Of a stretch of DNA of 64,000 bases, positions 1-64,000 are shown in pieces. A model generated the notes under the pieces. That model was given only the letters and a program-made list of their open reading frames with translations. It was not told the DNA's origin and made no database searches. Each line of letters opens with the position of its first letter. The first letter of the stretch is position 1. Location of the stretch: positions 1,248,001-1,312,000 of the forward strand of contig CAVQNG010000003.1 of NCBI GenBank assembly GCA_963713825.1. The letters are read 5' to 3'. The DNA is from an uncultured Acidobacteriota bacterium (GTDB taxonomy: Bacteria; Acidobacteriota; Thermoanaerobaculia; Multivoradales; JAHEKO01). Made by a program: the position numbers and the translations under genes.

Positions 1-1334
1 GGCCATCCCTCCCAACTCGGTCTCGCGAGTTGTGGATCCTCTTGATAGACGAGCCTGCCCTCGGGTGGTTTGAGGTGACGAGCCAGGAACTGCTTGGCAA
101 GCAGGCTGGTAGGTGGAACGACGGCGCAGTAGGTGTAGGAAATACCTGGCGATCCAGCCAAGACCACCACTGCGGCGCAGGCCAGAAGTGCGAAGATCGG
201 TCGTTGCAGGAGGTCCGAGGTTTCCGTTGCCCGTGTCCAGGCCGACACCAGAACCCACCCGGTCGCCAGGAATACAAATGGCAGCAAGACCAGGAAATTG
301 TTTCTCTTCAAGTAGGCAGTCGTCAGAACATAGGCGGTCACATAGACGACGGGAAAAGTGAGGAACATCAATCGGGCAAGCCATTCGGACTCGACAGCGC
401 GGTGACGCCAAAGCCAGACAAGAAGCCCGAGGAGTCCGAGAATTCCGAGGCCCGTGAGCCAAGGGCTCTGAACGGTGGGTTCAAGCAGGAACTCTACGGT
501 ACGCCATGGAACCGATAGCTGAGTCTGGCCTTTGGCCTCGGCTTGGATTGCGTAAAGGCGTCGGAGATTGACGAGCCATTCTGGATAGTGGCGCCAGTAG
601 GGGTTGGTCAGGGCGAAGGAGAGCGCCGACGACAGGCCGGCAACGCCAAGCAAGAGGAGATCGCGGTGACGCCGCCGTCCCATGATGAGAGCGGCCACAA
701 CCAGGGGCATGGCGACCATCACGCCGATCGCTTTGCTACTGGCAGCCAGGGTGACACCAAGTCCGGCCAGCGCATATCGAGCGATGGTTGGCCTCTCGAC
801 TGCGCGCAACGCGAGCAGAAAAGCCAGCAGCGTCATGCACAGCAGTTGTGAGTCCGGTTTGAAGTAACCCGAGGAGTGAATGGCTTGCGGCGAGAATGCG
901 ACGAGCAGTGCACCGACCAGTCCGACACCAGAGGAGAAGATCCTCTTGCCGATGAGGAAGGTCAGGAGGATTGCGATCGTGCCGTAGAAAATGGGACCGG
1001 CCCGGCAGAGAAAGAGGGCGCGAGGGGTAACTGTGCCGTCTGGGGTGACAGCCGTCCAAGGCTCATCCTCTGTCGAGCTCGACAGCTTCTCTGCGGCTGC
1101 GATGAGTGCCGCAGGTGGCACATTGAAGAGTGGGTACGGGTAGTAGGACTTGACCGGTGCCAGGGTGCCGGTTTCCAGGATGGACTGGACGTTGGGCCAG
1201 CTGTGCTGCTCGTCTTCGAATCGACTCAGGCGCAGTCCGAAGCCGCCGTACCAGAGGCGCAGCGCTAGGCCAGCGGCGAGAATCAGGCCAAGGGCGATTC
1301 TCGTCGCGGCCGACCGAGCATTGTTCGTGCCCAT
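1..1334 (-). CDS. ArnT/PMT-like (GT39/GT83, GT-C fold) membrane glycosyltransferase, 3' end runs off the window
   Basis: Not in the ORF track. Manual translation from ATG at 1334: MGTNNARSAATRIALGLILAAGLALRLWYGG...FEDE (acidic pair after TM1)...AFSPQAIHSSGYFKPDSQ...LAASSKAIG; many TM helices; frame open to the left edge. Confidence 0.75.
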   Translation of the reverse strand, partial: MGTNNARSAATRIALGLILAAGLALRLWYGGFGLRLSRFEDEQHSWPNVQSILETGTLAPVKSYYPYPLFNVPPAALIAAAEKLSSSTEDEPWTAVTPDGTVTPRALFLCRAGPIFYGTIAILLTFLIGKRIFSSGVGLVGALLVAFSPQAIHSSGYFKPDSQLLCMTLLAFLLALRAVERPTIARYALAGLGVTLAASSKAIGVMVAMPLVVAALIMGRRRHRDLLLLGVAGLSSALSFALTNPYWRHYPEWLVNLRRLYAIQAEAKGQTQLSVPWRTVEFLLEPTVQSPWLTGLGILGLLGLLVWLWRHRAVESEWLARLMFLTFPVVYVTAYVLTTAYLKRNNFLVLLPFVFLATGWVLVSAWTRATETSDLLQRPIFALLACAAVVVLAGSPGISYTYCAVVPPTSLLAKQFLARHLKPPEGRLVYQEDPQLARPSWEGW

Positions 1335-1452
1335 CGTCTTAGACACCCGATTCGATGCAACTGGGCTAATCGTATCCGCTTTGGGGAGAGTGTGGTCCGA
1401 GCGGGCCGTATACTACGAGCCGGGAAACGCCATCCTGATGGAGACCAAGACG

Positions 1453-1908
1453 ATGCGCCGCAATGCCAGTCTCGTGTTCATTGCTTGCTTTCTGCTGTCG
1501 AGTGTCGCCGGCCTGGCGGCAGAGCCATCCAGCGATGCAGAGCAAGTCAAGACGACGCTCAATGCCATGTGGGAGGCCATCGAGCGCGGCGATGCTGAAG
1601 CCTACGCGCAATACGTGCACCCTGATTTCACGCAGTTTGGAGAAGGGGATGTGTATCTGACCCAGGGAAAGCAAAACGAGGTCGAGTCCATTCGGGACTA
1701 TGTGCGGCGCGCCACAGACGTGCACACCGAGATGCACCAACCGATCGTGACGGTACGTGGTGACGTCGCCTGGATCGTCTACTACTGGACCGACGCAGGA
1801 GTCGTCGGGGGTGACCGCTTCACCAGTCGTGGCAAATCCACCCGTATCTTTGTGAAAGAGAATGGTCGGTGGCTATGCATTCATGGTCACTACACGGCTG
1901 TTCCTTGA
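1453..1908 (+). CDS. Secreted NTF2/SnoaL-like (DUF4440-type) protein
   Basis: GGAG RBS at 1440-1443, signal peptide, AIERGDAEAY...HPDF, C-terminal TRIFVKENGRWLCIHGHY typical of the NTF2 fold. Confidence 0.8.
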   Translation: MRRNASLVFIACFLLSSVAGLAAEPSSDAEQVKTTLNAMWEAIERGDAEAYAQYVHPDFTQFGEGDVYLTQGKQNEVESIRDYVRRATDVHTEMHQPIVTVRGDVAWIVYYWTDAGVVGGDRFTSRGKSTRIFVKENGRWLCIHGHYTAVP

Positions 1909-1939
1909 AGCGTCGAGGAACTGAAAAGGAGACTCGCTC

Positions 1940-2101
1940 ATGGAGCTTTTTCTAGGCATTCCGATCTGGCTTCTCTTTGGGATTCTCGGGGCTTGGATCG
2001 CTACCACCAAGGGGCGCTCCGGCTGTGGCTGGTTCCTGCTGTGCTCGATCCTCGGGCCCTTCGGTCTCATTCTCGCGGCGGTAGTCTCCAAGAAGAGTTG
2101 A
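1940..2101 (+). CDS. Small 53-aa two-helix membrane protein
   Basis: Below the ORF-track cutoff. AAGGAG RBS, MELFLGIPIWLLFGILGAWIATTKGRSGCGWFLLCSILGPFGLILAAVVSKKS, fills the intergenic gap. Confidence 0.75.
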   Translation: MELFLGIPIWLLFGILGAWIATTKGRSGCGWFLLCSILGPFGLILAAVVSKKS

Positions 2102-2141
2102 GCCCCGACCCCGCCGCTTGAATTCTACTGGCGACCCCTCG

Positions 2142-3803
2142 ATGACTCGGCACAAGCTCTCGCTGGCCCAGCAGACTGCCTTGTTGGCCGCCCTCGCAGG
2201 CGCCGCTCTCGGGATATGGCTCGTCTATCTCATGCCATACGGTCTCTTCTCCGGCGACGAAGGCGTCAAGCTGGTGCAGAGCCTCTCCCTGCTGGAGAGC
2301 GACTGGCAGAGCTTGGCGATCCCCTACCCTGGTGCCGATCTCGATCCCGGAGAGGAGCACCTGCCGTTGCAGCCACCCTTCGTCTGGCAGCACGAGAACG
2401 CCTGGTATGGCATCTACTCTTTGGTCTATACGTCTGTCACGGCGTTGGCCTGGAAGGTGGGAGGCCTTCGAGCCGTCTTCCTTTGGTCCTGGCTCGGCGC
2501 GGCGACTGCCCTGGTTTCGCTCGCTTGGCTCGCGAACCGCGCCGTGGGGCCGAGATGGGCTGCGGGAGTTGTGGCGGCGACGGCGCTAGCGAGCCCACTG
2601 CTACTGTACGGGACCCTGAATTTCGAGCACACCTGGGCCTGCGCTGCGGCGCTGGCCTGCATCGGGCTGTTGGGTCGGCCCGGGTCGACGAGCCGATCAT
2701 GGTTCGCCGCGGGCGCTCTGCTTGGTCTAGGAGCAACCGTGCGCCCCGAGCTCTATGCGTTCAGCGTCGGCGTGACCGCTTTCTCGCTGGTTCTTTGGGG
2801 ATGGCACTGGGAAACTCTGCGCCGCCTGGTTGTCGTCGGAGCCGGCACCGTGCTCGTCACCGGAATCGACCTGGTTTCGAAAGCGATCTTGTTCGGCAGC
2901 TTCCATCCGAACCTGCAGGCGAGCGGCTTGCCGTCGACCACCTATGCCATCAATTTCACCCGACTCGTTCCTCTCGATATCCAGGAATCTGGACTGTTGG
3001 CACTCGCAGCCGCACTGCTGGTCGGCTGGCTGCCGGCGATGGGGAAGGCCTCCCGCATCGCGAAATGGCTCGCCGGAGTGGTGCTCGCCCTCGTCTTCTC
3101 ACGGCTCGCCTGGCTGGCTCTCGCGGCGGTAACGCCTTCGATGTTCGGCGATACGCGGACGGTCGTCGGCCTGTTCGCAGCGACGCCGCTGGCCCTGGTC
3201 GGGCTTCTTCGAGGCTGCAGGAAGGATCCGACGACGGGAGGCTCGAAGTTGGGCGCCGCTTGTGGTGCAGCCGCAATCGGATTCAGTGGCGCCGTCGTAG
3301 CGATACGAATTCCCGGTTTTATCGGAGGGCTGGAGTTGGGCTCGCGCTATCTACTGCCGGCGGTACCTTTCCTCTTGATCGCCGGTGCAGACTACCTACG
3401 AGGTCTGGAGGGCAGGACGTATCGGTGGGTGGCCATGGCGGCCTGCCTACCGTTGGTCGCTCTATCTCTGCAGGCGACTGTCGTCAACGGTATGAGTACC
3501 TACCTGATACGCCAGCACACTTCGCGACTCCTCTCAGGCGTCGAGGAGGCCGGTGTCGTCGACGTCGTAACGCGGCACTTCTGGATTCCGCATCTGCTGG
3601 CGCCGCTCTATTTCGAGAGGCGGATCTACCTGAACCCGAACGACGAGCTCTTGCGAAGGATGATGGAGAAGGGACGCCGCCGAGTGGTGGGTGTGGACCT
3701 CATGGTCGGGATCTACTCTGGCGATCGCGTCAAGGTGACCAGAGATCGGGTCCTTTTCAAGCCGGGTCATGTCATGAGCTATCGGCTCGGTCCACCCGAC
3801 TAG
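2142..3803 (+). CDS. Polytopic membrane protein, putative GT-C-fold glycosyltransferase
   Basis: About 12 hydrophobic helices, FSGDEGVK acidic motif in the first loop, FEHT, RPE and GSRYLLP motifs. Confidence 0.6.
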   Translation: MTRHKLSLAQQTALLAALAGAALGIWLVYLMPYGLFSGDEGVKLVQSLSLLESDWQSLAIPYPGADLDPGEEHLPLQPPFVWQHENAWYGIYSLVYTSVTALAWKVGGLRAVFLWSWLGAATALVSLAWLANRAVGPRWAAGVVAATALASPLLLYGTLNFEHTWACAAALACIGLLGRPGSTSRSWFAAGALLGLGATVRPELYAFSVGVTAFSLVLWGWHWETLRRLVVVGAGTVLVTGIDLVSKAILFGSFHPNLQASGLPSTTYAINFTRLVPLDIQESGLLALAAALLVGWLPAMGKASRIAKWLAGVVLALVFSRLAWLALAAVTPSMFGDTRTVVGLFAATPLALVGLLRGCRKDPTTGGSKLGAACGAAAIGFSGAVVAIRIPGFIGGLELGSRYLLPAVPFLLIAGADYLRGLEGRTYRWVAMAACLPLVALSLQATVVNGMSTYLIRQHTSRLLSGVEEAGVVDVVTRHFWIPHLLAPLYFERRIYLNPNDELLRRMMEKGRRRVVGVDLMVGIYSGDRVKVTRDRVLFKPGHVMSYRLGPPD

Positions 3804-5260
3804 TGCCGACCACCCTTTTCGTCCACATAACCGAGGGCGCGTAGCTCGTCGAGAGTCTCTTCGTCGACCTCTTCGATCGAAGGCTGCGCTAGGCTGGGCG
3901 CAGTGGCGAGGAATGCATCCAGCTGATCTGCCAACTCCCGGGCCTTTACGGGTTCTTCGCCTAGAAGATTGCGTTGCTCGCCGGGGTCGCTCGAGAGGTC
4001 GAAGAGCCGATCTTTGCGCGAATTTCCGAGATCGCGAATGTACTTCCATGAGCCCTGCCGAATCGCTCGGAGGCCGGGCTCGGCTCTCGACACCGCGAGG
4101 TAGATGGGGGCTCGCTCGAGACTGCTGTCGTCGATCAGGGGTAAGAGACTCTCGCCCTGAGACATGGGAGGCAGGTGGAGCCCGAGAAGATCGAGGATCG
4201 TTGGCGTCACGTCGATCAGACTGACGGGCTGGCGGACGATGCCACCCGCGTGAGCCGCTCCAGGCAAGCGCAGGATCAAGGGAACCCTCACCTGCTCCTC
4301 GTGAAGATCCTGGCCATGTCCCAGATTTCCATGTTCGTAGAACTCCTCGCCATGGTCTGCCGTCACTACGATCAGGGCATTTGCGTCCAGGTCGAGGGTC
4401 TCGAACGCCTGTCGGATCTGCTCGTCGGTGTAGCTGATCTCGGCGTCGTAGGCGGCCTTCGCAATGCGCAACTCCTTCTTGAGTCGCCTTGGATTGCGGC
4501 GCCTGCCGTCGGGTGAGTTGAGCCAGTACAGACGTCGGATGTCGACGGGGTCGTCCTCGGAGAATTCGCCGGCCAGAGCCGGAACCGGATTCTCGAACCA
4601 GGGTTCCCGGGGGTAGTAAGGGTCGTGGGGATCGAAGTAGTGGATCCAGAGGAAGTAGGGCTGGCCGCCGGAGCGAAGCTCCTCGCTCCAGGTCTCGAGA
4701 ACAGGTGCGATGCGGTCGGCGTTGGCGAAGCCGAGATTCTCGTAATGCTCGAAGCCCTGGGCGAAGCCGAACCTGGGTGCCAGATGGAGGTTCGCTGAAA
4801 CGCCGTAGGTTCTGTATCCAGCCGCACGTAGGATCTCTGCCAATAGAAGGTAGCTGTCGTCCAGAACCTCCTGGCCTACAATGCGATTCTTTTCGATCAA
4901 GCCGCGCTGGACGCCGTGATGGTCGGGATCGAGGGAGGTGAACAGAGAGGCCATGCTGGGAACGGTCCAGCTTGATGGGCTGTACGAAGTGGTGCAACGC
5001 ACCCCTTGATCGGCTAGGGCATCGAGGAAAGGGGTTGTCTGCCGGTCGTAGCCATAGGCGCTCACCCGGTCGCTCCGCAGGGTATCGATGGTGATAAGGA
5101 CGATGTTCGGTCTCGGCGGCGGTTCTTCTACGGGCCGACAGCCAAGAGTCTGTGCAAGCAGCAGGAAGGTGAGTGGGATGAGCGCCAGGCGCCCGGATCC
5201 TGTGGAGACCCGGCTGCGGGATCGGGTCCGCGTCGAGGTGGAGCTGAAGTTGCATCGCAT
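3800..5260 (-). CDS. Sulfatase-like (alkaline phosphatase superfamily) lipoprotein with Thr-type signature
   Basis: PNIVLITIDTLRSD, SSWTVPSMASLFTS, HYFDPHDPY, TADHGE, C-terminal LRALGY; lipobox-like TLGC; start uncertain. Confidence 0.85.
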   Translation of the reverse strand: MRCNFSSTSTRTRSRSRVSTGSGRLALIPLTFLLLAQTLGCRPVEEPPPRPNIVLITIDTLRSDRVSAYGYDRQTTPFLDALADQGVRCTTSYSPSSWTVPSMASLFTSLDPDHHGVQRGLIEKNRIVGQEVLDDSYLLLAEILRAAGYRTYGVSANLHLAPRFGFAQGFEHYENLGFANADRIAPVLETWSEELRSGGQPYFLWIHYFDPHDPYYPREPWFENPVPALAGEFSEDDPVDIRRLYWLNSPDGRRRNPRRLKKELRIAKAAYDAEISYTDEQIRQAFETLDLDANALIVVTADHGEEFYEHGNLGHGQDLHEEQVRVPLILRLPGAAHAGGIVRQPVSLIDVTPTILDLLGLHLPPMSQGESLLPLIDDSSLERAPIYLAVSRAEPGLRAIRQGSWKYIRDLGNSRKDRLFDLSSDPGEQRNLLGEEPVKARELADQLDAFLATAPSLAQPSIEEVDEETLDELRALGYVDEKGGRH

Positions 5261-5370
5261 CGGTTGAGCTGCGCTGAACGACGGGCGGAAGGCTAACACA
5301 CCGTAGGGTCGACGAGGTCAGAGAAGGGATGTAGGCTTGCCTTTTGAATGCTTCCGGGGGAATTCCGACC

Positions 5371-7536
5371 ATGCACAGCAAATACCAATGTGTGGCCCTG
5401 CTCGCCGTGATGGCCGTGGTAGCTGCCGTCGTGAGCTGCGGGGAGAGATCGACAGAGATGACCGATTCGACAGCAACAGCAGGTACGGACAGTGTCTTGT
5501 TGGCGGAGTGGGTGGGACCCTATGGAGGGGTTCCCGCCTTCGATCAGGTGGACCTGGCCGACATGAAGCCAGCCCTCGAGGCCGGCATGGCGATGCATCT
5601 CGAAGAGATCGACGCCATCGCCAACAACCCCGAGCCGCCGACGTTCGAGAACACGATTGTCGCGTTGGAGGATGCAGGGCGTGACCTGGACCGGGCTCAG
5701 GTCTACTACCGAATCTGGAGCGGCAACGTCTCGAGCCCGGAGTTCCGGGAGATTCAACAGGAAATGGCCCCGAAGCTGGCGGAGTTTCGCACGAAGATCA
5801 GGCAGAACAAGGCACTCTTCGAACGCATCAAGTCCGTCTACGAGGGCGAGGAGATGGAATCTCTACGGCCCGATCAACAGCGCCTCGTGTGGCTCGTCTA
5901 CGACGGCTTCGCCCGCAACGGAGCGACGCTCGAAGGTGAGGCCAAGCAGCGCTATGCAGCGATCACTCAGCGCCTCGCGGAGCTGTATACGAAGTTCTCG
6001 AATAACGTCCTCGCCGATGAAGAGGGCTACGTCACCTACCTCACTGAGGACCAGCTGAGTGGACTGCCGGACTCCCTGGTCAAGGCGGCGGCCGCCGCCG
6101 CAACCGAGCGCGGCCATGAGGGCGAGTACGCCATCACCAACACCCGATCCTCCATGGACCCTTTTCTGACCTACTCGAAAGAGCGTGATCTTCGCGAGAA
6201 GATCTGGCGGACCTACTATTCCCGTGGGGACAACGGAGACGAGCACGACAACAATGCCCTGATTCCCGAGATCCTCGCGCTGCGCAACGAGCGCGTACAG
6301 CTCCTCGGCTATGACAACTACGCCCAGTGGCGGCTCGAAGACCGTATGGCCAAGACGCCGGAGGGCGCCTTCGGGCTGATGGAAACGGTCTGGCCCGCGG
6401 CAGTGGCTCGGGCGCAGGAAGAGGTCGCCGACATGCAGGCGATCGCCGATGCCGAGGGAGCCGGCATCCAGATCGAGCCCTGGGACTACCGCTACTATGC
6501 GGAGAAGGTCCGCCAGGCGAAATACGACCTCGACTCGGAGGAGGTCAAACAGTACCTGCAGCTCGAGAACCTCCGCGAAGCCATGTTCTTCATGGCTGGG
6601 GAGGTGTTCAATTTCGCCTTCGAGGCGGTGCCGGAAGGCTCGGTGCCGGTCTTCCAAGAAGACGTGCGTGTGTGGGAGGTCACGGACAGGACCTCGGGTG
6701 ACCATGTCGGACTGTGGTATCTCGATCCCTATGCGCGTACAGGCAAGCGGTCTGGAGCCTGGGCCACGACCTATCGCACCCACGAGAACATCGACGGTGA
6801 GATCACGGTGCTGGGCTCGAACAACTCGAACTTCATCAAGGGCGCGCCTGGAGAGCCGGTGCTGATCTCGTGGGACGATGCCACGACCTTGTTCCACGAG
6901 TTCGGGCACGCATTGCACTATCTATCGTCGACGGTCGACTATCCGACGCTCAACGGCGGCGTCAGGGACTACACTGAGTTTCAGTCCCAGATTCTCGAGC
7001 GCTGGTTGGCGACCGACCCCATCATCGATACCTACTTGATCCATGTCGAGACGGGCGAACCGATGCCCGAGGAGCTTGTGGCGAAGATCAAGAATGCCGC
7101 GAAATTCAATCAGGGTTTCTCGACGACGGAATATCTGGCCTCCGCGATCATGGACATGAAGTACCACACCATGGATCCAACGGGTCTGGATGTGGATGCG
7201 TTCGAAAAGGCGACGCTGGCAGAGATGAACATGCCGGACGAGATCGTCATGCGACACCGTAGCCCGCATTTCGGGCACATCTTCTCGGGCGAAGGCTACT
7301 CGGCCGGCTATTACGGTTACATGTGGGCCGACGTGCTGACGGCCGACGCCGCGGAGGCCTTCCGCGAAGCCCCGGGCGGCTTCTACGACAAGGAGCTCAC
7401 CAAGAAGATGGTCGAGCAGCTCTTCGCGGTGCGGAACTCCGTCGATCCGGCCGAGGCCTACAGGGCTTTTCGTGGGCGCGACGCGGAAGTGGGAGCTCTC
7501 ATGCGGGATCGTGGGTTCCCGGAGCCAGGGAAGTAG
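5371..7536 (+). CDS. dcp: M3A metallopeptidase (peptidyl-dipeptidase Dcp-like), lipoprotein
   Basis: HEFGH zinc motif, PTFENTI, GKRSGAW, HIFSGEGYSAGYYGY; lipobox VVSC. Confidence 0.9.
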   Translation: MHSKYQCVALLAVMAVVAAVVSCGERSTEMTDSTATAGTDSVLLAEWVGPYGGVPAFDQVDLADMKPALEAGMAMHLEEIDAIANNPEPPTFENTIVALEDAGRDLDRAQVYYRIWSGNVSSPEFREIQQEMAPKLAEFRTKIRQNKALFERIKSVYEGEEMESLRPDQQRLVWLVYDGFARNGATLEGEAKQRYAAITQRLAELYTKFSNNVLADEEGYVTYLTEDQLSGLPDSLVKAAAAAATERGHEGEYAITNTRSSMDPFLTYSKERDLREKIWRTYYSRGDNGDEHDNNALIPEILALRNERVQLLGYDNYAQWRLEDRMAKTPEGAFGLMETVWPAAVARAQEEVADMQAIADAEGAGIQIEPWDYRYYAEKVRQAKYDLDSEEVKQYLQLENLREAMFFMAGEVFNFAFEAVPEGSVPVFQEDVRVWEVTDRTSGDHVGLWYLDPYARTGKRSGAWATTYRTHENIDGEITVLGSNNSNFIKGAPGEPVLISWDDATTLFHEFGHALHYLSSTVDYPTLNGGVRDYTEFQSQILERWLATDPIIDTYLIHVETGEPMPEELVAKIKNAAKFNQGFSTTEYLASAIMDMKYHTMDPTGLDVDAFEKATLAEMNMPDEIVMRHRSPHFGHIFSGEGYSAGYYGYMWADVLTADAAEAFREAPGGFYDKELTKKMVEQLFAVRNSVDPAEAYRAFRGRDAEVGALMRDRGFPEPGK

Positions 7537-7630
7537 AGCCAGGAGTGGTGAGGTAGGCAGCCAGGTCCGTGTGAACCACTCCACTTTGGCAGGAGCTGTC
7601 GAGCGCTAACCTGCTGGTTGGGGTTAGCGC

Positions 7631-9085
7631 ATGAAGTCCGTCGGTTTCGCAGCACGTCTCGGTCTCTTGCTGGGCCTGCTCGGCAGCTTGGCTGCCGGCG
7701 CTAGATCCGCCGAGCTCATCTTCGAAGACAATCTCGGCACGGGTGATCTGTGGTCCTGGAACCTCTTCGTAGGTGGATCCCCAGCGGTGGGCGACTGTCC
7801 GAGCTCGTACGCTTTCCAAGGCTCCGTTTTCTATGTCGATCCGGTGGCCGGCGACGACGTGACGGGCGACGGCAGCGCTCCGAACCCCTGGGCTTCGATT
7901 CAGCACGTCGTGAGCTCGGAGGTCGACTGCAACGACAAGGACGGCAACCCGCGCAATCCCGGAGCACCCGTCAAGGGCGGTGACTCCATTGTGCTGATTG
8001 GAGCGACCGGCCACGACCCGAACCTCGAGATCACCGGTTGCTACAACTCAGCCTGGGTGACCATTCGGGCACAGACGCAGCACGAGCCCGAGCTCACCTC
8101 GGTTCACTTTCGGGGTAGCGGATACTGGCGTTTGGATGGACTGAGCTTCCTCAACGATGGGACCGGCATCATGGTCAGGGTCGACGATCATGGTACCCAG
8201 GGCCCGGCCCGTAACCTGCAGATCGTCAACAGTCACTTCACGTCGGGAGACCTTCCGACGATTCCAGATTGGTTCGATCATGTCTCCGACGGGATGCGCC
8301 TCTACAGCGATGAGGGACCCATCGTGGCACGCTGTAACGAGATGAGCCAGGTAGCGATGGGCTTCGTCGCAGGAGGAAGCCAGATCGACATCATCAACAA
8401 CACGGTCGAGTACTTCTCCCGTGATGGAATCGCCACAGGTGGCCATCGCAACCGCTTCATCGGCAACCGTATCTTCGACGCGGTGTCTCTCGGAGATGGC
8501 CATCACGACGACTTTTTCCAGAGTCACATGGGGGCCAATCCGGATGTCTCCTCGGATGTCGAGATCACGGGCAACGTCTTCATGAACCGCTACACCGGCG
8601 GACAGCCAGCCGGTACCTGGGGTCCTACCCAGTGCCTGAGCGGATTCGAAGACGGGCCCAAGGAGCGGCTACGGATCACCAACAATCTCTGCAAGGCAGA
8701 TCACTGGCACGGCATCACCTGGTACGACACCAACAACTCGGTCGTCGTCAATAACACCGTGGTCGGTGGATCGGACTTCCCAGGACTACCTGCCGGCTCC
8801 GATTCCTGGCCAACCCGAACCTGGATCAGCATCGAGGGCACCGGCAACGTGGTCCGCAACAACATCACAACCCGCAACCTCTCCGGCGGCGACCACAACC
8901 ATGAGATTCCCCCCGAATCGATCGATGACTACTTCATGAACTGGCTGGGGCTCGATCTCAGCCTGGCTGCTGGTTCGCCGGCCATCGATACGGGTAACCC
9001 CGATGGCGCCACCACCCACGACATCCTCGGCCTGCCGCGGGACGAGCAGCCCGATGTCGGGGCCTTCGAGTACGGCAACGAGTAG
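7631..9085 (+). CDS. Secreted right-handed parallel beta-helix protein with choice-of-anchor-Q-like C-terminus
   Basis: Signal peptide, FYVDP..GDD..GDGS..NPWASI start motif, repeated IxNN strands, LAAGSPAIDTG...PDVGAFEY end. Confidence 0.8.
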   Translation: MKSVGFAARLGLLLGLLGSLAAGARSAELIFEDNLGTGDLWSWNLFVGGSPAVGDCPSSYAFQGSVFYVDPVAGDDVTGDGSAPNPWASIQHVVSSEVDCNDKDGNPRNPGAPVKGGDSIVLIGATGHDPNLEITGCYNSAWVTIRAQTQHEPELTSVHFRGSGYWRLDGLSFLNDGTGIMVRVDDHGTQGPARNLQIVNSHFTSGDLPTIPDWFDHVSDGMRLYSDEGPIVARCNEMSQVAMGFVAGGSQIDIINNTVEYFSRDGIATGGHRNRFIGNRIFDAVSLGDGHHDDFFQSHMGANPDVSSDVEITGNVFMNRYTGGQPAGTWGPTQCLSGFEDGPKERLRITNNLCKADHWHGITWYDTNNSVVVNNTVVGGSDFPGLPAGSDSWPTRTWISIEGTGNVVRNNITTRNLSGGDHNHEIPPESIDDYFMNWLGLDLSLAAGSPAIDTGNPDGATTHDILGLPRDEQPDVGAFEYGNE

Positions 9086-9193
9086 AGCGACTCCCTGATT
9101 CCAACAGCTACTCTCTGAGACCTCCGGGGATACGGTGTCGGAAGGTCTGGAATCGGATATCGTGGGGCCCCTGGTTGCCGAGAGGAGGTTCGG

Positions 9194-10762
9194 ATGCGAG
9201 AGCGAGACAACTGCGTGTGGTGGGCGAGGCCGCTGATTCTTCTGTTGCTCTGTGTCGGATGGGTGTCGTCCGTTGCCGGACAAGAGGAAGAGCCCGAACC
9301 CGAGAAACCCTCAGTCGAGATCGAGGAACAGTCGTCGAGCACCCAGGGTCGGGTGTCGATCGCCGGCCAGCCGGTCGAGTACACGGTCACCGTTGGGGAC
9401 ATCATTCTCCGCGACGATGAAGGTGATCCCAGGGCAAAAATGACCTTTGTCTCCTACCTGCGCGACGACGTCGAGGATCGGCGGAACCGGCCCGTGACGT
9501 TCGCTTTCAACGGGGGGCCGGGGTCGGCTTCGGTCTGGGTGCATCTGGGCGCTTTTGGGCCGAAGAAGGCACTGCTCGATGACGAGGGAATGCCGCTCGG
9601 CCCGCCGCCCGGCAAGCTGGTCGACAACGAGCACTCCGTCCTGGACATCACCGACCTGGTCTTCATCGACCCTGTCGAGACCGGTTGGAGTCGGCCGGCA
9701 CCGGGTGAAGATGGCGAACAGTTCATCGGCTTCACCAAGGACGTGGAGTCGGTCGGCGAGTTCATCCGCATCTGGCTGGCACGCAACGATCGGTGGGCCT
9801 CGCCGAAGTTCATCGCCGGAGAGAGCTATGGCACGACCCGGTCAGCCGGGCTCGCGGAGTACCTCCAGGACACCCACGGCATGTTTCTCAACGGGATATG
9901 CCTGATTTCTTCGGTCATCAACTGGGGCACCAAGGTCTTCAATGTAGGCAACGATCTGCCCTACGCACTGATTTTGCCGACCTACACCGCCACAGCCTGG
10001 CGGCACGGCAAGCTACCCGAGCACCTCACCGGCGACCTCGAAGCCGCGCTGGCGCAGTCGGAGGCCTTCGCACTGGGTGACTACACCTCGGCCCTGATGT
10101 TGGGAGATCAGCTGCAGGGAGCCGAGCGCCAGAGAATCCGCGCTCAGCTGGCCGAGCTCTCGGGGCTTTCGGAGGACTACCTCGAGCGCGCCGATCTGCG
10201 GGTCGACATCTATCACTTCGTCAAGGAGTTGCTGCGTGACCAGGGGTTGACGGTCGGGCGACTCGACAGTCGCTACACCGGCAGTGATCGCGATGATGTG
10301 GGCGAGCACTTCGAATACGACCCATCGAGTGCTGTCGTCACAGGCTGGTACGTCTCGCTGCTGAAGGACTACCTACGTCACGAGCTGGGCTACGAGAACG
10401 ACATGGTGTTCCGCCATTCTGCAGGCCGCGAGGTGCGGCCGTGGAACTATCACGAGGATCGGTCGCGGCAGAGTTATGGCAGTAACGCCTATGCCAACTA
10501 TGCTGAGCACCTTCGCGCCGCGATGCACAAGAATCCGTACCTGAAGGTGCTGGTCATGAGCGGCTACTACGATCTCGCGACACCCTACTTCGCGACAGAC
10601 TACACCGTCGACCATATGCAGCTCGACTCCGAAGTGCGAGACAACATCCAGGTGGCCTACTACAAGGCTGGGCACATGATGTATGTGCGGGCCGAGGACC
10701 TCGCCAAGTTCCGACAGGACTATCTGGACTTCGTGCGAAGTGCTTTGAGCGTCTCTGATTGA
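9194..10762 (+). CDS. S10 family serine carboxypeptidase, secreted
   Basis: FNGGPGS, IDPVETGWS, GESYG nucleophile, GYYDLAT, AGHMMY; GAGGAGG RBS. Confidence 0.9.
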   Translation: MRERDNCVWWARPLILLLLCVGWVSSVAGQEEEPEPEKPSVEIEEQSSSTQGRVSIAGQPVEYTVTVGDIILRDDEGDPRAKMTFVSYLRDDVEDRRNRPVTFAFNGGPGSASVWVHLGAFGPKKALLDDEGMPLGPPPGKLVDNEHSVLDITDLVFIDPVETGWSRPAPGEDGEQFIGFTKDVESVGEFIRIWLARNDRWASPKFIAGESYGTTRSAGLAEYLQDTHGMFLNGICLISSVINWGTKVFNVGNDLPYALILPTYTATAWRHGKLPEHLTGDLEAALAQSEAFALGDYTSALMLGDQLQGAERQRIRAQLAELSGLSEDYLERADLRVDIYHFVKELLRDQGLTVGRLDSRYTGSDRDDVGEHFEYDPSSAVVTGWYVSLLKDYLRHELGYENDMVFRHSAGREVRPWNYHEDRSRQSYGSNAYANYAEHLRAAMHKNPYLKVLVMSGYYDLATPYFATDYTVDHMQLDSEVRDNIQVAYYKAGHMMYVRAEDLAKFRQDYLDFVRSALSVSD

Positions 10763-10784
10763 GGTTCTAGAGAGAATCTCCTAG

Positions 10785-11978
10785 ATGGCCTTCGGAATCA
10801 CACGGGAAAAGCCCGCCAGGAGCGGCCAAACGGAGAGGCGGATCGTCAAGGCCGTCACGACGGAGACCGTAGTCGCGCTGGTCGTCGTCGGTGTGCTGTT
10901 GGCGCTTTTCGCGTGGAAGATGGGCCTGGCTTTCATGTTCAAGACCATGATGGCGACCGCCCATGACCTGATCCTCAACACGGTCCTCTTCCTCATGGCG
11001 GTCATCATCCTCGCCGGAGCCTTCACCTCGTTCATTTCGGAGTTCGGCATCGTCAGCATCGCCAATCGGCTGCTCTCCCCCTTGATGAGACCGCTCTTCG
11101 GGCTGCCAGGCGCGACGTCGATCGGAGTGGTCGCGACCTACTTGTCGGACAACCCGGCGATCATGCCGTTGACTTCGGACAAGGGCTTCCTGAAGTACTT
11201 CAAGAAGTGGCAGGTGACGACCCTGATCAACCTCGGCACTGTCTTCGGAATGGGTCTCATTGTCACCACGTTCATGCTGGCGCAGTCGTCTGCTGATCAG
11301 CCGCTCGGAAGAGCTGTTCTGCTCGGCAATCTCGGGGCGATTCTCGGCGGCATCGTCAGCGTCAGGCTCATGGGCCATTTCGGCAAGAAGAAATATGGTG
11401 CGGACGAAGACGTCCTCACGGAGGAGGAAGAGGGCTACGACATCCTGCGCTACCGACAGGTGAGGCAGGGCAACGTCGCCCAGCGGGCCCTACAGTCGCT
11501 CTTGGACGGCGGCGCCCATGGCGTGCAGACGGGCCTCGACATCATGCCCGGGATTGTCATCATCTGCACCTTTGTGATGATGCTGGCTTACGGTGCGACG
11601 GACGGCGTCTATACAGGCGCCGCCTACGAAGGAGTTGCCTTTTTCCCATGGCTCGGGGACAAGTTCTCGTTTCTCATCGAGCCGCTGTTCGGATTTTCGA
11701 ACCCCCAAGCCATCGCATTCCCGGTCACTTCCCTGGGTTCGGTAGGGGCCGCCTTGGCGACAGTGCCGAAGTTCCTCGAGAGCGGGATCGTGGGGGCCAA
11801 GGAGATCTGCGTCTTCACGGCGATTGGTATCTGTATGGCCGGCTTCCTGAGCACCCATGTGGGCATGATGGATGGCATCAAAGAGCGCGCCTTGACCAAC
11901 GTGGCCATCGTGACCCACTTGATTGGCAGCCTCAGTGCCGGCGTCTTTGGCCATGCCCTGTTTCTATTGTTCGGTTGA
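10785..11978 (+). CDS. Nucleoside-recognition Gate-domain membrane protein (CD0519/CD1768-like putative transporter)
   Basis: LSPLMRPLFGLPG, YLSDNPA, second repeat PLFGF..PQAIAFP, STHVGMMD; multiple TM helices. Confidence 0.7.
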   Translation: MAFGITREKPARSGQTERRIVKAVTTETVVALVVVGVLLALFAWKMGLAFMFKTMMATAHDLILNTVLFLMAVIILAGAFTSFISEFGIVSIANRLLSPLMRPLFGLPGATSIGVVATYLSDNPAIMPLTSDKGFLKYFKKWQVTTLINLGTVFGMGLIVTTFMLAQSSADQPLGRAVLLGNLGAILGGIVSVRLMGHFGKKKYGADEDVLTEEEEGYDILRYRQVRQGNVAQRALQSLLDGGAHGVQTGLDIMPGIVIICTFVMMLAYGATDGVYTGAAYEGVAFFPWLGDKFSFLIEPLFGFSNPQAIAFPVTSLGSVGAALATVPKFLESGIVGAKEICVFTAIGICMAGFLSTHVGMMDGIKERALTNVAIVTHLIGSLSAGVFGHALFLLFG

Positions 11979-11995
11979 TTTCGGAGGGACCTCGC

Positions 11996-14290
11996 ATGAC
12001 CCCCAAGACGATCATCCCCGTTTCGTCCCGACTGTTGCTGGTTTGCCTGGCCCTGCTGCTTGCTCCGACGAGCTCTGGAGCGGAAGAGCCGGCCTTTCGA
12101 GAGTCGACCGGCATCGACGAGAAGCTGCAGCGAATCTTCACGGACGAGGAGTTCGAGCCGGAGGAATTCGGTCCGGCCCGATGGCAGGACGAGGGCCTCT
12201 ACTACACGACGCTCGAGCCTGCGGATTCCGTCAAGGACTCGAAGGACGAGGAAGCCAAGGACATCGTGCGGTATGAGACCGCGACCGGGCTCCGCGAGGT
12301 GGTCATCGATGCCGGCCAGCTCATTCCCGAGGGTAGAAGCCGCGCTCTCGAGATCGACGACTACGCCTGGTCTGAAGACAAGAAACGGCTTCTTGTCTTC
12401 ACCAACACCGAACGGGTTTGGCGCCGCAATACCCGGGGAGACTACTGGGTCATGGATCTTGCGACGGGCGGCCTGCAGAAGCTTGGCGGCGACGCTGAGC
12501 CTTCGACGCTGATGTTCGCCAAGTTCTCCCCAGACGGAGCGCGGGTGGCCTATGTGCGTGAAAACAACCTTTACGTCGAGGTGATCGAGACCGGTGAGAT
12601 CACGCCGCTGACAAGCGACGGGTCGGAGACGATCATCAACGGCACCTCGGACTGGGTCTACGAAGAAGAGCTCGGCATTCGAGACGGCTACCGCTGGAGC
12701 CCGGACGGCCAGCACATCGCCTTTTGGAACTTCGACTCGAGCGGCGTCGACAAGTTCGCTCTGATCAACAACACAGACACGCTTTATCCACAGCTCACCT
12801 GGATTCCCTATCCCAAAGCCGGGACGACAAACTCGGCGGCGCGGGTAGGGGTGGTCGATTCGAACGGTGGAGAGATCCGCTGGATGGACGTTCCCGGTGA
12901 TCCTCGGAACACCTACATCGCGCGCCTGGACTGGGGTGAGGATTCCGAGACGCTCCTCCTGCAGCACCTCAATCGGCTGCAGAACACGAATGATGTTCTG
13001 CTCGCAGAGGCTGATACCGGCAAAGTCCGGCGGGTCCATCAGGATCGCTCCGAGACGTGGGTCGATGTCATGGAGGAGCTCGAATGGCTCGATGGGTCCG
13101 AAGAGTTCCTTTGGCTGAGTGAGAAGGATGGTTGGCGGCACGCCTACCGGGTCCGTCGAGATGGCTCGGGCGAGCAGCTCATCACTCGATTCGAAGCCGA
13201 CGTGATCAGCCTGGCGGGAGCGGGCACCGGGTCGGGATGGCTCTACTTCATCGCCTCACCGGACAATGCAACACAGAGGTATCTCTATCGGGCCAGGATC
13301 GATGGTTCGGCAAGCCCTGAGCGAGTGACACCGATCGACCAGCCAGGCACTCACAGCTACGATGTCTCACCCGACGGCGCCTACGCTTTTCATACCTATT
13401 CCCGCTTCGATGTCCCACCCGTGATCGACCTTGTGCGCCTTCCGGGGCATGAGACCGTGCGCGTTCTGGAAGACAACGCCGAGTTGGCAAGCCGACTTGG
13501 CGATATCGCCGCGCCACCGGTGGAGTTCTTCCAGACCGAGGTCGAGGCAGGCGTGACGCTCGACTCCTGGATGCTGAAGCCGCGCGATTTCGATCCGAGT
13601 CGGAGCTACCCACTGCTCGTTTACGTCTATGGAGAGCCGGCGGGAACCACCGTGGTGGATCGCTGGGGAGGCAACCGGATGCTGTTTCATCGGGCCGTGG
13701 CCGACGCCGGCTTCGTGGTGGTCAGTTTCGACAACCGCGGTACGCCAGCGCCCAAAGGCGCAGCTTGGAGAAAAGTCGTCTACGGCACCGTTGGCGAGCA
13801 CTCTTCCAGAGACCAGGCGGCCGCCGTCAGGGCCTTTACCGGAAAGCACTCCTTTGTCGATCCCGAGCGCGTCGCTGTCTGGGGGTGGAGTGGCGGTGGC
13901 TCGAACACCCTCAATTGCATGTTCCGCTATCCGGAGGTTTTCAAGGTCGGTGTCTCGGTGGCGCCGGTGCCCGATCAGAAGCTCTACGACACCATCTACC
14001 AGGAACGCTACATGGGCCTGCCGGAAGACAATCCGCAAGGGTATGAGATCGGCTCTCCCATTCATTTTGCTGCGGGACTGGAAGGTCGTCTTCTTCTCGT
14101 TCACGGCACCGCCGACGACAATGTGCACTACCAGGGTACCGAGCGCCTGGTGAATCGCCTCATCGAGCTCGGAAAACCGTTCGACATGATGGTCTATCCG
14201 AATCGGACCCACGCCATCAAAGAGGGCGATGGGACCTCGTTCCACATCCACAGCCTGATCGCGCGCTATCTGATCGAGGCCCGCTGGTGA
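11996..14290 (+). CDS. S9B dipeptidyl-peptidase IV family protein, secreted
   Basis: DWVYEEE, GWSGGG nucleophile, HGTADDNVH, catalytic His in NRTHAI; true start ATG 11996 after GGAGG. Confidence 0.92.
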   Translation: MTPKTIIPVSSRLLLVCLALLLAPTSSGAEEPAFRESTGIDEKLQRIFTDEEFEPEEFGPARWQDEGLYYTTLEPADSVKDSKDEEAKDIVRYETATGLREVVIDAGQLIPEGRSRALEIDDYAWSEDKKRLLVFTNTERVWRRNTRGDYWVMDLATGGLQKLGGDAEPSTLMFAKFSPDGARVAYVRENNLYVEVIETGEITPLTSDGSETIINGTSDWVYEEELGIRDGYRWSPDGQHIAFWNFDSSGVDKFALINNTDTLYPQLTWIPYPKAGTTNSAARVGVVDSNGGEIRWMDVPGDPRNTYIARLDWGEDSETLLLQHLNRLQNTNDVLLAEADTGKVRRVHQDRSETWVDVMEELEWLDGSEEFLWLSEKDGWRHAYRVRRDGSGEQLITRFEADVISLAGAGTGSGWLYFIASPDNATQRYLYRARIDGSASPERVTPIDQPGTHSYDVSPDGAYAFHTYSRFDVPPVIDLVRLPGHETVRVLEDNAELASRLGDIAAPPVEFFQTEVEAGVTLDSWMLKPRDFDPSRSYPLLVYVYGEPAGTTVVDRWGGNRMLFHRAVADAGFVVVSFDNRGTPAPKGAAWRKVVYGTVGEHSSRDQAAAVRAFTGKHSFVDPERVAVWGWSGGGSNTLNCMFRYPEVFKVGVSVAPVPDQKLYDTIYQERYMGLPEDNPQGYEIGSPIHFAAGLEGRLLLVHGTADDNVHYQGTERLVNRLIELGKPFDMMVYPNRTHAIKEGDGTSFHIHSLIARYLIEARW

Positions 14291-14373
14291 TGCCTGTCTG
14301 GGCCTGAGTCGACTTCGGAACTTGGATCAGGCCGAGCGCCATTCGTGTGTCGGCCTGAAGGTAGAATCAGACC

Positions 14374-16707
14374 GTGACACCGCAGATTGCATTCCTTTTC
14401 GCCGTGCTGGCGGTGATGGTGTATCTGTTTCTCACCGAGAAGCTGCCGGTAGATCTGACGGCGTTTCTGGGCCTGACCGTCCTGATCTTCACAGGCTATC
14501 TGACCCCAGCCGAGGCCTTTACAGGCTTCTCGTCGCCGGCGGTGATCACCATGTTGTCGGTCTTCATCGTCGGTGCCGCCTTGCTCGAGACCGGCGTGGC
14601 GGATGTCATCGGTGGCCGGATCTACAAGATCGTCGGCAATAGCGAGACCCGTCTCATCATCGTGTTGATGTTGACCTGCGGGATCCTCTCGGCCTTCATG
14701 AACAACATCGCCGCCACGGCTGTGCTGATGCCGGCGGTGGCGACCATTGCCCACCGCGCCGGGTTGTCACCATCTCGGCTGTTCATGCCGCTGGCCTTCG
14801 GCGCCATCCTCGGCGGCACCACGACTCTGGTTGGGACACCGCCCAATATCCTCGCTGCGCAGATGCTCGAAGAGCGTGGCCTCGAGCCGTTCTCACTTTT
14901 CGATTTCACCCCGATGGGCCTGGCCCTTCTCGGCCTGGGGGTCATCTACATGCTGACTCTTGGCCGCAAGCTGCTGCCCGCAGGGGAGCAACACGGCCCA
15001 GCACAGTCCGAATCGCGCGATCTGACCCAGGTCTACCAGCTCAAAGAGCACCTGTTCTCGATTCGGCTGCCGGAGGACACGCCACTCGATGGGATGACTT
15101 TGGCCGAAACGCGCCTCGGCAACACATTGGGCGTCAAGGTGCTGTCCATTCAAAGAGGGGACAAGCGTCGCTCCATGCCGCGAGGTGATTCGGTACTGCG
15201 CGCTGGAGACGTATTGATGGTGGATGGTCTGGCCGCCGATCTCGGTGAGCTGCTGCGGATGCAGAACCTGGAGATCGAGCAGATCAGGGTTGCAGAGCTG
15301 CCGAGTCCGGTGCGTGGAGTGGGAGGGGTGAGAGCGCGCGTTCTGGCCGGATCTCCCCTGATCGGTTTCAACCTCAAAGAGCTGAGCTTTCGAGACCGTT
15401 TCGGTTTGGTGGTCGTCGGTGTGCGTCGCGGCGAGCACCTGCAGGGTATCGAGTTGGCTGAGTGGGTGTTGCAGGCGAATGACGAAATCTTCGCGCTCGG
15501 TGCCAAGGATCGTCTGGAGAGCCTGTCGCGTCATCCGGACTTCGAGGTTCTTCAGACGGGCCTGACTGCGATTCGAGATCTGGTCAGCCAGCTGCATCTG
15601 GTACGGATTCCAGAGGGTTCTCCGTTGGTGGATACGTCCATCGAGGAAAGCCGCCTGGGTGAGCTGGTGGGTCTTACAGTTGCCGGACTGATTCGGGACG
15701 ACGAGACCCACCTGGCCGTCTCGCCCAAAGAGATCCTCCGTGTCGACGATCGACTGTTGATTGGCGGTGGTCCCGAGCGACTGGTAACGCTTGTCGACCT
15801 CGGGGAGGTGCAGTTCGAAGAGGCGCTCAAAGAGGCGCCTCTCGAGTCCGAGAAGATCGGCATGGTCGAGGCGGCCCTGGCCCCTCGCTCGGCGGCCATC
15901 GGCCGCACGCTGGCCGATCTGCGCTTCCAAAGTCGATATGGACTTCTGGCGCTGGCCCTATGGCGCGAGGGCCAGCCGCATCACGTCGATTTCTCCCACG
16001 TTCCTCTTCGCCTCGGGGACGCGCTACTGCTGCATGGGCCAAGACAGAAGATCCGGGAGTTGGCGGCCGAACCCGACTTCGTGGTGCTGTCACAGGCCGA
16101 TCAGGCACCGCGGCGCCTGAGCAAGGCGCCCTGGGCTTTTGGCGCGTTGCTCTTGATGATCGGCCTCGTGGCCACTGGAGCACAACCGATTCACGTCGCC
16201 GCCTTCGCGGCCGCATCGCTGGCCATTCTCTTCGGCGCGCTGACCATGGAGGACGCGTATCGCGCCATCGAATGGAAGGCCATCTTTCTGGTGGCTGCGG
16301 TGCTACCAGTGGGCCTGGCGATGGAGAGAACAGGAGCGGCCATGTTTCTGGCCGACGGGGTGACCAATCTCGCCGGGCCTCTCGGCAACCACATGACGCT
16401 GGCGGCTCTCATTGTCCTGGCCAGCATGCTCTCACAGGGGCTCGACGGTGCGCCCGCCGTGGTCCTTCTGGCGCCGGTCGTCATCGATACTGCCAAGAAC
16501 CTCGGCATCAGTCCCTATCCCCTGATGATGGGTGTGAGCCTGGCTGCTTCGGCCGCCTTCATGACGCCCTTCTCTCACAAAGCCAACCTGCTGGTCATGG
16601 GCGCTGGCGGCTACAGGTCGCGCGACTATCTGCGGGTCGGCACACCGCTCACACTGGTCATCTTCGTCGTGCTGACGCTTCTCGTGCCCGTGTTCTTCCC
16701 GTTCTGA
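14374..16707 (+). CDS. SLC13/DASS-like permease with four TrkA-C (RCK_C) domains
   Basis: SAFMNN, GTPPN, four GSPL/GxTL-type TrkA-C repeats, GGYRSRDYLRVG. Confidence 0.88.
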   Translation: MTPQIAFLFAVLAVMVYLFLTEKLPVDLTAFLGLTVLIFTGYLTPAEAFTGFSSPAVITMLSVFIVGAALLETGVADVIGGRIYKIVGNSETRLIIVLMLTCGILSAFMNNIAATAVLMPAVATIAHRAGLSPSRLFMPLAFGAILGGTTTLVGTPPNILAAQMLEERGLEPFSLFDFTPMGLALLGLGVIYMLTLGRKLLPAGEQHGPAQSESRDLTQVYQLKEHLFSIRLPEDTPLDGMTLAETRLGNTLGVKVLSIQRGDKRRSMPRGDSVLRAGDVLMVDGLAADLGELLRMQNLEIEQIRVAELPSPVRGVGGVRARVLAGSPLIGFNLKELSFRDRFGLVVVGVRRGEHLQGIELAEWVLQANDEIFALGAKDRLESLSRHPDFEVLQTGLTAIRDLVSQLHLVRIPEGSPLVDTSIEESRLGELVGLTVAGLIRDDETHLAVSPKEILRVDDRLLIGGGPERLVTLVDLGEVQFEEALKEAPLESEKIGMVEAALAPRSAAIGRTLADLRFQSRYGLLALALWREGQPHHVDFSHVPLRLGDALLLHGPRQKIRELAAEPDFVVLSQADQAPRRLSKAPWAFGALLLMIGLVATGAQPIHVAAFAAASLAILFGALTMEDAYRAIEWKAIFLVAAVLPVGLAMERTGAAMFLADGVTNLAGPLGNHMTLAALIVLASMLSQGLDGAPAVVLLAPVVIDTAKNLGISPYPLMMGVSLAASAAFMTPFSHKANLLVMGAGGYRSRDYLRVGTPLTLVIFVVLTLLVPVFFPF

Positions 16708-16710
16708 GCC

Positions 16711-17853
16711 GTGTCCCTTCGACTCGTTGCCACCTGTGCGCTCGGCCTGGAGGAGTTCCTCGAGGCGGAGCTGAAGAAGCTCGGTGCCTCGAGTTGTGGC
16801 CGGGAGCGCGGCGCGGTTACCTTTTCAGGCACCTGGGAGGATGTGCTGCGGGCAAACTGGTTCTTGCGTACGGCCAACCGGATCCTCGTCGAGTTGGCTT
16901 CGTGGGAGGGGTCGACTGCCGAAGCCCTGGAAGCCGGCGCGGGCCGGCTGGTCGAGGGCACCAGGAGCTGGGATGGCCTGAGAGCGGAAGAGATTTTCGA
17001 TCCGAGTCACAGCTTCGCAATCCGTGCCACCACAGCCCGGTCGGCCCTCCGCGACACACGCTGGGTGGGTCTGAAGGTCAAGGATGGCATCGTCGATGCC
17101 CAGCGGCGACGATTCGGTCGCCGTGCCTCCATCGATCGCAAGAACCCCGACATCCATCTCAGGGTCTGGTTGTCTCGCGATCGGGCCACGCTGCTGCTGG
17201 ATACGTCGGGCGAGCCGTTGGACCGGCGTGGCTATCGGGTGGCGACGAGCGAGGCGCCGGTGCGCGAGAACCTGGCGGCAGCCTGCATTCTCGCCTCGGG
17301 ATGGGATGGCCAGGGGCCGGTGGTGGACCCGATGTGTGGCTCCGGGACTTTGCTGGCCGAAGCCGCGGCGGTGGCGCTCGACCTGGCGCCGGGTCGGCTG
17401 CGGACGACATGGGCCTTCGAGCGACTGCCGGGCATCGGCAGGGAAGCCTGGGATTCTCTTCAGCAGGAGGGGACTCGTTTGCCGGAGACGGGATTGAAGC
17501 TCTTCGGAGTGGACCAGTCTCCTGCCGCCGTCGAGGCAGCGAGCGCCAACCTCCGGAAAGCCGGCCTGGGTCGGCTGTCCTCTATCGAGGTCGGAGATGC
17601 CTATTCCTACGAGCCTCCGGCCGGTCCCGGCTTGCTCGTCGTCAATCCGGCCTACGGTGAGCGGCTCGAAGAGAACCGGAACCAGTGGCCACGTCTCGGT
17701 GACCTGATGAAGCAGCGCTATGCGGGCTGGAAAGCGGTGGTCCTGGCGGGAGGCGAGGGCCTGGGCAAGCACATCGGGCTGCGGCCGAGTCGACGCATCC
17801 CCGTCCGCAACGGCCCGCTGGATGCCCGCATTCTGTTGTTCGACCTGTACTGA
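16711..17853 (+). CDS. rlmL: THUMP-domain class I SAM RNA methyltransferase (RlmL/YpsC-like)
   Basis: LDTSGEPLDRRGYR, APVRENLAAA, DPMCGSGT, NPAYGER. Confidence 0.82.
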   Translation: MSLRLVATCALGLEEFLEAELKKLGASSCGRERGAVTFSGTWEDVLRANWFLRTANRILVELASWEGSTAEALEAGAGRLVEGTRSWDGLRAEEIFDPSHSFAIRATTARSALRDTRWVGLKVKDGIVDAQRRRFGRRASIDRKNPDIHLRVWLSRDRATLLLDTSGEPLDRRGYRVATSEAPVRENLAAACILASGWDGQGPVVDPMCGSGTLLAEAAAVALDLAPGRLRTTWAFERLPGIGREAWDSLQQEGTRLPETGLKLFGVDQSPAAVEAASANLRKAGLGRLSSIEVGDAYSYEPPAGPGLLVVNPAYGERLEENRNQWPRLGDLMKQRYAGWKAVVLAGGEGLGKHIGLRPSRRIPVRNGPLDARILLFDLY

Positions 17854-17972
17854 TCCTGTTGCGGAGTTTGATGGATTCTGTCGCCTTCTTCTTCGAAGGC
17901 GGCTGCGCGCCGCCGACCCTGAGTCGAGGGCATGGAATCTGCAACCTGCAATCAACGAGGAGGGTCGAGCCC

Positions 17973-18809
17973 ATGAAGAAACTTCTCTGCTGTTGTCTCG
18001 CATTCCTACTGCCTGCCGTCGCAATGCCGGCGGAGACTGTCACGATTCCCTTTGGTACCACGGTCTTCTGTGAGCTGGATCAGCAGGTCACGACCCGACA
18101 GAAGGAGGCGTATGCCGTCCAGACGGGTGACATCGTCCAGGCCCACGTCTGGAAGGATGTGTGGGTCGATGGGCACCGGGTCATCACAGCGGGTACGCCC
18201 GTCTACGCCAAAGTCGAGAGGATGAAGAAGGCCCGAATGGCAGGTCAGAAGGGCTTTCTCGAGATCGAGGTGCTAAGCGCTGCGGCGGTCGATAGGACCG
18301 ATGTCGCCCTCGACGGCGGCTACGACCGGTCGGGCAGGGGAAGAATGGGGGTGACCATCGGTTTGGCGGTGGCCCTGGCCTGGCCGTTTGTCTTCATCAA
18401 GGGCAAGAACGTCTTCCTGGAGCCCGGGGCGATCTTCGACACCATGGTCCGTGCCTCGACCGAGGTGGAAGTTTCGGGCGCCGTGTCACCGCCCATCCAG
18501 GTCGGAGGCGAGACTGGGCTGGTGGTCACGATTCCCTACAACGAGATCGACCTGGAGAAGAAGATCCGCGAGCTGCCGCTGCTCTTGCACGTGCCGGAGG
18601 GGGCGCTCTCAAGAGCCAGCGTAGTCTCCGTCAACGGCAAAGAGATCCAGCCGATCCAGGTGAGAGTGCTGGGGGACGAAGGGGACGACAGCTACAGGGC
18701 GGTCGTCGATTTCAAGCTGCTCTCAAACCACTTCGGTCGCGGCATGAACCGTTTCGAGGTCGAGATGGGTGAGTATCGCGCCGAGATCTTGCTGGAGATC
18801 GAGTTCTAG
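17973..18809 (+). CDS. Secreted hypothetical protein (beta-rich, one internal hydrophobic segment)
   Basis: GGAGG RBS, MKK signal peptide, IPFGT...GD.V.A.V..DV.VDG..VI.AGT.V pattern. Confidence 0.7.
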   Translation: MKKLLCCCLAFLLPAVAMPAETVTIPFGTTVFCELDQQVTTRQKEAYAVQTGDIVQAHVWKDVWVDGHRVITAGTPVYAKVERMKKARMAGQKGFLEIEVLSAAAVDRTDVALDGGYDRSGRGRMGVTIGLAVALAWPFVFIKGKNVFLEPGAIFDTMVRASTEVEVSGAVSPPIQVGGETGLVVTIPYNEIDLEKKIRELPLLLHVPEGALSRASVVSVNGKEIQPIQVRVLGDEGDDSYRAVVDFKLLSNHFGRGMNRFEVEMGEYRAEILLEIEF

Positions 18810-18932
18810 GCCCACAGATCTCCGGCGAGCCGAATGCCGATATCCTTGTTCTTTCACAAGCCCGATTTGGGAGAACAGGGGTTGGCTGCGATAAGAACCG
18901 ATTTGCCATCCAGTGGGCGTGAAGCCCTGGCG

Positions 18933-20231
18933 ATGCTCCGATCACCGGTGGGCAGGCTGCAGCTGCAAACGCGTCTCTTTCGACGTGCCAAGCCGATACT
19001 CTTCCGACTCGCCACACTCTATCGGCGCACCTTCGTGCGGCGAACTCGGATCGCAACTATTGTCGGCTCCTTCGGAAAATCGACCGCCGCGCGGACCACG
19101 ATGGCGGCTCTTGGTGGAGATATCAGCCGACTCTCGGAGCGCAATGCCGGCAGCTTTCTGGCCAGAGCGATCTTCCGCGTCCGACCCTGGCACCGCTTTT
19201 CAGCGATCGAAGTCGGTGTCAATGGACCGGGCACGATGCAGCCTAATGGCGCCATGATTCGACCGGACATCGTCGTCGTGACGTCGATTGGAAGTGAGCA
19301 CAACCGATCTTTCAAGACGCTAGAGGCCACCCGGCACGAGAAGGCCGAGATGGTACGCGCTCTTTCTGACACCGGTCTGGCGGTGCTCAATGGAGACGAC
19401 CCGAACGTCCTCTGGATGAAGAGCCAGACCAGCGGCAGGGTGATCACCTTCGGTTTCGAGCCGTCGAATGCCGTGCGAGCGGAGGACTTGGCTTTCGACT
19501 GGCCTCGAGGAATGCGATTCAACCTGCTCAGCGACGGCGAGACTCACGAGGTCAACACCTGTCTGGTGGGGAGGCACATGGTCTACAGCATTCTGGCAGC
19601 CGCAGCGACCTGTGTGGGCGAAGGGGTCGATCTCGACGAGGCCCTGCCTCGCGTCGAGACGGTGGGGCCGACCCCGGGCAGGATGCAGATCGTGCCGCTC
19701 GAGGGCGGCGCCTTTCTTCTCCGCGATGACTACAAGTCCTCGATGGAGACGATTGAAACGGCTCTCGAGACCCTCGCCGAGATCCCGGCGAAGAATCGGA
19801 TCGCGGTCCTAGGGGAAGTCTCGGAGCCACCGGGAAGCCAGGGACCGGTTTACAAGAGCCTTGGTGAGCTCGCTGCCAGGGCAGCCACGAAGGTGATTGT
19901 GGTCGGCGAGAAGAGAGCTTTTGAGCGGTACAGAGCGGGTTTGTACGCCGGAGGCATGCCGCGCGAGTCGATCGTTCATGCCGGGCGAAGCGCGATTGGA
20001 GCTGCCGCGCTTCTTCGAGAGAGCCTCGAGCCCGAGGATGTCGTTCTGGTCAAGGGTAAGGACGTGCAGCGTCTCGAGCGCGTCTCGTTTGCCCTGATGG
20101 GCCAGAAGGTGCGCTGTGATCTCACGCGCTGCTACATGAAGGCCACCCGCTGCGGCACTTGTTCCCTCCTCGGACAGGGCCCTCTGGTCCAGAGCGGTTT
20201 CACCAGGCTCCCAGATCCATCTCGAGGGTAG
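18933..20231 (+). CDS. Stand-alone MurF-like ATP-dependent ligase lacking the N-terminal domain, with C-terminal Cys cluster
   Basis: VGSFGKST P-loop, VVTSIGSEH, EKAE, LNGDD, PGRM, DDYKSS, VLVKG; start could be 18834. Confidence 0.75.
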   Translation: MLRSPVGRLQLQTRLFRRAKPILFRLATLYRRTFVRRTRIATIVGSFGKSTAARTTMAALGGDISRLSERNAGSFLARAIFRVRPWHRFSAIEVGVNGPGTMQPNGAMIRPDIVVVTSIGSEHNRSFKTLEATRHEKAEMVRALSDTGLAVLNGDDPNVLWMKSQTSGRVITFGFEPSNAVRAEDLAFDWPRGMRFNLLSDGETHEVNTCLVGRHMVYSILAAAATCVGEGVDLDEALPRVETVGPTPGRMQIVPLEGGAFLLRDDYKSSMETIETALETLAEIPAKNRIAVLGEVSEPPGSQGPVYKSLGELAARAATKVIVVGEKRAFERYRAGLYAGGMPRESIVHAGRSAIGAAALLRESLEPEDVVLVKGKDVQRLERVSFALMGQKVRCDLTRCYMKATRCGTCSLLGQGPLVQSGFTRLPDPSRG

Positions 20232-20370
20232 TCCAGGTGTCGATCTCGGGACTCATCACGGCGAAGCCACTGTCGAGGGCGCTGGGGGAAGTTCCTTCAG
20301 AGGCCGAGGCCTGTACGGATCTCGGTCACGCGGGCGATTGTAGCTGTGGCACTCGGATCTTCAAGGCAGA

Positions 20371-21054
20371 TCAGAGGGTCACTGCGCCGGTGACGACTGT
20401 GGCTGTCATGATCGCGGCCATGGCGGCCTGAGTGGCTTCGATCGCGGCGCGGGCAGCCTCAGCGGAGGGTCGCTCCTCGGTGATCCTGTCGAGCCGCTCT
20501 TTGCGCTCGGCAACGCGCTTCTTGCCGAAGACAGGGACCAGGATGCCGCTGACGTGGGCTAGTGAGACGAGGATCGCTGTCCGTGGATCCAGGTCAGAGT
20601 CGTCTGAGAACACCGCGTGCTCGACTCGATGCATGATCTCGAGCTCGGCTCTTGGGTCGAGCTCCGGGTAGACACGTTGCGAGAAGATCAGCATGACCTT
20701 GTGGGTCTCGATCTGCAGCACCCCACGCAGAGCCAATTGCTCTGCGATTTGGTGTTTCAGGTCCTTCATCCCCGCGACTCGACCCATCCAGGTGGTCATA
20801 TCCGCACTCTTCTTGGCGGTGGCCATCTTCTCCAGGACCTGATCGAAAACCGGCTCGCCGAAAGGGGTGCCATTGACGACGGTGACGTACTTCTTGCGGT
20901 CGCGCTCGTCCAGGCGTAACCGGCCTTCGAGGAGCAGCTCAGCGAGCACGGCCCCGCCCACGGCGTAGGGCCAACTCGTGCCGGAATAGGTTCTTCCCTC
21001 CTGGTCCTTGAGTGCCAGTAGCAGGATCTCTTCGTGCAGTCGAAGCTTCTTCAT
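20371..21054 (-). CDS. GPP34/GOLPH3-family protein
   Basis: LHEEILLLAL.D..G, GAVLAELLLEGRL, L..RGVL, DPRTAIL. Confidence 0.85.
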   Translation of the reverse strand: MKKLRLHEEILLLALKDQEGRTYSGTSWPYAVGGAVLAELLLEGRLRLDERDRKKYVTVVNGTPFGEPVFDQVLEKMATAKKSADMTTWMGRVAGMKDLKHQIAEQLALRGVLQIETHKVMLIFSQRVYPELDPRAELEIMHRVEHAVFSDDSDLDPRTAILVSLAHVSGILVPVFGKKRVAERKERLDRITEERPSAEAARAAIEATQAAMAAIMTATVVTGAVTL

Positions 21055-21277
21055 GACAGGTCTTCTTTCTGGGGTTTCTGGACGGACGGCTCGAATCCAT
21101 CCCCGCATTGTCTGTTGTCGGACGTCTGGGGAAAGTCTAACTGAAGTCGAGTTTCGATGGGCTCACTGTCCGATTCGTGCCATGCTGCCGGAGGTCTCTG
21201 AACCCTATATTCTGCTCGTTTACGCTCGCAATTGGCCCTGGTACTCTGAAGCCTCGAATCTCTGCCTAGAGGTTCCT

Positions 21278-21454
21278 ATGACTCAGTTTCTGAGCACCTT
21301 CGCCATCGGAATCGCTCTTCTCACCGGGAGTCCGTTTTCTGGAGGCGAGACGCCCAGGATGGGGCCATTCCCCCTTGGCATCCCAAGATCGTCGGCGAGT
21401 CCATGCCGGCTTGGACGCGGTGCCCTGAGAATAGGCAGTGACAAGAAGGGATAA
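21278..21454 (+). CDS. Possible 58-aa small or remnant secreted protein
   Basis: AGAGG RBS before ATG 21278 and a hydrophobic signal-like N-terminus; the rest is uninformative. Confidence 0.25.
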   Translation: MTQFLSTFAIGIALLTGSPFSGGETPRMGPFPLGIPRSSASPCRLGRGALRIGSDKKG

Positions 21455-21492
21455 CCCAGCACGCTCGAGCTGCAGAATGGAGACCGGATATC

Positions 21493-22530
21493 GTGAAGAT
21501 CACGGAGTTCATCGACCGACACTACCGTCACTTCAACTCGGCCACTCTGGCGGAGGCGGCACGGGCCTATGGTTATCACCTGGATCAGGGTGGCGCTATG
21601 TTGGTGACCCTGGCCGGAGCCATGAGTACAGCCGAGTTGGGCAAGTCCTTGGCCGAGATGATTCGCCAGGGCAAGATCGACGCCATCTGCTGTACAGGTG
21701 CCAATCTCGAAGAGGATGTCTTCAATCTGGTCGCTCACGACTTCTATCGAAGGATTCCGGAATGGAGGCACTTGAATCCACAACAGGAGGAGGAACTCGC
21801 CGCCAAAGGCCTGAATCGGGTGACCGACACCTGCATTCCCGAGGAGGAGGCGATGCGGGTGATCGAAGCCAAGATGGTGGCCTTGTGGGAGCGGGCCGAA
21901 ACCAATGGCGAGCGGTTCTTCCCACACCAATTCTTCTACCAGTTGCTACGAGAGCAGCTCGAGAATTCCGACTTCCAGATCGACCCCAGAGACTCGTGGC
22001 TTTTCGCTGCTGCGGAGGCCGGCTTGCCCATCTTCGTTCCGGGTTGGGAGGATTCGACGCTGGGCAATATGTTCGTGGCTAGGCTCCTGGCTGGCACCCT
22101 GTCAGACTTTGGGATCGTTCGCTCAGGGCCCGAATATATGGGCGCGCTGGCCGAGTGGTACCTGAAGACGACGATGGGTTCTGCCGAGCCACACCCTTCG
22201 ACAAGCTCGGAGGCGCGAGAGTCTCTCGTGGTGCCATCGGACGAGGCCGAACGGACCGTTGGCTTCTTTCAGATTGGAGGCGGCATCGCCGGCGACTTTC
22301 CGATCTGTGTGGTCCCGATGATCCACCAGGATCTGGAGCGCGCTTGTCCCTTTTGGGGCTACTTCTGTCAGATCAGCGATTCGACCACCAGTTACGGTTC
22401 CTATTCGGGGGCTGTTCCCGCAGAGAAGATCACCTGGGGCAAGCTCGACGTCGATACGCCGATGTTCGTGATCGAATCGGATGCCACGATCGTGGCTCCC
22501 TTGCTGTTCGGCTACGTTCTCGGTTGGTAG
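21493..22530 (+). CDS. Deoxyhypusine synthase-like protein (probable homospermidine synthase type)
   Basis: YRHFNS, TLAGAMSTAELG, TGANLEED, QIGGGIAGDF, SYSGA, EKITWGK with catalytic Lys. Confidence 0.9.
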   Translation: MKITEFIDRHYRHFNSATLAEAARAYGYHLDQGGAMLVTLAGAMSTAELGKSLAEMIRQGKIDAICCTGANLEEDVFNLVAHDFYRRIPEWRHLNPQQEEELAAKGLNRVTDTCIPEEEAMRVIEAKMVALWERAETNGERFFPHQFFYQLLREQLENSDFQIDPRDSWLFAAAEAGLPIFVPGWEDSTLGNMFVARLLAGTLSDFGIVRSGPEYMGALAEWYLKTTMGSAEPHPSTSSEARESLVVPSDEAERTVGFFQIGGGIAGDFPICVVPMIHQDLERACPFWGYFCQISDSTTSYGSYSGAVPAEKITWGKLDVDTPMFVIESDATIVAPLLFGYVLGW

Positions 22531-22539
22531 CTGGGAGCC

Positions 22540-23415
22540 TCACGGCTGCCGCTGGCTCAGCACCATACTCAAGACCCGGTAGACAAGCTTGGCGGCGAGA
22601 AATTCGCTGGCGTGTTGGCCTGCTGCGGGCAGGAGCTCGACGACGTCAAAGCCGACGACTTGGCGCTTGCAAGCGACCCGGCGGACGAGCTCATTCACCA
22701 TGCTCCAGCTCAACCCGCCAGGCTCTGGCGTCCCTGTTGCCGGCAGCAGGCTCGGGTCGAAGGCATCGAGATCGATGGTCAGGTAGACACGCTCGGTGAG
22801 TTGCTCGACAACCTCGTCCATCCACTCTCGGTTCTCCTCAGAGAGTGTGTGGGCGAAGAAGACCCGATCGGGATTGAGGGCGGCGAGCTCGGTTGCATCG
22901 AGGGAGCGAATACCGACCTGCAAGATTGAGCTGCGCTCACGGGCTCGCGCCATGACGCAGGCATGGTTGAACGCGGAGCCCTCGTAGCTTTCACGAGTGT
23001 CGGCGTGGGCGTCGAGTTGGAGGACCGTCAGGTCGTCGAAGCGATCGGCCGCCGCTTGTACGGCCCCGATGGTTACCGAATGCTCCCCGCCGAGCACGAC
23101 AGGGAGCTGGCTCCTGTCGAGGATTCCGCCGACGCGCTTATCGACTAGCTCGACCAACTCCTCGGGCGGCCCGGCGCAGACGACCGGGTCCAGGGTTGCG
23201 ATTCCACGCCGCCACACCTCGCTGCGGGTTTCGATGTCGTAGAGCTCGACCTGCTGTGATGCTTCGAGCAGCGCCTCCGGACCTCGGTCCGCTCCCTTCT
23301 TCCAGGTGCTGGTGCCGTCGTAGGGAACCGGGAGTATGGCGACCTCGGCTCTTTCCGGGTTTGAATACTCGGGTGGAAGTCCCAGGAATCGGGCGAGCTT
23401 GGTTTCTGTACTCAC
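22540..23415 (-). CDS. speB: Agmatinase
   Basis: GGEHS, DAHAD, DLDAFDP, ATGTPEPGG; GTG start at 23415 just downstream of speA. Confidence 0.92.
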   Translation of the reverse strand: MSTETKLARFLGLPPEYSNPERAEVAILPVPYDGTSTWKKGADRGPEALLEASQQVELYDIETRSEVWRRGIATLDPVVCAGPPEELVELVDKRVGGILDRSQLPVVLGGEHSVTIGAVQAAADRFDDLTVLQLDAHADTRESYEGSAFNHACVMARARERSSILQVGIRSLDATELAALNPDRVFFAHTLSEENREWMDEVVEQLTERVYLTIDLDAFDPSLLPATGTPEPGGLSWSMVNELVRRVACKRQVVGFDVVELLPAAGQHASEFLAAKLVYRVLSMVLSQRQP

Positions 23416-23440
23416 GGGCCGGTCTCGGTCGTTGAAATGC

Positions 23441-25387
23441 CTAGTCCAGATAGGTGTATCCCTGAAGCTCGGTGCGGTAGAAGCGACGCAGGACCCGACT
23501 CTCTTCGAGATTGATCCGGCCCTCGGCGACGGCCGACTCGCAGTCGTCGGTGAGAGCCCGGAGAATACCCTTGGGGTCGAAGCGCACATAGGAAAGGACG
23601 TCCTGGGTGGTGTCGCCCTCGACATAGTCCTCGATTCGCCAGGCACCGCCCTCGGTGGCCCGAATGTGGACCACGTGATGGTCTCCAAACAGGTTGTGAA
23701 AGTCGCCCAGCGTGTCTTGGTAGGCACCGACGAGGAACACCCCGAGGTAGTAGGGCTCTGCCTGGTTCAGCTCGTGGACATCGAGTGCCGGGCGGATCCC
23801 CTCCTCGCCGATGAACCGGCCGATCTTGCCATCGGAATCGCAGGTGAGGTCGCCGAGAACCGCCGTGCGAGAGGGAGGCTCGTCGAGTCGGTGGATGGGC
23901 ATGACCGGAAAGACCTGATCGATGGCCCATACATCCGGCAGGGACTGGAAGAGTGAGAAGTTGCAGAAGTAAACCATGTCCAGGCTGCGTCGAATGGTCT
24001 CGACTTCCTCCGGAGGCTCGTTCATCTCCGAGCCGCACTCGACCAAGGCGAGACAGGCCGCGTGGAACATCTTCTCGGCCAGCGCAGCCCAGAGCAGGTC
24101 GAGATATCCGACCGAGAAGAGTTGCATCGCCTGACGGCGAGCCTCGACGGCGTCGTGGTAGCACTCCGCAATGCGATCCGGAGCCACCGACTCCAGGGCT
24201 TCGAGCATGTCGGCCAAGGGCTGGTGCTCGGCAATGGCATCGCGGTCGATCGTCGACAGATCGAGGGTGCGGCCCAGCACAGAAGGATCCGACCTGCCGA
24301 TGACCTCGACCACCAGCACGCTCTGGTAGGTCGCCAAGGCTCGCCCCGATTCGGTGACGATCGTCGGGTGGGGCAGGCCGCGGCCGTCGCAAGCCGACGC
24401 GATGCGGTAGACGATCTGACTGGCGTACTCTTCGAGGGTGTAGTTGATCGAGCTCGGGGTATCCGACTGGCTGCCATCGTAGTCGACTCCCAGGCCGCCG
24501 CCAACATCGATGTACTCGAGCCCAGCACCCATCGCGGCCAGCTCGCAATAGACCTGGGAAAGCTCGCCGACAGCACCCTTGATGTACCGGATGTCCTGGA
24601 TCTGGCTGCCGGCGTGGCAGTGGACCAGTTTCAGGCAGTCTTCCATGCGATGGCGCTGAAGCTCTTCGAAGACCTCCAGGACCTCACTCAAGGAGAGTCC
24701 GAATTTCGCCTTTGAACCTACCGAGTCTCCCCATCGGCTCATGCTTTTCGAGGAGAGCTTGACCCTGACCCCGAGTCGCGGCCTGACCTGATGGAGCTCG
24801 GAAAACTCCAGAATCATGCGCAGCTCTCTTCGATTCTCGATTACAGGGATGATGTTGCGCCCCAGCTTGGTCGCCAGGATCGCGGCCTCGATATAGCTCC
24901 TGTCCTTGAAGCCGTTGCATATCAGCAGGCGCTCTGGCGCCCCGGTACTGACGGCAAGGCTCGCCATGAGTTCGGGTTTCGAGCCGACCTCCAACCCGAA
25001 TCCATATCGTGCTCCACTTCGGAAGACGGCCTCGACAGTCGGACGTTGCTGGTTGACCTTGATGGGATAGACGGCCTGATAGCCACCTTTGTAGGCGTTT
25101 TCCTCGATTGCCGCCGCGAAGGCCGTGTAGATCCTCTTCAATCGGTGGTCGAGGATATCGACGAAGTTGAGCGCGACGGGGGGTGCGAGGTCGCGCGCTC
25201 GCAGACCTTCGACGATGTGAAGTAGGTCGAGCTCGCGCTCCTCTGTAGCATCGACCCGAACGCCGATGTGCCCGGCTTCGTTGATTCGGAAATAGCCCTC
25301 TCCCCAGTCCTCGACCCGGTAAAGCTCGGACGAGTGCCGCGGGCTCCAAACAGGCTGCTGCTCCATAGAGGCCGTCTTCCTGAGCAT
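23441..25387 (-). CDS. speA: Biosynthetic arginine decarboxylase
   Basis: YPIKVNQ (PLP Lys), LEVGSKPEL, HCHAGSQI, DVGGGLGVDY, TCDSDG, HNLFG. Confidence 0.95.
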   Translation of the reverse strand: MLRKTASMEQQPVWSPRHSSELYRVEDWGEGYFRINEAGHIGVRVDATEERELDLLHIVEGLRARDLAPPVALNFVDILDHRLKRIYTAFAAAIEENAYKGGYQAVYPIKVNQQRPTVEAVFRSGARYGFGLEVGSKPELMASLAVSTGAPERLLICNGFKDRSYIEAAILATKLGRNIIPVIENRRELRMILEFSELHQVRPRLGVRVKLSSKSMSRWGDSVGSKAKFGLSLSEVLEVFEELQRHRMEDCLKLVHCHAGSQIQDIRYIKGAVGELSQVYCELAAMGAGLEYIDVGGGLGVDYDGSQSDTPSSINYTLEEYASQIVYRIASACDGRGLPHPTIVTESGRALATYQSVLVVEVIGRSDPSVLGRTLDLSTIDRDAIAEHQPLADMLEALESVAPDRIAECYHDAVEARRQAMQLFSVGYLDLLWAALAEKMFHAACLALVECGSEMNEPPEEVETIRRSLDMVYFCNFSLFQSLPDVWAIDQVFPVMPIHRLDEPPSRTAVLGDLTCDSDGKIGRFIGEEGIRPALDVHELNQAEPYYLGVFLVGAYQDTLGDFHNLFGDHHVVHIRATEGGAWRIEDYVEGDTTQDVLSYVRFDPKGILRALTDDCESAVAEGRINLEESRVLRRFYRTELQGYTYLD

Positions 25388-25468
25388 GGCAAGATTCTAC
25401 TCGTCGCAACCCTGGCGAACGCTACCGTGGTCGGTTTTAGAGTTCGCGCCCCGAAGTGCAGGTCCCGA

Positions 25469-26374
25469 TTACCCGTGCTTGAGGAAGGTCCCGGCCTCGA
25501 ACTCGGCGAAGGCCTGCCTTAGCTCCTCGCGGGTGTTCATTACGATCGGCCCGTACCAGGCAACAGGCTCTTCGAGCGGCTTGCCCGAGACCAGCAGAAA
25601 CCGGATGCCATGCTCGCCGGCGCGCACCGTGACCTCGTCGCCGCGGTCGAAGAGAACGAGCGAGCGGTTGTCGGCCTCCTCGGAGAGCGAGGTGTCGATC
25701 CAGCCAGCCCCTTCGGTGGGCACTTCCAGGGGAGCCGACGCGTTGCAGAACTTCCCTGAGCCGGCAAAGACGTAGGCAAATGCCTGTTGGGTCGTCTCGA
25801 CGGGAATGGTCTTGGCTTTGCCCGGGGGCACCCAGACATCGATGTACTGGGGATCGGCCGCAATGCCGTCGACCGGGCCCTTGGCGCCCCAGAGACTGCC
25901 GCATATCACGCGGACCTTCGTCCCGTCGTCATCGATGACCTCAGGGATATCGCCCGACTGGACCTCTTGGTAGCGAGGCGGAGTCATCTTGAGCGACGAA
26001 GGCAGGTTCGCCCAGAGTTGAAAGCCGTGCATCTTGCCCTGTTCGTCACCCTGGGGCATCTCCTGATGGATGATTCCGCTGCCCGCCGTCATCCACTGCA
26101 CGTCTCCAGGCGCGATGGCACCCTGGTTGCCCAGGCTGTCGCCGTGCTCGACCGTTCCCGCCAGGACATAGGTAATGGTCTCGATTCCACGGTGGGGGTG
26201 CCATGGGAAGCCAGCCTCGAAATCTTCGGGCCGGTCATTGCGGAAGTCGTCCAGCAAGAGGAACGGATCGAAGTCTTCGGTCTTGCCGAAGCCGAAGGCT
26301 CGACGCAGTTGCACTCCGGCGCCCTCGACAGTGGGCTTCGCCTTGATGACTCCCTTGATCGGTCGAATCGACAC
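25469..26374 (-). CDS. Pirin family protein
   Basis: DPFLLLD, GFPWHPHRGIET, QWMTAGSGIIHQE, GPIVMNT; GGAGG RBS before GTG 26374. Confidence 0.93.
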   Translation of the reverse strand: MSIRPIKGVIKAKPTVEGAGVQLRRAFGFGKTEDFDPFLLLDDFRNDRPEDFEAGFPWHPHRGIETITYVLAGTVEHGDSLGNQGAIAPGDVQWMTAGSGIIHQEMPQGDEQGKMHGFQLWANLPSSLKMTPPRYQEVQSGDIPEVIDDDGTKVRVICGSLWGAKGPVDGIAADPQYIDVWVPPGKAKTIPVETTQQAFAYVFAGSGKFCNASAPLEVPTEGAGWIDTSLSEEADNRSLVLFDRGDEVTVRAGEHGIRFLLVSGKPLEEPVAWYGPIVMNTREELRQAFAEFEAGTFLKHG

Positions 26375-26502
26375 GGCGACCTCCTTACGGGTAGATGGAT
26401 CGTGGCTGTACTGTACCTTCTTCCTGCCCCCTGGTACGATCCTGCGAGGGCAGAAACCGCCGCGCCTCGACCTTTCTCCATTCCATCGCAAGGAGCAAAA
26501 AC

Positions 26503-29500
26503 GTGAAGAAGCTGAGTGCTGTCGTTGTCGCGATTCTCATGTTTGCACCCATCGTCGCAATGGCGGCCGATGAGGCTGCCGCCGAGCTCGAAACCAAGCT
26601 CAACGCCGATACGCTGGCGGGACTCGCCTTGCGAAACATCGGCCCATCCATCAATTCTGGGCGCATCTCGGATTTTGCCGTGACGCCGGGCAAGCGGCAT
26701 CGGTACTTCATTGCCACCTCGTCGGGAAACCTCTGGAAAACCGACAACGCCGGCACGACGTGGACGCCGGTTTTCGACAACGAGGGTTCCTACTCTGTTG
26801 GTGTCGTGACAATGGACCCCAATAACCCGAATGTCATCTGGGCCGGCACTGGCGAGAACAATTCCCAGCGCTCGGTTTCCTTCGGTGATGGCGTCTACAA
26901 GAGCCTGGATGGGGGGCAGAGTTGGTCCCACATGGGCCTGAAGGAATCGGAGCACATCGGAGGAATCGAAGTCGATCCTCGTAACTCCGACGTCGTCTTC
27001 GTCGCCGCCCAGGGTCCACTTTGGAACTCGGGGGGAGAGCGCGGTCTCTACAAGACGATCGATGGCGGCGCCACCTGGGAGCGGGTGCTACATGTCGATG
27101 ACGACACGGGCGCCAACGAGGTCTGGTTGGATCCGCGCGATCCAGACACGATCTATGCCAGCACCTACCAGCGTCGCCGGCATGTATGGACACTGATCAA
27201 CGGTGGTCCCGGTTCCGGAATCTGGAAGTCCATCGACGGTGGCGTCACCTGGCGAGAGCTCGAGAAGGGCCTGCCGAAGGTCGACATGGGCCGCATCGGT
27301 CTGGCCATATCACCGGGTAATCCCGACGTGATCTACGCGATCATCGAGGCGCAGCGCGACGAGGGTGGGGTCTTTCGGACTACGGACCGCGGTGAGAGCT
27401 GGACCAAGCGCGGAGACTACATATCTTCGAGCCCGCAGTACTACAACACGTTGGTCGCCGACCCCCACGACGTCGACACCGTCTACTCACTCGACACGTT
27501 TCTGCAGGTCTCGAAGGATGGTGGTGCGACCTTCACTCCCGTCGGTGAGAAGGCGAAGCACGTGGACAATCACGCCATGTGGATCGATCCGGATGACCCC
27601 GATTATGTGCTCGTGGGGTGTGACGGTGGCGTATACGAGAGTTTCGACCGCGGCGCCAACTGGTTGTTCAAGGAGAATCTGCCGATTACCCAGTTCTACC
27701 GGGTCAGCGTCGACACATCGGAGCCCTTCTACTACGTCTACGGTGGGACCCAGGACAACAACACGCTCGGCGGGCCCAGCCGCACGCTGCGCCAGTCGGG
27801 AATCTCCAACGAAGACTGGTTCATCACTGTCGGTGGCGATGGCTACGAGACCGTGATCGACCCGACCAACCCGGACATCGTCTACTCGCAGTGGCAGTAC
27901 GGGGGTCTGGTGCGCTACGACCGGCGGTCCGAGGAGATCGTCGACATCCAACCGCAGGAAGAGCCGGGGGAGGCTGCCCACCGCTGGAACTGGGACGCAC
28001 CGCTGATCCTCTCCCCTCATTCGCCGACCCGTCTCTATTTTGCCGCTCAGCGTCTCTTCCGCTCGGACGATCGGGGCGATACCTGGACCGCGATCTCCGA
28101 CGACTTGAGCCGACAGATCGATCGTGACCAACTACCGGTCATGGGCCGCGTCTGGGGCATGGACGCAGTGTCCAAGAATCGGTCGACCTCGGACTACGGC
28201 AACATCGTGTCGCTGACCGAGTCCACACTGGAAGAGGGGCTCATCTATGTCGGCACCGACGATGGCCTCATTCAAGTGACCGAGGACGGTGGTGGCAGCT
28301 GGCGCAGGACCGAACGCTTCGCCGGGGTGCCCGAGAACACCTACGTCAGCGACATCGAGGCATCGCGTTTCGATGCCGACACAGCGTATGCCACCTTCGA
28401 CAACCACAAGCAGGGTGACTTCGACCCGTACGTGCTCGTCAGCCGGGACCGCGGTCGCACCTGGAGCTCCATGCGCGGTGACCTGCCGGATCGGGAGGTG
28501 GCCTATACCCTGATCCAGGACCACGTAAAGCCTGAGCTGCTCTTCGTCGGCACCGAGTTCGGCCTTTACGTGACCATCGACGAGGGAAACCACTGGCACC
28601 GGCTGAAGGGCGGCTTCCCGACGATGCAGGTGAGGGACCTCGAGATCCAACGGGACTGGAATGACCTCGCAGTGGCCACCTTCGGCCGCGGGTTCTACAT
28701 TCTGGACGACTACACACCGTTACGGGCCATGACGGAGGACGGCCTGGCGACGGACGAGGCGATCCTCTTCCCGACCAGGGAGGCCCTGCTGTACATCGAG
28801 CAACCCGATCGGGTGGGGGACCGAGGCAAGGGCTTCTGGACGACGCCGAATCCGCCGTTTGGAGCCGTCTTCACCTACTGGCTCCGAGATGGCCTCAAGA
28901 CCAAGAAGGATCTCCGCATCGAGGCCGAGACGGAGGCCAGAGAAGACGAGACCGACGCGCCGCTGTCCACGATGGAGGAGTTGCGGGCAGAGGATCTGGA
29001 GCTGGAGCCGGCAGTGTTCCTCACGGTCCGAGATGGCCAGGGATCGTTGGTCCGCCGGGTGAAAGCCGAGCAGGGTGCTGGACTCCACCGTGTGGCCTGG
29101 GATCTGCGATTGCCGCCCGCGGCACCGACGAGTCTGACGCCGGAAGCCAATCTGTCTCCATGGGCAACGCCCGAGAAGGGTCCACTCGCCTTTCCGGGCT
29201 CCTACACGGCAGCCCTCGAAGCGAGGGTCGGGACGGAATGGCGACCGCTCGGTGGGCCGGTGGATTTCGAGGTCGTGCCGCTGAATCTGGCGACCCTGAC
29301 GCCCGAAGATCAGGCGGCTGTCATGGCTTTCCGCCAAGAGGTTCGCGAACTGCGGCGCAACGTCCTTGGCGCCTCTGAGGTTCTCGGCGAGATCGACCAG
29401 CGCGTCAGCCATCTGCGACAGGCCCTGCTGGATACGCCGGAGGCCGATCTGGCCCTGCTGGTCGAGCTGGAAGGTCTCAAGAGCCAGTTGGATTCGATTC

Positions 29501-29772
29501 AGCTCGCGTTCTCGGGCGATCGGACCCGGTCGAGTCGAAACGTCTTCACGCCACCCTCGATCGTCGGACGCGTGGAGCGCATCGCGTCAGACCAGTGGGA
29601 CACGACGCAGGCTCCAACGACGACCCATAAACAGGGTTACCAGTGGGCGTCGGAGGCCTACGAGTCTGAGCTCTCGAAGATGAGGCAGTTGGTTGTGGCT
29701 CTGGAGACTCTGGAGGAGAAGGCCGACGCAGCCGGGGCACCCTGGACCCCGGGGCGGATGCCCAGCCAATAG
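26503..29772 (+). CDS. Secreted VPS10/BNR (Asp-box) beta-propeller protein, sortilin-like putative glycosyl hydrolase
   Basis: RNIGP..SGRI, many S/TxDGGxTW Asp-boxes, GGTQDN, ATFGRGF; AAGGAG RBS before GTG 26503. Confidence 0.88.
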   Translation: MKKLSAVVVAILMFAPIVAMAADEAAAELETKLNADTLAGLALRNIGPSINSGRISDFAVTPGKRHRYFIATSSGNLWKTDNAGTTWTPVFDNEGSYSVGVVTMDPNNPNVIWAGTGENNSQRSVSFGDGVYKSLDGGQSWSHMGLKESEHIGGIEVDPRNSDVVFVAAQGPLWNSGGERGLYKTIDGGATWERVLHVDDDTGANEVWLDPRDPDTIYASTYQRRRHVWTLINGGPGSGIWKSIDGGVTWRELEKGLPKVDMGRIGLAISPGNPDVIYAIIEAQRDEGGVFRTTDRGESWTKRGDYISSSPQYYNTLVADPHDVDTVYSLDTFLQVSKDGGATFTPVGEKAKHVDNHAMWIDPDDPDYVLVGCDGGVYESFDRGANWLFKENLPITQFYRVSVDTSEPFYYVYGGTQDNNTLGGPSRTLRQSGISNEDWFITVGGDGYETVIDPTNPDIVYSQWQYGGLVRYDRRSEEIVDIQPQEEPGEAAHRWNWDAPLILSPHSPTRLYFAAQRLFRSDDRGDTWTAISDDLSRQIDRDQLPVMGRVWGMDAVSKNRSTSDYGNIVSLTESTLEEGLIYVGTDDGLIQVTEDGGGSWRRTERFAGVPENTYVSDIEASRFDADTAYATFDNHKQGDFDPYVLVSRDRGRTWSSMRGDLPDREVAYTLIQDHVKPELLFVGTEFGLYVTIDEGNHWHRLKGGFPTMQVRDLEIQRDWNDLAVATFGRGFYILDDYTPLRAMTEDGLATDEAILFPTREALLYIEQPDRVGDRGKGFWTTPNPPFGAVFTYWLRDGLKTKKDLRIEAETEAREDETDAPLSTMEELRAEDLELEPAVFLTVRDGQGSLVRRVKAEQGAGLHRVAWDLRLPPAAPTSLTPEANLSPWATPEKGPLAFPGSYTAALEARVGTEWRPLGGPVDFEVVPLNLATLTPEDQAAVMAFRQEVRELRRNVLGASEVLGEIDQRVSHLRQALLDTPEADLALLVELEGLKSQLDSIQLAFSGDRTRSSRNVFTPPSIVGRVERIASDQWDTTQAPTTTHKQGYQWASEAYESELSKMRQLVVALETLEEKADAAGAPWTPGRMPSQ

Positions 29773-29804
29773 AACGAAGATGCCAGTAACGAAGAGCCAG
29801 TATC

Positions 29805-29843
29805 GAGGCGGCCGGCCAGGTGGCCGGTCGCCTCTTCATTTCT
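29805..29843 (+). terminator. Intrinsic terminator hairpin between convergent genes
   Basis: GAGGCGGCCGGCCA-GG-TGGCCGGTCGCCTC stem followed by TTCATTTCT. Confidence 0.7.
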
Positions 29844-30939
29844 GTGATTCGCTACCGGCCTCTGCAGGCAGGTTGATCACTGTTCCACCAAAGCCCTGAG
29901 TCCGAGTGCGGGCGTACCGTGCATCCATGATGTGGACTCGACCTTCGGTCTGACCGTGAGCTAGCTCCATCCATGGAAAGCGAACCCAAGACAGAAATCC
30001 TCTCGACTGACCGGAGTCTTCGACCTCCGACCAGAGCTCGCTCGATTTGGCGTCGGGACGCTCGAAGTCGGTGAATTGCAGCGACCTGTCGCCGAGCCAT
30101 GAGATGTGGCCGTGGCGTAGGCGGCCGCCCTGCTCGACAACGAACTCCCACGACAGGGGATTGGCGGGAACCGGCCCGACCATGAGGCCTTCCAGCGGTT
30201 TCGATACCGGCTGCACGAGCTGTGAGCGGACGCGATGCTCGGTCGCTCGGTGCAGAAACAGCATCGAAACGATGAAGAGACTAGCCCCCATGAGACCAGC
30301 GATGGCGGTTCTGTGGCTCGACATCCAGGCCGCGCCCGGCCTGGCGAGAAGAGCGAGCAGCAGGAGGAACAAGACTGCGAGAATCATCGGCAAGTAGCCA
30401 GGTGCCCGGCTCGCCACAACGTAGAGCAAGAGGGCCGCAACGCAGGCAGAGACGGTAACCAGACGTCGAGTCGCACGCCGACCGACGAGCCAGCCAAACC
30501 CGAGAATCAGCCAGAGCCAGGGATCCATGATGAAGACCGAGTCCCCGTAGTACCACTTGTCGCTGAAAGGCATCCACCAACGCATGCCGTAGGTGTTCAG
30601 CCAGTCGAGAAAAGGGTGGGTCAGGGTCGCTAGGTAGCAAAGGCCAAACAGCCAGCCGACCGCCAAAGGCCGGTCGGCACCTCCTCGATTTCGACGCAAT
30701 CGCTCCCACAAGAGGAACGCGAGAGCCAGCAGTGCCGGCAAGACCACCAACGCGAGAACACCGTGGGTCCAGCCACGTCGGAAACCCAGCGCAAAGTCCC
30801 CTCCCGCAAGGTACGACAGCACATCGACGTCGGGTAGGTTGGCCCCGATCACCAGGGCTGGCGCAGCATATCGGGTGCGCACCCCAAGCCGGGTGGCAGC
30901 CATCGATGCTCCGACAAGGGTATGGGTGACAGGATCCAT
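29836..30939 (-). CDS. Membrane-bound metal-dependent hydrolase (YdjM/YfhP-like)
   Basis: MDPVTHTLVG, NLPDVD, RGWTHG, THPFLDWLNTYG. Confidence 0.88.
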   Translation of the reverse strand: MDPVTHTLVGASMAATRLGVRTRYAAPALVIGANLPDVDVLSYLAGGDFALGFRRGWTHGVLALVVLPALLALAFLLWERLRRNRGGADRPLAVGWLFGLCYLATLTHPFLDWLNTYGMRWWMPFSDKWYYGDSVFIMDPWLWLILGFGWLVGRRATRRLVTVSACVAALLLYVVASRAPGYLPMILAVLFLLLLALLARPGAAWMSSHRTAIAGLMGASLFIVSMLFLHRATEHRVRSQLVQPVSKPLEGLMVGPVPANPLSWEFVVEQGGRLRHGHISWLGDRSLQFTDFERPDAKSSELWSEVEDSGQSRGFLSWVRFPWMELAHGQTEGRVHIMDARYARTRTQGFGGTVINLPAEAGSESQK

Positions 30940-31043
30940 GATCTTACTCGCAAACTGGCGACGGCTTTCGTTTGGAGGCCGCACCCTACCAGGAATTCTC
31001 GCGAATCGGGCCGCTCTGGCCCTGGCTATCCAATCAATCGGGT

Positions 31044-31511
31044 ATGTCGACCCCATGGCGCAAACCGGTACCCCGCGGCAACTATGTCGCCGACCCGGAG
31101 GGGATCGAGCGTTCGCTCGCCTCGATTGGCACCCGCTGGATGGTGACGATGCGTCCGGAGTTGTTGCAGGGGCCCGATGTCTGGACCTTCACAGGCAAGA
31201 ACGGTCTCCCTCTTTTCGTTCGGGAAATGCCGCCTCCTGTCGCCCCCTGGCCTATGGGAGTCTATGACCATGGACCAGTGCCGGTGAAGTTGCTGGAAAA
31301 TGGCGAGGTCGTCACCCTGGAAGCCGTCGACGACCCTCCCGATATGGGAATCGGTCGGGAAATGCGATGGTCGGCCGAAAGCGACGGGAGGCTTCGGGGT
31401 CGAGTCCGCCAGTTGTCGCCTGTCTGGATTGTCGGTGAGATCCTGGCCGTGGCCCTGACACTGATACTGCTGTGGCGATCGTCGGGCGGAATCACCTGGC
31501 AGAGGGCGTAG
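31044..31511 (+). CDS. Hypothetical protein with one C-terminal TM helix, possibly a 5'-truncated remnant
   Basis: Open frame filling the gap between ydjM-like and thpR; no clear RBS or signal peptide. Confidence 0.4.
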   Translation: MSTPWRKPVPRGNYVADPEGIERSLASIGTRWMVTMRPELLQGPDVWTFTGKNGLPLFVREMPPPVAPWPMGVYDHGPVPVKLLENGEVVTLEAVDDPPDMGIGREMRWSAESDGRLRGRVRQLSPVWIVGEILAVALTLILLWRSSGGITWQRA

Positions 31512-32091
31512 GGCCGTGGTCTGCAGATAGATTGACCTTCTGAAGGGTCTCGTAGATCGGACCTTCCGAGGTCAGTGAGCTCTGGACCAGGTGAATCTCC
31601 GCCAGTCGATCTTCCCAAGGTCGAGAGGTGTCGAAGTGCCTGTCGATTGCCTCCTGGACTGCCGCTGCCTCGGTGCGCCGGGCGCTCTTCTTGAATCTTG
31701 CAAGAGTGGCGTGCGGCGGCTTGGGGCGAACCTTGAGTGAGGGAATGCTCCTGCTCAAGTGAGCAACGATAGCCGCCTGCACCTCGGAGACCTGCTTGGT
31801 TCCGGCACCAACATCGACACAGATCAACCTGGGTTGGCCGCGGCCCATGAGAATCCGCGGCGGTTCGAGGGAAAAGAAGAAGCTCTCGAGCTCCGACACA
31901 GCCGCGAGGTCAGCTCTGCAGTGCTCGACATCACCATCTGAAAGCTCGCCCAGGAAGGCCAGCGTGAGATGGTGGGACTCCGGTGGAATCGGACGCAGAA
32001 CACCGGGCACGTCGCGCCTCAGTCGATCTACGAGGCCCTGATAGCCGCCCATGTTCGCCGGGCCCAGGAACGCTGCGAAGAATAGGCGCAT
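31492..32091 (-). CDS. thpR: 2H phosphoesterase, RNA 2',3'-cyclic phosphodiesterase-like
   Basis: MRLFFAA start, HLTLAFLG and PHATLAR motifs, C-terminal SSLT.EGPIYE. Confidence 0.88.
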   Translation of the reverse strand: MRLFFAAFLGPANMGGYQGLVDRLRRDVPGVLRPIPPESHHLTLAFLGELSDGDVEHCRADLAAVSELESFFFSLEPPRILMGRGQPRLICVDVGAGTKQVSEVQAAIVAHLSRSIPSLKVRPKPPHATLARFKKSARRTEAAAVQEAIDRHFDTSRPWEDRLAEIHLVQSSLTSEGPIYETLQKVNLSADHGPTPSAR

Positions 32092-32092
32092 C

Positions 32093-32455
32093 TCAGGACT
32101 GACGTTCCTCGTACTCGGCCCAGGTTCTCGGCGATTCGCTGACTCGCATTTGGACCAGGGTCGGGAAGACTGGCTTGAATCTCTCGTAGAGAAAGCGCGA
32201 GATGTTCTCGGCGGTGGTGGCGTCTGGCAACACGTCGTTGAGGTTCCGGTGGTCCAGGTGCTGGTTGATGAAGTCCCTGATTGGCGCGAGCTCGTTGTAG
32301 TCCACGACGAACCCCCGGTGGTCGAGCTCCTCGCTCTCGAGCACGGCCTCGACGACGTAGTTGTGGCCATGCAGTCGACTGCACGGGTGATCGTCGGGCA
32401 GGAGGTCCAACTGGTGGGCCGCCGAAAAGTGGAACTGCTTGCTGATTCTGTACAC
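32093..32455 (-). CDS. queD: 6-carboxytetrahydropterin / 6-pyruvoyltetrahydropterin synthase
   Basis: FSAAH, CSRLHGHNY, LDHRNLN, TAENI; GGAGG RBS. Confidence 0.9.
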   Translation of the reverse strand: MYRISKQFHFSAAHQLDLLPDDHPCSRLHGHNYVVEAVLESEELDHRGFVVDYNELAPIRDFINQHLDHRNLNDVLPDATTAENISRFLYERFKPVFPTLVQMRVSESPRTWAEYEERQS

Positions 32456-32466
32456 GTGACCTCCGA

Positions 32467-35139
32467 CTAACTTTCCACCAACTCGAAGCGTCCCTGGAAG
32501 AAGCGGAGCTTCTCGGGTTCGTAGACGAACCGCAGGCCGCGGATGTCGTCACGCCGCTCGTAGAGCCGGATGATGCCGTCGGCCACCGCCCGCATGTGAT
32601 CGCGGGTGTAGACGCGCCGGGGGATTGTCAGGCGCACGAGCTCCAGGGGGGGGCGGTAATTTTCGCCCGTGTTGGGGTCGCGGCCCTTTGAGACGTTGCC
32701 GCGCTCCATGGCCCGGACACCAGTCTCGACGTAGATCTCAGCGGCCAGGCGCTGCGATGGGTACTCGTCCTGGTCGATATGGGGCAGGAAGCGTTTGGCA
32801 TCCAGAAAGATGGCGTGGCTGCCCGGGGGCGTGACGATGGGCACGCCGGCATCCAGGAGCATCTGACCGAGGGCTGCGGTCTGTAGCACTCTGGCTCGAA
32901 TGTAACGGTCGTCGAGCATCTCCTCGACTCCCTGGGCGATGGCTGCCAGATCGCCAGCCGCCAGGCCGCCGTCGGTAATGTTGCCCTCGTAGACGCGCAG
33001 CAGATCCAGCGACTTCTTGGCCCACTCGGCGTTGTCCCGGTAGGCCAGGAGACCGCCGATGTTGATCAGGAAGTCCTTCTTGCCTGAGACCGTGCAGCCG
33101 TCCCCGTAGAGCAGCATCTCGCGGAGGATGTCGCGGACTTTGGTCTTTGCATAATGCGGATCTCGCTGTTGGATCATGTAGGCGTTCTCGGCCATCCGCG
33201 TGGCATCGAAGAAGACCGGAATGTGGTGGTTGGAGCAGTAGGCGTAGACCTCCCGCATGTTCTCCATCGAGACGGGCTGGCCGCCAGCCATGTTCACCGA
33301 GTGCTCGAAAGAGATGTAGGCGATCTTCTCGGCGCCGTGCTCGTCGACCAGGGCCTCCAGCTTGGCCATGTCGATGTTGCCTTTCCAGGGGAACTCGCTG
33401 CTGGGGTCATGGGCCTCGTCGACAATGACGTCGGCGAAAATTCCACCTGCCATCTCCTGGTGAAGCTTGGTCGTGGTGAAGTACATGTTCCCAGGCACCA
33501 GCTGTCCGGGTTCGATCATGACTTCGGAGAGGATCTGTTCGGCGGCGCGCCCCTGATGCGTCGGGATGATGTACTCGTAGCCAGTGGCTTCCCGAAGGAC
33601 CTCCACCAGGTGCAGGTAGTCATCAGAAGTTGTGGGTGTGGCGCGAGCCGCGTCGTAGGCGGCCCACTGGTCGGTGCTCATGGCCGAGGTGCCGGAGTCG
33701 GTGAGCAGATCGATGGTGACGTCCGCCGAGCGCAGAAGAAAGGTGTTGTAGCCCGCCTCTGCAATGGCCTTGCGGCGCTCTTCCAGGCTGAGCGTGGCGA
33801 TGCGCTCTATGGTGTGGATGACGAAGGGATAGGTCTCGAACTCGAAGGGCTCGAGGTCGGAGTAGACCCAGCGATACTGCATCTCGTCCCTCCAGGTTCC
33901 TTCTTGGAGCAGCTCGAGGGGAGGCACGCTGTCCCGTTGCTTGTAGAGACTGATGATGGCATCGGCCACCTGCTCGAGCTGACGAGTCGTCATGGCGAGC
34001 CGTGGAATCTGGACGGGAACCTGATTGTCGCGGCCGACGAGACCGTGGGCCAGGGCGCGAACCCCGGACATTTCGTAGAGGGCGGCAGAGAAAGCATCCT
34101 GCTGGAAAGTCTCCAGATGCGGCAAGAACTCGTCAGCCAGGATGTAGGCGCCGTCGCAGCCCCTCTCCACCGGCACTGCGGCTTCGCGCAGGCGGTTGTT
34201 GAAGTGCTCGGTCTGCTGCATGACCCACTGCACCTCTTCCTCCAAGCACATCTCCTCGAGGCCGCGGGCAAAGACCTCCATGGTCCTTCCCGCCATGCCG
34301 CCGTAGGTGTGGAGGCCCTCGTAGACCACCACTTCGTTCATGAAGTGTTCATGGTCTTCGGGGTTATCCGTGGCCAGCAGGCCACCGGTGGCGCACTTGG
34401 GGTCCTGGGCTCCGTCGATCTGGAAGATGTGGGCGGTTTTGGCGATCTCCTTGACCAGGGCAGCGATGCTGCGAGCCGCCATCCCCTCTTCGTGCCGCTG
34501 GAGGTACCAGGCATTCTCGATGACACGGGAACCGTCGAGCACCAGGCGCTTGCCGTAACGGTCGGCCAGCGCCCGGACGGCGCGCAGGTTCTCCAAGCTG
34601 AAGGGGTGCTGTCCGTCACCGAAGGCTTGCAGGCCCACGATGGCGACCTGGCCCCCTTTCAGGATCTCCTCGAGCCGTTCGAGGTCCACATTGCCGGTGA
34701 AGACCTCGGCCTTGTGATCCCGGATATCGGGGACCTCCACATCGCGAGGGGTCAGGACGTCGATGCGGGTACGGGCATTGGAAGGCAGCTGTGAACCAGC
34801 CGGCACCATGGTGGAGGTGACCAGCTTGACGCATCCCAGTACGTTGTGGGTCGGGCAGATGTAGGTGTGTCCCAGGACCTCGTGCACGGCCTTTTCCAGG
34901 CGCTCGAAGTTCCGAGCTCCGGCGTAGGCCTCGTCGCCGATGAGCTGACCCGATAGCTGCTCCTGGGTCATGGCACTCGTGCCGAGTGAGCACATGTCGA
35001 AGGCAACCTGGGAGGGAGTCAGGTTGAAGACGTTGAAGTGGGCCTCCGCCAGGTATTTCTTGCGTTCCTCGAGAGTGGGGAAGGAGATCGGTCGGATCGT
35101 CTTGATCTTGTGCGGCTCGTGCGCGAGCATTCGGGTCAT
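32467..35139 (-). CDS. Tandem-duplicated tyrosine phenol-lyase/tryptophanase-family protein (two fused beta-eliminating lyase subunits)
   Basis: C-half has DLLTDSGT, THQGR, GNMYFTTT, DATR, SGKKD, RLTIPRR and LRFF; N-half is a second degenerate copy with GDEAY and YEGLHTYGG; AGGAGG RBS. Confidence 0.9.
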   Translation of the reverse strand: MTRMLAHEPHKIKTIRPISFPTLEERKKYLAEAHFNVFNLTPSQVAFDMCSLGTSAMTQEQLSGQLIGDEAYAGARNFERLEKAVHEVLGHTYICPTHNVLGCVKLVTSTMVPAGSQLPSNARTRIDVLTPRDVEVPDIRDHKAEVFTGNVDLERLEEILKGGQVAIVGLQAFGDGQHPFSLENLRAVRALADRYGKRLVLDGSRVIENAWYLQRHEEGMAARSIAALVKEIAKTAHIFQIDGAQDPKCATGGLLATDNPEDHEHFMNEVVVYEGLHTYGGMAGRTMEVFARGLEEMCLEEEVQWVMQQTEHFNNRLREAAVPVERGCDGAYILADEFLPHLETFQQDAFSAALYEMSGVRALAHGLVGRDNQVPVQIPRLAMTTRQLEQVADAIISLYKQRDSVPPLELLQEGTWRDEMQYRWVYSDLEPFEFETYPFVIHTIERIATLSLEERRKAIAEAGYNTFLLRSADVTIDLLTDSGTSAMSTDQWAAYDAARATPTTSDDYLHLVEVLREATGYEYIIPTHQGRAAEQILSEVMIEPGQLVPGNMYFTTTKLHQEMAGGIFADVIVDEAHDPSSEFPWKGNIDMAKLEALVDEHGAEKIAYISFEHSVNMAGGQPVSMENMREVYAYCSNHHIPVFFDATRMAENAYMIQQRDPHYAKTKVRDILREMLLYGDGCTVSGKKDFLINIGGLLAYRDNAEWAKKSLDLLRVYEGNITDGGLAAGDLAAIAQGVEEMLDDRYIRARVLQTAALGQMLLDAGVPIVTPPGSHAIFLDAKRFLPHIDQDEYPSQRLAAEIYVETGVRAMERGNVSKGRDPNTGENYRPPLELVRLTIPRRVYTRDHMRAVADGIIRLYERRDDIRGLRFVYEPEKLRFFQGRFELVES

Positions 35140-35292
35140 GAGATTCTCCTCCTGTGACGGTCACGGGGCGAGGCTGTTGCCCGGAGAAAGTGACAATCGT
35201 TGCTGAAATGAAAGGCGGCCCAGAATCCGGCCGCGTGGGTGCTTCTGTTGCCCAACGGGAGCAGATTCCCGCCGGGACCACTTTAGCATGCA
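35140..35292 (-). promoter_or_regulatory. Candidate structured 5' leader of the lyase-queD-thpR operon
   Basis: Extended -10-like TGCTAAAGT near 35281-35289, hairpin CGGGA-N6-TCCCG, then GCGGCC-N8-GGCCGC followed by CTTTCATTT (minus strand). Confidence 0.35.
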
Positions 35293-35383
35293 GGGGCAGT
35301 GAGAGAGAGGGAGAATCGCGCCCTCGAATCGGAGCAGCAAGTTGTGGCAACGACGGCGGGCGAGTGTCGTATTCTCACGAACG

Positions 35384-36724
35384 ATGAGTCAGAGAAACAA
35401 GGCCCTGCAGATCTTCGAGGCTGCCCTTGCAGCGGTGGATTCTGGTGAGTCTGTTCGGAGGGTTCTGAGTCGCGAGAGTGGCAAATTGACGTTGCAGCAG
35501 GCCGGAACCGAGCTTCGCTTCGATCTCGGTGGAATCGACCGCCTCTGCGTCGTCGGTTGTGGAAAAGCCGGTGCACCCATGGCTCGTGCCGTGGAGGAGC
35601 TGGTTGGTGACCGCATCTCGTCAGGGCTCGTGGTCGTCAAATACGGCCACACCCTGCCTGAAGAGACAAAGCTGGCGCACATTCGGATCGCCGAGGCAGG
35701 GCACCCGGAGCCTGATGCCGCGGGAATGACCCAGGCGAATGAGGTGGTGGAGATTCTGAAAGGAGCATCCGAGAAAGATCTGGTCGTGGCGCTGATGTCG
35801 GGTGGTGGCTCCTCACTTTGGCCCTTACCCGCCTCGCCCATCACCCTGAAGGAGAAAGTCGAGCTCACGCGGCAGTTGCTGGCCTCCGGGGCCAACATCC
35901 ACGAGATCAACGCGGTGCGAAAGCACGTTTCCCAAATCAAGGCGGGTTTGGCGGCCCGAGCGGCCCATCCGGCTCAGGTGCTGGTCCTCTCTATCTCGGA
36001 TGTCATTGGTGACCGACTGGATTCCATCGCTTCTGGTCCCTTCGCGCCGGACACCACCACCTTCGGCGAGGTCCTGGAGATTCTCGAACGCTATGGGCTC
36101 GGCACCGAGGTCCCCGTTTCCATCCAATACCACCTTTGGAATGGAATGGCGGGAAAGATCCCCGAGACTCCGAAGCCGGGAGACGCCGTCTTCGAAGGGG
36201 TTACGCATTGCATTTGCGCCTCGAACGCTCAGGCGCTCGAGGCGGCGAGAGCCGGGGCAGAGTCCATGGGCTACCAGGTGGAGGTCATCGAGCGGCCGAT
36301 CGATGGAGACGTGGAAGCTGCGTCCAAGGTCTTTTGTGAACGGCTGGGGCAGATTGCCGAACGAAGCTCGGAGCTGCCGGTCTGCTTGATCGGTGGGGGT
36401 GAACCGACCGTGATCCTGGGGAGCTCTCCAGGCCGGGGCGGGCGCAATCAGCAGTTTGCTCTGGCGAGCGCCTTCGAGATTCAAGGGAAGGAGGACTTCA
36501 CAATCCTGAGTTGTGGGACCGACGGCACGGATGGGCCGACGGACGCGGCTGGTGCAGTGGTCGATGGTGGCACCATCAGCCGCTGTCAGAGCCTGGGCTT
36601 GGACCCACGCGAAGCGCTCTCGAATCATGATGCCTATCCGCTACTTGATCGGTCTGGATACCTGGTCAAGACCGGGCCGACCAACGCCAATGTCATGGAC
36701 ATCATGCTCGGCATCGTGGCGTGA
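35384..36724 (+). CDS. Glycerate 2-kinase (type II, TtuD/MOFRL family)
   Basis: GCGKAG..MA, EAGHP.PD, SGGGSSL, SDVIGD..D.IASGP, GGRNQ, GTDGTDG. Confidence 0.92.
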   Translation: MSQRNKALQIFEAALAAVDSGESVRRVLSRESGKLTLQQAGTELRFDLGGIDRLCVVGCGKAGAPMARAVEELVGDRISSGLVVVKYGHTLPEETKLAHIRIAEAGHPEPDAAGMTQANEVVEILKGASEKDLVVALMSGGGSSLWPLPASPITLKEKVELTRQLLASGANIHEINAVRKHVSQIKAGLAARAAHPAQVLVLSISDVIGDRLDSIASGPFAPDTTTFGEVLEILERYGLGTEVPVSIQYHLWNGMAGKIPETPKPGDAVFEGVTHCICASNAQALEAARAGAESMGYQVEVIERPIDGDVEAASKVFCERLGQIAERSSELPVCLIGGGEPTVILGSSPGRGGRNQQFALASAFEIQGKEDFTILSCGTDGTDGPTDAAGAVVDGGTISRCQSLGLDPREALSNHDAYPLLDRSGYLVKTGPTNANVMDIMLGIVA

Positions 36725-36732
36725 CCTTTGTG

Positions 36733-36759
36733 GCTATACTGCCTAGGAAGCTGTGTAGC
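36733..36759 (+). promoter_or_regulatory. Possible promoter/operator of the TetR gene
   Basis: Imperfect inverted repeat GCTATAC-N13-GTGTAGC overlapping a TATACT -10-like hexamer. Confidence 0.3.
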
Positions 36760-36784
36760 TATCCTCTTGGAGGCAAAGACCGAC

Positions 36785-37339
36785 ATGAGCAGCAAGCCGA
36801 GTCGATATAGCCGCGATGAGTTTCTGGCCCGCTCCCTGGACGTGCTGTCGCAGGACGGAGAGTCGAAGCTCCGTATCGATCGTCTGGTCGATCAGTTGGG
36901 TGTTACCAAGGGTAGCTTCTACTGGCACTTCGAGAACAGGGCCGATTTCGTGCGGAGCCTGGCCGACTACTGGGCGCGATCTTCGACCCAGGCGGTTATT
37001 GACGACTTGGAGACCATGGCTGGCAGTCCTGAAGATCGACTCTTCAGTCTCATGAAGCGGCTTGGTCGCCAGGATCTCGCGGGCCACGACCTTGCCATGC
37101 GGGCCTGGGCGTCTCATGAGCCGGAAGTGGCACCGTTCGTCAAGAAAGTCGATCGATTGCGACTGACCTTTGTGAGAGGTCTCTTCAAGGTGATGGGGTT
37201 CGAGGGCGACGAGCTCGAGACCAGGACCCGGATCTTCGTCACGGCCATCAGCCTAGAGCGTGGGATTCTCGTGAGAGAGGCCAAACCGAAGCGTCTGGAG
37301 TCCCTGCGACAGTGGCACGCTTTCTTCGTACGACCCTGA
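36785..37339 (+). CDS. TetR/AcrR family transcriptional regulator
   Basis: HTH LRIDRLVDQLGVTKGSFYWHF; GGAGG RBS. Confidence 0.92.
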   Translation: MSSKPSRYSRDEFLARSLDVLSQDGESKLRIDRLVDQLGVTKGSFYWHFENRADFVRSLADYWARSSTQAVIDDLETMAGSPEDRLFSLMKRLGRQDLAGHDLAMRAWASHEPEVAPFVKKVDRLRLTFVRGLFKVMGFEGDELETRTRIFVTAISLERGILVREAKPKRLESLRQWHAFFVRP

Positions 37340-37387
37340 CGACAGCCATCGGTGACAGGTGGAATCGAGGCCGCTGAGAGCACCCAG

Positions 37388-37411
37388 TGAAAGGTATAGT
37401 GAGACCTTCCA
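37388..37411 (+). promoter_or_regulatory. Possible operator/promoter upstream of the amidohydrolase-like gene
   Basis: TG-A-AAGGT-N8-ACCTT-C-CA inverted repeat containing TATAGT. Confidence 0.3.
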
Positions 37412-37446
37412 TTGGCGAGGACTGTTTCTCGGGACTGGAGAACATC

Positions 37447-38802
37447 ATGCGAGTCGATTCGATCCGACCCATCGTTGTCGTGTTGCTGGTGGTGCTCTGC
37501 TTGGCACTGGGCGGAGCCCCCTCTACTGGCGCAGAGACCTTGGCGTTGGTGGGAGGAACAGTCATCGACACCGGCGACTGGGGACGTTCAGGGGCGGATA
37601 TCGACGAAGCAGTCGTGATTGTCGAGGGCGGTGAGATCGTAGCGGTTGGCCCGCGTGATGCGGTTGCCGTTCCAGCCGGAGCACGGGTGGTGAATGCTGC
37701 CGGCAAGTACATCGTGCCTGGGCTCGTGGACGGCTTCGCGGCGATCAATAACCAGGCCTACGCCAATGCCTATCTGGCCAGCGGAGTGACGTCCATCATC
37801 TCGGTGGACGGAGGCCGACGCGGCGGCCTCTTTCTCGATGCAGAGCCCGGCCCGGCAGTTCACCGGCTCGACTCCGTGGGGTCTGAGGGGGCGACACTGG
37901 AAGAGCACCTCGCAGAGACGGATCGCCTGGCTGAAGTTGGAGTCGAGATCCTGCTGCTGATGTACAAGCTACCACCGGACCAGTTACAGGCACTGGCCGA
38001 GCGGGCGCGCTCGCACGGCATGGGCACGATCGGTGAGTTGGGGCTCTCTTCCTACCGGCAAGGCATCGACGCGGGTTTGAATGCCTTTGTCCACACGACC
38101 CGATACTCGCTCGACATGGCTCCTGAGGAGATGGCGCAGGCCGTGGTCGAACAGCCGTTCAGCGACGATCTCGATAGCCCGAAATGGACCTACTACAAGT
38201 GGCTGAGTGGGCTGTCGCCCTTCGACGAGCGGCTCGAGAATCATGCCAGGGTGTTGGCCTCGGGCTCGATCGCGCTGATGCCGACGCTTGCCCTGCTCTA
38301 TTTGGACCAGCCGTGGGCCGAGAATCCGTGGGATGAGCCGGTGGCTGACCTGCTGGATCCCGAGGACATCAACCGACCTGCGAATCGGGAGACAGGGCGA
38401 CACGAGGGGAGTGTGGCGCACCAGGTAGCCTACGCCGCCATGGCTCGTAGCGAGCTGATGCTGGAAGAGGCCTACCGCCAGGCCGGAGCGAACTATCTGG
38501 CGGGCAGTGGTACCGACGTATGGGGAACCATGCCGGGGATCTCTCTGCACCAGGAACTGGAGGGCTTGAGCCGGATCGGTATGAGTCCGCGGGAAGCTCT
38601 GGCGGCGGCGACCTCGAACTTCTCGAGGATCTTTCCCAACTGGGGGGCAGCTGGCGAGGTCCGCGAGGGTCAGCGGGCAGATCTTCTGGTCTTGAGCGAG
38701 GATCCTCGTGAAGGGGTCGAGAATCTGCGTTCCATCGAGACGTTGATACTGGCTGGGGAGATCATCGATCTGACAGAGCTGCTATCGGCACGAGGCCGCT
38801 GA
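37447..38802 (+). CDS. Secreted amidohydrolase-superfamily protein with degenerate metal motif
   Basis: Signal peptide, beta-sandwich start, GKYIVPGLVD but no HxH, AGSGTD, REALAAAT.N, G.RADL. Confidence 0.75.
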   Translation: MRVDSIRPIVVVLLVVLCLALGGAPSTGAETLALVGGTVIDTGDWGRSGADIDEAVVIVEGGEIVAVGPRDAVAVPAGARVVNAAGKYIVPGLVDGFAAINNQAYANAYLASGVTSIISVDGGRRGGLFLDAEPGPAVHRLDSVGSEGATLEEHLAETDRLAEVGVEILLLMYKLPPDQLQALAERARSHGMGTIGELGLSSYRQGIDAGLNAFVHTTRYSLDMAPEEMAQAVVEQPFSDDLDSPKWTYYKWLSGLSPFDERLENHARVLASGSIALMPTLALLYLDQPWAENPWDEPVADLLDPEDINRPANRETGRHEGSVAHQVAYAAMARSELMLEEAYRQAGANYLAGSGTDVWGTMPGISLHQELEGLSRIGMSPREALAAATSNFSRIFPNWGAAGEVREGQRADLLVLSEDPREGVENLRSIETLILAGEIIDLTELLSARGR

Positions 38803-38806
38803 CAAA

Positions 38807-38839
38807 CCCCTGGCACCGAGAAAAGCCCCTGGCACCGAG
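38807..38839. repeat. Tandem 14-bp direct repeat CCCCTGGCACCGAG x2
   Basis: Exact copies at 38807-38820 and 38826-38839 in an intergenic gap. Confidence 0.8.
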
Positions 38840-38887
38840 GAAGAGAAGGCCCCGAGTGTAGGGTTGAAAGCCGACGACGGAGGAGTC

Positions 38888-40048
38888 ATGAATGAGATCG
38901 ACCGGAGGAACTTCCTGATGATGAGCTCTGCAGGAGCGGCAGCGCTCGGTTTGGGCGGTGGCACGGCGGGTGCGGAGGAACCCGATGGTGGACCTTCGCC
39001 CGTGGTGCGAATGCACGGCGACGGCCTTGGCTTGACCCCCGGAGAGTACGCGGCATGTCTCGGGCAGCTAGCTGCCGAGGGCAAGGTCGAGCCCGATTAC
39101 TACTCGCGAGGGGGGTGCGTCGAGACTCTGGAACGCCGAATGGCGGAGCTGTTGGGCAAGGAACGGGCCGTCTTCTTTCCGACCGGAACGCTTGCCAATC
39201 AACTCGCGGTCAGGGTGTTGGCCGGAGAGGAGGGCAGGGTTCTCTTGCAGGAGGAGAGCCACCTCTACAACGACTCTGGGGACTGTTGTCAGCGATTGAG
39301 CAATCTACCCGTGATCGGATTGGGGCCAGGTGAGGCGTCGTTTTCGCTGCAGCAAGTCAAGGCCGAGGTGGCGAGGGCCGCCAGCGGCAGAGTTAGCACC
39401 CCAATCCGCGTCATCAGCATCGAGTCGCCCGTCCGCCGGCTCTGGCAGGAGGTCTTCGACTACGAGGAAATGAAGGGCATTTCGGCCTTTGCGCGTGAGG
39501 AAGGCATCGGCATGCACCTCGATGGTGCCAGGCTCTTTCTGGCGCCGCCCTACACTGGGGTGGGCGTCAAGGAGTATGCGGCGCTCTTCGACACCGTCTA
39601 CATTTCACTTTGGAAGTACTTCAACGCGGGGTCTGGCGCGATTCTGGCGGGCCCGGATGCTCTGCTGAAAGAGATGTTCCATACGCGCCGCATGTACGGT
39701 GGCAGCCTGCCCTATGGCTGGGCCTTCGCAGCGGTGGCAGGCCACTACCTCGAGGGCTTCTCGGACCGATTCCAGGAGGCGGTCAATGGGTCGGAGGAGG
39801 TCCTCCGGCGCCTGGAACAGCAATCGGGCTTCGAGATCGAGCGCGTCCCCAACGGCACCAACACTTCCCGCCTAAAAGTGGCTGGCACCAATGCGCAGGA
39901 ATTTCGGCGGCGGCTGGCTGAGAGGAACATCGACCTCCCCAAGCCACTGGAAGAGGGCGCGGAATTCAAGATCCAGGTCAACGAGACCTGGCGCTTCATG
40001 GCGCCAGAACTGTTGTTCGAGGCGCTGGTCGAGGCCAGGTCCGGCTAG
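38888..40048 (+). CDS. Tat-signal low-specificity threonine aldolase family (PLP) enzyme
   Basis: DRRNFL twin-arginine signal, PTGTLANQ, ESHLY, HLDGAR, SLWKY (PLP Lys). Confidence 0.85.
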   Translation: MNEIDRRNFLMMSSAGAAALGLGGGTAGAEEPDGGPSPVVRMHGDGLGLTPGEYAACLGQLAAEGKVEPDYYSRGGCVETLERRMAELLGKERAVFFPTGTLANQLAVRVLAGEEGRVLLQEESHLYNDSGDCCQRLSNLPVIGLGPGEASFSLQQVKAEVARAASGRVSTPIRVISIESPVRRLWQEVFDYEEMKGISAFAREEGIGMHLDGARLFLAPPYTGVGVKEYAALFDTVYISLWKYFNAGSGAILAGPDALLKEMFHTRRMYGGSLPYGWAFAAVAGHYLEGFSDRFQEAVNGSEEVLRRLEQQSGFEIERVPNGTNTSRLKVAGTNAQEFRRRLAERNIDLPKPLEEGAEFKIQVNETWRFMAPELLFEALVEARSG

Positions 40049-40063
40049 GAGGCCGAGCGGTCG

Positions 40064-43060
40064 CTACTGAACTTCGGCACTCTCCAGACGGTCGATCGCT
40101 TGGGCGAACAACTCGCGTTGCGGCTCGGTGGGCGGGGCGTCGGTGCTTTCCAGGTCCGAGGCCAGTGAGGTCAATACCCTGGCAACGGATCGAACCTCAT
40201 CGTCGGCTTCGCCGCCAGCCTCCTCGGTCTGGGCCACCAGGGCTACCACCCTCTCCAGTGCAGCCGCAATCTCGTTCTGGAGCTCCAACAAGTTCGACAA
40301 CTCGGCCGAGGTGACCTCGACGCGTGGATCCATGGCCACCTCGAGCTTTTGCGAGACAGTCTGGCCGCCGGCTGTAAGCCGGACCTCATAGGTGCCAGGT
40401 AGCACGAAAGCGCCCTCGGGTCGGGCAGGCGTCGCCCGGCCGGGCACAGCGGCGATGGAGTAGCTCGAGCTGAGGGTCTGGGGCGCCGGGTAGCGCAGAT
40501 CCCAAACGAACCGATGGTGTCCAGGTCCCGTAGTTGGCGTTGGAGGTTCGCCTAGCCAGATGTCGGCGAAGTAGATGCGCGCATTGGGCGGCTCGATCTC
40601 GTCGTCGCTGCCGAAGCGCCTGACCAGCGTGCCCTTGGAGTCGAGAATCTCGAGAACCACAGGGCCGGTTCCGTTGGACGGCAGGATGTAGTCCAGGATT
40701 GCTCCTGCCGGCGGGTTTTCACCTGTCGGCTCCTCTGGGGGCAACGGCGTGTCCTTGTTTTGATTGAAGCGAAGGCGCCAGGCGGCAGAAGGCGGCACCA
40801 GGACTGGTTCATCCCCGAGGTCGGCGGCCGCCAGCCGCCGTAGGGGAGCCACGGCGTCCAGGACCCAGATCGCCCGACCTTCGGTGGCCACGATCACATC
40901 GTCCTCATGGACCAGAAGGTCGTTGATGCCGGTCGTTGGAAGATTGAGCTTCAGGCTTTGCCAGGTCTCGCCGTCGTCAAAAGAAACGTGGACCCCGCGA
41001 TTCGTGCCTGTGAAGAGCAGGCCCGCTTGCTCCGGGTCCTGCCGTATCGCACCGACCCATTCGTTGGGTGGCAGACCATTCCCGATCTCGGTCCAGGTGG
41101 CCCCAAAGTCGTGGGTGCGGTAGGCCATCGGCCTTGGGTCGTCGACTCGGTGACGATCGACAGCCACGTAGGCGGTCCCGGGGTCCGAGGCGGAGGCGTC
41201 GATGATGTTGACTTTGCTCCAATCGGGCAGGCTCGGCGGAGTGACGTCGCTCCAGGTGGCGCCGTCATCTCGTGTGAGCTGAATCCGGCCATTGGTTGTC
41301 CCTATCCAGATCAGGCCGTCCGCGGCCGGTGACGGGGCAATCGCGAAGATCACGCCGTAGCCGCACTCGGTGGCTCGCTCCATGGGGACGTCGCCATCGC
41401 AATCGCCGGCCTCTTCGACAGCTCCCGTCAGATCGGGACTGATGGTGTCCCAGCTGGCGCCTCCGTCGAGAGATCGGAACAGGACCTGAGCGCCGACGAA
41501 GATGGGGTGTGGTGAGCGCGGGGATATGGCCAAGGGTGTTATCCAGTCGTAGCGGTAGCGCGTCGTTCCGGGGCGTGCCGCATAGCTCGACAGCGGCCAA
41601 GGAGAGACGTTCTGTACCTGCCCGGTACGTCCGTTCCATTTGGAGACCCTGCCGCCCAGACCGGCGCCGTAGACAATGTCGGGATCGGCAGGATCGGGCA
41701 CATCACCATCTCGCTCGTCGCCGCCTACTGGGCTCCAATCGCGAAACGTGATCTGGCCATAGTCGCTGCGGCTGGCGATACCCACCGTGCCGCTGTCCTG
41801 TTGTCCGCTGTAGATGCGATAGGGGAATCGATTGTCCACGGCCAGGCGATAGAACTGTCCGGTCGGTTGGTTGTACCAACTACTCCAACTCTTGCCGCCG
41901 TTGAAGGTAACGACTGCGCCCTGGTCGGCGCCGGTGATCATGCGTTGGGAATCGGTGGGGTCGATCCACAGGGCGTGGTAGTCATCGCCGCCGGGTGAGC
42001 TACGGACGATCTGAAAAGTCGTGCCTCCGTCAGTGGAGCGGCGGAGGGGCTGTCCTCCCGCCCAGACCGTGTTGGAATCCGAGGGGCCGGGCAAGAGCCA
42101 GCCCATGTAGCTCCCCACCAGGCTGGAATCGTCGTTGACCAGTTCCCAGGTGACCCCACCGTCTTCGGAGCGATAGAGACCACCGCCATCGGCAAGCTCC
42201 AATCCTGCCCAGACCCGTTGGCCGTCAGTACCTGGCGCGACTGCCAGCTCGATGCGACTGGTTGGTTCTTCCGGCAATCCGGTGCCAGCCACTTTTGTCC
42301 AGGTGCGGCCGGCGTCGTCGGATCGGTAGATGCCACTATTCGGCCCGACTGTGGGCTGAAAGTAGTCCAGCCAAGGGTAGCGACGGACCTGCCAGAGAGA
42401 GGCGTAGAGAAGGTCTGGAAGCTCGGGTGTGCCAGCGATGTCAGCAGCCCCTGAATCGGCATCCAGATAGAGGACCTTGTCCCAGCTGTGACCACCATCC
42501 TCGGTGCGGAACAGTCCACGCTCTTCGTTGGGTCCGAAGACGTGTCCCAGGGCCGCGACGATGGCGGTGTCGGCGTTCCTGGGATCCACCCAGAGGGCTC
42601 CGATGTGTTTCGTATCCTCGAGCCCGAGATGCATCCAGGTCTCTCCACCGTCGGTGGAGCGGTAGACGCCGTCGCCATCGACAATGTCCCAGCGTTGATG
42701 GATCTGTCCGGTGCCGACCCAGATGACCTGCGGGTCGCTGGGCGCGATCGTCAAGGCGCCGATGGAGGCGCTCCCCTGGTCATCGAAGAGCGGCTGCCAC
42801 GTCGAGCCGGCGTCGGTAGTTCTCCATACGCCACCGTCAGCGCCGCCGAAGTAGTAGGTTGCCGGATCGCCTGGGATGCCGGCTACAGCTGTCGCCCAGC
42901 CGCCACGAAAAGGTCCGACGAGCCGCCAGCTGAGAGCGGAGTAGGCTGATTCGGGAACTGCCATCTGGGCGGCGACTGACGCCCCCGCACCGAGCATGGC
43001 CAGTCCTGAGATTGCAAGAATTGAGCTGATAGAGACGAACCTTCGACTGAGATCGATCAC
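40064..43060 (-). CDS. Second secreted VPS10/BNR beta-propeller protein
   Basis: WRLVGPFRGG, repeated Asp-boxes, GQQDSG, ATEGR; AGGAGGGAG RBS before GTG 43060. Confidence 0.88.
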   Translation of the reverse strand: MIDLSRRFVSISSILAISGLAMLGAGASVAAQMAVPESAYSALSWRLVGPFRGGWATAVAGIPGDPATYYFGGADGGVWRTTDAGSTWQPLFDDQGSASIGALTIAPSDPQVIWVGTGQIHQRWDIVDGDGVYRSTDGGETWMHLGLEDTKHIGALWVDPRNADTAIVAALGHVFGPNEERGLFRTEDGGHSWDKVLYLDADSGAADIAGTPELPDLLYASLWQVRRYPWLDYFQPTVGPNSGIYRSDDAGRTWTKVAGTGLPEEPTSRIELAVAPGTDGQRVWAGLELADGGGLYRSEDGGVTWELVNDDSSLVGSYMGWLLPGPSDSNTVWAGGQPLRRSTDGGTTFQIVRSSPGGDDYHALWIDPTDSQRMITGADQGAVVTFNGGKSWSSWYNQPTGQFYRLAVDNRFPYRIYSGQQDSGTVGIASRSDYGQITFRDWSPVGGDERDGDVPDPADPDIVYGAGLGGRVSKWNGRTGQVQNVSPWPLSSYAARPGTTRYRYDWITPLAISPRSPHPIFVGAQVLFRSLDGGASWDTISPDLTGAVEEAGDCDGDVPMERATECGYGVIFAIAPSPAADGLIWIGTTNGRIQLTRDDGATWSDVTPPSLPDWSKVNIIDASASDPGTAYVAVDRHRVDDPRPMAYRTHDFGATWTEIGNGLPPNEWVGAIRQDPEQAGLLFTGTNRGVHVSFDDGETWQSLKLNLPTTGINDLLVHEDDVIVATEGRAIWVLDAVAPLRRLAAADLGDEPVLVPPSAAWRLRFNQNKDTPLPPEEPTGENPPAGAILDYILPSNGTGPVVLEILDSKGTLVRRFGSDDEIEPPNARIYFADIWLGEPPTPTTGPGHHRFVWDLRYPAPQTLSSSYSIAAVPGRATPARPEGAFVLPGTYEVRLTAGGQTVSQKLEVAMDPRVEVTSAELSNLLELQNEIAAALERVVALVAQTEEAGGEADDEVRSVARVLTSLASDLESTDAPPTEPQRELFAQAIDRLESAEVQ

Positions 43061-43302
43061 AGGGTACTCCCTCCTTGGTGTGATGATAGCTCTGCTGGAT
43101 TGCGATCCAGGCGGTGTTGGTTGATATGAGTGCCGAGAACCTGCGACCTTGGACGCACACACCTCACCTTAATTCGGGTTGAGAGGTTGGTCGGGCTGCT
43201 CTCGAGCGAACTCTGGGCCGTCGGTCAGACCAGGTGCCAGGGGAATTGCGAAGCGGACCAACGCACCTCGTTGTCTGGCAATCGAGGTCCTGTCGTCAGT
43301 AG

Positions 43303-44067
43303 CTACCAGCGTAGCCGGAGAAGCTCGTCGTGTGTGAGATGGACCTTGTTCCTCTTGGCGTTGACCAGCTGTGGCCGCTCGAACAGCTTGATGAGAGCCA
43401 GACCCGCAACGAAGCCACCGATGTGAGCCCAGAAGGCGACACCGCCACCTTCTGCTCCCAGGGCTCCCGCCCCTGACACCAATTGGATGACGAACCACTG
43501 GGCCAGGAGAACCCACGCCGGCAGCAGAAAGATCCGAATGTAGAAGACAAGAAAGATCAGCGTTTGAACCCTTACCTTGGGATAGAGCAGCAGATAGGCG
43601 CCCATGACGCCACTGATTGCACCAGAAGCTCCGACAGTGGGGACCGCACTGGCTGGGTCCGTCAGGATATGCGCGGCCGATGCGAGGATTCCACAGAGCA
43701 GGTAGAAAATCACGAATCGGATGTGGCCCATGGAGTCTTCGATGTTGTTGCCGAAGACCCAGAGAAACCACATGTTGCCGATCAGATGCATCCAGCTGCC
43801 GTGCATGAACATGGAAGTGAGGATGGTCATCCATCCCAGGCCTCCGACGGTGCAGGTTGCATCGGGACCCAGAGGAATCACGGCCCCCGGGTTGATGGAG
43901 CCCGTGATATCGGCCGGAATCGCTCCGAAAGTGCAAAGCGAGCTCAGGAATCCTTGCCCGCCACCTCCTTGCTGGACGACGACCCAGACCAGCACGTTGA
44001 TGGCGATGAAGATGAACGTGACGACCGGCGTGAGCTCGGTGGGGTTCTCGTCTCTGAGCGGAAACAT
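43303..44067 (-). CDS. Rhomboid family intramembrane serine protease
   Basis: MFMHGSWMHLIGNM, GASGA, AFWAHIGG. Confidence 0.93.
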   Translation of the reverse strand: MFPLRDENPTELTPVVTFIFIAINVLVWVVVQQGGGGQGFLSSLCTFGAIPADITGSINPGAVIPLGPDATCTVGGLGWMTILTSMFMHGSWMHLIGNMWFLWVFGNNIEDSMGHIRFVIFYLLCGILASAAHILTDPASAVPTVGASGAISGVMGAYLLLYPKVRVQTLIFLVFYIRIFLLPAWVLLAQWFVIQLVSGAGALGAEGGGVAFWAHIGGFVAGLALIKLFERPQLVNAKRNKVHLTHDELLRLRW

Positions 44068-44139
44068 CGGAGCTCAGATTCTACAGGAAGGTCCACGAGT
44101 CGGTGACCGACGACGGTGGGCCTGACAACAGCGATCTGG

Positions 44140-45453
44140 CTAGAATGCTTGCCCCGCCATTGCCCAGATGTGGAATCCTTCTTCGGAGTACGCAGCGTCT
44201 CCTCTAACGACGACCTTGGCGGTCATAAGGCGCAAGCCAAGACCCACATCCCACTTCATATCGGAGTGAAGCTCTGTCAGGTTCCAGTGGTCGGCAACGC
44301 GTCCGACCTCGGCGAAGGGTACCCACTGCCACCAATCGACCTGGAGCCAGCGCAGCCAAGCGATGCTCCCCAGGGGATTCCATTCTGGGATCACCCGGTA
44401 CTCGAGAGCGTAGTAGACGGCCGACTTGTCGCTGAAGCGATATTGCGGGAAGCCTCGCATCCGCAGGTAGCCACCGAGAGTCGGGCCCAGATAGGGAGGA
44501 GGTCGGTGGTCATAGACCGTGCCTTCGTCGGTTTCCTGTTCTTCCCAGGTCGGACTGTCAGCGGTCCAGAAATTGAACGCCAGAACCCGCTGCCGGGTCA
44601 GCCGCGACGAGCCCAGGAAGAAGTACTTGCTGAACTTGCCGTCCATCGACGTCCAGGAGCTCGTGCTGCCGAACTGGCCGAAGTCCCGCACCAGCCTGAA
44701 TGTCGTTGTGGTGCCGCGCGAGGGGTTGGGCGAAAAGTCCCTGTTGTCGTGCAGTACTGAGAAGGCCAGGCCGTTCGTTCTCCCCATCTCGTCACTGCCG
44801 GGAATGTCGAATGTCCGCTGGATCATGAAGGGCTCGAACTGCAGTAGGGTTCGACCGCTCCGCAACGGATTCCAGCTCTCGGCACCTGTGGCACCTGAAG
44901 CCAGGAGTCCACGATCGAGAACGTAGGTGGCGATCGCCGACTGCCGGGAGTGTCCGATGGGCAGTACGTACTTGAAGTTGGTAATCAGCCAATCATGCTT
45001 CCCTTGGCCGCTGATGAAATCGTTGGGGTCGGAGTCGTTGGAGCCCGCTCGGCTGTTGGGATAGTCCGGGTTGCCGTCGACGTAGGCACGCTGATCCGTG
45101 TACCGCCCCAATGAGGCGCTGATATCGAGAAAGAGGCGCCTTCCGGCGGGAATCTGGAAGCTGGTGCCGACGAAATAGAGACCCCAGGATCTGTTGGTGG
45201 TGCCGAGAACAGCGCTGAAGAGGCTCGATTGTTCTTGAGGCCACGCCGAAGCTCCGAGAGCGGCGCCCATTGCAACATCGAGAGTCTCCGTGGCGAAGAT
45301 GTAGGGCAGGATGAGCTTGCGGGACTCGACCTGACCGGTGTCGCCCACCTCGCGCAGGATGGCTGGAGGTTGGGTCAAGTCACTCCCCGAGGAGGGCTGT
45401 GAGGCAGCCAAGAGGCCGAGGAGCAGGAGAAGAGACCTGGCGCCGGAGTTCAT
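44140..45453 (-). CDS. Omp85/BamA-TamA-like barrel protein without POTRA domains
   Basis: Signal peptide, DNRDFSPNPSRG, LGG..RMRGF...RF, EYR, C-terminal AGQAF. Confidence 0.75.
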   Translation of the reverse strand: MNSGARSLLLLLGLLAASQPSSGSDLTQPPAILREVGDTGQVESRKLILPYIFATETLDVAMGAALGASAWPQEQSSLFSAVLGTTNRSWGLYFVGTSFQIPAGRRLFLDISASLGRYTDQRAYVDGNPDYPNSRAGSNDSDPNDFISGQGKHDWLITNFKYVLPIGHSRQSAIATYVLDRGLLASGATGAESWNPLRSGRTLLQFEPFMIQRTFDIPGSDEMGRTNGLAFSVLHDNRDFSPNPSRGTTTTFRLVRDFGQFGSTSSWTSMDGKFSKYFFLGSSRLTRQRVLAFNFWTADSPTWEEQETDEGTVYDHRPPPYLGPTLGGYLRMRGFPQYRFSDKSAVYYALEYRVIPEWNPLGSIAWLRWLQVDWWQWVPFAEVGRVADHWNLTELHSDMKWDVGLGLRLMTAKVVVRGDAAYSEEGFHIWAMAGQAF

Positions 45454-45566
45454 GTAGGAGACCCTGTTCATTCTGACCACCCAGAGTATGGGCTGGATCG
45501 ATGCGAAGCTCGTATGGTGTCGGATTGAGAAGGGGATTTCAACGGCACGAGGCCCGAGTCGGGTCT

Positions 45567-46163
45567 TCAGAGCCCGATCCCGAAACCGACCCGAAACACC
45601 CAGGGCTCATCGTAGGGGTTGGGGCCACCGCTGTTGTAATTGACGTCGTAGAGGAGAGCGATGTAGGTGGCCGCTCGTGGACCCATGCTGAGGGCGAATC
45701 CCGGACCGACCAGGATCCCGGTGTGGGTGGCATCGATCTGGGTCAAGTCGTCTTGGAACGGGTCGTAGTACTCCCAGGACAGGTGCTCAACCCCCAGCTG
45801 CAGGAAGATGGGTGCGTACACGAAGTAGCGACCGAAGAGTGAACCGCCCAGGTCAGTCGAGGTCAAGTCGGGGTCGAAGCGCTTGTCGTTGCGGTACCGG
45901 TAGACGAGGCTTCCTCCCAGCTGGATCTTGGGTGTAACTTGGAATCCGATCTCGGGAGCCATCTCGACGCTGTCGACTGCGCTGCTCGACGAAGCTCCGA
46001 GCCATCCGCCCACGTGCATTCGGTTTCGCAATGGCTTTCGGTGTTGGTACGGTGGTGGAGGGGAGGGTTCGGCCTCTTCCGCAGTCTCAGGGGCGCCTTC
46101 TTGCTGGGCCAGGACCGGAACCGAAAAGAGGCAGATCAGGACAGGAACGACGAATTTATTCAT
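45567..46163 (-). CDS. Small outer-membrane beta-barrel protein
   Basis: MNK signal peptide, alternating aromatic/Gly strands, C-terminal FRVGFGIGL. Confidence 0.7.
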   Translation of the reverse strand: MNKFVVPVLICLFSVPVLAQQEGAPETAEEAEPSPPPPYQHRKPLRNRMHVGGWLGASSSSAVDSVEMAPEIGFQVTPKIQLGGSLVYRYRNDKRFDPDLTSTDLGGSLFGRYFVYAPIFLQLGVEHLSWEYYDPFQDDLTQIDATHTGILVGPGFALSMGPRAATYIALLYDVNYNSGGPNPYDEPWVFRVGFGIGL

Positions 46164-46320
46164 GGTGGGCGTGTTCTCTTTCCGGAAGACAAGATATGCG
46201 CGGCCATCGACAGGTTGTTGCGCTGCAACTTTGAGAGCCCGAGAGCGTAACCTCCTCTGGAGCAATCGAAGGAGTGGAAGTGCGACTCGCCGCTGAAATC
46301 CGCTTCCACTGCAGATTGTC

Positions 46321-48372
46321 ATGATCTCCCTTGGTCGAATACTGAAGCTCGCGACGGTTGCCATCGTCCTGTTTATTGGACAGCCGGTGAGCGCGCAGTT
46401 GTCCGAAGGCTGGACGGAAGTCGTCGTTCTCGACAGAGCCTGTCCAGAGTGTTCGGTCGTTCTGGCGAGAGATTGGCGCTATCACCCTGGTGACGATCCC
46501 TCTTGGGCCGAGCCAGACTTCGATGACACAGAGTGGGCTCTCGTCCTCCCTTCTCTTCGTAATACCGAAGCCATGCCTGGTGGATGGCCTGGAATTGGCT
46601 GGTTTCGACGCAAGATTCGGACCAGCGAGGAGTTCGGCAACACTGTCGGGATCCATGTCGCTCAGGCTGGTGCGTCCGAGATCTACCTCGACGGTCGCAA
46701 GGTGGCTGAATTCGGCACGGTGTCGACGGATCCGGACGAAGAGAAGCCTTTCCTCCCGCAGTACGTCTCGACAATCACGCTGGATCCGGGTGTCGACCAC
46801 CTTCTGGCCGTCCGCTATTCGAACGTCACGGGCAACGTCTTCCAGAGAGATTTCCAGGGATTCGAGATCACGGCGGGAGAGACCCAAAGTCTCTCCGCGT
46901 TTCGACTCCGGTTGGTCAGGCAATACACAACCGTCATGGCGACGGCCCTGGGGGTATTCGGAGCCTTCACTCTCCTGCACCTGCTGCTCTTCGCGTTCCA
47001 GCCAAAAGGTACCGAGAACCTGTATCTCGCCATCCTCACCGGATCGATGGTGGGAATGTTGCTGGCCGAACTGCAGATGGGCACGATCGGTGATCTGGGG
47101 AGGGTCCTCGTCTATTACAAGTGGTTTCTGACGGGTGTGGTGACGATGGGGATGTCAGCCCTGCTGGTGGAGCACAGGGTGTTCAAGCAGCGGCTGAGTC
47201 CGACCTTCTACGTTCTGGCCGCTGCGGCGGTGGGGATTCTGTTTTGGGTTTGGACCCGCCCGGCTTTTGGTGGCAACGTGCCAACGGCCATCTTCATCGC
47301 CGCTGTGTACCTGGTGACTCTCTGGTGGGCGATTCTCGCCTTGGTGGATCGGCAGCCCGATGCGTGGGTCATCGGTCTGGGTCTGCTTGTCGTGACTCTG
47401 TGTGTCTTTGCCATTCTGCTTCGCCAGGCCGGGTGGCTAGAGGTTCCACATGAGCTGACCGCCCTCTTGGGAGTCGGTTCACTGGCGCTGTCCTTCTCCG
47501 TCTATTTGACCCGGAGGATTGCGAGTACGAATCGCGAGCTCGAATCGAGGCTTCAGGAGATCGACGTGCTGACGGAAAGGGCGATCGATCAGGAGCGACG
47601 GGTGGCGCGAGAGGAAGCCGATCGTCGCTTGCTGGAGGCTGACAACGACCGCAAGACGGCGGAGTTGGAGGAGGCACGACAGCTGCAATTGGCGATGCTT
47701 CCGAAGCAGGTGCCGGATCTCGAGGGCTTTCGAATTGCTGTTCACATGAGCACGGCCAACGAGGTGGGAGGCGACTACTATGACTTCCACACGAATGGGA
47801 ATGGCTCGTGCACGTTGGTGATGGGCGATGCGACAGGGCATGGGCTGCATGCTGGAATGGTGGTGGGCGTTGCCAAGAGCCTGTTCCAGACGTGTGGGCA
47901 GGAGCCGAATCTGGCCGCGGCCCTGGGGCGAATTGGCGAGGGCCTGAGTAGCATGCATCGGCGACAGGCGAGCATGGCGATGTTGCTGGCTCGGCTCGAG
48001 GGGCATCGGGTGCGGCTTGCGTCTGCCGGGATGCCGCCCGTGCTTGTCTGGCGCCAAGCGAACGGGTTGGTGGAAGAGGTGATGCTGCCGAGCGTCCCGC
48101 TTGCGACTTTGGCAGACGTGCGGTTCCAGGAGACGGAGATCGACCTTCGAGTAGGCGATTCGGTTCTGTTGATGACCGACGGCCTGGCAGAGGTGGCGAA
48201 CCCGGACGGCGACCCCCTCGGTTACGATCGTGCCACCCGTTTTTTTGCCGAGTCGGCGGATCTCGAGCCCGAGTCGGCCATCGAGCGCCTGCTGGAGTTG
48301 GCGGCGGAGTACAACGAAGGAACCCCGCTGCAGGATGACATGACCCTGATGGTCCTGAAAGTCCAACCCTAG
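46321..48372 (+). CDS. Membrane sensor PP2C/SpoIIE phosphatase (periplasmic sugar-binding-like domain, 7TM, coiled coil)
   Basis: WRYHPGDD..WA.PDFDD..W and GWFR in the N-domain, 7 TM helices, EARQLQ, VGGDYYD, GDATGHG, TDG, DDMT. Confidence 0.88.
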   Translation: MISLGRILKLATVAIVLFIGQPVSAQLSEGWTEVVVLDRACPECSVVLARDWRYHPGDDPSWAEPDFDDTEWALVLPSLRNTEAMPGGWPGIGWFRRKIRTSEEFGNTVGIHVAQAGASEIYLDGRKVAEFGTVSTDPDEEKPFLPQYVSTITLDPGVDHLLAVRYSNVTGNVFQRDFQGFEITAGETQSLSAFRLRLVRQYTTVMATALGVFGAFTLLHLLLFAFQPKGTENLYLAILTGSMVGMLLAELQMGTIGDLGRVLVYYKWFLTGVVTMGMSALLVEHRVFKQRLSPTFYVLAAAAVGILFWVWTRPAFGGNVPTAIFIAAVYLVTLWWAILALVDRQPDAWVIGLGLLVVTLCVFAILLRQAGWLEVPHELTALLGVGSLALSFSVYLTRRIASTNRELESRLQEIDVLTERAIDQERRVAREEADRRLLEADNDRKTAELEEARQLQLAMLPKQVPDLEGFRIAVHMSTANEVGGDYYDFHTNGNGSCTLVMGDATGHGLHAGMVVGVAKSLFQTCGQEPNLAAALGRIGEGLSSMHRRQASMAMLLARLEGHRVRLASAGMPPVLVWRQANGLVEEVMLPSVPLATLADVRFQETEIDLRVGDSVLLMTDGLAEVANPDGDPLGYDRATRFFAESADLEPESAIERLLELAAEYNEGTPLQDDMTLMVLKVQP

Positions 48373-48425
48373 GTGCCAGCCACTTTCTTGAAAGGTTCTC
48401 TCCTGCCATTCCGTCTCTTGTTGGT

Positions 48426-49361
48426 ATGGGACGACGTCTTCGCTTCATACCACCGGGTGGCTGCCTCGTCGAGGTCACCAATCGTACAATTCAAGGCCGC
48501 TTTCTTCTGAGGCCAAGCACTGAGCTCAATGAGTTGGTCGTGGGCGTCCTAGGGAGAGCCCAGCGGCTCTACGGTGTCGAGATTCACGCCTGTATCGTGC
48601 TCTCGAACCACTTTCATATGCTCATGACGGTACGGTCTGCGTTCCAGTTGGCGCAATTTATGGCCTATTTCCAGGGGAATTTGGCGAAGGAGGCTGGGAG
48701 GCTTCATAGGTGGCGAGGCCCTTTCTGGCATCGCCGATATCAGCATGTTCTGGTCAGCGACGAGGAGGTAGCCCAGGTGAGCCGGTTACGGTATCTCCTG
48801 GAGAATGGATGCAAAGAGGGTCTGGTGTCGAGCCCAATCGAGTGGCCTGGTGTGAGCTCAGTTCAGAGTCTCCTCGGCGGACAGGCGCTCAGAGGTGTGT
48901 GGATCGATCGAACTCGAGAGCGTCAGGCATCTGTCGGATTGGACGCTGAGGCTGGCGTTCAGTTTCAGGAAGACGAGGTGGTGGACTTGAACCCCCTACC
49001 CTGCTGGGAGGGGCAGGAACCAGGTGCGGTCCGCGAGCGAGTGCATGAACTGGTAGCCGAAATAGAAAGCGAGACTGAGTCTCGTCATCGGGCAGACAGC
49101 ACGAGGCCCATTGGGGCTCGACAAGTGAGCCTCCAGGATCCGCACGAGAAACCGTCACATTCCAAGTGGTCTCCCGCTCCCATGTTCCACTGTTCCTCGA
49201 AGGAGGCCCGCGGCCTGCTATGGGACGCGTACGTGGCCTTCTGCGATATGTATCGGAGTATGGCGGAAAGATGGCGAACAGTCGGCTTCAGGCCAGGCTT
49301 CCCTGATGGAGCCTTCCCGCCACCCTTTCCTTCCCATTGCCTCTATCAGATTCTTGAATAG
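48426..49361 (+). mobile_element. RAYT-like (IS200/Y1 HUH) tyrosine transposase
   Basis: VTNRT, LSNHFH (HUH), FWHRRY, RYLLENGCKEGLV...EWPGVSS; flanks are hairpin-rich and locally more A/T. Confidence 0.8.
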
Positions 49362-49666
49362 GCAGCTTCGTACTTCCCAGTAGGCCAATTGAGCCCTGAA
49401 ATTGGGCGGCAGGTGATGCTGTGCGCAGCTGTCTGAGAGACGCCGAGTCTATGGTACTTGGAAAAGCGTGAAGGCTATCCTGGGCTCGAAATCGACGAGA
49501 GTAAAGCCCAGGTCGAGACGGTTTGCTGAGGGAGGGGAGTTGGCACAAAGAAAAGTGCCAGTCGATCTCTGGGCGACCAGGAATACGGGTGGCACCTTGA
49601 CCAAGGGGTCGCATTCCATAGTGCTTCCAGTCGCTTCTGTGATATTCGAGTGCCGAGGTGTGATCC

Positions 49667-51475
49667 ATGCGAGTGGGTAACCTGAGACCCGGGCTTGGGG
49701 TGTCGTTGGCGCGCTTTTTCCTATGCGTTTGCGGCACTCCTCTGCTTGCGGGAAACGACGTGGTGCCAGGGGCTTTGAGGGTCGACTCTACCTATGAGCA
49801 TATTGGAGCTCTTTGGTCGATCGAGGGCGACAACGATCTCGACAGTTGGCTTCAGATGGAATTCCGCCTTGAGGGAGAAGCGCACTGGAGCCCTGCGGCG
49901 CCAGCCATGCGGGCTCATCCCGCACTGGTAGTTGATGGTTCACCCCTGGGCCTCAACTTTTGGGCCGCCAGCGCTCTTTTTCTCGAACCTGGCAAGGCCT
50001 ACGAACTTCGCCTGACCATGAGTGACCCGGATGGCGGTGCCGAGACGAAGACCGTGTCCGCTGCTACCCGGAAACTCCCACTGGGAACTTTCTCCGGGCG
50101 CCATCTCTACGTCGTCCCTGGATCAAGTGGTGGAGATGGGAGTCCGGCGGCCCCGTTTCAGGGTCTCCAATCGGCTGCTAGTAATGCCGTAGCAGGCGAT
50201 GTCTTTCACATTTCACCTGGCACCTACGAGCCGTTTCAGCTTCTGAGTAGTGGCACTCCCCTGGCACCAATCGTGTTTTCGGGCCCGGGAAGCGGACTTG
50301 CGATTGTCGATGGCAAGGCAACCGACCGGGGGATCATCACGCTCGGGGAATGGAACCAAACGATCAGTCACGTCGTGATCGAGGGCCTCACTCTCGACAA
50401 CGGTCGGTGGGGGATCGATGCGCAGCACAGCCACGATCTTGTGATCCGTCACAACCGGATTCGAGATGTCGACTATGGCGTCGTCAATCGACGGGGAGAC
50501 GGTCTTGAGGGCAATCAGACTATCTGCGACAACGTGATCGAGGGGCGAGTATCGTGGCCTGGAGTGGGTATTCCCTCGGAGCGAGGGATCGATCTCCGGG
50601 GTCACGGAAACGTGGTTTGTCACAACACGGTGCGCTATTTCGGAGACTGTCTCTCCCTACAGCCTTCGACGGGGCCTTCCTATGGAAACGATGTCTTCGG
50701 CAACGATGCCGCATTCTGTGTCGATGACGGCATCGAGATCGACTACAACCAGGCCAATGTCCGAGTTTGGCGAAATCGAGTGACGAACGCCCGCATGGGA
50801 GTCAGCGTCCAACCCATCCGTGGCGGGCCGGCCTATATCTTTCGCAATGAACTCTTCAATCTCGAAAGCGTTCCCATAAAGATGCATAACGACACTACTG
50901 GCTTCTTCGTCATCCACAATTCCGGTGCAAAAAATGGCGATGGGCATGGCGACAATGGCGCTATGTGGCGCAATGCGGTCTTTCGAAACAACCTCTTTCT
51001 CGGAACCCGCTTTGCGTTCGAATTCACGACCGTCGCCGACGAAGGCTTCAGAGACTTAGACTACAACGGTTGGGGCACTACGCGAGCCTTAGGCTCACCC
51101 AGTGACCCCCACTTCAAGTGGAACAATGTGCGCTACAGCAGGCTTCCAGATCTTCAAGCGATTGGAGTAGAGCTCCACGGAGTCGTGGCAACTTTCGATG
51201 ATCTTGTGGATGCATCGTTGCCAGTCACCTGGGACACTCCGGTGATCCCCGGCAGCCGCGATCTCCGTCTCTCGCCAGGAACCCCAGAAGTGGACGCCGG
51301 TGAGGAGATCGATAACCTGAATGACGCCTTCGCTCTTCAAGGCCTTCCTGACCTGGGAGCCTTCGAACTCGGCCAGCCGTTGCCGAACTACGGTCCACGC
51401 CCATGGCCTAGGTTGCTGTTTGCGGATGGGTTTGAAAGCGGCAGCACCTCGGGTTGGTCGACTTCGACTCCGTGA
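49667..51475 (+). CDS. Secreted FN3-like plus parallel beta-helix protein with FADGFESG tail
   Basis: Signal peptide, LEPGKAYELRL, GDGS.AAPF, DDGIEID, repeated xxRN strands, PDLGAFE, tail FADGFESGSTSGWSTSTP. Confidence 0.8.
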   Translation: MRVGNLRPGLGVSLARFFLCVCGTPLLAGNDVVPGALRVDSTYEHIGALWSIEGDNDLDSWLQMEFRLEGEAHWSPAAPAMRAHPALVVDGSPLGLNFWAASALFLEPGKAYELRLTMSDPDGGAETKTVSAATRKLPLGTFSGRHLYVVPGSSGGDGSPAAPFQGLQSAASNAVAGDVFHISPGTYEPFQLLSSGTPLAPIVFSGPGSGLAIVDGKATDRGIITLGEWNQTISHVVIEGLTLDNGRWGIDAQHSHDLVIRHNRIRDVDYGVVNRRGDGLEGNQTICDNVIEGRVSWPGVGIPSERGIDLRGHGNVVCHNTVRYFGDCLSLQPSTGPSYGNDVFGNDAAFCVDDGIEIDYNQANVRVWRNRVTNARMGVSVQPIRGGPAYIFRNELFNLESVPIKMHNDTTGFFVIHNSGAKNGDGHGDNGAMWRNAVFRNNLFLGTRFAFEFTTVADEGFRDLDYNGWGTTRALGSPSDPHFKWNNVRYSRLPDLQAIGVELHGVVATFDDLVDASLPVTWDTPVIPGSRDLRLSPGTPEVDAGEEIDNLNDAFALQGLPDLGAFELGQPLPNYGPRPWPRLLFADGFESGSTSGWSTSTP

Positions 51476-51487
51476 GGTGCAGCGACC

Positions 51488-53281
51488 ATGGATAGACCTC
51501 TGAGCGATCTTCGAAAAAACGGCTGGCACCTCTGTGGGGGCGTGGGCTTCGTGGTGGCGCTGATGCTCTCGGCGGTGCCCGGGCGAGGTGAGCTGCCCGC
51601 ATGCGGGCTCGGCAGCAGTGCGGGCCCGGTGCAGGAACCTGTGTTTGTCCGCAACCTCACGGGCCAGACGAGTTGGTATGCGTCACCCGTCGTCCGCGAC
51701 CTGGATGGGGACGGCTCCAATGAGCTCATCGCTGCCTACTACGACACCTACGTCTTCTCGAGCTCGGGGATCCTGCTCGACCGCGCGGAGGTAGGTAGTG
51801 GCAGGGTCTATTCGCCCCACGTCGTGATCGATCTGGACTTCGACGGCATCATCGAAGTCGTTGTTGGCCGAGGACATGAAGTGATCGCCCTGGAATGGGA
51901 TGGCACCCAACTCCAACTCAAACAGGGATGGCCGGCCGATACGACAACGGGTGGCAACTCACCTGAGGTCAGAGGCCTCGCAGCGGCAGACCTGGATGGA
52001 GATGGCATGGTCGAGGTCGTGGCGACAACTACCCAAACGGTTCCGACCTCTCAAGGCGGCGCCCAGGTCTTTGTCTTCAGCCCGGATGGCACGGTGTACC
52101 AGCCTGCCAGCGGTCACGACCCGGCCTGGCCCCGCTATAACGACCTGGCCGGGCCCGGCAACGATGCCGACCGCAACGGCCAGGGTCACAGTGGCTTTGG
52201 CTGCTACGGCCTCAACCCAGGCATCGGAGACATCGACGACGACAGACAACTGGAGATTCTGGTCACTTACGACAACCACCACATCCAGGCGTTCAATCTT
52301 GATGGAGTCGCTATCGATGCCTCGGACTACTACACGAATCGCGACCCCAACTACGCTGGCAATCGGCTCACCTGGGGTCAGTTCATCCGCTGGGCCGATC
52401 CGCAGGTGGAACACGATCACTATCATCTCCACACGGGCCAGTGGCCCCATCCTGACTGGGCAGAATGGTTGCAGTGGACAGCCTCGCCGCCCTCGGTTGC
52501 CGACCTCGATGGTGACGGGAAGAACGAGGTCATCGGTGTTCCCAACATCGAGATGCACGTGCCATACGTCACTCAGGCCTATGGAGTCATGGTTCTGGAG
52601 GGCTCATACGGTGATGGCAGTCGCTCAGCCCGGCGCAAGGCAGGCTGGGAGCAGCTACCACGCGGCGATGCCCCGATCGATGTCGATGGTTGGTATCCCC
52701 CCAATGGCGTTCCCGCTCCGACAGTTGTCAGTATCAGCGGTGACTCGCGGCCCGAGGTCGTCGTCTCGCTGAACGACGGCTACCTGTACGCCTTCTCCCC
52801 TTCGGGCCAGCGCCTGTGGCGAACCAACTATCGCCACGGCAAGTCGATCCTCTTCAGCTCTGAAGCGACCGTGGCCGATTTGAATCAGGACGGGTCGCCT
52901 GAGATTCTCATTGCCACCTATGGCGAGCCGGATGTCCACGATTCGGGCAATCTCATGATCCTTGCCGCCGATGGCTCCGTGTTGCACGACATTCCACTGC
53001 CGAACCCGGGCCACAACGGCAACGGCAACGGCGCCCCGGCAGCCCCGGCCGTCGGAGACCTGGATGGAGATGGCCAGTTGGAGGTTTTCGTCCAGACCTT
53101 CGACCACGGGCTGGATCAGTTCACGGTCCCTGGATCTGCAACGAACTGTCTCCTTTGGGAAACGGCTCGAGGCGGCCCGCTCAGGATGGGTCAGCAGAAC
53201 GGTCCATGGATGCTGGGCAGGGTGTTCGCCGATGGCTTCGAAACGGGTGGCACCTCTGCGTGGTCGTCGGCAGTTCCATGA
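51488..53281 (+). CDS. Secreted FG-GAP/VCBS repeat protein with FADGFETG tail
   Basis: Multiple DLDGDGxxE repeats, signal peptide, tail FADGFETGGTSAWSSAVP. Confidence 0.85.
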   Translation: MDRPLSDLRKNGWHLCGGVGFVVALMLSAVPGRGELPACGLGSSAGPVQEPVFVRNLTGQTSWYASPVVRDLDGDGSNELIAAYYDTYVFSSSGILLDRAEVGSGRVYSPHVVIDLDFDGIIEVVVGRGHEVIALEWDGTQLQLKQGWPADTTTGGNSPEVRGLAAADLDGDGMVEVVATTTQTVPTSQGGAQVFVFSPDGTVYQPASGHDPAWPRYNDLAGPGNDADRNGQGHSGFGCYGLNPGIGDIDDDRQLEILVTYDNHHIQAFNLDGVAIDASDYYTNRDPNYAGNRLTWGQFIRWADPQVEHDHYHLHTGQWPHPDWAEWLQWTASPPSVADLDGDGKNEVIGVPNIEMHVPYVTQAYGVMVLEGSYGDGSRSARRKAGWEQLPRGDAPIDVDGWYPPNGVPAPTVVSISGDSRPEVVVSLNDGYLYAFSPSGQRLWRTNYRHGKSILFSSEATVADLNQDGSPEILIATYGEPDVHDSGNLMILAADGSVLHDIPLPNPGHNGNGNGAPAAPAVGDLDGDGQLEVFVQTFDHGLDQFTVPGSATNCLLWETARGGPLRMGQQNGPWMLGRVFADGFETGGTSAWSSAVP

Positions 53282-53303
53282 GGCGAGTGCTACGATCCTG
53301 CGA

Positions 53304-55955
53304 GTGAGTATCGAGGCCCCCGGCGACCGACCCCACGGTGCCGGATTCCGACTTGCGGCCCTGGCCGCGATTCTCGTCATTCCCGCCTGGATCCTGCGGT
53401 TTCTGGCCTTGCGAGAGCTCGGCCTGGGCCAAGGTCCCACCCTTTTTCGGGGTTTCGCGGCCGATCTGGCAGTGGCCCTTTGTCTCCTGGTTGCAGTCTT
53501 GGTGGCAGCTGGGTGGCGACGCTGGGCGGCCGTCGCCGTCGCCGCGTTCTGGGTGCTGCTCCAGTATGCCAACTATGAGCACGTCCTGGCCCTCGACGCG
53601 CCACTGAGCTTCACGTACGCGGGCTACCTGCTGGATCGGACATTCCTGTTGGGATCCGGCGTGGCTCTGTCCCATCCCATCCTCCTGTTGTTCCTGCTCG
53701 TAGCTGTTGGAGTCTCCATCTGGCAGATTCTGAAGCGGCCATTCCGCGGGCGAGCCATCGCAGCGGCGATCTTCCTAGCCTTGGCAGCCTGCGCGGCCCT
53801 CTGGATGTGGCCTGCCAACCCTCGGTCGTTGGCCTGGAAGCGCAGTCATTTTCTGATCGATGAGATCCGGCGGCACTCGCCGGTTGGAGAGGCGAGCTCG
53901 CCCGCCCCTGAACCGAGTCGCGCGATCACCGAGGAGTTGGCGCGACTCTGGAGCGTTGATCTGTCTGGCGAACCGTGGATGGGAGTAGGGCAGGTCGAAA
54001 AGAACATCCTGGTAGTCGTGCTAGAGGGAGTCTCGGGGGCCTATCTACCTATGCTCGCCGAGTTGTCCGGTGTCGAGTCCTCGATCAAAATGCCGCGCCT
54101 CGACCAGGTGGCTCGGAGCCATTCAACGGCCACCCGGTTTGTCGGGCAGCAGCGCCAGACGAATCGGGGTTTGTATGCTTTGCTCTGCGGTCGGTCGCCA
54201 AGGCTGGGCTCGTCCGCCCCGCGGCTCAACGATTACGCAGTCGGCCCCTCGGCCCCTTGCCTGCCTGAGGTCTTGGCCGGCGAGGGGTATCACACGGTCT
54301 TCCTGCAGGCGAGCCCCTTGTCCTTCATGATGAAGGGGCAGGCCATGCCCCGACTCGGGTTCGAGACCGTGATCGGAGAGCGAGGAGACGAGCCCGCGAA
54401 CCTCAGGAGCAAGTGGGGCATCGACGATCGCGCCTTCCTGGAGTTGAGCCTCGAGCAGATTCGACAGCTCGAAGCGGACGGCAAGCCGTGGTTCCTGACG
54501 TTGCTGACCGTCGGCACGCATCACCCGTATACCGTGCCTGAACTGGCAGAGAACCCTGGCGAAGACGGGTTGCAAAGGGCGATCGCCTATCTGGATGAGG
54601 CGGTCGGGGAGTTCATCGACCAGCTGGAGAACGAGGGAGTCCTCGACAACACTCTGGTCGTGCTGACCAGTGACGAGTCGGCAGGCTTGCCTCACAACAC
54701 GGACGACTTCGTTCGGACTCTCAGCCAGAACTGGAGTCTGGCGATTCTGATGCCACCAGGCGAAGGCCCACGACTTCTCGAAGAGCCTTTCCTCCAGAGC
54801 GATCTAGCCGTGAGTCTTCTGGACTACCTGGGAGTTGCCGACCAAGACAGCCTCTTTACCGGCCGCAGTCTGTTTCGCAGCTATCGAGACGATCGCCCGT
54901 TGTTTTTCGCCAACACACACCAGGGGCGGGTCTATGGGTTCTTTCCCCCCGACCGGCTTGTAGCGTGTGGCGAAGGCCCGGCTGAGTGTGAAACCTTCGA
55001 GCTATCCCCTGACCGGCTGTTCTCGGGCAGCGTGGGATCGGGTCGGGAGGCGCAGCGCGAGACGGAGATGCTGCAAGCCGCGACGCGACTCTCGCTCCAG
55101 GATCAGGCCGCTGATTCCGGCGTCCGGACCTATGAACTGGTCGATGCTCTCGAGGTGCCAGTGATGGCCCGGCATCGCAAGATCTTCGATGGGCAATACC
55201 TCGATGTACCCGACTCCATGGTGGTCGAGGTGGAGATCGAAGGCGAAATAGTTGGCGAGCAGGGTTGGTTGCACTTGCGCCATGACCTGGTGAGCCGCGA
55301 AGACAAGCATTTCCTGGCCCGGCTGCCGGTCTTGGGTCCTGGGGACAGATTTCGCCTTCGGTACCGTCTGCATCCCAGCGGCCCTCTTTCCGGCCTGATC
55401 TGCCGCGGATCCGCGGATCTGCTCGACACCGATCGACTCGACCTACACCTCGATGTCGCCGAGTTGCGAATCCTGCCGGAGGAGGGCGAAGCCCTCGGAG
55501 TAGGAGTCGAGGTGCTCGAGGAGTCGGTGGAGAGGCGCGTCGAGCCGCAGCCTCTTCACCTTCGATCACGGCCAACCGGTCTAGTTCTTGCGCCTTGTGC
55601 CACCTTGGATGACAAGAATCGGGTCGTGGCAGAGGCCTGTCCCGCTGGGCAGGTGACCGTTGGACCGCGTTTCTACGCCCCTCTGGGCACGCAACTCGAG
55701 GTCGTGCATCGCCTGGAAGGTGTTACTGGATCCAGTCGACTCTTCAGCGCGGTGGGCTCCCAGGGTCCGCCGATGGTTCTGGCCCAGAGCCCGGTCGAGA
55801 CGCTGGAGGAGGGAGAGACCTTGGACATTGTCCTGTCGTTCGAGGTGACAGCCGTTCTCAACGAGATTGTCGTCGGCCTGGCTCTCGAAGAGGGCGTACC
55901 GGAAGACTCCTCGTTTCGGATCCTCGACACCAGCGTCACGATGATGCTTCCCTGA
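53304..55955 (+). CDS. LTA-synthase-like membrane phospho-transferase (alkaline phosphatase superfamily) with C-terminal beta domains
   Basis: 5 N-terminal TM helices, NILVVVLEG, Thr nucleophile in RQTNRG, WGIDD, TVGTHHPY, TSDE; start taken at GTG 53304. Confidence 0.75.
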   Translation: MSIEAPGDRPHGAGFRLAALAAILVIPAWILRFLALRELGLGQGPTLFRGFAADLAVALCLLVAVLVAAGWRRWAAVAVAAFWVLLQYANYEHVLALDAPLSFTYAGYLLDRTFLLGSGVALSHPILLLFLLVAVGVSIWQILKRPFRGRAIAAAIFLALAACAALWMWPANPRSLAWKRSHFLIDEIRRHSPVGEASSPAPEPSRAITEELARLWSVDLSGEPWMGVGQVEKNILVVVLEGVSGAYLPMLAELSGVESSIKMPRLDQVARSHSTATRFVGQQRQTNRGLYALLCGRSPRLGSSAPRLNDYAVGPSAPCLPEVLAGEGYHTVFLQASPLSFMMKGQAMPRLGFETVIGERGDEPANLRSKWGIDDRAFLELSLEQIRQLEADGKPWFLTLLTVGTHHPYTVPELAENPGEDGLQRAIAYLDEAVGEFIDQLENEGVLDNTLVVLTSDESAGLPHNTDDFVRTLSQNWSLAILMPPGEGPRLLEEPFLQSDLAVSLLDYLGVADQDSLFTGRSLFRSYRDDRPLFFANTHQGRVYGFFPPDRLVACGEGPAECETFELSPDRLFSGSVGSGREAQRETEMLQAATRLSLQDQAADSGVRTYELVDALEVPVMARHRKIFDGQYLDVPDSMVVEVEIEGEIVGEQGWLHLRHDLVSREDKHFLARLPVLGPGDRFRLRYRLHPSGPLSGLICRGSADLLDTDRLDLHLDVAELRILPEEGEALGVGVEVLEESVERRVEPQPLHLRSRPTGLVLAPCATLDDKNRVVAEACPAGQVTVGPRFYAPLGTQLEVVHRLEGVTGSSRLFSAVGSQGPPMVLAQSPVETLEEGETLDIVLSFEVTAVLNEIVVGLALEEGVPEDSSFRILDTSVTMMLP

Positions 55956-55984
55956 AGCATCACCGAAGACGGGGCTTTGTGGCT

Positions 55985-57757
55985 CTATCGCCCCGCCAAT
56001 TCCGATAGTTCCAGTTGTAGCGATGCCGCCAGGCGACAGTCGGGATCTTCGCGGAGTCGTCTCTCCACCTCGCGGAGGGTGCTCTTCAACCTCGCCGGAT
56101 CGTCGTTGGCCGCCTGCAGCGTGGCTTCAGGATCCTCGGGATTCACGAAGTGGTATTCGAGCTCCTCGAGAAGTTGTCGGCGAGCAGGTCGGCGGGCGAG
56201 GTAGACCATTCCCAGGTCGTCCCAGTAGACGAGAGCGAAGCGGTCCGGTGTGAAGAGGATCGAGTTCGAGGTCAAACGAACGACCCTTGGCTCACCTCCG
56301 GCGACCATGGGTGGCTCGAGCACGGGCCTTCGTCGACGGTCGTAGCGCACCAGAGCACCGTCGATCTGGTATCGATCCAAGAGGGCATTCCAGGCCTGAC
56401 TGTTCTTGCGGGCTGTAGCCAGCTCTCGCAGGAAGTTGGGGTTCAGCTCGTTGCGGCCGTCGTTGAAAATCTGGCGAGGTGGGAAGAGACGCCACAGGAG
56501 ATAGCCGCCAAAGGCCACGTTGTTGTAGAGGTTCCCAAGCTCCGGAACCTGCTCTATGAAATCGACGGCCTTGTCCGGAAAGCGCCCAGGCTCCAGTCCT
56601 GAACCGAAGGTGTATCGGCCCTGCCGGGGCGCGAGAGGACCGCTGGTCGGTGGCCACAAGCACCAGGCGATACCCAGGAAGCAGGCGAGTACGGGCAGCA
56701 GTCTGGCTCTCGAGGAGCGTACGGGTGGCCTCCAGCCACAGGTGGCCAGCTCGGCCATGCACTCGGAGGCCAGGAAGAAGGCCCCGACAAAGAGTGGCGC
56801 TTGATGCCGCATCGAGGTGCTGGTCAAAGCCATGAGAGCCAGGGTGACCAGTCCTGTAGCCGGATCGAGCCGACGAGCGCAGCGGTACGTTTGCACGACC
56901 AGGAGTGCGAGTAGTGCCAGGCCGACGAAAAGAAACGGCTGAGGGGCTTTCCATACAGGCAGCCACTCGGGATTGACTCCCGGTACGCTCTCCAGGGCGC
57001 CGGAGATCTCTACGGGTACCGCGAAGAGCCTCCACCCGGAGGGGTTGAAGAGCATCACGAGCACAATGGCGAGGGGCAGACCGAGCACCCACTTCCAGGG
57101 CATGGGACTCGCCCCCCTGCGTGGCCCGCCCCAGCCGCCAGGTAGACGCGACCCCAGCAAGAACGCTCCACACAGAATCGGAGCCATCAGGGAGCCCGGG
57201 TGGGAGTTGGCCCAGAACAGGGTCAGGAGCAGCACCAGAGCGATCGGCCACCGCTGCCTGCCGCGCCGAAACTCGGAAAGCAGCGCCAGTAGCAGAGCGA
57301 GGGCCACGAGCGTCGGGAATTCGGGGCGTAGAAAAAAGCGCGGGCGCGCGCCGAGAATGGTGAGGAAGAGGACCATTCCGGTGCCGACAACAGGAGCACC
57401 GGCCCGCCTTGCCGAGAGCCACAGAATCAGAGCCAGGACCAGTGTCAGGCAGATTCGAATCACCCAAAGTCCCGTCAGCCCACCGACGCTCTCGATCGCC
57501 GCCAAGGCGACCTGGAACAGCCACTCATGGTCGACCCACGGGGCGCCGGCGGCGGTGAATCGAAAGGGATCGGGATCGGGAAGGGCGCGATTCTGGAGAA
57601 TCCAATGCCCGGCTGTCAGATGCCAGAAGACATCGTAGGCGCGAATCTTGAAGGCTGCCGCGATGGCGGAAAAGGCCAGAACCGCAGCGAGAATCACGCC
57701 CTTCCGGGCTTCGCTGCCTCTTGCCGTCGTAACTCCAGCCTCACCTTCCGGCATCAT
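55985..57757 (-). CDS. Polytopic membrane protein, putative GT-C-fold glycosyltransferase
   Basis: DVFWHLTAG, DPFRFT, WVDHEWLFQ, RPE, WANSH, FGGYL.W, FNDGR. Confidence 0.65.
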   Translation of the reverse strand: MMPEGEAGVTTARGSEARKGVILAAVLAFSAIAAAFKIRAYDVFWHLTAGHWILQNRALPDPDPFRFTAAGAPWVDHEWLFQVALAAIESVGGLTGLWVIRICLTLVLALILWLSARRAGAPVVGTGMVLFLTILGARPRFFLRPEFPTLVALALLLALLSEFRRGRQRWPIALVLLLTLFWANSHPGSLMAPILCGAFLLGSRLPGGWGGPRRGASPMPWKWVLGLPLAIVLVMLFNPSGWRLFAVPVEISGALESVPGVNPEWLPVWKAPQPFLFVGLALLALLVVQTYRCARRLDPATGLVTLALMALTSTSMRHQAPLFVGAFFLASECMAELATCGWRPPVRSSRARLLPVLACFLGIAWCLWPPTSGPLAPRQGRYTFGSGLEPGRFPDKAVDFIEQVPELGNLYNNVAFGGYLLWRLFPPRQIFNDGRNELNPNFLRELATARKNSQAWNALLDRYQIDGALVRYDRRRRPVLEPPMVAGGEPRVVRLTSNSILFTPDRFALVYWDDLGMVYLARRPARRQLLEELEYHFVNPEDPEATLQAANDDPARLKSTLREVERRLREDPDCRLAASLQLELSELAGR

Positions 57758-57787
57758 GCCTCGGATCTTTTCACAGTGCCTTGATGA

Positions 57788-58948
57788 TCACTGCTTCACT
57801 GCCTCATCGCTGCCCCTGTATTCGATCCGGTAGATCGCTCCGGCCCGATCGTCTGACACCAGAAGCGCACCCTCCGGTGTGACGTGCAAATCCACGGGTC
57901 GCCCCCAGGCGTCGTCGCCTTCCAGCCAACCTTCTGCGAAGACTTCGTACGAGGTCACCTCGTTGCCGTCGAGCCGAGCCAGGGTTATGCGATATCCAAT
58001 AGGAGTGCTGCGGTTCCAGGATCCGTGTTCGGCAATGAAGATCTGATGTCGATACTCGTCCGGAAAGGTCTCGCCGGTGTAGAAACGCATGCCGAGCGAG
58101 GCGACGTGGGGGCCGAGCTTGGCGGCGGGTGGTACGGTGTCGCCGCAGTCTCGTTTGTCGCCGAACTGCGGATCGGGAATGTCGCCACCATGGCAGTAGG
58201 GGAAGCCGAAATGGAGTCCCTGAGAGGGGGCTCGATTCAGCTCGTCGGGCGGCAGGTCATCGCCCAACATGTCGCGGCCGTTGTCGGTGAACCAGAGCTC
58301 GCCTGTCTCCGGATGCCAGTCGAAACCGACGGTATTGCGGACACCATGGGCGTAGATCTCATGGTTCTCGCCGTCGGCATCCAGGCGAGTGATGGAAGCG
58401 TAGATCGGCTCCTCTTTCTCACAGACATTGCACGGGGCACCCACCGGCACGTAGAGCTTGCCGTCCGGGCCGAATCGAATGAACTTCCAGCCGTGATGAG
58501 TGTCAGTCGGAAAATCGGCGCTCACGATGACGGGCTCCGGTGGATTCTCCAGCCGCTCGTCGATCTCGTCGAAACGCAGCACCCGATGAATCTCGGCCAC
58601 GTAGAGGGAGCCATTCCTCCAGGCAACACCGTTGGGTGCGTTCAGATCTGCAGCGATTTGGACGACCCGATCCGCAGAATGGTCGCCATCTTTGTCGATG
58701 ACGGCGTAGACGTTGCCCCCGCGGCGACTACCCACATACAGGATGCCCTTCGGGCTTTGTGTCATGGCACGAGCCCCGGGAACCTGATCGGTCAGTAGGG
58801 TGATCTCGAATCCCTCGGGTAGCTGGATTCGGTCGAGGTGGAGACCCTCCATCTTGCCAGCCGGTAGGCAAGAAGGAAGGGTGAGGAGGATGCCGAGGAC
58901 GAGAACGGTGGTGACGGCAAGCGCGGGTCCAATTCTGGTCGAGCTCAT
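57788..58948 (-). CDS. Glucose/sorbosone dehydrogenase (PQQ beta-propeller) family lipoprotein
   Basis: HHGWKFIRFGPDG, GAPCNVC, GVRNTVG, DNGRD, HGSWNR, GRPVD; lipobox LPSC. Confidence 0.9.
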   Translation of the reverse strand: MSSTRIGPALAVTTVLVLGILLTLPSCLPAGKMEGLHLDRIQLPEGFEITLLTDQVPGARAMTQSPKGILYVGSRRGGNVYAVIDKDGDHSADRVVQIAADLNAPNGVAWRNGSLYVAEIHRVLRFDEIDERLENPPEPVIVSADFPTDTHHGWKFIRFGPDGKLYVPVGAPCNVCEKEEPIYASITRLDADGENHEIYAHGVRNTVGFDWHPETGELWFTDNGRDMLGDDLPPDELNRAPSQGLHFGFPYCHGGDIPDPQFGDKRDCGDTVPPAAKLGPHVASLGMRFYTGETFPDEYRHQIFIAEHGSWNRSTPIGYRITLARLDGNEVTSYEVFAEGWLEGDDAWGRPVDLHVTPEGALLVSDDRAGAIYRIEYRGSDEAVKQ

Positions 58949-59104
58949 GACCTTCCGAACATAGCGCTCGGGAGTCGACACCGCAAGGTGCCAGGTACTT
59001 TATTGGCCGAGGAGGGTTGGCCGGACGCTCTCACGCCAGTCGAGCGGGGAATCCTGGCTGCAGGCATGGGACAATAGGCCGTCGCACCATCGAAGGAGGT
59101 TCGA

Positions 59105-59812
59105 ATGACCGATGACGTACAGCAATTCCTGGCCACTGTAGGCATCTTTTCGGATCTGGAGCCCGATGAGCTGGCTCTCATCGCCGAGCTGGCAGAGGAG
59201 GTCATCTGGAAAGCAGGGGACGAGGCCTATGCCGTGGGAGATGAAGGCAGTTCCATGATCGTCGTCCGAGAGGGCCTCATCGAGCTCTACGGCGTGGCGG
59301 GCGGAGTCGACAAGCATTTCATGACCGTGCGTCCTGGCAACGCCTTCGGCTTGCTGGCGCTGATCGACCCGGGGCACCGGCCCGCGACCGCTCGAGTCGT
59401 GGAGCAGACTACAGGCCTGCGATTCGAAGGCGCGAAGCTCGATGGTCTGGTCGAGGCGCATCCCGCCACGGGCATCAAGCTGTTCAGGGCGCTTCTGGGA
59501 GTGTTGGGTGAGAGAGTTCGGATGCTGTCGGATCAGTACCGTGACACCGTGGCCTGGAATCTCCAGGTGACCGGGCTCGCCAGCCTCAACCTCGAGCACC
59601 TCATGAGCGAGCAGGTCCAGGTGGTCGTCGAGACGCTGCGAGGACAGCCGGTGCAAGGGACCTTGGTGCGGTTCGAGCAGAGTGCCGCTGGCCACGAGAT
59701 CTATCTCGAAGACGAAGACAAGCAGATTCACCTGATTCCCTACCACGCGATCGTGAGAATCTCAGTCGAGCGCAACAGGGTAGCTGGGGCCGAGGATACC
59801 CCCAACCTCTAG
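59105..59812 (+). CDS. Cyclic-nucleotide-binding domain fused to a C-terminal Hfq/Sm-like domain
   Basis: IFSDL...GD...GDEG.SM..V.EG...FGLLAL...RPATA CNB core, long C-helix, then VQVVVETLRGQPVQGTLVRFE...LIPYHAI; AAGGAGG RBS. Confidence 0.8.
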   Translation: MTDDVQQFLATVGIFSDLEPDELALIAELAEEVIWKAGDEAYAVGDEGSSMIVVREGLIELYGVAGGVDKHFMTVRPGNAFGLLALIDPGHRPATARVVEQTTGLRFEGAKLDGLVEAHPATGIKLFRALLGVLGERVRMLSDQYRDTVAWNLQVTGLASLNLEHLMSEQVQVVVETLRGQPVQGTLVRFEQSAAGHEIYLEDEDKQIHLIPYHAIVRISVERNRVAGAEDTPNL

Positions 59813-59823
59813 GAGCCAAGACG

Positions 59824-60912
59824 ATGGCGGAAATAGACAAGCTGCTGAAGTTCGCTGTGATGAAGGGCGCCTCGGATCTCCATCTTGCTGCCAAGACCCG
59901 CCCCATGCTCCGCGTCGATGGTTCGATGGTTCCCGCCAAGGAGAGCGACACCGAGCCGCTTTCGGTCCAGGAGATGACGCAACTGGTCGGTGAGATCATG
60001 CCGCCCCGGGCCAAAGAGGAGCTGCAGCAGAACCTCGACACGGATTTCGCCTACGCCGTCGCCGGTCTGGGCCGCTTTCGAGTCAACGTGTTTCGGAACA
60101 ATCTCGGGATTGGGGCTGTCCTACGACATATCCCTGGGGAGATCCTGACCTTCGAAGACCTGAAGTTGCCAGCCACTCTCGAGCAGTTCTGCAGGCTCAA
60201 CAAAGGACTGGTGCTGGTGACGGGGCCGACAGGCAGTGGAAAATCGACCACGCAGGCCGCCATGATCGACTTCATCAATCGGACTCGTCGGGACCATGTC
60301 ATTACCGTCGAAGACCCCATCGAGTTCGTCCATCAGGACAAGCAGTGCCGGATCAGTCAGCGGGAGGTCAAAGAGCACGCGCAGAGCTTCAAACGCGCCC
60401 TGCGGGCGGCGTTACGTCAGGACCCCGACATCGTGCTGGTAGGGGAGATGCGGGATCTCGAAACCACAGAAACGGCCATCGAGACCGCGGAGACCGGCCA
60501 CCTGGTGTTCGGAACGTTGCACACCTCGACGGCAGCCAGCACGGTGGATCGGATCATCGATCAGTTTCCGCACGAACGGCAGGAGCAGATCCGGACCATG
60601 CTGGCCGCTTCGCTCAAAGGGGTTGTCTGCCAGACTCTCTGCAAGCGTAAGGAGGGCAGCGGCCGGATCGCGGCGCTCGAGATCATGGTGGTGACCCACG
60701 GCATCGCAGCCAACATCCGAGAGGGTCGGACTCACCAGATCGTCACCTCGATCCAGACGGGCAAGAGCCTGGGGATGCGCCTGCTGAACGATGACCTTCT
60801 GCGTCTCGTGAAGGACCACTCCGTCGATGCCGAGGAGGCCTACAGCAAGGCCATGGACAAGACGGATATGGCGAACAAGCTGCGAACAGCGGGCTTTAAC
60901 GTGGCCAGCTAG
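59824..60912 (+). CDS. pilT: Type IV pilus retraction ATPase
   Basis: ASDLHL, RFRVN, GPTGSGKSTT, EDPIE, ALRQDPD, GEMRD, TGHLVFGTLHT, AIRNLIRE-like IAANIRE. Confidence 0.95.
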   Translation: MAEIDKLLKFAVMKGASDLHLAAKTRPMLRVDGSMVPAKESDTEPLSVQEMTQLVGEIMPPRAKEELQQNLDTDFAYAVAGLGRFRVNVFRNNLGIGAVLRHIPGEILTFEDLKLPATLEQFCRLNKGLVLVTGPTGSGKSTTQAAMIDFINRTRRDHVITVEDPIEFVHQDKQCRISQREVKEHAQSFKRALRAALRQDPDIVLVGEMRDLETTETAIETAETGHLVFGTLHTSTAASTVDRIIDQFPHERQEQIRTMLAASLKGVVCQTLCKRKEGSGRIAALEIMVVTHGIAANIREGRTHQIVTSIQTGKSLGMRLLNDDLLRLVKDHSVDAEEAYSKAMDKTDMANKLRTAGFNVAS

Positions 60913-60949
60913 TTTCGAACTCGCCTAGAACACGACCACGGACGGTGCC

Positions 60950-61630
60950 TCATGGCACCACCAGCGACCAGGCGCTCAGATCACCCGACTCGAAACCATC
61001 GGTGAAGATCGCGGCCAACGTAGAGCAGTCGGAATCAGCATCGTCATAGGCTAGATCACCGTCGTTGTCGAGGCCGAGACCGTCCGGTGTCCAGTTCTCC
61101 GAGCCGTCTCCGTTGCAGGGGTCCAGGACGTTGACGTTAGTTCCACCGTAGTAGATCGGAACTGCGTCTTCCCCGAGGGGCGCGGGATCGTCGTTGTGGC
61201 AGCCGGCATCGGCGCAGAGGTGCCCGCTGTTGTCAGTGCCCACATTGGCGTTGGCGTGGTGCAACCTGAGTCCCGAGCCCCACCAGGAGTTGTCTGGCGT
61301 GCTGGGATCGGGGTCTACCCCATGGCAGCCCATGCAACTGACGCCCGCCAGTCCTGGTTCGCCACGGGATTCATTGAGTAGCGGATCGTCACCGTTGACG
61401 ATGTGGCAGGTGCCGCAGAGGTTGTTCATCATTTGTCTGCGATGCACATCGTGTTTGTCGTCGGGCCAGGTGTTGTTCGGCTTCGTCGAGGTGGAATCAC
61501 GGAAGCTCCCGTGGCAATCTGTGCAACCGGATGTCCAGCTGTTGTAGGCGCCGGCATCTTCAGGCGTTGCGAGCCACACCGAGGTTGCGAGAAATACAAG
61601 GCCGGACAGGACGAGGTTTCTACGTTGCAT
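60950..61630 (-). CDS. Secreted small multiheme cytochrome c (3 CxxCH + 1 Cx4CH) with FTDGFESG tail
   Basis: GGAGG RBS before ATG 61630, signal peptide, CTDCH, CGTCH, CMGCH, CADAGCH, DNDGD Ca-type motif, tail FTDGFESGDLSAWSLVVP. Confidence 0.8.
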   Translation of the reverse strand: MQRRNLVLSGLVFLATSVWLATPEDAGAYNSWTSGCTDCHGSFRDSTSTKPNNTWPDDKHDVHRRQMMNNLCGTCHIVNGDDPLLNESRGEPGLAGVSCMGCHGVDPDPSTPDNSWWGSGLRLHHANANVGTDNSGHLCADAGCHNDDPAPLGEDAVPIYYGGTNVNVLDPCNGDGSENWTPDGLGLDNDGDLAYDDADSDCSTLAAIFTDGFESGDLSAWSLVVP

Positions 61631-61937
61631 TCTTACCTCCAGTCGATCCATGGAACTCCGCCTGCCATGCGAGGCGGAGAATCCGCCCAGCGGTGGCCCT
61701 ATCCTTCGTAACCTTGTCGAGGCCCGGGGATTTGCTCCATTCCCAGGGTGCAAGCTTGATGCCACGCGTTGATGCCTGCGAAAACACGACCTTCTGTCTC
61801 GATTTGGAGTGAACCAGGGAATAATTCCCGGATTTGGGAAGCGCTTCGAGGCTCGCAGTGATCCGAATCGACTCTTGAAGCGTAGTGTCTGCTAAGGTGC
61901 CACGGCACCCGAATTCGCGACAGGAGAGAACATCATT

Positions 61938-63023
61938 ATGTTGAAATCGCTGGTGTTACTTGTGGCCTTCTCAGGCATATTCGCCTTCGCCTGCGCGACC
62001 CGGGCCGAGGACGGCGATTCCGGTTCGCACAAAAAGGCCACGTTCGCCGGGGGTTGCTTCTGGTGCATGGAGCCTCCCTTCGAGAACCTGGACGGGGTCT
62101 TCGAAGTCGTCTCCGGCTATTCTGGGGGGCCGGAAGAGAATCCGACCTACCAGGAGGTATCGGCCGGTGCCACGGGCCACAGGGAGGTCATCCAAGTGGT
62201 CTACGACCCCTCGAAAGTCAGCTATCAAGAGCTCTTGGAGGTCTTCTGGCGACAGATCGACCCGACGGACTCCGGAGGGCAGTTTGCGGATCGCGGGAAT
62301 CAGTACGAAACCGCGATCTACTACTACGATGAGGAGCAGCGGGCGCTGGCAGAGAAGTCCCGCGACGAGTTGGCGCAGTCCGGCCGATTCGACCGCCCCA
62401 TCGTGACCGAGATCCTGGCTGCCGGACCGTTCTATCCGGCCGAGGACTATCACCAGGACTACTACAAGAAGAACTCGACGCACTACAAGCGCTACCGCAA
62501 GGGCTCGGGGCGAGAGGGATATCTGGAAAAGACATGGGGAGGGGAGGACGTGAGCCGGCGCCAGAACGATTCCAGATGGGAGAGCTTCACCAAACCCTCA
62601 GAGGATCAGCTCGAAGCGACATTGACGCCGCTGCAATACAAGGTGACTCAGGAGGACGGTACTGAGCCCCCCTTCAGGAATGAGTACTGGGACAACAAGC
62701 GGCCGGGACTCTACGTCGATGTGGTGTCTGGCGAGCCTCTTTTCAGCTCCAAGGACAAGTACAAGTCCGGCACCGGCTGGCCCAGCTTCACCCGGCCTCT
62801 GGAGCCGGCCAACGTCGTCGAGGAGCAGGATCGGAGCTTGGGAATGGTGCGCACCGAGGTGCGAAGCAAGCATGGGGACTCTCACCTGGGCCATCTCTTT
62901 CCCGATGGTCCGCAGCCCACCGGACTGCGCTACTGTCTCAATTCGGCGTCCCTGAGGTTCGTGCCCGTGGAGGATCTCGAGAAGGAGGGGTATGGAGAGT
63001 ACCTGGAGCTCTTCGGAGAGTAG
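61938..63023 (+). CDS. msrAB: Bifunctional methionine sulfoxide reductase MsrA/MsrB, lipoprotein
   Basis: GCFWC and AEDYHQDY (MsrA); GWPSF, HLGHLF and RYCLNS (MsrB); lipobox AFAC. Confidence 0.95.
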
Positions 63024-64000
63024 CGAGGATCACCCAACCGATCTGTTTCTCGCCTTGACGCCCGAGAGGGTCTTGGCAGCTGTGGAGACAGGCGGACTGC
63101 AGTGCAACAACCTCTGCTATCCGCTGAACTCCTTCGAAAACCGCGTCTACGAGGTGGAGCTCACTGACGGCAGTCGTGTCATTGCGAAGTTCTATCGGCC
63201 TGGCAGGTGGACTGAGCCGCAGATCTTGGAGGAGCATCTCTTCTTGCGGCAGCTGCACGAAGCGGACGTTCCGGTCTGCACGGTCCGTCCGTTTCCCGAC
63301 GACACCACCCTCAAACAGATCGACAATATCTATTACAGCCTGTCCGATCGTCGAGGCGGTCGCGCTCCCGACGAGCTCAACGCCTCCCTGGCCCAGCGGC
63401 TGGGAATGCTGGTTGGACGCCTACACAACGTAGCGGCGGCGGATCCCGACTCTGGCCGCCGTCCGATCGATGGCGAGTACTACATTCGCCGACCCCTGGC
63501 CTGGTTGAAGGAGCACAGCTCGATCCCGCAGGCATTGGAAGGTCGTTACTTTCGAGCCGCGGAAGGCATTGCCGATTTCGCTGATCGACTGCTGGCCGAT
63601 GTCGACACGCACCGCATCCATGGCGATCTCCACCTCGGCAATATTCTCTTGCGAGAGGACCGTTTCAACGTCCTGGACTTCGACGACATGGCACCTGGGC
63701 CAGCAGTGCAGGATCTCTGGCTCGCTTTACCCGGTCGCGATGAGGAGGCTCTGCGCCTGCGCGAAGGCTTCATCGCGGGCTACAAGCAGTTTCGCCTCTT
63801 CGATCGCTCGAGCTTGCGACTGATCGAAGTACTGCGGGGGCTCCGCCTGGTGCGCTATGCGGTTTGGTTGGCGCGCCGATGGCACGACCCGGCTTTCAAG
63901 AGCGGCTGGCCGCACTTCGGGACCGTCGAGTACTGGGACGGAGAGACCCGTGATCTCGAAGACCAACTGGAGGTCGTCATGAAGGAGAGCGACTCCAGGG
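62992..64000 (+). CDS. srkA: Stress-response Ser/Thr kinase SrkA/RdoA (YihE), 3' end off window
   Basis: Not in the ORF track. ATG 62992 after AAGGAGG; [38 protein letters not shown]...WP.F. Confidence 0.88.

Follow-up and report, generated by a model that had tools for sequence, protein, structure and literature searches.

Within the window, that is, the whole 64,000-nucleotide stretch of DNA that was analysed, an open reading frame with an ATG start encodes a chain of 890 amino acids (aa) composed of two beta-eliminating-lyase domains, which share 29% identity with each other (Table 1). Both halves matched Pfam PF01212 (gathering score, 27 bits), the N-half with 88.5 bits and the C-half with 231.8 bits, and an AF2 model of the whole chain reached a pLDDT of 91.6 and a pTM of 0.88. 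In databases, the fused gene is annotated plainly as ‘tyrosine phenol-lyase’ or ‘tryptophanase’; the sole other family member in the source genome is a tryptophanase-type paralogue. Tyrosine phenol-lyase (TPL) and tryptophanase are textbook examples of PLP enzymes with active sites built by two identical subunits. TPL numbering was assigned using residue-by-residue HMMER alignments to PDB 1c7g and 9j3u. All 19 of the motifs searched for were found at the places given in an earlier sequence-only reading of this DNA.

Table 1 Features of the fused lyase gene, in window positions
Feature	Position	Strand	Basis
Shine-Dalgarno sequence AGGAGG	35148..35153	-	Read from sequence; 8 nt upstream of ATG
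Whole CDS, fused two-domain TPL-like lyase, 890 aa + TAG stop	32467..35139	-	ORF and profile matches
N-half, residues 1-411, degenerate lyase domain lacking PLP lysine, carries partner-lending (trans) residues	33907..35139	-	PF01212, 88.5 bits; 1c7g, E 2.7e-59; Q245, P375 and N99-V100-L101 substitutions; dN/dS
Trans segment 1 of N-half, residues 67-77, IGDEAYAGARN, with E70 (=TPL E69) and Y72 (=TPL Y71, E. coli TnaA Y74)	34909..34941	-	Conservation; TnaA mapping
Codon of Q245, PLP-lysine position in N-half (dead site)	34405..34407	-	Q in 118/118 close members; Lys in 0/30 loci
Trans segment 2 of N-half, residues 270-288, VVVYEGLHTYGGMAGRTME, with L276 (=M288), Y279 (=Y291, TnaA Y307) and R285 (=R297)	34276..34332	-	Conservation; TnaA mapping
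Linker between halves, residues 412-436	33832..33906	-	G414, W416, R417 and D418 at least 90% conserved (near-invariant list)
C-half, residues 437-890, catalytic domain of TPL type, complete in cis residues	32470..33831	-	1c7g, E 2.4e-162; TIGR02618, 630.5 bits; model versus 6dvx_A; tree
Degenerate trans segment 1 of C-half, residues 497-507, A500 and P502 replace E69 and Y71	33619..33651	-	Alignments; positions variable
SGKKD, residues 685-689, K688 = PLP Schiff-base lysine (TPL K257, TnaA K270)	33073..33087	-	Alignments; K in 118/118 close members and 30/30 loci
Degenerate trans segment 2 of C-half, residues 714-732, N720, D723 and G729 replace M288, Y291 and R297	32944..33000	-	Alignments; Tyr291 absent in 30/30 loci

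The C-half is 53–54% identical to TPLs of solved structure; 22 of its cofactor and substrate positions were checked, and every one keeps the TPL residue. The PLP-site set (K257, D214, R217, S254 and Q98-G99-R100) is present as K688, D645, R648, S685 and Q529-G530-R531, and the specificity and catalytic residues T124, R381, F448 and F449 are present as T555, R813, F880 and F881, kept in 118/118 close members; T124, R381 and F448 occurred all together in the C-half of 28/30 loci. F554 and R836 correspond to F123 and R404, the latter presumably the carboxylate binder of TPL. At the positions of the TnaA-type residues D137, I396 and H463, which are absent, the C-half carries T555, R813 and F880. 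Its motifs DLLTDSGT, ARATP, THQGR and GNMYFTTT start at residues 477, 498, 527 and 550, followed by SGKKD (685, with K688), YEGNITDGG (717), RLTIPR (836) and RFFQ (879).

Superposition of the C-half model on C. freundii TPL (6dvx_A) covered 451/451 residues (Z 59.5, rmsd 1.2 Å), and fold searches with the whole-chain model (Foldseek, VIA) matched residues 429–890 only. Against the TPL equivalog TIGR02618 (EC 4.1.99.2; cut-off, 720.7 bits), the C-half alone scored 630.5 bits and the N-half alone 248.7 bits; the whole protein scored 874.2 bits, a value reached only by summing two stretches. The tryptophanase equivalog TIGR02617 gave 602.9 bits for the whole protein, below its cut-off of 825.8. 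What the C-half lacks are Tyr71, Glu69 and Tyr291, the residues lent to the partner subunit's site, in place of which it has P502, A500 and D723. Among the 118 close members, the E69 position of the C-half is occupied by A (108), S (6), P (2) or E (2) and the Y71 position by P (70), A (35), T (8) or S (5).

The N-half is the mirror image. E70, Y72 and Y279 stand at the positions of E69, Y71 and Y291, and K257, R381 and R404 are replaced by Q245, H365 and P375. N99-V100-L101 replaces Q98-G99-R100, D242 replaces S254, F123 and T124 are deleted, and N185 is deleted or replaced; five positions of the PLP-site set are therefore substituted (Q245, D242 and N99-V100-L101), with D214 and R217 kept as D202 and R205. 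The corresponding motifs are GDEAY, THNVLG, SNARTR, DGAQD, YEGLHTYGG and PVQIPR, starting at residues 68, 97, 120, 242, 273 and 375. In E. coli TnaA, Y74 and Y307 form hydrogen bonds to the PLP phosphate of the neighbouring subunit, according to the available excerpt of PMC2770544. The N-half has Y72 and Y279 at these two positions, the C-half P502 and D723. Aligning both halves to TPL and TnaA, as the sequence-only reading had proposed, thus paired K688 with K257 (TnaA K270) and Y72 with Y71 (TnaA Y74), in agreement with its assignments.

This arrangement is conserved well beyond the gene in the window. The same reading had suggested a search for homologues of about 900 aa, and 118 of the 120 best database matches (73–100% identical) are 840–935 aa long. 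In the 118 sequences of the close group, E70, Y72, Y279 and R285 of the N-half are kept throughout, Lys257 of the N-half is always Gln, and all 17 C-half catalytic cis residues checked are retained, with variable residues at the C-half trans positions. Among species-representative genomes, the full reciprocal pattern was found in 29 of 30 complete fused ORFs; Y72 was kept in 29/30 loci, and both Y279 and a Leu at the M288 position of the N-half in 30/30. In 12 diverse members (43–90% identity), 22 of 30 N-half columns in the two trans segments were invariant, as against 30 of 403 elsewhere (Fisher 1.7e-16, a value that overstates the effect because the 12 sequences are kin), including G68, D69, E70, A71, Y72, A73, G74, R76 and N77. 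For the C-half, the counts were 5/30 in the trans segments versus 137/427 elsewhere. Cofactor and substrate positions were invariant in 22/22 cases in the C-half and 2/16 in the N-half of this set. As judged from these alignments, the reciprocal degeneracy is far beyond what chance would be expected to produce. The domain architecture, the residue pattern and its conservation are established for the 890-aa protein, and the fused design is widespread among environmental bacteria.

Reciprocal loss does not extend throughout the fused proteins. In one exception, P0132, the C-half has a Tyr at the Tyr71 position and a Lys is aligned in the N-half. Lys257 and Arg404 are present in both halves of four more distant fused proteins used as representatives (P0133, P0135, P0136 and P0137), and the N-halves of P0133, P0135 and P0137 also keep Q98-G99-R100 and S254.

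Strong purifying selection acts on both halves: compared with four orthologues from the same genus or family, dN/dS was 0.052–0.061 for the N-half and 0.024–0.053 for the C-half. The stretch spanning the junction was found in 16 DNA runs of 10 studies, and a DNA contig from another metagenome bridges the linker with 1 mismatch. The idea that the fused gene arose through misassembly, or is a pseudogene in decay, could draw on six proteins encoded on long contigs that end early with Arg/Ser/Pro-rich, frameshift-like tails (P0275, P0288, P0311, P0315, P0325 and P0350). Set against the full-length homologues, the DNA runs and bridging contig, a dN/dS of about 0.05 in each half and an open frame with a strong ribosome-binding site ahead of its start, it has a negligible probability and is refuted for practical purposes. 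Among high-identity matches of 238–758 aa, we saw no clean split family with stand-alone N-half genes; these matches were labelled partial, lay on short contigs or had frameshift-like tails. Just one contig of an RNA library, 155 nt long, matched 33730–33883 exactly, which is not proof of transcription.

The neighbours of the gene in the window (a QueD-like gene, an RNA 2',3'-cyclic phosphodiesterase, a glycerate-kinase-like gene and a TetR gene) recur in the same genus only. In de novo ORF clustering around 39 fused loci, neighbours were shared by close relatives only, and the biggest cluster comprised 5 loci, all labelled Gemmatimonadales or Gemmatimonadaceae.

Each half retains only those active-site parts that the other has lost, and the chain should therefore build one working tyrosine-splitting site. 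We consider it quite likely that the protein is a pseudo-heterodimer in a single chain and that each chain has one composite site of the TPL type. The residue mapping, its conservation, selection on both halves and the model with a pTM of 0.88 all agree with the sequence-only reading in this respect, which had described a pseudo-dimer of reciprocally degenerate halves implying one composite and one dead site. In the mechanism that we propose, the C-half would bind PLP through K688, D645, R648, S685 and Q529-G530-R531 and would contact the substrate through the TPL-type specificity residues T480, F554, T555, N616, M811, R813, R836, F880 and F881. The N-half, predicted to be incapable of PLP binding, would pack on the C-half like the partner subunit in the TPL catalytic dimer and insert Tyr72 as general acid into the C-half site, where Tyr279 would hydrogen-bond the PLP phosphate and Leu276 would contribute to the substrate pocket. 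Glu70 would presumably provide a cation site there, as we take Glu69 of TPL to be the partner-subunit cation ligand. Each chain would end up with one composite active site and one dead pocket, and the most likely reaction would be the conversion of L-tyrosine to phenol, pyruvate and ammonium. We infer that the catalytic-type pairing is N:C, either within a chain or between chains, and that the stoichiometry is one PLP per chain with L-tyrosine as the substrate; two chains would assemble into a pseudo-tetramer via the N-terminal arms retained in both halves. For TPL, the available text of PMC10170061 describes roles for Lys257, Tyr71 (acid), Arg381 (base), Thr124 and Phe448/449. As far as the accessible part of PMC3870968 goes, Tyr71 is dispensable for some substrates of the TPL family, so that an isolated C-half might remain active on substrates whose leaving groups are good.

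The same architecture might act on something other than tyrosine, namely a different amino acid, aromatic or beta-substituted (DOPA, halotyrosines or S-substituted cysteines), or might work mainly in beta-replacement, which we regard as unlikely but deserving some weight. Such a function would fit a C-half that alone stays under the TPL equivalog cut-off, a partner-lent pocket residue (Leu276) that differs from Met288 of solved TPLs, and genomic surroundings with no conserved neighbour gene pointing to tyrosine catabolism. However, Leu at 288 also occurs in single-domain TPL-type proteins from metagenomes, the C-half falls inside the TPL-type clade, and T124, R381, F448 and F449, as named in the part of PMC10170061 consulted, are all invariant in it. 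Conservation in the N-half is highest in precisely the two segments that reach into a partner's site, which argues against a self-sufficient C-half (pairing C:C between chains or acting as a monomer) with the N-half as a mere scaffold, solubility or regulatory domain that supplies no catalytic residue. The C-half's own trans segments are degenerate, so a C:C site would be crippled. Replacement of Tyr71 in TPL affects substrates differently, in the available portion of PMC3870968, and six N-half pocket positions (N99, L101, D202, R205, D242 and Q245) are identical in 17/19 main-clade loci from species of several phyla, both of which would suit a self-sufficient C-half; across the wider fused family, however, the pocket is variable, with only the 2/16 invariant positions given above, and we judge this arrangement to be very improbable.

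Even less probable, to the point of being remote, is PLP binding in both halves, giving two sites per chain, for example via K248 in the DPK motif of the N-half. An alignment of 110 sequences, mostly from the main clade, shows conservation of at least 90% at K248, D202 and R205, and the distant P0133, P0135 and P0137 retain Lys257, Q98-G99-R100 and S254 in their N-halves. Yet K248 is not invariant in the 12 diverse members, the N-half phosphate binders are replaced (Q98 by N, G99 by V, R100 by L and S254 by D), F123, T124 and N185 are deleted or replaced, R404 has become Pro, and the partner-supplied Tyr71 and Tyr291 are missing for an N-half pocket.

Several known systems stand close to the fused lyase. 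Canonical TPL (EC 4.1.99.2; Citrobacter freundii and Erwinia herbicola; PDB 2ez1, 1c7g, 6dvx and 9j3u) has the same PLP-, carboxylate- and phenol-binding residues as the C-half. It carries cis and trans residues on every subunit, including the general acid Tyr71, whereas the fused chain consists of unlike domains with one set each, with Tyr (Y72) solely in the Lys-less half and P502 in the C-half. Tryptophanase TnaA (E. coli and Proteus vulgaris; PDB 2c44 and 1ax4) shares its fold and catalytic-dimer logic with the fused lyase but has D137, I396 and H463 where the C-half carries the TPL-type T, R and F. In its long homodimeric form, the glycine decarboxylase P-protein (GcvP) is a chain of ~950 aa with two homologous fold-type-I halves and PLP in the C-terminal half only, and it occurs as two split subunits in some bacteria; it differs from the fused lyase in family and reaction. 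The homotetramer of canonical TPL contains one PLP in each of its identical subunits of 456 aa, as stated in the available text of PMC10170061, and the 890-aa chain with two unlike domains departs from this plan.

We found no literature description of a fused reciprocal TPL family, in keeping with the earlier statement that no characterised example was known; the design itself, though, has been described for serine palmitoyltransferase (SPT). In the accessible portion of PMC6148460, eukaryotic SPT1/SPT2 is a fold-type-I PLP heterodimer, presumably with a single interface site, and one of its partners has neither the PLP lysine nor the catalytic residues, and the coccolithovirus SPT is a natural fusion of both partners in one polypeptide. 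The likeness, as far as that portion goes, is one of design only, a Lys-less and an active partner in one chain (Q245 versus K688 here). SPT belongs to the alpha-oxoamine synthase family (3a2b versus our model: Z 30.4, 14% identity), and, from the same portion, the lysine-bearing part of the viral chimaera is N-terminal, the enzyme is membrane-associated and its chemistry is different; that portion mentions no reciprocal loss of trans residues on the side of the active SPT partner.

Phylogenetic analysis placed the C-halves in a clade (SH-aLRT 97) that is sister (93) to single-domain TPL-type proteins, and the TPL-type placement was recovered again; the C-half belongs in the TPL clade. The N-half clade joined at the base of the trees without a settled position. 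AU tests rejected neither a TPL-type (P = 0.209) nor a tryptophanase-type origin (P = 0.154) of the N-half, and its HMM scores favoured TPL slightly over a size-matched tryptophanase profile (+10 to +60 bits), with a preference of about nil against a 25-sequence profile. At nine loci (L044, L045, L048, L049, L052, L075, L079, L084 and L087), separate adjacent genes lie in the order tryptophanase then TPL, the same order as the two halves, with a stop codon and 5–67 nt between them or an overlap. Unlike the fused halves, these pairs encode separate proteins, neither of them degenerate and each complete with its full set of cis and trans residues, and the upstream copy is clearly tryptophanase-type (that of L048 is cut by the contig end). 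The clean duplication–fusion originally envisaged finds no support in the unsettled attachment of the N-half, the AU results or these pairs. Separate neighbouring genes, fusions that have a Lys in each half and the fully reciprocal form may represent stages of asymmetrisation.

There is a slim chance that the remodelled, lysine-less N-half pocket now serves as a second ligand site, one independent of PLP. The suggestion that the dead site is regulatory sits poorly with a pocket that is conserved only within the main clade and hardly at all family-wide. If the pocket were such a second site, this horizontally spread family would be a self-regulated and intrinsically asymmetric lyase, a property impossible for homodimeric TPL.

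The fused family would represent a catalytic dimer frozen into a single chain, in which each half is free to lose what the other supplies, and would thus amount to a natural experiment that separates cis-acting from trans-acting residues. As a one-site scaffold, it would allow the two active-site faces to be mutated independently, which is impossible in a homodimer and would be useful for engineering the synthesis of L-DOPA and tyrosine analogues. In sediments and soils, the fused lyase may be a source of phenol.

The fused lyase consists of an N-half (residues 1–411), a linker (412–436) and a C-half (437–890), and AGGAGG is read 8 nt upstream of its ATG. Pfam placed the beta-eliminating lyase domain PF01212 (cut-off 27 bits) in each half (N, 88.5 bits; C, 231.8 bits), and the two halves share 29% identity (E 3e-49). 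The NCBIfam equivalog for tyrosine phenol-lyase (TPL), TIGR02618, matched the whole chain at 874.2 bits (cut-off 720.7), the C-half alone scoring 630.5 and the N-half alone 248.7. The tryptophanase equivalog, TIGR02617, gave 602.9 bits, under its cut-off of 825.8. Among the matches of the fused lyase in NCBIfam and Pfam, no model was specific to the fused form.

In TPL, Glu69 is a cation ligand from the partner subunit and Arg404 binds the carboxylate. One TPL study (PMC10170061) assigns the Schiff base to Lys257 and the general-acid and general-base roles to Tyr71 and Arg381, with Thr124 fixing the phenol hydroxyl and Phe448/449 straining the substrate; it also locates the PLP lysine at an interface to which the neighbouring subunit's large domain contributes. 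Using HMMER alignment to the solved TPLs 1c7g and 9j3u to set TPL numbering (C-half E 2.4e-162, N-half E about 3e-60), we found that the C-half retains the residues serving their own site (cis), namely T49, D50, S51, G52, Q98-G99-R100, F123, T124, N185, D214, T216, R217, S254, K256, K257 (K688 of the fused lyase), N262, M379, R381, R404, F448 and F449. The residues lent to a partner's site (trans) are replaced in the C-half: E69 by A500, Y71 by P502, M288 by N720, Y291 by D723 and R297 by G729. The N-half retains E70, Y72, Y279, G280-G281 and R285, with L276 at the M288 position. Its cis positions carry N99-V100-L101 for Q98-G99-R100, D242 for S254, A244-Q245 for K256-K257, H365 for R381 and P375 for R404; T49, F123 and T124 fall within deletions, N185 is deleted or Asp depending on the alignment, and the C-terminal RFF is absent. 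Re-alignment of both halves to a profile of 64 single-domain relatives gave identical assignments. In E. coli tryptophanase (TnaA), Y74 and Y307 of each subunit form hydrogen bonds with the PLP phosphate held in the adjacent subunit (PMC2770544). In alignment to TnaA, Y74, Y307, K270 and R103 correspond to Y72, Y279, Q245 and L101 in the N-half, and to P502, D723, K688 and R531 in the C-half. The alignments to TPL and TnaA thus confirm the sequence-only reading of reciprocally degenerate halves, the cis set being kept in the C-half and the trans set in the N-half; all 19 motifs searched (SKGR lay outside this set) were located where that reading had placed them.

Across 118 close sequences, E70, Y72, Y279 and R285 of the N-half are each present in 118/118 and the Lys257 position is Gln in 118/118, while each of the 17 cis catalytic residues examined in the C-half is likewise 118/118. 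Drift is seen at the trans positions of the C-half (A108/S6/P2/E2, P70/A35/T8/S5, D114/N4 and A65/S31/G21/C1). Among 30 complete species-representative ORFs, every N-half lacks Lys257 and Arg404 and keeps Tyr291, with Tyr71 in 29/30 (locus L053 has a gap at the N-terminus); every C-half has Lys257 and Arg404 and lacks Tyr71 and Tyr291. The C-half TPL signature T124/R381/F448 occurs in 28/30, the exceptions being L027, truncated by a contig end, and L033, with Leu at 448. In 12 diverse members (43–90% identity), invariant columns of the N-half number 22/30 in its two trans segments (67–77 and 270–288) versus 30/403 elsewhere; the C-half has 5/30 in the counterpart segments (497–507 and 714–732) versus 137/427 elsewhere. 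Against four orthologues from the same genus or family, dN/dS was 0.052–0.061 for the N-half and 0.024–0.053 for the C-half; the low N-half values indicate that this half is maintained, not decaying. Homologues of about 900 aa sharing the pattern, for which a search had been proposed, were found in the close set and in 29/30 complete ORFs, but five database proteins (P0132, P0133, P0135, P0136 and P0137) differ.

It had also been suggested that the dead N-half site may be regulatory. N99, L101, D202, R205, D242 and Q245 of this pocket are identical in 17/19 main-clade loci, but 2/16 N-half cis positions are invariant across the wider fused family, so that a conserved regulatory site is unsupported; one confined to the main clade is conceivable.

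The whole-chain AlphaFold2 model (110-sequence alignment) has a mean pLDDT of 91.6 and a pTM of 0.88, which argues for the two halves being packed in a defined manner. The modelled C-half superimposes on C. freundii TPL over 451/451 residues (Z 59.5, rmsd 1.2 A); no solved chain among the Foldseek matches spans both halves (best query-normalised TM-score 0.49). Pairing C:C would leave a site without either of the tyrosines reaching the partner's PLP, and pairing N:N would leave it without the lysine. By this conservation logic the catalytic-type interface would be N:C, within one chain or swapped between two, and a single composite site is predicted for each chain. K688 would carry the PLP, with substrate held by the C-half and Y72, Y279 and L276 supplied by the N-half, whose E70 presumably serves the cation site. 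Because the N-terminal arm motif is retained in both halves (E8, P9 and K13 in the N-half, P438 and E445 in the C-half), two chains may assemble like the TPL tetramer. Tyrosine beta-elimination is the most likely reaction on two grounds: the C-halves group together (97*) as sister (93) to single-domain proteins bearing the TPL signature, and these proteins share the Leu that is lent at position 288.

The long glycine decarboxylase P-protein has a similar design. According to PMC6148460, the SPT1/SPT2 heterodimer of serine palmitoyltransferase (SPT) has one Lys-less partner and presumably a single site, and coccolithovirus SPT occurs naturally as a single-chain chimaera; the fused lyase resembles them in its Lys-less partner and single chain. 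The single-chain, Lys-less-partner design is already known outside TPL and tryptophanase. The earlier statement that no characterised example was known therefore holds for fused TPL or tryptophanase, of which we found no description in open-access full texts (subscription journals and supplements lay outside this scope), but not for the design itself.

Searching proteins of 489–1558 aa, we found that 118 of the 120 best matches were 840–935 aa long and 73–100% identical to the fused lyase. A search without a word index (clusters at 50% identity) added 11 full-length two-domain representatives at 36–53% identity, and in GTDB, with one genome per species, 37 of the best 80 loci held two-domain ORFs, 30 of them complete. 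The stretch spanning the N/C junction is present in 16 DNA runs from 10 metagenome studies of sediment and salt marsh, and a 560-nt contig of another metagenome bridges the linker with 1 mismatch. Full-length homologues and the junction in independent metagenomes dispose of an assembly artefact: the fusion is real and widespread. Six proteins (P0275, P0288, P0311, P0315, P0325 and P0350) have early stops at varied points and Arg/Ser/Pro-rich tails, on contigs ranging from 40 kb to 3 Mb; such copies look frameshifted, through assembly error or as genuine pseudogenes. Stand-alone N-half genes yielded no clean family, the candidates being fragments or having frameshift-like tails.

MAGs with fused loci are labelled Planctomycetota, Gemmatimonadota, Myxococcota/Deltaproteobacteria, Acidobacteriota, Eisenbacteria, Gammaproteobacteria, Bacteroidota, Nitrospiraceae and Anaerolineales. 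In a sample of the window's phylum, N-half orthologues occur in 9/301 genomes and 8/185 genera (genomes including G049, G084, G133, G240, G245 and G250), always inside an open frame of 842–994 aa. This patchy spread, together with 70–84% identity across distant groups and with identity reaching 67–79% to copies in MAGs carrying other-phylum labels (loci including L014–L033), suggests horizontal transfer of the gene.

The sole other family member in the window's genome is a tryptophanase-type paralogue, L011 (42% identity to the C-half; TIGR02617 492 bits, under cut-off). The QueD/PTPS-like gene (PF01242; TIGR03367 87.8 bits, slightly under the cut-off of 89.25) is, from its spacing, probably co-transcribed with the fused lyase here; the linkage recurs at one same-genus locus only (L004), and a comparison of 39 fused loci revealed no conserved neighbour gene. 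A third PF01212 protein, 394 aa, is encoded 3.7 kb from the fused lyase and resembles GntG-family or low-specificity threonine aldolases, with NCBIfam scores under cut-offs (113.9 versus 230; 74.7 versus 312). The region is flanked by two large proteins, both carrying BNR/Asp-box repeats and Sortilin-Vps10 domains.

Coordinates of the fused lyase, its neighbours and related loci
Feature	Location	Strand	Remarks
Fused lyase CDS	32467..35139	-	open frame, 890 codons, ATG start
QueD/PTPS-like gene	32093-32455	-	GTG start 11 nt past lyase stop; own GGAGG
Third PF01212 protein	38864-40048	+	
Flanking large protein	26395-29772	+	1125 aa
Flanking large protein	40064-43162	-	1032 aa
Tryptophanase-type paralogue, L011	G000:C25:56618-57979	+	ordinary single-domain, all cis and trans residues
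Adjacent lyase gene pair	L044:108-2939		
Adjacent lyase gene pair	L045:5716-8751		
Adjacent lyase gene pair	L048:3-2489		
Adjacent lyase gene pair	L049:5986-8793		
Adjacent lyase gene pair	L052:5947-8889		
Adjacent lyase gene pair	L075:5983-8745		
Adjacent lyase gene pair	L079:130-3209		
Adjacent lyase gene pair	L084:3688-6454		
Adjacent lyase gene pair	L087:5929-8755		

The sequence-only reading attributed the architecture to duplication followed by fusion. The N-half clade (99*) joins the tree at an unresolved base, AU tests rejected union of the N-half with neither the TPL set (p 0.209) nor the tryptophanase set (p 0.154), and N-half profile scores favour TPL weakly. For these reasons, and because separate neighbouring genes occur in the same order, duplication is not established. 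In P0132, a Lys aligns within a highly degenerate N-half, and the C-half retains Tyr71. P0133, P0135, P0136 and P0137 (864–909 aa, 36–40% identity) carry Lys257 and Arg404 in both halves, and their C-halves, which have neither Arg381 nor Tyr291, fall outside the TPL clade; these four may stem from a fusion of their own or mark an earlier stage, and may have two PLP sites.

The neighbouring genes form separate, complete, adjacent pairs at 9 of the best 80 loci, tryptophanase-type upstream (D124, I/V381, H448) and TPL-type downstream (T124, R381, F448), parted by a stop codon and 5–67 nt or overlapping. Their MAGs are mostly labelled Bacteroidota/Chitinophagaceae/Saprospiraceae, with one Woeseiaceae. 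Such a pair is a possible precursor arrangement, and fusion of neighbouring genes of this kind would yield the domain order of the fused lyase.
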